Source of the DNA: Octopus sinensis
Taxonomy: Eukaryota
DNA: 64,000 bases
Direction: 5' to 3'
Assembly: GCF_006345805.1 (NCBI RefSeq)
Contig: NC_042998.1
Location: 2,108,001-2,172,000 of the forward strand
Under the pieces are notes generated by a model. That model saw only the letters and a program-made list of their open reading frames with translations, was not told the DNA's origin and did no database searches. This document shows, one piece after another, positions 1 through 64,000 of this stretch; the first letter of the stretch is position 1, and each line of letters opens with the position of its first letter. Both the position numbers and the translations under genes were made by a program.

Positions 1-330
1 CACATAGAAACTTACAGTCCCAGAGACAGCAGCATCAAACATTGCAGAGACAGAACGGTGAAGGGTAAACATATGAACATGCAAAAACATTCCAACCATG
101 ACACAAACAGAAAGCTAATTCTTTTTCAGAAAGGGATCAGCTGATAAACTCCACTATATAACTAATATACATTTCTGATGCAACAGAGTTAGAAAGTGTG
201 ACCATGAGATACTGAATCCAACTTGCTATTCTATTGTTTAGGAAAATTCAAATGCCTGAGAATATAGAATATTGTTATCAATTCAAGAATAAATTAATTT
301 AAAGAAATACAGATGAGTTTTTTTTAATTA

Positions 331-336
331 TTTATT
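331..336 (-). promoter_or_regulatory. Candidate polyadenylation signal (AATAAA on minus strand) of the epoxide hydrolase gene
   Basis: TTTATT on plus strand about 270 nt past the TAG stop at 603-605; position only, no transcript data. Confidence 0.35.
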
Positions 337-602
337 CCAAAGTCATAAACACAAAATTTATTAGAAAACAAAGTGGATTGTCTAGAGTTGAAAGTCATCT
401 TTACAACAGGATCAATTAGAAGTGTGTGTGTGTGTGTGTGTGTGTGTAACTTTTGCAGCATATTGCATTAGTACACTTTTCAAGTTTCTCACTCAGTAAC
501 AAAAAAAAATCAACATTAGAAAGACTTTGAAGTTACAAAACAAGTCATTTTTGTAAGTATACACGTGATTAATCAGTATTAGAAGTAACTATATTTTGGT
601 AA

Positions 603-859
603 CTAATTAAGAAATTGCCACATGATATTATTAACAATTTCTGGTCGGTCCAGTTGAACAAAATGTGTAGCATCTTCGATGTATTTTATCAAAAGATTAT
701 TAACATATTTACTACATTCTGCAGCCATTTCATGGTTGAGGAAGGCATCTTGCTTTCCCCAAATAATAAGTACTGGCATTTTCAGAATGTTTTTAGATAG
801 TTTTTCCTGTCTATTAAGAAAATTTGCTCTGTAATAGTTGATGGGTCCTGTGATTGCTC
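603..859 (-). CDS. EPHX4: Epoxide hydrolase 3/4-like, last coding exon
   Basis: Acceptor ttttcag at 861-860, phase 1. Encodes (G)AITGPINYYRAN...PVLIIWGKQDAFL...ATHFVQLDRPEIVNNIMWQFLN-stop, with the second lid Tyr (NYYR), acid Asp (WGxxD) and catalytic His. Confidence 0.93.
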
Positions 860-904
860 CTGAAAAGAAAAAGAACACAGATTTAGATTCATTAAGTCAC
901 TGAA

Positions 905-1141
905 GAAAAACCTTTAAATAATGACAATAAAGCATCATTGTTGGTGCCACATATAAGGCATCTGTGTTGGTGCCATATAAAAACCAGCCAGAACTCTCTG
1001 TAATTAGGAAGGGCATCCAGCCATAGAAACCATGCCAAAACAGACAATTGGAGCCTGGGAGCCTGGACAGTTCTTCGGATGGCCAGCTCCTTTCAAACTG
1101 TCCAACCCATGCCTGCATGAAAAATGGACATTAGAGGATGA
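905..1141 (+). mobile_element. Short RTE-3'-end-type repeat (family C), diverged
   Basis: TTAGGAAGGGCATCCAGC...TCCAACCCATGC...GGACATT-GATG, shared with copies at 27590, 28560 and 52300. Confidence 0.7.
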
Positions 1142-1713
1142 TTTTTACTATGAATATCATTTAGCAACCTTAAAAACTTTACCTGTTCAGCAAACTAAGA
1201 AGTGAGAATAGCTAATTGAATACTTACTTGTAAGTAAGTGCTAAGCATAACTCTAGTTTTAGTAAATTAACACAATATATGAGGGTAAAAGCTGTGCATC
1301 TATGTATAACTAATGAATCTAACGTAAGCTTATAAAACTTGGTGCAAGTACTAAAGAATGAGTCTTACTAATACCTGTTAAATATGGTCTAAGTTGCAGA
1401 AAATAATACTATAGCAATGACAAAGTTAAAAATAAATAAAAGTTATATAGTACTAGTGAATACATCAATTACTTGTAACATTGGCCTTTGTAACACCAGA
1501 TTTCTTAGCTAGCAGTTGACTAGATACATAAATACTTATTTCATGTAAAGGTCTGAAGAAAGTCAAATGACCAGATAAAATGTAGTTATAAGATTTTTAG
1601 TAAAGCTGGAGTCCTACATCCAAATAAATTTTGGGTGAAATAAAAAGGAAATAAAAAAAATTGAAAGATAATGTTTACAAATGAAAAGACTAAATTTTAT
1701 ATGAATACACATC

Positions 1714-1939
1714 TTAACCTTTTCATTACCAACCCGGCTGAAACTGGCTCTGGCTCTGAGTACAAATGTCTTGTTTCCATAAGTTTTGAATTAAAACCTT
1801 CCACCAAACTTTAGTCACAATTTATGTTCCTGACACTAGCTTAATGATAACTAAGTTATTTTACTAAATTTGTTATATTTAGAATTAATTGAAAGAAACA
1901 CAGAGCATCCCAAAATAAATACTGTAACGAAAGGGTTAA
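1714..1939 (+). mobile_element. piggyBac-like MITE, family 1
   Basis: TTAA-CCTTTTCATTAC ... GTAACGAAAGGG-TTAA termini; internal sequence shared with 17195-17420 and partial copy from 35737. Confidence 0.75.
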
Positions 1940-2071
1940 TCAATGTAAAGGTTTGATTTTAAAAATATATAAAATACCCAGAAAAGTTATCCTTTTAAAT
2001 CATGAAGATATCATTTATAAAAGCAACGGAAAAAAGTATCAGTCATAGAAGTATTAGAATAAAGTATTTTA

Positions 2072-2107
<36 letters not shown>

Positions 2108-2232
2108 TAATGTGAAAAAATTGAGTGAAATTAAAATCGAAAATTATGCATAAAAATGACTGCTATCATTATCTTTAGAATTCCATGTAGCTTTTCATAA
2201 TCCAGTCAAAATATTCTGACTGATTCGCTCAC

Positions 2233-2393
2233 CTGGCTGGGAAAATGCATATCTGTAAATGTCAATATCATCCTTTGTCATATTTTCACTTCTGACTCCA
2301 ACACGACTGGTGAAAACTCTAGAAAAAGCCTCAAATCTGTTGAGCGAGTACATCCATTCTGGGATATATGGCATTTGGAAGAAAAATATATAC
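2233..2393 (-). CDS. EPHX4: Epoxide hydrolase 3/4-like, coding exon 5
   Basis: ctacag acceptor, GTGAG donor. Encodes (W)YIFFFQMPYIPEWMYSLNRFEAFSRVF...DIDIYRYAFSQP(G), with the first lid Tyr; phases match both neighbours. Confidence 0.93.
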
Positions 2394-2588
2394 CTGTAGC
2401 AAAAGAGGGAGTGGGGTGTAATTAAGACCTTAATTAAAAATGACAATGTTGAATGCGTTGATATTTAATTCAATATTGAACAGCAAATGTATGTTACATT
2501 TAAACAAACTTTGGGTATCAAGAATTTATGAAAGAAAAAGTTGGGAGAACCAACTTTCTACTCTTTGTAACTACATTAGATATTTTGT

Positions 2589-3038
2589 TTAATCTTTTAG
2601 CATTTAAACCAGCCATATCTGGCCAAAATATTCCATCTGTTTTATGTTCAAACTGGCCTGATCTAACCTCTCACACCTACCCTACAATTCAACCAGTATT
2701 TACTCAATCATCTAAAATAATTTACAGCAAATCAATCGTAAATATCTATTATTTAAAATTAACACATTATCAAAGATTTATTTTAGCAAAATTAAATAAA
2801 ACAAATATAATAATAAATAATATTTAATTATTAATACAATGAAAACAACACTATATTTCTAAAACAACTGTAATATTAACAAGAATCATTAATAAACAAA
2901 AATATACAATAACATTCTAAAACTGGACAAGAGCATCATCAAAATCTCAAAGCTATGAGACAATACATGATTAATTCAAGACTATAAGAATAAAAAAGCT
3001 CTACATTTGGCAGAGTAACTAAAATGCTAAAGGGTTAA
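2589..3038 (-). mobile_element. piggyBac-like MITE, family 2, with an internal ~220-bp insertion
   Basis: TTAATCTTTTAGCATTT ... AAATGCTAAAGGGTTAA termini; both halves match the reverse complement of 50842-51069. Confidence 0.6.
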
Positions 3039-3394
3039 ATTGTAAGAAAATATTTTAGAGCAGCATTTCCCAAACATTTTACTCATGAGGAACCCCCAAG
3101 ACATTCTGTTTCATAGAATGATTAAATGTTTATTTCCTTTCTCTTAAATATCACAGAAGATTAAAAAAATCATAAAACTGACAGTAAAATGGTTGACAAT
3201 CCTAAATCTGGTGTCACAAAGAAAGTTTAAGGAATTCATCTTAACCAAGACCTTGTTTTGTCAGAACTTCCTGTTAAGAATTCATATTACCAGTAAAGCG
3301 GCCTTATTACTTATGGAGGCCAGGTTTCCCCTACCTTAGGGAATATACTGTGCAAGTGTAATGGTTTGATGAGAAGGGGCCAGTCAAGATCATT

Positions 3395-3560
3395 GGTCCT
3401 AATACTTGATCAGCATTTTATTTTATCAGCATCTGTAGGGTGAAAGATAAAGTTGACCTCAACAGGATTTGAACTCACAATGCAAAGATTTAGAACGAAT
3501 GGAGCAAAGCATTTAGTACAATTCTCCAGTGATTCTGCCACTTTGCCGTCTTTCTGTGCA
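3395..3560 (-). mobile_element. tRNA-headed SINE family B, diverged
   Basis: Reverse complement of GGCAGA..TTAG...GAGTTCAAAT...GAGGTCAACTTT-CTTTCA. Confidence 0.6.
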
Positions 3561-3739
3561 GGTATAATTAATTATGAATACAATATTAAACAAAAAAAAA
3601 TGACTCAAAAATGCATCTACATACAATTTGCCTACCTATATATATATCAGTATTTGTTGTGGAACCCATAGAAGCTCTTCCCAGGAACTCCATTTCGGAA
3701 AAGCTGCTTTGAAGTGAATAAAAAATGTGATATTCTTAC

Positions 3740-3908
3740 CATGATTTTCTAAGTTGAGAGAAATGGCTCCAAATATGCTTTGAAAAAACTGTTGGATGTG
3801 GGCAGTTCATAATGATTAATTTGGAAACCAAATGAGGATAATTAGCAGCTGTACTCCATGCTACTAGAGCTCCCCAATCATGGCCAACAAGCACACAATC
3901 TTTGTAAC
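3740..3908 (-). CDS. EPHX4: Epoxide hydrolase 3/4-like, coding exon 4 (nucleophile elbow); absent from the ORF track
   Basis: Manual translation: (G)YKDCVLVGHDWGALVAWSTAANYPHLVSKLIIMNCPHPTVFSKHIWSHFSQLRKS(W). GHDWG nucleophile motif; AG/GTAAG boundaries; phases 1 and 2 fit. Confidence 0.93.
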
Positions 3909-4949
3909 CTATAATAATAAATAAAAGATAACTTGTAGGTGTTTAATTTGCCCCATGAATATAAGAAATAATCTTATCAAGTGCAAATTGACACAATGTA
4001 ATGAGAAAATAATGAATTTTTAATAAATCAAAATTAAAATGAAAAGAACAAAAATCATTAGTGTCTTGTCAAGATAGGGAAGGGAGAGAACTTTGAAACT
4101 TAAATTCATTAAAAATTAAATGGGGATGTGTAATGAAAAGGTATCGAAAGGGTTAAGCATGTAATTGAATGCCTTCTAAAGATGACTGGTGTAGTTGTGT
4201 TCTGAATAAAATGTAGTTCATACACTATTACGGTATTCTGTTGACATAGAATGGGTGAATAGGTAATAAGTTTGCTTGTAAACATGAAGGCCCCCAGTTC
4301 AATCTCACTGCCAAGTATTTTGACAAGGTTCCTGTTACTAAATTACCTCAGCTCAACCCTAGCCTAATGAGTGAAACTGATTGGAGGGAAACTGTGAAGA
4401 AGCCCATCTTAGTAACTGTATTTCAAAAATACAGAGTTGTCACATACTGTGTCATGCTAATTCTTCCTGTTGATTATACAAATGGTACACATGTCTGTGG
4501 AATACTCAGCCACTTACATGCTTATTCAATGAGCAGGTAACTTAGTTGACTGATCAACTGAGTCTTCATTGTTAAAACTAATGGAGATACATCACCTCAC
4601 ATAATTTACATACTTTTACTGATACATAATATGCTTGTGAATGATAAAATATGGTGACAGTTTCAAGATTTGAACTCTGAAATGGTACTATCAGTAATAA
4701 CTACTGACCTATTCGCTTTATCTGAAAGTCTAAAATTACAAATCTAACTTTGAGCTGGGGTTGGAATGGAGTATAATTTCTAAAATATATTTTTCCAGGA
4801 GAACTTTGGTTGAAATGTAAAGTTGTTAGTGCATTTATTAACTGTTGAAATCTTAAAAAAAAAACAATCTTAATTTAAAGAATTATCTATACCATACTGA
4901 AAAATTTAATACAAGTAAATAAACATATTTAATTTAACTTAGATTGAAA

Positions 4950-6883
4950 TACCATAAATACTTGAGTAATAGTTGATCTCATGTAAAAGTTGACCCCCTA
5001 TTTTTGGCCAAAATATTGGGTATTTTTCATAGACCCCGTATAAAAGTTGATCCTAGTATTTCACAAACAACAGGACAACACTTGTGGGTCAATGTACCAT
5101 ATTATCCTGTATGTAGAAACAACACTGTTTCAAAATTGTGTGGCTACCTTACTGTAGCCTGCTCTATAGGTGGAATGCTTGGTGCTTATAGTAAAACACC
5201 ATTTAATAGCGAGCACTATACATCTGATGATGGGTGCTACATCACCATTACTAAAATGTATGCACAGGATATGCTGCAAGCCTGCACACATCTTCAAGCA
5301 CAATAAACACATGCATCATACATTCGTTTACATGGCGAGAAATGTGTTTTACAGACAGCATTACTGGCAAATGCCAGTCTGAATTCATACAAAGGCATGA
5401 CTTTGGTAAGCCTAAAAGCATTCAATTAATTGCTAGATCAGTGGTTTCCATGCAACCTTTATATTTTCCTCATCTCCAGATACAATAAAGACTTGTCTGT
5501 TTACATGATGAGAAACATATTTCACAGGCTGCACTATTGGCAAACAACAGCAAACACCACTGCAGGAATTCGTACGGAGGCATGACTTTGGTAAGCCTGA
5601 AAACATTTAGTTATTTGCTAGATCAATGGTTCCCAACTTTTTTTTTTTTTGCCACAGAATCCTTTGACATTATTTTTAAAAATGTGGAACCTCTGATAAC
5701 TTTCAAGGAATCCTGGGGTTTTGCAAAACACACTTTGGGAATCCCTGCTCCTGATTAACAACTCTACACTATAGTACAGACATTTACTGGTAACTGCACA
5801 CGACATCCTAAAACTTTTTTGGCAGAGTTCTGATCAAAGCATGCACTAAAACTCCTCATAACTTTATTTTTATGAATTTTCACAAAATTTATTTAAAAAA
5901 GATTTTTTTTTTGGATAATCTGAAAAAAAAAGTGCAGGAGTGGTTCAGTCCCACTGCATGGCACCTTGGGCAAGTGTCTTCTACTATAACCTCGGGCCAA
6001 TCAAAGCCTTGTGAGTGGATTTGGTAGACAGAAACTGAAAAAAACCCATCGTATATATGTATATATATGTGTGTGTGTGTGTGTGTTTGTGTGTCTGTGT
6101 TTGTCCCCTCCAACATTACTTGACAACCAATGCTGGTGTGTTTACGTCCCTATAACTTAGCAGTTTGGCAAAAGAGACCAATAGAATAAGTACTAGGCTT
6201 CCAAAGAATAAGTCCTGGGGTCGATTTGCTTGACTAAAGGCGGTGCACCAGCATGGCCACAAGTCACCTGACTGAAGCAAGTAAAAGAGTAATCATTAAT
6301 TCCATTACGCAGAAGACAGAATCAGAAAATATTTTGTGAAAATTCGTAAAAATAAAAAAAAAAAGTTATGAGGGGTTTTAGTACTTGCTTCAATCAGAAC
6401 TCTGCCCCTTTTTTTTCATCTCTGTTGGGAACAACATATACACATCCCACAACACACTGTTTACCCTATGATGTGAAACACGCCGAGTAGGTATCGGCTG
6501 TATGCACTATATTACGGTAGGCATGCTAGTACCAGGTAGAAATGCTACCAGTGGTAATATAACATGATTATGAGATATAAATTGATTTCACTCAGCTAAT
6601 CTGATAAGTTTGATGGATACAAATAAAAGAGAAAGTGTAAATATCTATAATAACTTTGAGGTCTTCTTTATGGGTTTTGCTATTTACTAGAATATGTGTT
6701 TTGATGCATAGAATTGGTAATATTACTGTAGATCAGTTGGGCTTTTGCTGCTGATACAGTACTTTGGATTCTAGCTTGAATTTCACCCCTTCAAAAGTAG
6801 TAACCATGTAATAGTCGATCCCATAAATTTGACCTTAAAAAAATGGTCTAAAAAATTCAACTTTTACATGAGTATATATGGCA
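4950..6883. mobile_element. Non-autonomous Tc1/pogo-like DNA transposon with nested insertions
   Basis: Left end TACCATAAATACTTGAGTAATAGTTGA vs reverse complement of right end TGCCATATATACTCATGTAAAAGTTGA (21/27 identical); subterminal AAGTTGACCC/TCGACC-type motifs. Confidence 0.6.
5932..6290 (+). mobile_element. tRNA-headed SINE family A, head partly deleted
   Basis: GGTTCAGTCCC B-box, GGATTTGGTAGAC-GAAACTGAAA core, internal (TA)n(TG)n, GACTGAA-CAAGTAAAAGAG tail. Confidence 0.9.
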
Positions 6884-7145
6884 ATCCTTTCAATTCTAGG
6901 CACAATTCCAGTAATTTGGTCAAAGGGTTAGTTGATTACATTGACTTCAGTAATTGATTGGTACTTATTTTATTAACCACGAAAGAATTAAAGGCAAAGT
7001 TGACTTCAGCAGAATTTGAACTCATAACATAGGGCAGAGAAATGCTGCTTTGCGTTTTGTCCATCTTGCTAATGATTCTGCCAGCTCACCATCTTAACTT
7101 AAATTGAAATAATAGCAAGAAAATTAGTCTTTAGCTGGAACCTAC

Positions 7146-7258
7146 CAAGTGTTTGAATAACTTCAGACACATCAGCAGACAGTTTTTCAAATGTGAAATC
7201 CTTCTTATCAGTAAATTTGGAAGAGAGTGAATATCCCCTTTGATCAAAAGCAACAACT
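7146..7258 (-). CDS. EPHX4: Epoxide hydrolase 3/4-like, coding exon 3; absent from the ORF track
   Basis: Manual translation: (R)VVAFDQRGYSLSSKFTDKKDFTFEKLSADVSEVIQTL(G), with the VVAxDxRGY motif; tttcag acceptor, GTAGG donor. Confidence 0.92.
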
Positions 7259-7349
7259 CTGAAATGGAAAGTCATATCAGTTGAGAAAATATTTAATATT
7301 CACTGAGTAAATCTAACAATATATTTACTTTATTGACCAGACTATTAGA

Positions 7350-7800
7350 CTATCACACAGTGCTTGTCACAATGCATTCTCCATTGTCTTTGAGTGGTCT
7401 GGATAGTTCCACCTGTTGTTTGTGAATCTTGCGACAATTTCCAGTCCAGTGAAGATTGTGCTTTTGTTATTCCATTGTCTCTTCATTCACTCCACTCTAT
7501 TCACAAATTACCTGGTTCCAGATATGCTCCTACAATGATATCCCCAATATGGATCTTTCTGTGGTCACCTGTATCATAGCCATCCACTGTTCCTTCTCCT
7601 GGGCAGTAGTCCATATCCCACTTGCATATAAAAGTGCAGGTAGAATGGTACAATTAAAGAGATAGCTACACAAGGTTTTGTCCAGATGTGCTTTGAACAC
7701 ATATTTAATCAGGGCAAATACCTTCCACTCTGCTCTTATCCTGAATGAGAGTTCAGCATTATTGTCTCAGCATAAATCTACTGCCAGTCCACCTTCACCT
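7350..7800 (-). mobile_element. RTE-clade LINE fragment, post-RT region
   Basis: Manual translation ELSFRIRAEWKVF...YLFNCTILPALLYASGIWTT...QVTTER resembles RTE 'EI.RRI.AGW.AF...LFN..VLP.L.YG.ETW'. Confidence 0.7.
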
Positions 7801-8039
7801 CCCCAATTTCATCTCTTCCCACCCACTGTGCCCTGCACATTTACTCTCATTGGCATTGAAAAGAAAGAGACAGAAAGATGCTATCATAAGCTGTGGAGGC
7901 TGTGGATAATGCATGAGAGAAAGAGAATCTTTCTAGAGTAATGCCAACAGAGATCTGTCATTCCAGTTGACAAAATCCTGATACAAAAAGCAATTAAGAA
8001 TATAAAGGAAGGAAAGGCTCTTGGTCATTCAGGAATACC

Positions 8040-8900
8040 AATGAGAATTGGGAAGACTTTCATTGTAGTGTCATCAATGTGTGGCAGGCATATGACAATG
8101 GCCAAGTATTCATCAGCCTGAGAAAGGCATTCTCAAGCTATCTTGCTCTGTGGTTTGGTGGTCACTGAGGTAGCTAGGAGTAGATGAATGGTTTGTAAGA
8201 GCCACACAAACAATGTATAGAGGTGGAATCAAGAAGATAACAGTCAACAATGGGTACAGCAATGAAATTTGTATACATGTAGGGATTCCTCAAGGCTCAA
8301 TTCTGAGTCCCTTTCAATTTATTATACACAGGACTTTCATATGAATTCACAGTGAGAATGCCTATATGCTGATGACCCAGTTCTTACAGCTAAAACAGTA
8401 GTTGAATGAGAGAGAAGATACTAGAAGTGGAGGCAAAACCTAGAATCATGAGGCCTTGTCCTTGCTTGATATACAGAAAGGATATAGCTAACAATTCCTT
8501 AGAGTGAGGACTTTATAAACTGTGAATATACAAGAGATATAGTGGAATTGCAGGCAGGCTTACAGAGAAAACAGACTTTGTGTGAAGCAGATGCACTGAA
8601 GTAATAAACAGTAAAAGAAGACAGGAAAATGTTCTTCTTCAATGTGGGATGGTTTCCTAGAAAATAGTTAATTGCTTCTGTTATCAAGGTAATCTAATAA
8701 GCATATTAACGGATGTTCCAAAGGGTATAACAGTGATGGTAAGAATGTGCTAGAGAATGTTCAGGGAGCTTTTATCTCTGTTGGTGTCGTAAAGGATATC
8801 TCTCTCAAAGTGAAAAGTAGTTTGTATGATACATGGGTATGAACTGCAAGGCTGTATGGCAGTGAGACAGAGACCTTAAATGTTGAGGATTTGTAAATTG
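8040..8900 (+). mobile_element. RTE-clade LINE reverse-transcriptase fragment, degenerate
   Basis: GGGATTCCTCAAGGCTCAATTCTGAGTCCC (G.PQGS.LSP), CTATATGCTGATGAC (LYADD), then a ...SLKVKSSLYD...LYGSET-like segment; many stops. Confidence 0.7.
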
Positions 8901-9668
8901 ATAATTATTTACATACAATAAGTTGAGACAACTTGTTGTATGCTAGCTGTTGACGAAAGTGTAGTAAAAAAAAGACATTAACTGATAACACCATTGTCCC
9001 TACACTAGAGAGAGACAAAAATAATAAGAAAAATAGCCAGGAATGTCAACAGCATAAAAGAAGAAACTGTGTCAACAGTAAGCATGCCTAAAGAACTTTT
9101 TCTGATTTTGCTATGCATTACACATTCAAACTGGTTTGGTTTTTTTATTGGTAGTTCATACTTTATAGCTTTCAACATTAAACTTGTTTAGAAAAATTTA
9201 CAAACTTGTGGTAGGCTAGGCTGTTTGGGGTACAGAGATCCCTTTTTTTCCATACAATGACAAGCTCTATTTCATTGCAAGACACTTTGGGACAACCAAC
9301 GATCTCTGAGTGTGAAATTGGTAGATGGAAGCTGTATGGAAGCCTCTGTGTGTGTGTGTGTATATAATTAACATCTTTATAAATGTAAATAAAGACACAC
9401 AAAAAGCATTGGGCAGAAAACACAAGGATTCCTTGCAAATTGTCCTGCAGCTTGATACTTTGAAAGACAAGTGGAATAAAAATTGTAATACATGAAAAAC
9501 AAGTAAAGATTAAAAACAGGAAGGACATCTGGATGTAAAACAATATCTCAATATGTATTTGTCAAACCATTATAAGCTTGAAAAACAGAAGTAAAAATGA
9601 ACGAACAAATGATAACATGAAAACTGAGAAAATATAAAACTTTTCGAGGGAGAAATTTATTAGTTCAA

Positions 9669-10494
9669 ATCTTTTCTAAAAGATGGACAGAATTTTCTAG
9701 TTAACTAAACAATTTGAAACTTCGTATACTGGTAGAATGTGTCAAAGGAAAACATTAAAATTTCAACTAGATTTTTTGAGAAAATTGTATTTTGTAACTT
9801 TTACGTAGTTTAATTCTTCGAATTTTAACCAATTTGACCTAAATCCATTTGCTGCGTCTAAGTAAAAACACACACATACACACACGCACACGTGCTATTC
9901 ACCCATCACTCCTGTCTTCTGCAGGTGCTAGAAATAACAGCTATATCTCTTAAATAGATGGATTTCGTCGCCCAATAAAAATATTAACGATATTTTTGGA
10001 CTTTTAAAACATGTTCCTATTCGTTCCGCTTTCGCAGGACATCTAGAAAATTCTGTCCATCTTTTAGAAAAGATCCGAAATAACAAGACAATGCGTGGAA
10101 ACCGCAAAAAAAATTGATGTCCTGCGAAAGCGGAACGAATAGGAACATGTTTTAAAAGTCCAAAAATATCGTTTATATTTTTATTGGGCGACGAAATTCA
10201 TCGATTTAAGAGATATAGCTGTTATTTCTAGCACCTGCAGAAGACAGGAGTGATGGGTGAATAGCACGTGTGCGTGTGTGTGTGTGTGGTGTGCTGTTTA
10301 CTTAGACGCAGCAAATGGATTTAGGTCAAATTTGTTAAAATTCGAAGAATTAAACTACGTAAAAGTTACAAAATACAATTTTCTCAAAAAATCTAGTTGA
10401 AATTAATGTTTTCTTTTGACACATTCTACCAGTATACGAAGTTTCAAATTGTTTAGTTAACTAGAAAATTCTGTCCATCTTTTAGAAAAGATCC
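9669..10494. repeat. Long inverted repeat: arms 9669-10043 and 10116-10492, 72-nt spacer
   Basis: Arms are near-identical reverse complements; the 34-mer CTAGAAAATTCTGTCCATCTTTTAGAAAAGATCC occurs as a direct repeat at 10043-10076 and 10461-10494. Confidence 0.95.
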
Positions 10495-10631
10495 TAAAAT
10501 ATATACAAAATGGTATATAAGTATAATGAAATTTTAATTTCTATTTTTTATCAGCAAAAATGTGAAACAAATCTGATGATGTTTTTAAATTAAGATTTTA
10601 TAATTACAGGTGAAGTAAGCCAGAGTCTTAC

Positions 10632-10731
10632 CTGTAATTTTTACTGAACTCAACTATTTGATAGCGCCAGGAATACCAACCATGAAGCGCACAATAATAA
10701 CTTGTAAACACCCCAAAGTTACTAAATAAAA
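10632..10731 (-). CDS. EPHX4: Epoxide hydrolase 3/4-like, coding exon 2; 3' half clear, 5' boundary uncertain or damaged
   Basis: Encodes ...LHGWYSWRYQIVEFSKNY(R) with a GTAAG donor at 10631, matching EPHX4-type WYSWRYQ. The expected FPEF is missing and no phase-0 in-frame AG was found. Confidence 0.65.
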
Positions 10732-10973
10732 CTAAAAATCGGTTGGAGACTTAGCAGGAGCCAGTAGAGTAAATAGCAGAAAAAAAAAGGAGAGGGAGGG
10801 CTCACGAGAATTTCGCAAAACATCAGATGATTTCTCCTCGGGCACCAACAAGCCTCACGTTTTAGTTTTTATTCAAATTTCAATGAACATATGATATTGT
10901 CTAAATCGTATTTTCTAATATACACAATAAAGCAGCGTATCAGGAGTTGTTCAAAAGTAAAAGTGTAACTTAC

Positions 10974-11189
10974 ACTGAGTGACAGAAACCCGTGGGTCCC
11001 GAGTTCTTCATCATTCCATTGAGGTGGAGGAGCTTTAAAGATTGGACCCCGCCTGAAGTTGAATACGCCGAAAATACTGAACGGGTTTATGATGAAAGAT
11101 AGAATCAGTCTCCCTATCGCAAAACACGTATAAAAGAAGGTTAAAAAATGAGTAATGACAACCCAGGATATTTCATAAATAATCGACAT
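10974..11189 (-). CDS. EPHX4: Epoxide hydrolase 3/4-like, first coding exon (signal anchor plus PP..W.D..LGTH motif)
   Basis: MSIIYEISWVVITHFLTFFYTCFAIGRLILSFIINPFSIFG...KAPPPQWNDEELGTHGFLSLS then GTAAGT; resembles EPHX4 'HPPACLSDPSLGTH'. Confidence 0.85.
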
Positions 11190-11546
11190 TTTAAGTAACT
11201 GATATGAAGAAAAGAAACTCCGGTAGCTTTTAACTAAAAACAAGATCAAAGTCCGTTCGTGCAGAAAGCAGTGACAGCTGCTGTGAGGGAGTTTTATGCT
11301 CTTCTCTCAGAGACGCAATACTTTTGACACCACTTCTGACTTGGTAGGAAGTTCAACTGAAACAAAAGTTGCATCAGAATTTAATTAGAAAGAAACAAAG
11401 GAAATGGAAAAAAGGTGCGGGGGGGAGGCGAAACAGCAGAAGATGGTGGGGTGGGGGAGTAACAGGCTCTTTATATTGTAATAGTAATAAATTCCTTTAC
11501 ATAACTGTTATCTAAACAGAGAAAATATCATTACACCATTATATAA

Positions 11547-11761
11547 GGTGGAGAGCTGGCAGGATCGCTAGCACGCCGGGCAAAATGCTTAGCGGCATTT
11601 CGACCGTCTTTACATTCTGAGTTCGAATTCCGCCGAGGTCGACTTCACCTTTCATCCTTCCAGGATCGATAAAATAAGTACCAGTTGAACACTAGGGCCA
11701 ATGTAATTAACTTATCCCCTCCCCGATTTGGCTGGCCTTGCGCCAAAATTCGAAATTATAT
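11547..11761 (+). mobile_element. SINE family B with a 16-bp target-site duplication
   Basis: TSD TTACACCATTATATAA at 11531-11546 and 11762-11777; tRNA-like A/B boxes; GAGGTCGACTT..CCTTTCATCC core. Confidence 0.9.
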
Positions 11762-12482
11762 TTACACCATTATATAAAGACATATTTTTAAAAAAATATC
11801 TATCGTATTTATTTGCTATATTGCAAGTAATTTAATGCCAAACATCAATTTCCAAAATGGTACAAGAGTATGTATGAGTAATTTGAGGGAATATATAGAT
11901 TAAGATAAACTCACTACTTGTGACTAATCTATTGGAAATAAATGAGGGAACTTTTTTTTTTTTTTGAAGATGGCAACATTAATTTTATAACGACTGTTTT
12001 TAGAAATTTCTGGGTTCCCTATAAAGGTTATTCTTGTGCTGAGTAAATCAAATTAAAGTAAGGTTTATTGCATGGGAATGTAAGTAATTTGAGGGACTGT
12101 ACTGGTGTGGACAGCATTGTAGTCAGGTGTAAAAAAAAAAGTATATAAGAGGATAAAATGTCTTCAGGTACAAAATTAAGTGACCGCATTATATTCGAAA
12201 TCGCATTGTACACGAGTAAATTCAATATATTGTTATTATGTTATATTAATAATTTTGTCTCTGATACAGATCTACTGGAATTTTCCGATACAGATCCAGT
12301 CTACGGATAATTTTCTTTCTAAATGTAAATCACTCGGTTTGACACGCCTTTCATGTATCGCTTTAGCAGATATCTCATCTAAGGGTAACCTCCTCATTTC
12401 TTCTCTCTTGCATCGGAGGACCTGAAAAAATCGTGGATGCCATCCTTCTTCTTCTGATCATAAGATTTGTTTAAAAAGGCAC

Positions 12483-12855
12483 CAGTGTAGGAGTGGCTGT
12501 GTGGTAAGTGGCTTGCAGACGAACCACATGGCACCTTGGACGAGTGTCTTCTACTATAGCCTCGGGTCGACCAACGCCTTGTGAGTGGATTTGGTAGACG
12601 GAAACTGAAAGAAGCCCGTCGTATATATGTATATATATAAATATGTGTGTATGTTTCTGTGTCTGTGTTTGTCCCTCCCCCCGGCATCGCTTGACAACCG
12701 ATGCTGGTGTGTTTACATCCCCGTAACTTAGCGATTCGGCAAAAGAGACCGATAGAATAAGTACTAGGCTTACAAAGAATAAGTCCTGGGGTCGATTTAC
12801 TCGACTAAAGGCGGTGCTCCAGCATGGCCGCAGTCAAATGACTGAAACAAGTAAA
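12483..12855 (+). mobile_element. SINE family A, near full length
   Basis: GGAGTGGCTGTGTGGTAAG head through AGTCAAATGACTGAAACAAGTAAA tail. Confidence 0.92.
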
Positions 12856-13522
12856 TGGGGAGGGGGGACTCACAGCCTCATCGGCGTTTGGTAATTCCTT
12901 ATGTGAAGAAAATCCTGCTGAAATAAACGATCTTTTTCTATTTCACAGTTTGTTTGTTAAAACTATTTTAATATAAATATTTTTCGAAATAGACGCGAGG
13001 AAGGGTTAGAACTTCATGCTGGGTGTTAGAAGTTGTCTCCCTTCACCTGAATTTTAACTTTTTGTCGTTGTAATGTAGTAAACATTACACATGGCAACTT
13101 TGACCACATTTTCCAGTATGCGACTTTATGCTAGATAGAATTTTTTTCCATTGGAGGCGAAGCAGTCTTGTTATCAAGATGTGGTTGAGGACTGAAGAGA
13201 ATTTGGTCTAAGAGTAGGTTTTATGACAGTGTGTGCAACCGCTGGCTGGAGATATGTTGTCACACAAAAACTCCATGAGGAGTGAAGGGAACTAGGATTG
13301 AAACCACTGCTCAGAGTCGCAAATTTCTGACAATGGCAAGAATTGTGTTCCCTTGAAAATGACTATATTGACCCATCATACCTATTAAAGCACTGAGTTG
13401 AGCCTAATTGGTATAAATGTATTCATTTCATTAAAAAAAATGTTTACTGAAAAGCAAGGAAGATCAGTCTCATGTGCTTATATTTAATTTCAGTTTAACT
13501 CACCATGGCACACACCAGCAAG

Positions 13523-13915
13523 TGGGAGTGGTTGTGTGGTAAGTAGCTTGCTCACAAACCACATAGTTCCAGGTTCAGTCCCACTGCGTGGCACCTTGGG
13601 CAAGTATCTTCTACTATAACCTTGGACTGACCAAAGCCTTGAGAATGGATTTGGTAGACGGAAACTGAAAGAAGCCCATCATATATATGTATATATATGT
13701 ATATATGTGTGTGTATGTTTGTGTGTCTGTATTCGTCCCCCCCAACAACCGATGCTGGTATGTTTACGTCCCTGTAACTTAGCGGTTCGGCAAAAGAGAC
13801 CGATAGAATAAGTACTCGGCTTACAAAGAATAAATCCTGGGGTCAATTATATCGATCGACTAAAGGCGGTGCTCCAGCATGGCCACAGTCAAATGACTGA
13901 AACAAGTAAAAGAGT
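13523..13915 (+). mobile_element. SINE family A, full length
   Basis: Same head, core and tail motifs as other family A copies. Confidence 0.92.
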
Positions 13916-14398
13916 ATATAAGAATAGAAGTTTGGCCTAGTTTCAGATGAGTAAAGAGGTCTCTGCCCCAGAGGAAGTGAACCAATGCTGAAACATCGGG
14001 TCTGGGAGTCTGCTGATGTCTCTTGGATCACGGCTTTTGTTTTATTTTCACTTTTTTTTTATTTGACACAAATTATATGTAGAGAGATTCTGCTCCAAGA
14101 TGAAATCTCACAGCTGGTATCTTTCACATTCTGGTGTATAAGAACATTTTAAAATTAAATGTACACCTCTTCATTTCAACCCTCACTACTTCATAAGTTT
14201 ATGCTACATTAATTCTAACATGGCAAAATCTTATAGGTAATGTGGAATTCCATTACATAGACATATATTTTTCAGTGGTTTCCCTGTTCTAAATTGAGAT
14301 ACTTTCTCATGAAATTTTTTCCAAATAAATAATTAATCAATAAACAACAACTTTTATGCCTGAAAATATCACCTTTTAAATATGTGCAGTACAGTCGT

Positions 14399-14780
14399 CA
14401 TCATCATCATCATCGTTTAACGTCCGCTTTCCATGCTAGCATGGGTTGGACAATTATGACTGAGGGCTGGTGAACCAGATGGCTGCCCCAGGTTCCAATC
14501 TTGATCTGGCAGTGTTTCTACAGCTGGATGCCCTTCCTAATGTCAACCACTCCATGAGTGTAGTGGGTGCTTTTACGTGCCACTGGCACGGGGGCCATTC
14601 AGACGGTACTGGCAACAACCTCGCTCGAATCTTTTACACATATGCCACTGGCACAGGTGCCAGTAAGGTGATGCTGGTAACGATCACGCTCAAATGGTGC
14701 CCTTTACGTGCCACTGGCAAAGAAAGTCAGTTAGCCGCTCTGGCAACGATCATGCTCGGATGGTGCTCTTAGCACAAGTG
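14399..14780 (-). mobile_element. RTE-3'-end-type repeat (family C) with (GAT)n tail
   Basis: (CAT)n-CGTTTAACGTCCGCTTTCCATGCTAGCATGGGTTGGAC...CAGCTGGATGCCCTTCCTAA plus GTGCCACTGGCAC modules. Confidence 0.85.
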
Positions 14781-15229
14781 CCAGAAATACAATAGGGTAT
14801 AAATAAGAATGCAGTAATACCATACAATGATACTTACTCTTTACAAACAATGTTCACTTCTGCATGAAAAGTGGTGGTGCAATGGGAGTTTCTAGGAGGA
14901 ATAGGAATGTCATATTCTATTCTTACATCGATATTAGTATCTGTTGTTGGTATGAAGAACTTCTTTAAAGTTGTTTCATGTTTACAATACACCATCTCTT
15001 TTTGTGCAGCTCAGTGTTAGAACTGAACTCATTATGATCTCTTGAAGTAATTTTTTGTTATGTTTGTGGTTAGGATTGCTGTTAGCAAAGACTTGAAGAC
15101 CCTTTTTTTATATATATAAGTACATCCTCTTTGCAGTCAAATGATGTTTAGTGAGTAAAACCTTTATATCTTTATCTTACCCCGTAGATCACTTTGTTCT
15201 AACATCATCAACTTCTTATTAGACAAACT

Positions 15230-15950
15230 TTTTTCTGTGGGACCCTAGCAACTCAATTACATCATCTTGTATGAGTCCTCTAACGACATCAGTTGATAGT
15301 GTCACAATATCCTGTTGAACTTTATCTAGACTTTCTTTCAAAGGTGTTACTCCATCCCATGACTCTGTTATGTTATTCGCTGTATCCATAATGCTGAATA
15401 TTTTCCAGAAGTTTCTTACTAAAGATATACCTTAAATTCATCACTCACATCTTTAAGCTCTTGAGTGCTTTGGTACATTGTCTAAAAGGAGAACTTCTTT
15501 GCTAGAAATATTACACCTGACCCTCTACATTTCTACAGGAGGGCAAAAAGTTTGTAAACTAGTCTTGGAAAAGGTTCATAACCATACAGCCTTCTTATTT
15601 GAATGCTAAATCAAAGATAGATTACATTTAGCATAACCATCAAAGACTCTTGAATTTTGGGAGTGACACACATATAAGGGCTTTAATTCTATATCTCCAG
15701 CAGCGTTTATTCTCACAAGAAGTGCCAGACAATTTTTGGATGATTTATAGCCTAATGCTGTTTTTTCTTTTTCTAGAAACAAAAGTACTTTTAAGTTTGT
15801 ACTCCCAGAGAAACCTAGTCTCATCATTATTGTACACTTCTTCTAAAGTATTGCTCCCTTTGACAATAGTTTTCCCAATCTCCTCTGTTTCTGTTGAATA
15901 GGCAAGTATTTCTGAAGCAATTTTTTGAGCTGAAACCAGATATGCCATTC
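15230..15950 (-). mobile_element. pogo/Tigger-type DDD transposase relic
   Basis: Frameshifted peptides EVYNNDETRFLW and LALLVRINAAGDIELKPLYVCHSQNSR resemble Tigger 'VFN.DETGLFW' and 'LL..NA.GD.KLKP...Y.SENPR'. Confidence 0.75.
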
Positions 15951-16496
15951 ATTTTCACCTGTCACATCAGGATATTTGTATACAAACTACCTTGATTTTT
16001 CACAAAAAAATATATAGTTTTCTTTGATTTTGTCTTAGTCTGACTTAGGAGCATTGAGTCAAAGTATGAAAAATGCTTAATTATCACTCTTCCCTTGCTT
16101 AAAGTATAGTAAAATTATGAATATTGCTGGTTTTATGCATAGATAGTTTAACTGTAGTAAGATTTTAGGCCAGATATGTTTTTTTTTTTTGCCTATGATA
16201 GATAAAATACAAAAGGTGGCCTAAAGTTGGTTCTTTCTATTGATACAGAATATTAAACACAACAAACTCTGCAAATTATATGCGAAAAAAAACCCCCACA
16301 TAAAATGAAGGAAGAAACCTCTGTTTCTTATACTTCCTTGAATGTTTTAGCAGTGGCCAATCCCTTTTTATACTCCAACAAGGCCCGAAATTTTTGGGGA
16401 AGGAGCTAGTCAATTAGATTGACCCCAGTATGCAACTGGTACTTAATTTATCGACGGCAGAATTTGAACTCAGAATGTAAAGACAGACAAAATACT

Positions 16497-16902
16497 CTTT
16501 ACTCTTTTACTTGTTTCAGTCATGTGACTGTGGCTATGCTGGAGCACTGCTTTTAGTCGAGCAAATCAACCCCAGGAGTTATTCTTTGTAAGCCTAGTAC
16601 TTATTCTATCAGTCTCTTTTGCCAAACCACTAAGTTACAGTGACGTAAACACACCAGCATCAGTTGTCAAGCGATGTTGGATGGGACAAACACAGACACA
16701 CAAACATATACACACACATACATATATATATATACATACATATATATGACAGGCTTCTTTCAGTTTCCGTCTACCAAATCCACTCACAAGGCTTTGATCA
16801 GCCCGAGGCTATAGTAGAAGATACTTGCCCAAGATGCCACGCAGTGGGACTGAACCTGGAACCATGTGGTTCGTAAGCAAGCTACTTACCACACAGCCAC
16901 TC
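16497..16902 (-). mobile_element. SINE family A nested inside a family B SINE (host parts ~16420-16495 and 16903-16955)
   Basis: Family B sequence resumes on both sides of the family A copy. Confidence 0.85.
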
Positions 16903-16969
16903 CTTGCTAAGCATTTCGCCCGGCGTGCTAATGTGTCTGCCAGCTTGCCACCTTAATCAGTTATCATAT

Positions 16970-17150
16970 TGACATCCCGTCTCTCTTGATATACCTTCAT
17001 GTCTTGGTGGAATCTTTCTCTCAAATTTTGCGGAAATTGATCCAAGTGACTGATGTCTATTTTGTATTCCAGTGAATGAAAAGACCAAAGCATTTTTTCA
17101 ACGATTTCCTTGGAGTTGGTTGCTTTGTTGTTGTCAATAAAGTTTTTTCA
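16970..17150 (-). mobile_element. Chapaev-like (CMC) transposase C-terminal relic
   Basis: Manual translation NNKATNSKEIVEKML...SHLDQFPQNL-RERFHQDMKVYQ resembles 'GNNKA.NY.EIV..ML...HSHLD.FPENLG....GERFHQDI'; family name from memory. Confidence 0.55.
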
Positions 17151-17194
17151 GAGATATCATGTTATATACATATAATTTGCAGATTTTGTTGAAT

Positions 17195-17420
17195 TTAATC
17201 CTTTTGATACCAACCTGGCTGAAACCACCTCTGGATCTATAGTACAAATGTCTTGTTTTCAAAAGTTCTGAATTAAAATCTTCCACCAAACCTCAGTCAC
17301 AATTTAAGTTCCTAACTCTAGTTTAATAATAACTAAGTTATTTTACTAAATTCTTTGTTATATTTAAAATTAATTGAAGGAAACAGCATTTCAACAGAAA
17401 TATGGTAACAAAAGGGTTAA
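17195..17420 (+). mobile_element. piggyBac-like MITE, family 1
   Basis: TTAATCCTTTTGATAC ... GTAACAAAAGGGTTAA; colinear with 1714-1939. Confidence 0.75.
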
Positions 17421-18297
17421 GATTCTGTAACAACCTAGGCCTCCTTTTGTATTTGTTCTATTGTAGGCCAAAAAAAACCTCCATTTCTGGCTGAAATCTT
17501 GCTACAATTTAGCTATCTATGCACAAAATCAGCAATAGTCATAATTTTACTATACTTTATGCAAGGGAAGGGTGGTAATGAAGCATTTTTCTCACTTTGG
17601 CCCAATGACCAAAAGTCAGACCAGGACATAAAATTAAGGACAACTACATGTTTTGTGAAAAATCAAGGTAGTGTGTATACAAAGATCCTGGTGTTATTGG
17701 CGTAAACAAATAGCATATCCAAATTCAGCTTGAAAAAGCACTTCAGGAACACTTGTCTATTCAACAGAAACATTTTCACTGCCAAATTCTGTAGACTTGT
17801 GTCTACAGAACTTCATTCACTTGTCAAACAGAACAGTATTCGTCTCGGAGGAACAACATTGGTTTGGAATTATTCTCAGGTTTTACATCAGTATCAGTCT
17901 TCTTCTAGACAGATGTGCTGACAGAAACTATGGGTCGTTTAAACTCATTCAATATGATCTTACAGCCAGTCTTAAAACTTTGGTAACATGTGTAGTTACC
18001 CAGAGATTTCACAAGTCTAGGGGCCCAGTTCTGATCTATATGTGGTATGGTTTGCCATAAATAAATAAATACTATAGGGTCCAATACATTGATTTGCCTG
18101 GGGTATTAAAATACTGCGAAGATGTCCCCGAATACAGTCCATTCTATGTTATGTGATAAGGGTTAACTTTAAATTGGATTCATCCATCCTTTTGACAAGT
18201 CTTCTTTTTGTCCTGGTGAGTTTTTAGTTACCCTCATTGTCAGGTTAACCTGACAACAATGACTGTTAGACACTTGCAGCCATTTCTATACATATAC

Positions 18298-18560
18298 ATC
18301 ATCATCATCGTTTAACGTCCGTTTTCCATGCTAGCATGGGTTGGACGATTTGACCGAGGTTTTGCAAACCAGAAGGCTGCACCAGTCTCCAATCTGATCT
18401 GGTAGAGTTTCAACAGCTGGATGCCTTTCCTAATGCCAACCACTCCGAGAGTGTAGTGGGTGCTTTTACGTGCCACCGGCATGAGGGCCAGTCAGGCGGT
18501 ACTGGCAATGGCCATGCTCAAAAGGTGTTTTTTATGTGCCACCTGCACAGGAGCCAGTCC
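18298..18560 (-). mobile_element. RTE-3'-end-type repeat (family C)
   Basis: (CAT)n tail and CAGCTGGATGCC-TTCCTAATGCCAACC core. Confidence 0.85.
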
Positions 18561-18917
18561 AAGAATGGAAGGACAGAAGAAAAAAACAACCACAGAATTT
18601 TGTAGCCGCGACAATTCAAGCATTCACAACCCCAATGTTACTAACCCTAGTGACCGTAACAATGACAATAAAAGCAACAACAATGATTGTACCAATAACA
18701 AGAATAGCAGTTACAGTATGAGCAGCCTCTGCCATAAATCAAGGTCAGGGAAGCTAGAGGGTTGGTTAATTATCAAGTTTATGGAATTGGCTTCAAACAA
18801 TCTGCTCTCTGGCAGACAAACAAAGGATGTGTTGATAAGAATTTCCATGGTCAGTGGCAGGTGAGACATACACTATCTACCCCTCACCTTACCACTCACA
18901 TAAACGTTCTATATGCC

Positions 18918-19060
18918 GAGGTCGACTTTGCCTTTCATCCTTTTGGGGTTAATAAATTAAGTACCAGTTATGCACTGGAGTCGATATAATCGACTTAATC
19001 CCTTTGTCTGTCCTTGTTTGTCCCTTCTGTGTGTAGCCCCTTGTGGGCAGTAAAGAAATA
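18918..19060 (+). mobile_element. 5'-truncated SINE family B with an 18-bp TSD
   Basis: TSD ATAAACGTTCTATATGCC at 18900-18917 and 19061-19078. Confidence 0.9.
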
Positions 19061-19571
19061 ATAAACGTTCTATATGCCATACATACACATACACACTAAT
19101 GCACACAACGCATACCTCTCCCATGTACACACATGCTCACCTACAGAGATATACATGTACATATATATGTTCACTGAGGTATCTGGAAATGCATATTGGT
19201 ATATATACACATGAATAAATATCCCCATATTAACATAACAAATTGCGACCAGTTTCCAAAGTTATACTTCTCCTCTTCCTGTGTGCATGTACCCTTTAGT
19301 GCATGCTAGCATGTAAATTTGTTGGTATGCATCAGACCAATGATTGATTGTCTAAATATAAATCCATCTAGTTCTGTGAGTCAACAGGCCAGTTCATTTA
19401 GCAGTCATAGGGATGCACAATGCCTTCTGCAAACAGGTCTAGAATTACATGCACTCCAGTTAATTGTTCCTCGCTAGAGGCGTGTTGTATCTTTGAGCAA
19501 GACACTTCACATCGCTCCAGTCCACTCAGCTGGCAAAACTGAGTTCAAAGGGACAGCACTGTCACAATATA

Positions 19572-19752
19572 GGCGTAGGAGTAGCTGTGTGGTAAGTAGC
19601 TTGCTTATGAATGACATGGTTCTGGGTTCAGTCCCACTGCGTGGCACCTTAGGCAAGTATCTTCTACTATAGCCTTGGGCCAATCAAAGCCTTGTGAGTG
19701 AATTTAGTAGATGGAAACTTAAAGAAGCCTGTCGTGTATATGTGTGTATGTA

Positions 19753-19795
<43 letters not shown>

Positions 19796-20007
19796 GTGTG
19801 TATGTTTGTGTGTCTGTGTTTGTTCCCCAGCATTGCTTGACAACCGATGCTGATGTGTTTACGTTCCCATAACTTAGTGGTTCAGCAAAAGAGACCGATA
19901 GAATAAGTACTAGGCTTACAAAGAATAAGTCCTGGGGTCGATTTGCTCGACTAAAAGGCGGTGTTCCAGCATGGCCACAGTCAAATGACTGAGACAAGTA
20001 AAAGAGA
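19572..20007 (+). mobile_element. SINE family A nested in an older SINE (family E, ~19480-19570 and 20010-20165)
   Basis: Host sequence CCAGTCCACTCAGCTGGCAAAA...GTCAC resumes as CTGAATCTCCCCGAGAAC...GTGGAGTACTCAGCCACTTGCA, contiguous in the uninterrupted copy at 49295-49510. Confidence 0.85.
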
Positions 20008-20366
20008 ATATAAATCTGTCCTGCTGAATCTCCCCGAGAACAGCATAAAAGGTATGCATGACTGTGGAGTACTCAGCCACTTGCATGCTAATTACATGAG
20101 TAGGCTGTTCCATTGATCAAATCGACTGGAGCCCTTGACATTGTAACTGACAGGGTGTCAGTTAATCGTCCCAGGTGTTGTGCATAATTGATTGTAATCC
20201 GTTATCACATGCCTCATTGTTCCTAGCACTGGTATGCCATATAAATGTTTCCAATACAAACACAGTCAGTGTGTAAATACACAGGAAAATAGGATGAGGG
20301 AGAGGTTCATGCATGGGACATAAACAGGGATATTCCGAGAGAGAGTATTATGAAATCTTATTAGAG

Positions 20367-20527
20367 GCACAGGAGTGGCTGTGTGGTAAGTAGCTTGCTA
20401 ACCAACCACATGGTTCCGGGTTCAGTCCCACTGCGTGGCACCTTGGGCAAGTGTCTTCTGCTATAGCCCCGGGCTGACCAAAGCCATGTGAGTGGATTTG
20501 GTAGACGGAAACTGAAAGAAGCCTGTC

Positions 20528-20573
<46 letters not shown>

Positions 20574-20770
20574 TTGTCCCCCTAGCATTGCTTGACAACC
20601 GATGCTGGTGTGTTTACGTCCCCGTCACTTAGCGGTTCGGCAAAAGAGACCGATAGAATAAGTACTGGGCTTACAAAGAATAAGTCCCGGGGTCGATTTG
20701 CTCGACTAAAGGCGGTGCTCCAGCATGGCCGCAGTTAAATGACTGAATCAAGTAAAAGAGTAAAAGAGAT
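20367..20770 (+). mobile_element. SINE family A, full length
   Basis: Head-to-tail match to the family motifs. Confidence 0.92.
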
Positions 20771-22797
20771 GTACAAAAATCCAGAGAATTCCGTAGCTAT
20801 TACCTCCACATCAACCATAATGGGAATAGTATACTAGTGTATCTTTCTGCCATTCAGGAATTTTCCAGTCATGTAATTTCGGGACATTCTACCCTCTTGG
20901 TATGTGCAGTAAATCTCTATTTTGCAATGTTTATGAATGATAAAACCTCCTTGAGCATAATCCTATGAACCTGGAAAAATTTAAAACAGAGAGTTACTTA
21001 CTTGCAAATAAATGTGTTAACATGTGACATTATTGACTGAGGTCACCGTGATCTTTTCCGAAGGCTTTTCTTTCCATGGATAAACCTTATATGCTTCATG
21101 ACATTTCTGTGATACACGATCCCTATTGGTCGTTTTTATTTTCTTCTCTCTTTTTATGATCCCTTTTGATGGAAAACCTACACCCCCTTTTTAGTTTTTA
21201 GTTTTTTTTTCTCCCCAAAAAGAAAAGCTCTACTTTGTAATTTGTCCCCTCTGTGTTCAGCCCTGTGTGGCTAATAAAGAAACATATTTTGCAACGTTTA
21301 TAAAGGTATTTACTATTACCTGTTATAATCTCCAATCCTTCCTTAGTTCCTAACCCACGGGGTATTGCATGTTCTGGCACAGACCAATTCAGTATATATT
21401 CAAGGTTTTTAAGTTTTGGAACATAATTTATTGTTACATTTATAGGAAAGGTATTCATGCAATATAATTAATGGAAACATTAAGACACCAAGGAAAATGT
21501 CTGAAATTCAACAGTTGGGCTGCTTTTTACCTATCAAGCAAATATTCAGGTGCTGTGACTTGTCTTCTTTGATTATCCTTGATTGAATATGCAGCCATGA
21601 GAACAGCTATGTGGAGAGTGTAGTTCAAACTCAACCTAAGACACTCTGAATTTGGTGAGAGAAGAGAACATCATAGCAGCTCTGATGTCTGTGACACTCT
21701 GCAAAATTGGTGGTTTTTTTATTGACTGTATTTATAGGCAGTATTCACAGAAAGTTCTAGTCAGGCTATCAAACTATCACATGAACAACAACCATCCATT
21801 GGATAAAATCTCAGCTGCGCATATGATCAAACTATGTTTGAATTGTCATTTGTGATTTGTATGCGGCAAAATACAGGATTGAATCCAAAGCTACATGGCT
21901 AATTTTAGAATTGTCCAATTTATGGATCTACTCAACTAGTGGAGCACCTAAATGGCTAGTTGTAGGAGTGCCTATGAATTGTTTCACATCATTAACCGTG
22001 GGGGTCCTATGTAAAATCTACTACTAGTGTGTATAACTATCTCACATTTATGTACTACATTTGTATGTATGCATTGTCCACCCAGGGGCAATCCGTAAGG
22101 ATTTTGGAGTTACATTCAGGTGTGTGTGTGTGTGTGTGGGAGATTGGGGGTAAGCTGATATAATTAGTTGTCTTAAATTTGGTAGTGACTGGTGGGATGC
22201 TTGCTTGTTGGGTGTAGTATATGGTGTTGGTTTGAGTTCCAGATAAATCTAAGGAGTTCCCAGGAGTTCCACCTTTCTCATGGTCATTCCCACCCTAGCA
22301 GATTCTCTCAGAGTGGGTATTGGGGTGTGTGCATTCTGTGTTTGTGTTAATTTGAGGGTGTCTTCTGACTCCAGTTTCCCCCAGAGCAAGTCCGTGCATA
22401 TATTTAGCAAGTTTCAACCTATTAGAAGCAGCTATAATACTAACCACGTTAAGTGAGATGGAGTAGGATAATTTGATAGTATTTCTACTAAAATGCTATG
22501 GTGCTTATACCTGATAAGTGACAATTCACGAAATTCTCAGCCCCTGAGTCACTTTGTAACTTATATCGGTCAAATATAAAATTTGTTTCAAGTTTTATTT
22601 TCTTGTCTTCATCACCAAATCTCTCCTTCTCTTTCTCCACACACACACACATACATATTTATATATGTGGTGTATGCGAGAGATTCGCATACATACATGT
22701 ATACATACATATACACGCACACGCACGCCCAAACAGATAAATCTACACACATACATTAGTACATAACTTCGTCTAAACTTTAGGAAGACTAATTAAG

Positions 22798-22941
22798 CAT
22801 GTGACATTGTTGACTCAGAAATAGGAACGATCACGAGGCGTACACCGGATCGAGTTGACTGTCAGCTGACAGAGATATCTGGAAACGAGGTTAAAAGCTG
22901 ACAAGTGTCTCGGATGTCTCAGCGCGCACCTGGCTGCAATT
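22798..22941 (+). promoter_or_regulatory. Putative GLMP proximal promoter / 5'UTR, CpG-enriched
   Basis: Locally CpG-rich; CATGTGAC (22798), TGACTCA (22811), TCACGAG (22831) and the 14-bp palindrome CTGTCAGCTGACAG (22859-22872) lie just upstream of the ATG. Confidence 0.5.
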
Positions 22942-23022
22942 ATGGCTTCGCAATTACACTTCGGCCTCCTGACAACCGTCACCTGCTTCTTTACCTTGGT
23001 GGTCCTCTCTCATTCAAGAAAG
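22942..23022 (+). CDS. GLMP: Glycosylated lysosomal membrane protein (NCU-G1), exon 1, signal peptide; absent from the ORF track in this frame
   Basis: MASQLHFGLLTTVTCFFTLVVLSHSRK then AAG|GTACAG, phase 0 as exon 2 requires; RK|IS parallels human RQ|VS. Confidence 0.75.
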
Positions 23023-23061
23023 GTACAGTTTCTATGTGTCTGTTTTTGTGTGTGTGTGTGA

Positions 23062-23098
<37 letters not shown>

Positions 23099-23225
23099 TA
23101 TATACACATTACATGTTTATTTACGTTGTTGTTTTATCCCTGCTCAATCCCTGTCAGAGAGACTTATAGCGAAAGACATTCCAACCATGACAATCCCGTC
23201 ATTTTTTTTCCAAGTATGATGTTTG

Positions 23226-35897: not shown

Positions 35898-36434
35898 CAC
35901 CCTTTTCAAGCCTAGCCAGGCTCATGGGCCCAGTTTCCCGGTTTCTGTGGTGTATGTTTCCCCCCCAGCTGGATGGGATGCCAGTCCATTGCAGTGTAAC
36001 CCAAGAAACAGGGAAAAAGAGTGAGAGAAAGTTGGGGTGAAAGAGCACGACAGGGGTCGCCACCACCCCTGCCAGAAAGTCGTGAAGCTTTAGGTGATTT
36101 CACTCAATAAACACACACAACACCCAGACTGGGAATTGAAACCACGATCCTCTGATCGCGAGTCCGCTGCCCTAACCACTGGGCCATTGCGCCCTTTAAA
36201 AGCCTAGCCAGGCTCATGGGCCCGGTTTCGCGGTTTCAGTGGCGTATGTGTTCCCCAGCTGCACGGGACACCAGTCCATCGCAGCGTTACTCATTTTTGC
36301 CAGCTAAGTGGACTAGAGCAACGTGAAATGAAGTGTTTTGCTCAAGAACACAACGCATCGCCTGGTCCAGGAATTGAAACCACAATCTTACGATCATGAT
36401 ACTGACACCCTAACCACTAAACCACGTGCCTCCA
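35898..36434 (-). mobile_element. Head-to-tail dimer of tRNA-headed SINEs carrying a V-domain-like core
   Basis: Both monomers share a CTGC(A/G)ATGGACTGG core and the ...CCCATGAGCCTGGCTAGGCTT tail; monomer 1 matches the plus-strand copy at 45880-46172. Confidence 0.8.
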
Positions 36435-36649
36435 CAGATTTTAATTTAGATTTCTTTAAAACAGTAAGTTTGCGTCCTAGGACTCGTTAGCAAAAGAGTT
36501 AGGGTGCTTACATATAGTGTGATGATTCCTATTGGCCTTGTATGTTGTGTGTTTTCAATTAATATAAGAAATACACGATTAGTCTAATTACCATAGAGGA
36601 GAATCAATCCACAGCCCTGGTCTAAATTCATGGGGTATTTTTTTTTCTT

Positions 36650-37045
36650 CTTTACTTGTTTCACTCTTTGGCCTGCAGCCATGCTGGGATACAGCCTGGA
36701 AGGGTTTAGTTAAACAAATCAAGCCTAGTAATTATTTATTTTTAAACCTATAACTTATTCTATTGAACAACTAACTTATGGGGATGTAAACAAATCAACA
36801 CCTGTTGGCAAGCAGTGGGGGAGGACAAACAGACACAAAGCCATGTACACACATACACACAGATATATGAATAGATATATACATATGCAATGGGCTTCCA
36901 CACAATTTCCATCAACCAAATTCTCTCACAAGGCTTTGGTTGGCCTGACGCTGTAGTAGACAACACTTGCCTAGGGTGCCACTGAGTGGGACTGAACCAG
37001 AAACCACATGGTTGCAAAGCAAGCTTTTTAACCACACAGCCATGC
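36650..37045 (-). mobile_element. SINE family A, diverged
   Basis: Reverse complement of the family motifs. Confidence 0.82.
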
Positions 37046-37181
37046 ATATGCCTATATATATATATATACAGTTATCTAAATATTTCATGATAATTGTGAA
37101 ATTGATATTTACATAAGAGGTGATTAATATCATTTATTTGTCAGAAACTAGCATAGTAATTAACTCATATTTTGATCACAA

Positions 37182-37412
37182 GGTGGCGAACTGGCAGAAA
37201 CGTTAGCAGGCCGGGCGAAATGCGTAGCCGTATTTCGTCTGTTGTTACGTTCTGGGTACAAATTCAGCCGAGGTTGACTTTGCCTTTCATCCTTTCGGGG
37301 TCGATAAATTAAGTACCAGTTACGCACTGGGGTCGATGTAATCGACTTAATCCGTTTGTCTGTCCTTGTTTGTCCCCTCTATGTTTAGCCCCTTGTGGGT
37401 AGTAAAGAAATA
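37182..37412 (+). mobile_element. Full-length SINE family B with a perfect 16-bp TSD
   Basis: TSD CATATTTTGATCACAA at 37166-37181 and 37413-37428. Confidence 0.92.
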
Positions 37413-37508
37413 CATATTTTGATCACAACATTTTTTTCTTTATTTATCTTTACATTATTTTCTCAATTGTAATTTTCAAAATCTTAATTCCTCTTTTTAT
37501 TTTACTAG

Positions 37509-37751
37509 ATTTCCACTGATATGAATTGGGGGAAAAGCTGCCCCAAGAATGTCACTTTGGCCTATACAAAAGCTGTTGGAAATAAAGACACTCTCCATTA
37601 TGTATACAGTTCTGCTGAGCTAATGTCTCTATTGGCCATAAAGACTGTAAAGGATGCTGAGCTGCAACTCAACTGTTCAGAAATGCCTCCATCAGTTACT
37701 CTGGAATCACCTACAAGTGAAATTTACTCATATGGCATAATATTTAATCAG
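37509..37751 (+). CDS. GLMP: GLMP exon 2
   Basis: tactag acceptor, CAG|GTAAGT donor. ISTDMNWG...KAVGNKDTLHYVYSS...YGIIFNQ matches human 'RAVGTNSTLHYVWSS...ALVFTR'. Confidence 0.92.
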
Positions 37752-38479
37752 GTAAGTAAGACATTTATATTTTAATTATTGTAAATTATTATAATTATTA
37801 CAGGGCCTAAATAATGAGACGTCAGTTGTAATACGTTAAGCATCAACCTCACAGAACCCACCAGTCTGAGAGGACAAAGGTCATGGACGTTACTCTTTTA
37901 CCTCCACCTGAATAATCTATTACCATATTAAGTATTTAAAAGGTAGCAAACTGACAGAATCATCAGCATGCTGGGAAAAATGCTTGGCGGCAATTTGTCT
38001 TTATGTTCTGAGTTCAAATTCCACCATTGGTCAACTTTACCTTTCATCCTTTTAGTGTCGATAAAATGCATAAGATGTAATCAACACATCCTCTCTCTGG
38101 CACACTACCAAAATTTGAAACCATTATTAAGTACTTGATCATTTGATCTGTCTGTCTGCCCTCCCTCTCTCTTTCTCTCCTTATCTTTCTCTTAGAGAGG
38201 GAGGGAGAGAGAGAGAGCAAATCAATAGCAAAATACCAAATCAGTTATAAAAAGCAACAAAAGTTCTAGGGACATTCACAGTTAATATTATTATAATTTG
38301 ATGCCCAAAGAAGGCAAAAACTTATGAAGTAAAAGTGTGTTTCAGACAATGTCCTTCACTGGATATGCAGATAAAAGCCCAGGGAGGAAGAGAAAGAATG
38401 GAGGAAAAGAGATAAGAAAGAGAGAGCCGGGAAAAAGTGTACATGAGTACTTCACATGTCTGATATATATATTGTGCTC

Positions 38480-38614
38480 AACTAGTACTTATTTTACCGA
38501 CCCTGAAAGGATGAAAGGCAAAGTCAACCTCAGCAACATTTGAACTCAGAACTTAAAGACAGACAAAATGCTGCTAAGTATTATGCCTAGCATGCTAACT
38601 ATTCTGCCAGCTCA

Positions 38615-38615
<1 letters not shown>
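38480..38615 (-). mobile_element. SINE family B, 5' part
   Basis: Reverse complement of GAGCTGGCAGAATAGTTAGCATG...GAGTTCAAAT...GAGGTTGACTTTGCCTTTCATCC. Confidence 0.8.
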
Positions 38616-38669
<54 letters not shown>

Positions 38670-38735
38670 GTATATATATGTATATATATGTATATATATA
38701 TGTATATATATATGTATATATATATGTATATATAT

Positions 38736-39223
38736 AAATATGAGAGAGTGACCACTATGTGGTTCACTCTAGTGCTAAAAATAGATCCGCTAATGGTATA
38801 GCCACTAAAAGTTGTTTACAAGAAGAAATACCACTACATTTAATGTAAGGTAAGTGAAATATAATGAAAAAAATAGATTAACCCTGAACAATTGTTTCAT
38901 TATTAATGTAGTATGCATTTTTACTTACACAACATCCATAAATCTTCAGCAGAGGTTTGTCTTAAATACAATTTATTAAATCGCAGCGAGCGGCAAATAC
39001 ACGTGCGGTTTAACCGATTGTATTCGTAGTTATGATTCAAATTCCCCCGCCAAAAGAGCGATAAGACTTACTGGAAACGAGTACTGCATAAAATATTTAC
39101 TGCAGTATAATTAAGTTTATAAATGAGGGTGAAAAATCCCTTGGTTTTTATGTGCTAAGCCACTTGGTGTTAAATTGATGGTATTATTAAATTAATATCA
39201 AATTTTTCACCCTCATTTATAAA
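38736..39223. mobile_element. Composite element between (TA)n tracts, ending in a ~107-bp mini-element with 21-bp TIRs
   Basis: TTATAAATGAGGGTGAAAAAT at 39117-39137 and its reverse complement at 39202-39222; 5' part homologous to the 31387 element. Confidence 0.75.
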
Positions 39224-39255
39224 TATATATATATATCTGTCTGTCTGTTTGTCTG

Positions 39256-39292
<37 letters not shown>

Positions 39293-39470
39293 TAATAATT
39301 AGAGCAAAGCATCAAAGTGAATTGGGCAAAAAAAAAAGTCAGCACTTGTGATTGGGAAATAAAGAATCAAATTTAATCAGTTAAAAGAAACTCCACACTT
39401 GGTAAAAGCAAACATGGTTATCTAAGGACATACAACTATTCTAGAATTACAAATTATGAACTCACCTATG

Positions 39471-39761
39471 CTTAGATTCCAAAAGGACAGCCTCAACCAT
39501 CTTTGTATCTCAGACAACAGTCTAAACAATGCTAAGATCACAAAAGACTGCTTTAACAGTCTTAGATTACAAAAGCCAAATCTTAACCAACTTGGGATTC
39601 CTAAAGACAGTTTCAAGCATGCTAGGACCACAAGACGATCATACTAGGATCAAAAGAGGACAGTCTCAATCATGCTAGGATCACAAGAGATGGTCTCAAC
39701 AGTACTAGGGTTGCATAAAAACTGTCTTGGCCACATTAGGATAAAAAAAAGATAGTCGCAA
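39471..39761. repeat. Diverged ~30-bp minisatellite, about 10 units
   Basis: Consensus about CTAGGATCACAAGAGACAGTCTCAACCATG; unit lengths 29-31 nt with one 22-nt unit. Confidence 0.8.
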
Positions 39762-39821
39762 GGGAATCAAATCAAAGTTACTTATTTTCATTGCTGAGTC
39801 TCATGGGGTTTGCATTTATTC

Positions 39822-40024
39822 TTTTATTTGTTTCAGTCATTTGTCTGTGGCTATGCTGGAGCACCACCTTTAGTTGAGCAAATCAACCCCAGGACTTATT
39901 CTTTGTAAGCCTAGCACTTATTCTATCGGTCTCTTTGGCCGAGCCACAAAGTTACTGGGACGTAAACACACCAGCATCGGTTGTCATGCGATGCTGGGGG
40001 GACAAACACAGACACACAAACATA

Positions 40025-40059
<35 letters not shown>

Positions 40060-40233
40060 TCATACATACACACACGATGGGCTTCTTTCAGTTTCCGTCT
40101 ACCAAATCCACTCACAAGGTTTTGGTTGGCCTGAGGCTATAGTAGAAGACACTTGCCCAAGATGCCACGCAGTGGGACTGAACCTGGAATCATGTAGTTG
40201 GTAAGCAAGCTCCTTACCAGACAGCCACTCCTG
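39822..40233 (-). mobile_element. SINE family A, full length
   Basis: Reverse complement of the family motifs. Confidence 0.92.
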
Positions 40234-40452
40234 TAACATAACAATCATTCCACGAAGGTGTCAGCTAGGCAATGTTGGTTCAACTTCCCCTGAACACTCA
40301 TTTTAGTCTTTTTTTTTAATATATGCCATTTTCAGTTGCTCTCATAGTTTAAAAAAAATGTAAATATGTAATGTCTGTTTGATGTGTGTTGTGTGGTTTG
40401 TGTAATTGAGGTCAGAAAGTTGTTATTCTTGTATTCTCTTTTTGACTTCCAG

Positions 40453-40629
40453 ATTATAACATATAATGACACTGGTGATAGTGCAAATCTTTTGGATGCA
40501 AACTTCACTGGATGGCAAAATTACTCCACAGGAGATATGATATGGAAAATTTCACAAAACAAATCTAAACCAGATGATAACTTGGTTGTTTTGGAAACTT
40601 TTAGGGGTAATGGAAGCTTTCAGTTTGAT
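40453..40629 (+). CDS. GLMP: GLMP exon 3
   Basis: ttccag acceptor, GAT|GTAAGT donor; IITYNDTGDSANLL...GNGSFQFD with 5 N-glycosylation sequons; phase 0/0. Confidence 0.9.
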
Positions 40630-41008
40630 GTAAGTAAAATTGTTTTTATTTATTCTTTAAAAATTTGTAATTATTGAAGTGTACTGATATTTCATTTGAA
40701 AATTTTAAATCTGCAAAGCATGTTCAACTTTGTTTAAGAATGAAAAAATTTTTTTTTTAAAACTTAATACTGAAATCATCATTAATGACAAAAGAATATA
40801 TTCTCAAATTTTAAACCTATCTTAAGATGTTGAAGGGACTTGAAAATCATTTGATTTTGATTGAAGAATACATAGAAATTAAAGAGTATTTCTAGGAATT
40901 AGGATTCTTCAGGAACTGAGAATTTGTAGGTGGATCAAGCAGACTTATGACAAGTTTTTTTGCCATGACCATCCTAACTTTTTGCATATCTTTCAGTATT
41001 GTCTCATG

Positions 41009-42750
41009 CAGTGGTTCTTGACCTTTTCCTGGCCATCACCCACTAAAAGCTATTTTTGACATAAGCTAATTGATAATCATTCACCAAAAAATGATAACAA
41101 ATATTAAATATAATGTAATTATGACTAATCAACACTAAAAAATTTTGTACATGTAAATGCAAAAGAAAAACGAATTAAAATAACACTTTATTCTAAATTT
41201 AAATGTAGAAAAGGACTGACTAAGGTGAGCCCTGAGATTGGTGCTGTTCCACTAAAAATTCAATGTCAGGCTTAATGCTACTCAAACTGATATGAATATA
41301 TCCACATGAAACAATGTCAACTCTGTTTCTTTCCTTCTGCAAAATGTGACTGACAGTACTAAAACCTGTTTTGACAAGATATGATGTCGGGAAACAGAAA
41401 TGGATTTTCGACATTTGTGACCACAAATTTGGAGAGAGTGATTTTGCAGTGTCTGATTGCCAAAATTGAGACAATCTTTCTTTTTTGAACTTAGTTTGAA
41501 ATTCATCTTTACATTTCATCTCGATGACTGCCTCTTGGATATTTTTGTGTGCACTGTGAGGATCACAATTGAAGGGGTCAGTCATCCATGGCTGAATAGT
41601 GAAGTTAAATAAATCGGCAAATTTGGTTTCTAGATCATTTATCAAGGTAGACAGATGGTCACAATAAATACCAATGTCATTTTCACATAAGTCGATTTCT
41701 GCTAGTTTGGGCAAATTATGAAACCATCCTAGTTTTGAATTAACTTGAAAAAGATTGAGCTTTTAACTCTCATCACCCATTTACAATCTGTCAGCATTAT
41801 CATTTTCCCCTGCAGCAGAAGAGAGACCTCGTTCAGCTTACCAAAAATCCAACTAAGTGTATGTTCTTTTGAGCTTGAATTTCAGCAGCTAAGTCTGAGT
41901 GTCCTTCTGTTAGTAAGAATACAACTATTGTATTAAATAACTTTACAAATCTTTCCAAGCAGTTGCCTTTGGAAAGCCAATGGACATCGGTATGCAAAAG
42001 AAGTCTTATATATTGTTCATCTGCATTGGCACAAAATTTTCAAAAAAGACAGTCACATTTACTGTTAGATTTCATTTTGTTTATTGTTTTTATAACAGTG
42101 TTCAATGACTGATTTAAAATAGGGCTTATATTTTTTAGCCACGAGGCTATGCCTGTGTAGCACACAATGTATAACTAGAATTTGGGGATACAACTTTTTT
42201 AAATGAGAGATAAATCCTTTGTGTTTCTCAACCATAGACATTGCACCATCTGTAGCACATAAAACTAAATTTTCATAATATGGAATTTCTTTTTCTTCAA
42301 ATGTAGAAGTACCCGTTGTGTCAGTCTCCAACAGTTTTACAAATAATAAATCTTGTAAGGCACAGTTTCTATCAAAATATCACAGATATCCCATTAAAAG
42401 GGCCTTATTGTCAATAACTGTGCTTTCGTCAGTTTGATTAAAAAATGTCATTGTTTTAATCTTTGAATTAGTATGTCTTTGATATGACCTGACATTTCAT
42501 CAATTCTCTTACAGATAGAATCATTACTCAAAGGATGAGCTTTAATGATAGATGAAGGATCTTGATTTGTAACTTCTGATATTACTGCTTCTGATGCAGG
42601 CACAATAGGTTTTTCTGCTATCATATGTGCACCTTTTTGCAATAACTTTTGCAATTTTGTAGGAAGCATTCAATCCACTGAATTTTTGTCTGTTTCTTAA
42701 ATACTGATTTAACAGTACTCCGATGTTCAAAATCAGTTTTCAATCCCTCA
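41009..42750 (-). mobile_element. hAT Charlie/Buster-type (ZBED5/FAM200-like) transposase relic
   Basis: Peptides ATDGAMSMVEKHKGFISHLKK, IHCVLHRHSLVAK, FPTSYLVKTGFS...KERNR...HQSQGSP; CAGTGGTTCTT terminus at 41009; frameshifted. Confidence 0.85.
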
Positions 42751-42764
42751 AAATATTTGATAGG

Positions 42765-42815
<51 letters not shown>

Positions 42816-43008
42816 TACAACAGACTGCTTTCAGTTTCCATTTACTAGATCCACTCATAAAGCTTTGGTTAATTGAGGACTACATGGTACCATGGTCCCA
42901 TGCAGTGAGACTGAACCCCTGCATAGATATTGAACACATGTAAGATATTTAAATTCATTTATAAAGCTTACTCATTAACTTAATTTTGTATATTTTGTTT
43001 CTCTCCAG

Positions 43009-43224
43009 TTCCAAGTCAGTAACGATGCTCGTCAGACGCAACTTCCTCACTTGCAATTAAATGATAATTTGACTCTCGTGGGATTCAGCGTTGATGGGGT
43101 TCCTGCAGATTTTGTTAATTCACGTTTTGCCCTCAATACCACCTATATCTCTTCTTATCAAAGCAAATTTGACGTAAACTCAGTAAAGTCATTAGATGAT
43201 GAATATACTCCTGGTGTATTTAAG
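43009..43224 (+). CDS. GLMP: GLMP exon 4
   Basis: ctccag acceptor, AAG|GTAAGT donor; ...QLPHLQLNDN...SRFAL...KSLDDEYTPGVFK matches GLMP 'LP.LLH...SRFAL...SIDDEYAPAVFQ'. Confidence 0.93.
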
Positions 43225-43925
43225 GTAAGTAACTACACTTTTGATGCTGATATTTGGTATTTGTAGACTACTTTCTTTGGGGTCTTATGTTGTGCCTTGC
43301 TGTTCTTATTAATTTTTAGTATACATATTTGCACTGCGCTAAATCTGCCATAAATTTATATGGCAGATCGATTTAGCCAAACAGTCTAAGCAACAAAGCA
43401 GTCACTGCTGGCGAAATTATGGCTGAGAGACAAAAGCAATCTTGTCATGGGGAGGTTATCTCCACTCTCAGTGAATATATATCGTGCGCTTCATACAGCA
43501 TTAAGGGTTTTAACTCTTATTTCTTGCAATATAGGTGCAATCACAATTAGTGACAATAAAATTTTTCCTTTATGGTCTTATATTGTTCCTAGCTGTTTAA
43601 ATTAATTTATATATATATGTATATATATTTATATATATATATATATGTATATTGTATGCATATGTTTGTGTCTCCTTCACTTGACATTGCTTGATGGTTG
43701 TAAATGATTGTCGTCACGGTCATGTAGGCAGCAACCATCATTTCCAATATTCTGTGATAATCTGTGTGGCTGTAGGAAAACATGACCTTGCTTGGAAACA
43801 GGTCAGTGTTAGCAACAGGAAACACATCTGGTCATAGAATATCTGCTTCAATAAACTCCATCCGACTCATACAAACATGGAAAAGTGGGACATTAAAACA
43901 ATGATGATATATATATTTATATATA

Positions 43926-43993
<68 letters not shown>

Positions 43994-44464
43994 GAATTTA
44001 CAAAAAAAAAAAAACAAAACAAAAGATGAAGATGGGTGTGTAAACAAGAAACAGATGTATTAGTTTAACACTTGGGAAGTGAGCAAGTATTTTACGTTTC
44101 GAGCCTATGCTCTTCAACAGAAAGGAACACAGAAATAAATAGAGAGAAAATATAAAAAAGGTTTAGTGGCTAGCGATCAATATACATATGTATTAATATT
44201 TAGCACAAGCAACAGAGTGAGTCAAGGGCCATGAGTTTTGTGCATTGGCACTTATCAAAGAGTTTGATAAGTGCCGACACATGAAACTCATATGCATATA
44301 CCCATACTCTGAGTTCTATTTTTCTCGTTTGCTTCACTGTATGTATATATATATATATATAGTTTGTCAACTACCAGCAATGGGAATCAAACAAATAAAT
44401 AAAAAAAAAACATGGTTACACATTTAGCTTTAAAAGCATCTAAAAGCAGATGGATTTGTTACTG

Positions 44465-44536
44465 GGCAGTTTAGCTTAATGGTAAAGCATTTGGCTGGAA
44501 TCTTCAAGTGATATGGGTTTGATTCCCATAGCTGGT
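44465..44536 (+). pseudogene. tRNA-like 72-mer (tRNA pseudogene or orphan SINE head)
   Basis: D-stem GCTT/AAGC, T-arm ATGGG-TTTGATT-CCCAT, acceptor stem 6/7 with wobbles; anticodon stem poorly paired. Confidence 0.45.
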
Positions 44537-45281
44537 GGTTGACAAATTTTTCCACTTTGTAAGGGTAATTTACCCAAGATTCCTGCTGTTCTAATGGCAT
44601 CTCTGCATTTGAAAATAAATTATCATCTTATTTGTACATATATATTTATATACACATTTTGGTGCTTATAAAAAAATGTTAGTTTCTTTATATTTATATT
44701 ATAACTATTTACTATAAATTAAAGTCTAAATAATAAGTAAGTAAACTAAATATATATATTATATTTAAATTAATTTATATTACTATAATTAATATATCTT
44801 AAAAATTTATATAATCATTTATTTATTAGCTAAGCCTATTATATAGATAATTTAATTTATGTTTACATTTAATTTTACGTTCCTCCAATGAGTTTACTAA
44901 CACATAATTCATCATCGTTTAACGTCCGCTTTCCATGCTAGCATGGGTTGGACAAATTGTTATTAAATAATATTTCTTTAAATTCGTTATTACAGAGTAT
45001 AAGTAACATAACCGGAAGTTACATCAACAGTCCTTCTTGATCTGCATATAACATGTTAATTAGTTACATATCTAATCAAACAGTATTTATACTGAACACA
45101 GTTTAAACAATAATAATATCTAAAGTGTATAATATAGGTATACATACAGTTATTTAGAAGGTTTTTAGTTGTGAAAAGTTTCACAAAAATAGATGTAAAT
45201 TATGTTATTTAATCCTGTTTATAAAGTTTTGTCTCAGTTTGTCTAGTTTTCTTATTTTGCTGACGTTTCAATCATTTACAG

Positions 45282-45547
45282 GTCACTACTTGGTCCTCCC
45301 ATAAGAAATCCTACCACAGTTTCATGCAATGGAAAGCTGTCTGCTATTTAACAGATGAATATGAACGCAAAGATTCCACTGCGGTTCAAGTCTATCAGTT
45401 ATGGAATTCTACTGCTGGTGCTGTAAATGAGAGTGTTGCTTATAAATTCTTCAAGATGAGGCATGATATCTCCATGCAAAGTACTTATATTTCTTTTGGT
45501 TTGACAAATGATGCAAAATATTACAACACAACACAGTTTATTTCTTG
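45282..45547 (+). CDS. GLMP: GLMP exon 5
   Basis: ttacag acceptor, TG|GTAAG donor; ...SFMQWKAVCY...ISFGLTNDAKYYNTTQFIS(W) matches GLMP 'GFAQWRPVAY...SFG......Y....YLSW'. Confidence 0.93.
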
Positions 45548-45754
45548 GTAAGATTTTTGAAAAAATATTTTATTTTCTTATGTAAGCATTTAGTTACAGG
45601 CATGGCTGGTTGGTTAAGAAGTATATGCTTCACAACCACACAGTTTTGAGTTCAAGTCCCACTGTGAGATATCCTGGGGGTGTGCCTGCTAGTATAAGAT
45701 AATGGATAATATATATGTGTGTGATGATGATGATGTGTATGTATATATACACAC

Positions 45755-45788
<34 letters not shown>

Positions 45789-45803
45789 GGTTTCAACACA
45801 CAT

Positions 45804-45877
<74 letters not shown>

Positions 45878-45879
45878 GT

Positions 45880-46172
45880 GGAGGTGCAATGGCCCAGTGG
45901 TTAGGGCAGTGGACTCGCAGTCGGAGGATCGCAGTTTCAATTCCCATACTGGGCATTGTGTGTGTTTATTGAGCGAAAATACCTAAAAGCTCCACGAGGC
46001 TCTGACTGGGGGTGGTGGCGACCCCTGTTGTACTCTTTCACCACAACTTTCTCTCACTCTCTCTTCCTGTTTCTTGAGTAACGCTGCAATGGACTGGCAT
46101 CCCGTCCGGCTGGGGGGAACACATACGCCACGGAAACCGGGCCCATGAGCCTGGCTAGGATTGAAAAGGGCG
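45880..46172 (+). mobile_element. tRNA-headed SINE with V-domain-like core
   Basis: GGCCCAGTGGTTAGGGC A-box, GTTTCAATTCC B-box, CTGCAATGGACTGGCATCCCGTCC core. Confidence 0.82.
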
Positions 46173-47589
46173 ATGTTTATCGTTTTATATATATATATAC
46201 ATATATATGTGTGTGAATATATTTATATATACACATACACATGTATATTTAGCTTGGAAGGGCATCTAGTTGTAAAATCCATGCCAAAACAGACCTTGCT
46301 GCTGCCATGTAAAAAGCACTCAGCTTACTCTGCAAGATGGTTGGTGTTAGGAAGGGCATCCAGCTGTAAAAACCCTGCAAAACAGACAGTGAAGCCTGGT
46401 GCAGTGTCTTCTGTTTAGCCAGCCCCTGTCAAACCATCAAACCCATGCTAGCATGGAAAACAGACATTAAATTACACACAACCTACCTGTGTTTGGTTCT
46501 GTTTTCAAGTTCATGTTTATTTGAGTTCTGTGAATTAGCAGTTTCACAAATAGAATTCGATAAAATAAGACAGATCTGAAAGAAAATGAATACTGGGGTT
46601 AATATCATCAAACAGACCATTAAAGATGATCCCCATGCCTGGTATGACTGAAACTAATGATATAAATTTTACTAGTTTAGGCACACGGCTAGAAATTCTG
46701 AGGAGAAGGGTTGATACCATTGGTCTCAATACTTGGCTGGTACATTATTTTATTGACCCTGAAAGGATGAAAAGCAAAGTTGACCTTGGTGGGATTTGAA
46801 CACAGTGTAAAAAGTTGGAAAGCATAACAATCAATAATATTAATGCATCAACTTGTTTTTGTACATATGTACCTGTGGTGTGTGTCACAATTTACTTCAA
46901 AGGAAGAAATGAGTGGCAAAGCAGAAGAGAGGAAGTGAGAGAGATAGTGAGTGGTGATGGTGTTTGTTTTGTGTTTTTAACTGTTTATCACATCACAAGA
47001 AAAGTAGATACATAGATGGAAAGAAAAGTTGACACATAGATACATAAACACATTGTTAGATCAAAGACGAATAACTACAGCAAATATTGGATGTCACTTT
47101 CACTTTTCATTACCACACGAGGATAAAATTAACTTGCAAGTGGCTGAGTACTCCACAGACATGCATACCATTAACATAATACTCAGAGATTCAGCCTCAC
47201 ACAAAATATAAGGCTGGCCCCTTTCAATTCTAGCTACAAGTCATTTTGACCAGCCGAGTGCACTGGAGCAAGATAAACCTTCAAGTGGTTAGAAGAAAAT
47301 GAAAAAAGTTCCTGTATAGGGGCAGGAAAATCTTTTTAGTCGTTAGGGTCACTATGTGTGTTAATCTGGTCCTAACAGCAGCATTTTTGGATCTCACAGA
47401 TCTGGAGGCTTGGCCTCCGGATAAACACCGATGTGTAGGCTGTTGTTATCAAACTGGGCAGGAGTCGAGGGTGACAGAATAGAAGTTATTTCATCTCAGC
47501 TTTCACTGCTTATACTAAACACATAACATTTTTGCTTTACGATTTGAACATTTCTTTTTCTTTCACTCTTTTTAAAAAATGGCAATCCG

Positions 47590-47890
47590 TCGGTTATGAC
47601 GACACGGTTCCTATTTATCTGATCAACAGAACAGTCTGCTTGTAAAATCAACATGCAAGTGGCTGAGTACTCTACAGAAATGCATACCATTATGTAGTTC
47701 TCGGGGAGATTCAGAATATGACATGGCTAGCCCCTTTGAATCTCAGCTACAACTCAATTTTGCCAGCTGAGTGGACAGCAGCAAATTGAAGTTGAGTACC
47801 TTGCTCAAGAACACAGTGCATTGCAGGGAATCATATTCACAATTTTATGATCATGAGCTGAATACCCCTGACCGCCGAGCCATGCACCTA
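47590..47890 (-). mobile_element. SINE family E (second fragment at ~47030-47270)
   Basis: Reverse complement of CTTGAGCAAGG...CCACTCAGCTGGCAAAA...GAGTACTCAGCCACTTGCATG. Confidence 0.75.

Positions 47891-64000: not shown

What the first reader, a model, noticed from the sequence alone, without database searches (positions are those of the whole stretch)
10632..10976. Epoxide hydrolase with an intact catalytic triad but no HGxP oxyanion loop and a phase conflict at exon 2
Seen: five exons are clean and keep GHDWG, both lid tyrosines, the WGxxD acid and the catalytic His. Exon 2 reads ...CALHGWYSWRYQ where EPHX3/4 orthologues read ...LLHGFPEFWYSWRYQ, so four residues are missing. The canonical GTAAGT donor of exon 1 is phase 0, but every nearby AG is phase 1 or 2 for the WYSW frame. 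Using the overlapping donor GTGTAA two nt upstream (10975) with the AG at 10733-10732 restores one continuous ORF (..GFLSL-ILFSNFGVFTSYYCALHGWYSW..). Fragments resembling the expected exon sit in mixed frames (FYLVTLG / KLLLC / LHG, and NVRL / EEK / LMFC ..TTCTC|GTGAG near 10800-10860). Established: HGxP forms the oxyanion hole of alpha/beta-fold epoxide hydrolases. Inference: a recent loss-of-function allele, a catalytically altered protein rescued by a shifted donor, or a local consensus error.
Basis: partly seen in the sequence, partly recalled or inferred. Interest (0 to 1): 0.7.

Follow-up and report, generated by a model that had tools for sequence, protein, structure and literature searches.

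The report
Octopus epoxide hydrolase gene broken by deletion
In the Octopus sinensis reference genome, one of two neighbouring EPHX4-like epoxide hydrolase genes has lost about 405 bases covering a splice site and the start of exon 2, so it is most likely a young, ordinary loss-of-function copy backed up by an intact paralogue.

Summary
The window is Octopus sinensis assembly GCA_006345805.1, chromosome CM016860.1. It matches that record at 100% over 24,995 bp. The gene on the minus strand (603-11189) is the EPHX4-like paralogue B, RefSeq XP_029658550.1.

Syntenic orthologues in O. vulgaris and O. bimaculoides show a derived deletion in O. sinensis. The 405 bp lost are 329 bp of the intron 1 3' end (polypyrimidine tract and acceptor included) plus the first 76 nt of the 125-nt exon 2. 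They are replaced by 3 bp at 10681-10683.

Twenty-six codons are lost (NAKVHYVCKGDKNKPLMLFIHGFPEC). They encode strands beta2 and beta3 and the HGFP oxyanion loop. Most or all of "CALHG" is intron-derived. The "exon-like fragments" are conserved intron sequence and resemble the exon no more than shuffled sequence does.

Every product from the canonical donor stops at 72-97 aa. The other exons are clean and show no excess of amino-acid changes, so the lesion is recent, polymorphic, or less likely an assembly artefact. An intact paralogue A lies about 27 kb away. This is an ordinary finding of low interest.

The parts
10974..11189 (-). Exon 1 of EPHX4-like paralogue B (Met to ...GTHGFLSLS). It encodes the N-terminal membrane-anchor helix and strand beta1, and is intact.
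   Evidence: It is 97% identical at nucleotide level to O. vulgaris and O. bimaculoides exon 1 with no gaps. The helix at residues 3-34 and strand at 65-70 are seen in the AF2 model of paralogue A.
10968..10973 (-). Canonical exon 1 donor GTAAGT, phase 0.
10684..10973 (-). Retained 5' 290 nt of intron 1.
   Evidence: It is collinear with the 5' part of intron 1 in O. vulgaris (L003 18192-18479) and O. bimaculoides (L004 10217-10499). It resembles exon 2 no more than shuffled sequence does.
10681..10683 (-). Deletion junction. Three bases (ATG on the minus strand) stand in place of 405 bp present in O. vulgaris (L003 18480-18884).
   Evidence: Both deleted flanks are shared by O. bimaculoides.
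10632..10680 (-). Surviving 3' 49 nt of exon 2: the last two bases of the Cys codon, then WYSWRYQIVEFSKNY, then AG. The GTAAGA donor follows at 10631.
   Evidence: 100% identical to O. vulgaris L003 18885-18933.
7146..7258 (-). Exon 3 (RVVAFDQRGY...TLG), intact.
3740..3908 (-). Exon 4, with the nucleophile elbow GHDWG; intact.
2233..2393 (-). Exon 5, carrying the first lid tyrosine (the Y of KSWY; the W codon is split between exons 4 and 5); intact.
603..859 (-). Exon 6, with the second lid Tyr (NYY), the acid WGKQD, the catalytic His (DATH) and the stop codon; intact.
14838..14995 (-). Non-conserved upstream coding exon used by RefSeq model XP_029658550.1. It has a GTAAGT donor and is spliced to the cryptic AG at 10702-10701.
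   Evidence: Joining 14995-14838, 10700-10632 and exons 3-6 reproduces P0002 exactly. There is no match in the 10 kb upstream of the O. bimaculoides gene. AF2 pLDDT is below 62 for this N-terminus.

Best explanation
The window carries the Octopus sinensis copy of EPHX4-like paralogue B. This gene sits between GLMP and a glyoxalase-domain gene.

On the O. sinensis lineage, after its split from O. vulgaris, a single deletion of about 405 bp occurred. It has 1-3 bp of junction filler, as expected for end-joining repair. It removed the last 329 bp of intron 1 (a TA/TG microsatellite, (TTTA)n, the polypyrimidine tract and the AG acceptor) and the first 76 nt of exon 2.

The lost 26 codons (NAKVHYVCKGDKNKPLMLFIHGFPEC) encode strands beta2 and beta3 of the alpha/beta-hydrolase sheet. 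They also encode the HGFP loop, whose Phe backbone NH is half of the oxyanion hole.

The true acceptor is gone, so the strong phase-0 donor of exon 1 can only reach cryptic AGs in former intron sequence, or skip to exon 3. Every such product is frameshifted and ends after 72-97 residues. The allele is therefore a null, that is, a young unprocessed pseudogene or a segregating loss-of-function allele. The loss is tolerable because the intact inverted paralogue A (XP_029658165.1, 346 aa) lies about 27 kb away.

Shown: the deletion in the assembly, its polarity, the phase table, the truncated products, the intact paralogue and the invariance of HG-P. Inferred: that the deletion exists in the animal and is not an assembly artefact, the end-joining origin, actual splicing and NMD, and functional redundancy with paralogue A.
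For: - Identity of the window: window 1-24995 is 100% identical to O. sinensis CM016860.1.
- Orthology: the synteny GLMP / EPHX4-B / glyoxalase gene is shared by O. sinensis, O. vulgaris and O. bimaculoides.
- Intact orthologues: O. vulgaris and O. bimaculoides have a 125-nt exon 2 reading NAKVHYVCKGDKNKPLMLFIHGFPECWYSWRYQ.
- The deletion: the window aligns to O. vulgaris up to 10684 and again from 10680, with 405 bp (L003 18480-18884) missing in between.
- Polarity: O. bimaculoides shares sequence inside both ends of the missing segment, so the O. sinensis state is derived.
- Not displaced: the unique parts of the missing segment occur nowhere else in the window or in 9.4 kb beyond it. The only other O. 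sinensis match is exon 2 of paralogue A.
- Consequences: phase table; truncated products of 72-97 aa and 76 aa for exon 2 skipping.
- Conservation: H, G and P are invariant and F and E nearly invariant across 63 homologues.
- Structure: the HGFP Phe aligns with Phe34 of 5ng7/CH65-EH, whose backbone N forms the oxyanion hole together with Trp102 (PMC6198070). The AF2 model of the intact paralogue places beta2 at 75-81, beta3 at 88-92 and HGFP at 93-96.
- Local assembly quality: the remaining 916 nt of CDS align gap-free with both other species. The breakpoints lie in unique sequence, not inside the microsatellite.
- Back-up copy: intact paralogue A is on the same chromosome at 2,052,258-2,081,063.
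Against: - There is no independent O. sinensis evidence. Only one assembly exists in the collections, and no Octopus transcript-derived proteins for this gene were found. The deletion could be an assembly artefact or heterozygous.
- The other exons show no decay on the O. sinensis branch: 4 synonymous changes, 0 clearly derived and at most 3 ambiguous non-synonymous changes, and no stops or frameshifts. That fits a very recent lesion. It fits equally well a gene that is in fact intact in the animal, or one still under selection.
- RefSeq annotates a 308-aa coding model through the locus.
- The junction can also be parsed as a larger deletion plus a separate 12-nt loss.
Confidence: 0.72

Rival explanations
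1. Assembly artefact or one-haplotype artefact. The animal has a normal exon 2, and the PacBio-based consensus dropped about 400 bp around a TA/TG and TTTA low-complexity tract.
For: - The missing segment contains a microsatellite and a (TTTA)n run.
- The O. sinensis assembly is the most fragmented of the chromosome-scale octopus assemblies: 20,491 contigs and 86% of sequence in chromosome-scale scaffolds (PMC10700109).
- All other exons look fully constrained, as expected if the gene is really intact.
Against: - The breakpoints lie in unique sequence, about 215 bp upstream and 80 bp downstream of the repeats, not inside them.
- There are no N runs in the window.
- The surrounding 25 kb aligns to O. 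vulgaris at about 97% identity, and 916 nt of CDS carries no indel.
- One other roughly 400-bp difference nearby, at window 12958-12969, is explained by presence or absence of a SINE-like repeat.
- The 1-3 bp of filler at the junction looks like a repair scar.
Confidence: 0.2
2. A remodelled protein is made and used. It would come either from the shifted donor (337 or 343 aa) or from the upstream RefSeq exon (308 aa). It would be an alpha/beta-hydrolase lacking beta2, beta3 and the HGXP loop, acting as a pseudoenzyme or an enzyme with altered chemistry.
For: - Open reading frames exist for these splice choices.
- No excess of amino-acid changes is seen in exons 1 and 3-6 on the O. sinensis branch.
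- AF2 threads the intron-derived YYCAL as a surrogate beta3 and keeps the rest of the fold confident.
Against: - The shifted donor TCA|GTGTAA is weak and sits 2 nt from a perfect GTAAGT.
- The RefSeq 5' exon is not conserved in O. bimaculoides and is predicted to be disordered, with pLDDT of 42-62.
- H, G and P of the motif are invariant and F and E nearly so in 63 homologues, and all are kept in O. vulgaris, O. bimaculoides and Argonauta.
- The oxyanion-hole Phe and the cis-Pro that follows it are missing.
- The branch is only about 2.5 My long, so clean exons carry little weight. Even with all 3 ambiguous changes counted on this branch, 3 of 7 non-synonymous changes against a neutral expectation of about 75% gives a binomial P of about 0.07.
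Confidence: 0.06
3. One reading: an old, decaying exon 2 with a 12-nt in-frame loss (FPEF) plus frameshifts, whose relics lie in mixed frames upstream.
For: The junction can be parsed so that ATGGTT derives from the original CAT GGT TT, followed by a separate 12-nt loss.
Against: - The supposed relics are orthologous intron 1 sequence in species that have a perfect exon 2 further downstream.
- They score at shuffle level against the exon.
- The upstream 20 or more codons and the acceptor are simply absent.
Confidence: 0.01

Closest known systems
Vertebrate EPHX4 / EPHX3 (ABHD7 / ABHD9), membrane-anchored alpha/beta-fold epoxide hydrolases
   Same: - About 40-43% identity to vertebrate EPHX4/EPHX3 proteins.
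- N-terminal anchor helix followed by an alpha/beta-hydrolase domain with a lid (PMC7792612).
- The Asp-His-Asp triad, two lid tyrosines and the WYSWRYQ helix are all kept.
   Different: The O. sinensis B copy lacks beta2, beta3 and the HGFP oxyanion loop, and has no in-frame canonical splice path from exon 1. The substrates of EPHX4 are themselves unknown (PMC7792612).
Syntenic orthologues: O. vulgaris CAI9718854.1 locus and O. bimaculoides XP_052832120.1
   Same: - Same position between GLMP and the glyoxalase-domain gene, and the same six-exon structure.
- Exon nucleotide identity of 95-100% to O. vulgaris and 93-100% to O. bimaculoides, with no gaps.
   Different: Both have the complete 125-nt exon 2 and its acceptor. 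O. sinensis lacks 405 bp there.
Paralogue A in the same genome (O. sinensis XP_029658165.1)
   Same: - About 82% protein identity.
- Same chromosome, about 27 kb away.
- In O. bimaculoides the two copies are in inverted orientation around the glyoxalase-domain gene.
   Different: Paralogue A is intact at 346 aa, with NVNVHYVSIGDKNKPLMLFVHGFPECWYSW.
CH65-EH (PDB 5ng7), closest solved structure
   Same: E-value 6e-63 against the O. bimaculoides B orthologue (P0121). All catalytic residues align one-to-one (PMC6198070).
   Different: It is a soluble enzyme from a hot-spring metagenome with no membrane anchor. It was used here only as a structural yardstick.

Membership tests
Alpha/beta-fold epoxide hydrolase (EPHX3/4-like) | Alpha/beta-hydrolase fold domain | tested here: met
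   The 337-aa reader model matches PF00561 at E = 4.6e-28, but the match starts only at profile position 11. The closest PDB hits are epoxide hydrolases.
Alpha/beta-fold epoxide hydrolase (EPHX3/4-like) | Nucleophile Asp in the elbow GHDWG, with the following Trp NH forming half of the oxyanion hole | tested here: met
   Exon 4 reads LVGHDWGA and aligns to Asp101-Trp102 of 5ng7.
Alpha/beta-fold epoxide hydrolase (EPHX3/4-like) | His-Asp charge relay (WGxxD acid and catalytic His) | tested here: met
   WGKQD and DATH in exon 6 align to Asp241 and His270 of 5ng7.
Alpha/beta-fold epoxide hydrolase (EPHX3/4-like) | Two ring-opening lid tyrosines | tested here: met
   KSWY (exons 4/5) and NYY (exon 6) align to Tyr148 and Tyr209 of 5ng7.
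Alpha/beta-fold epoxide hydrolase (EPHX3/4-like) | HGXP motif, where the backbone NH of X is the other half of the oxyanion hole and is followed by a cis-Pro | tested here: not met
   The coding sequence for ...LFIHGFPEC is deleted. The assembly reads HGWY with no X-Pro. H, G and P are invariant in 63 homologues.
Alpha/beta-fold epoxide hydrolase (EPHX3/4-like) | Complete central beta-sheet (beta1-beta8) | tested here: not met
   Beta2 (residues 75-81) and beta3 (88-92) of the intact paralogue model fall within the deleted codons. The model of the RefSeq product has no beta1 or beta2 and only a low-confidence surrogate beta3.
Alpha/beta-fold epoxide hydrolase (EPHX3/4-like) | Continuous ORF through canonical splice sites | tested here: not met
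   The canonical phase-0 donor has no stop-free phase-0 acceptor, and products end at 72-97 aa.
Unprocessed (unitary-type) pseudogene or loss-of-function allele of a duplicated gene | Syntenic position with intact orthologues, and retained intron-exon structure | tested here: met
Unprocessed (unitary-type) pseudogene or loss-of-function allele of a duplicated gene | A derived disabling lesion | tested here: met
   A 405-bp deletion of the acceptor and 26 codons, polarised by O. bimaculoides.
Unprocessed (unitary-type) pseudogene or loss-of-function allele of a duplicated gene | Relaxed constraint elsewhere in the gene | tested here: inconclusive
   The O. sinensis branch has 4 synonymous and 0-3 non-synonymous changes, with no stops. 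There are too few changes to decide. The pattern is compatible with a very young lesion.
Unprocessed (unitary-type) pseudogene or loss-of-function allele of a duplicated gene | Lesion present in independent reads or individuals; transcripts absent or aberrant | not testable with these tools
   There is no read-level or O. sinensis transcript data. No Octopus transcript-derived proteins for this gene appeared in the protein collection.

The most novel reading that the evidence does not exclude
O. sinensis expresses a remodelled EPHX4-like protein from the upstream RefSeq exon or from the shifted exon 1 donor. The protein keeps the Asp-His-Asp triad and lid tyrosines but has an intron-derived strand in place of beta2, beta3 and the HGXP loop. 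It would be a naturally occurring HGXP-less epoxide hydrolase or pseudoenzyme, less than about 2.5 My old and kept by selection.
Probability: 0.05. Interest if true: 0.45.

Novelty: new member of a known kind. Interest (0 to 1): 0.15.

Why it matters
The biological weight is small. This is a routine example of one duplicate being disabled by a small deletion while its neighbour stays intact.

It matters mainly for annotation. RefSeq XP_029658550.1 is a forced model: it skips the conserved first exon and reads intron sequence as coding. It should be flagged as a probable pseudogene or low-quality locus. Anyone using O. sinensis as the reference for O. vulgaris work should know that the two differ here.

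If the deletion is confirmed in reads, it gives a dated (under about 2.5 My) loss event in the little-studied EPHX3/4 family.

Tried and rejected
- **Exon relic hypothesis.** I tested the retained intron stretch against the missing 78 nt (26 codons) of exon 2, using nucleotide and three-frame protein local alignment against 1000 shuffles. There was no signal, and the stretch is orthologous intron in the two other species. Rejected.
- **Displaced exon piece.** I blasted the 405-bp O. vulgaris segment against the window, the 9.4 kb beyond it and the paralogue A locus. Only microsatellite hits and paralogue A's own exon 2 were found.
- **A second EPHX copy in the window.** tblastn found only the one gene.
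- **Independent transcripts or reads.** The 5.8-billion-protein search and the cluster listings returned no Logan or transcriptome-derived Octopus proteins for paralogue A or B. ORFs across the junction are shorter than 30 aa, so an exact-protein look-up could not be used. I ran no further search on this.
- **dN/dS as a test of pseudogene age.** There are too few substitutions for a decision.
- **Structure prediction of the RefSeq product.** It is informative about which elements are lost but cannot show whether the protein folds.
- **The O. sinensis assembly paper (Li et al. 2020).** It is not in the searchable library.

Full report
**What the window is**

Window 1-24995 is 100% identical, without gaps, to the locus fetched for RefSeq protein XP_029658550.1. 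That locus is Octopus sinensis assembly GCA_006345805.1, chromosome CM016860.1. From the reported ranges I infer that the window is CM016860.1:2,108,001-2,172,000. The window contains no N runs.

**The gene**

One EPHX4-like gene lies on the minus strand, and tblastn finds no second copy in the 64 kb. Its exons are:

| Exon | Window coordinates | State |
|---|---|---|
| e1 | 11189-10974 | clean |
| "e2" | ...-10632 | truncated |
| e3 | 7258-7146 | clean |
| e4 | 3908-3740 | clean |
| e5 | 2393-2233 | clean |
| e6 | 859-603 | clean |

Exons 3-6 have clean GT-AG boundaries, and their phases join correctly. The spliced model matches Pfam Abhydrolase_1. Its best solved relative is the epoxide hydrolase CH65-EH, PDB 5ng7.

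Through that alignment, and the residue numbers given in PMC6198070, the catalytic residues are all present:
- nucleophile Asp, in GHDWG;
- both ring-opening tyrosines, in KSWY and NYY;
- the acid, in WGKQD;
- the catalytic His, in DATH.

**Checking the phase conflict**

- The GTAAGT donor at 10973 is phase 0.
- Between it and the WYSW codons, the only phase-0 AG (10902) is followed by five in-frame stops.
- The four stop-free AGs need one base (10751, 10733) or two bases (10723, 10702) from the upstream exon.

These observations are also correct.

**What is really there**

The protein search showed that Octopus has two paralogues:
- Paralogue A lies next to eIF3J. Examples are O. bimaculoides XP_014768714.1 and O. 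sinensis XP_029658165.1, both 346 aa.
- Paralogue B lies between GLMP and a glyoxalase-domain gene.

The window gene is B. The same GLMP / B / glyoxalase synteny holds for O. sinensis, O. vulgaris (CAI9718854.1 locus) and O. bimaculoides (XP_052832120.1, 346 aa).

Both orthologues have a normal 125-nt exon 2 encoding NAKVHYVCKGDKNKPLMLFIHGFPECWYSWRYQIVEFSKNY(R).

Aligning the loci gives the answer. The window is collinear with O. vulgaris up to 10684 and again from 10680. In between, the window has 3 bp where O. vulgaris has 405 bp, L003 18480-18884. That segment consists of:
- the last 329 bp of intron 1, with a TA/TG microsatellite, (TTTA)n, the polypyrimidine tract and the AG acceptor;
- the first 76 nt of exon 2.

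O. bimaculoides shares sequence inside both ends of the segment. The O. sinensis state is therefore a derived deletion, not an insertion in O. vulgaris.

The unique parts of the segment occur nowhere else in the window or in the adjoining 9.4 kb. The only other O. sinensis match is paralogue A's own exon 2.

**The junction**

The junction reads GCGCTTC-ATG-GTTGGTATTCC. The simplest parse is one deletion with 1-3 nt of filler. An alternative parse keeps ATGGTT from the original CAT GGT TT and adds a separate 12-nt loss. The two cannot be distinguished, and the choice does not matter for the conclusion. In both parses the acceptor and at least 20 upstream codons are gone, and "CAL" plus the first base of the His codon is intron sequence.

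**The "exon-like fragments"**

The strings NVRL/EEK/LMFC and FYLVTLG/KLLLC lie in the retained 5' 290 nt of intron 1. That stretch is about 97.6% identical to O. vulgaris intron 1 and about 88-90% identical to O. bimaculoides intron 1, in each case upstream of a perfect exon 2. Against the missing exon piece it scores at shuffle level: nucleotide local score 10 against 9.8 +/- 1.6, and best-frame protein score 19 against 21.6 +/- 3.4. The fragments are chance resemblances.

**Consequences**

In the AF2 model of the intact paralogue (pLDDT 93.6):
- beta1 is at residues 65-70, encoded by exon 1;
- beta2 is at 75-81, beta3 at 88-92 and HGFP at 93-96, all within the deleted codons;
- helix alphaA starts at WYSW.

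[quoted passage not shown] Phe34 aligns with the deleted Phe. H, G and P of the motif are invariant, and F and E nearly invariant, in 63 homologues from molluscs, rotifers, nematodes, vertebrates and cyanobacteria.

Splice products:
- From the canonical donor, cryptic acceptors give products of 72, 77, 88 or 97 aa.
- Skipping exon 2 gives 76 aa.
- ORF-preserving routes exist only through the weak shifted donor, or through the non-conserved upstream exon used by RefSeq.

I reproduced XP_029658550.1 exactly as 14995-14838 + 10700-10632 + exons 3-6. That model skips the conserved exon 1 and reads former intron as coding. Its first 52 residues and the junction are of low confidence in AF2, and there is no beta1 or beta2.

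**Age and reality of the lesion**

With O. bimaculoides as outgroup, the O. sinensis branch carries 4 synonymous changes, no unambiguous non-synonymous change and at most 3 ambiguous ones. There are no stops or frameshifts in 963 aligned coding bases.

O. sinensis and O. vulgaris split about 2.5 My ago (PMC10700109). The clean exons say that the lesion is recent, or polymorphic, or absent from the animal.

Arguments against an assembly artefact:
- The breakpoints are in unique sequence, away from the microsatellite.
- The junction looks like a repair scar.
- The neighbouring CDS has no indels.
- One other roughly 400-bp difference nearby, at window 12958-12969, is presence or absence of a SINE-like element.

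No reads or second assembly were available, so I put the artefact or haplotype option at about 0.2.

**Comparison with what is known**

The gene belongs by descent to the EPHX3/EPHX4 group of membrane-anchored alpha/beta-fold epoxide hydrolases (PMC7792612). The copy in this assembly fails two defining features, the HGXP loop and a complete sheet, and has no canonical in-frame splice path. I therefore file it as a disabled member, not as a variant enzyme.

**Verdict**

This is an ordinary, probably very young loss-of-function deletion in one of two neighbouring paralogues. Its main practical consequence is a misleading RefSeq model. Interest is low.

Noticed in passing
window 56439-62342: A degenerate (ATA)n microsatellite of about 5.9 kb (1972 copies, 78% matches). 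It explains the 8-15% GC and the strong skews in the composition profile.
   Followed up: partly
window 13525-13923, 16495-16907, 20367-20768, 25095-25485, 34188-34556 and others; orthologous site window 12958-12969 vs L003 15795-16202: A SINE-like repeat family of about 380 bp has more than 15 copies in the window. One copy present in O. vulgaris is absent at the orthologous O. sinensis site, so it is a presence/absence difference between the two species.
   Followed up: partly
L003 (O. vulgaris) exon 4 25748-25916 and exon 6 28790-29046: The O. vulgaris paralogue B differs from O. sinensis B in two tight clusters: codons 168-172 (giving KYLR) and codons 257-268. Every change is identical to paralogue A, while O. 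bimaculoides B agrees with O. sinensis at all but two of these codons (257 and 264). This looks like A-to-B gene conversion in O. vulgaris. It was compared only with O. bimaculoides A, not with O. vulgaris A DNA.
   Followed up: partly
L003 17976-18191 and L003 10001-10045; proteins P0123, P0128: The O. vulgaris annotation also skips the conserved, intact exon 1 of paralogue B in favour of low-complexity upstream exons (CAI9718854.1). CAI9718856.1 fuses eIF3J to paralogue A in a 530-aa model. Both look like annotation artefacts.
   Followed up: no
O. sinensis CM016860.1 about 2.05-2.12 Mb (L005, L002); O. bimaculoides L001/L004: Paralogues A and B lie on either side of a glyoxalase-domain gene, with eIF3J beyond A and GLMP beyond B. 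In O. bimaculoides they are in inverted orientation around it. All three Octopus species carry both copies, and the GLMP / B / glyoxalase side was checked in all three; the A side was checked only in O. bimaculoides. This points to an old inverted duplication.
   Followed up: partly
window about 22942-24995 and beyond, + strand: The 3' part of a GLMP-domain gene (PF15065; 386-aa product) lies upstream of the hydrolase gene. The rest of the window (25-64 kb) was not annotated here.
   Followed up: no
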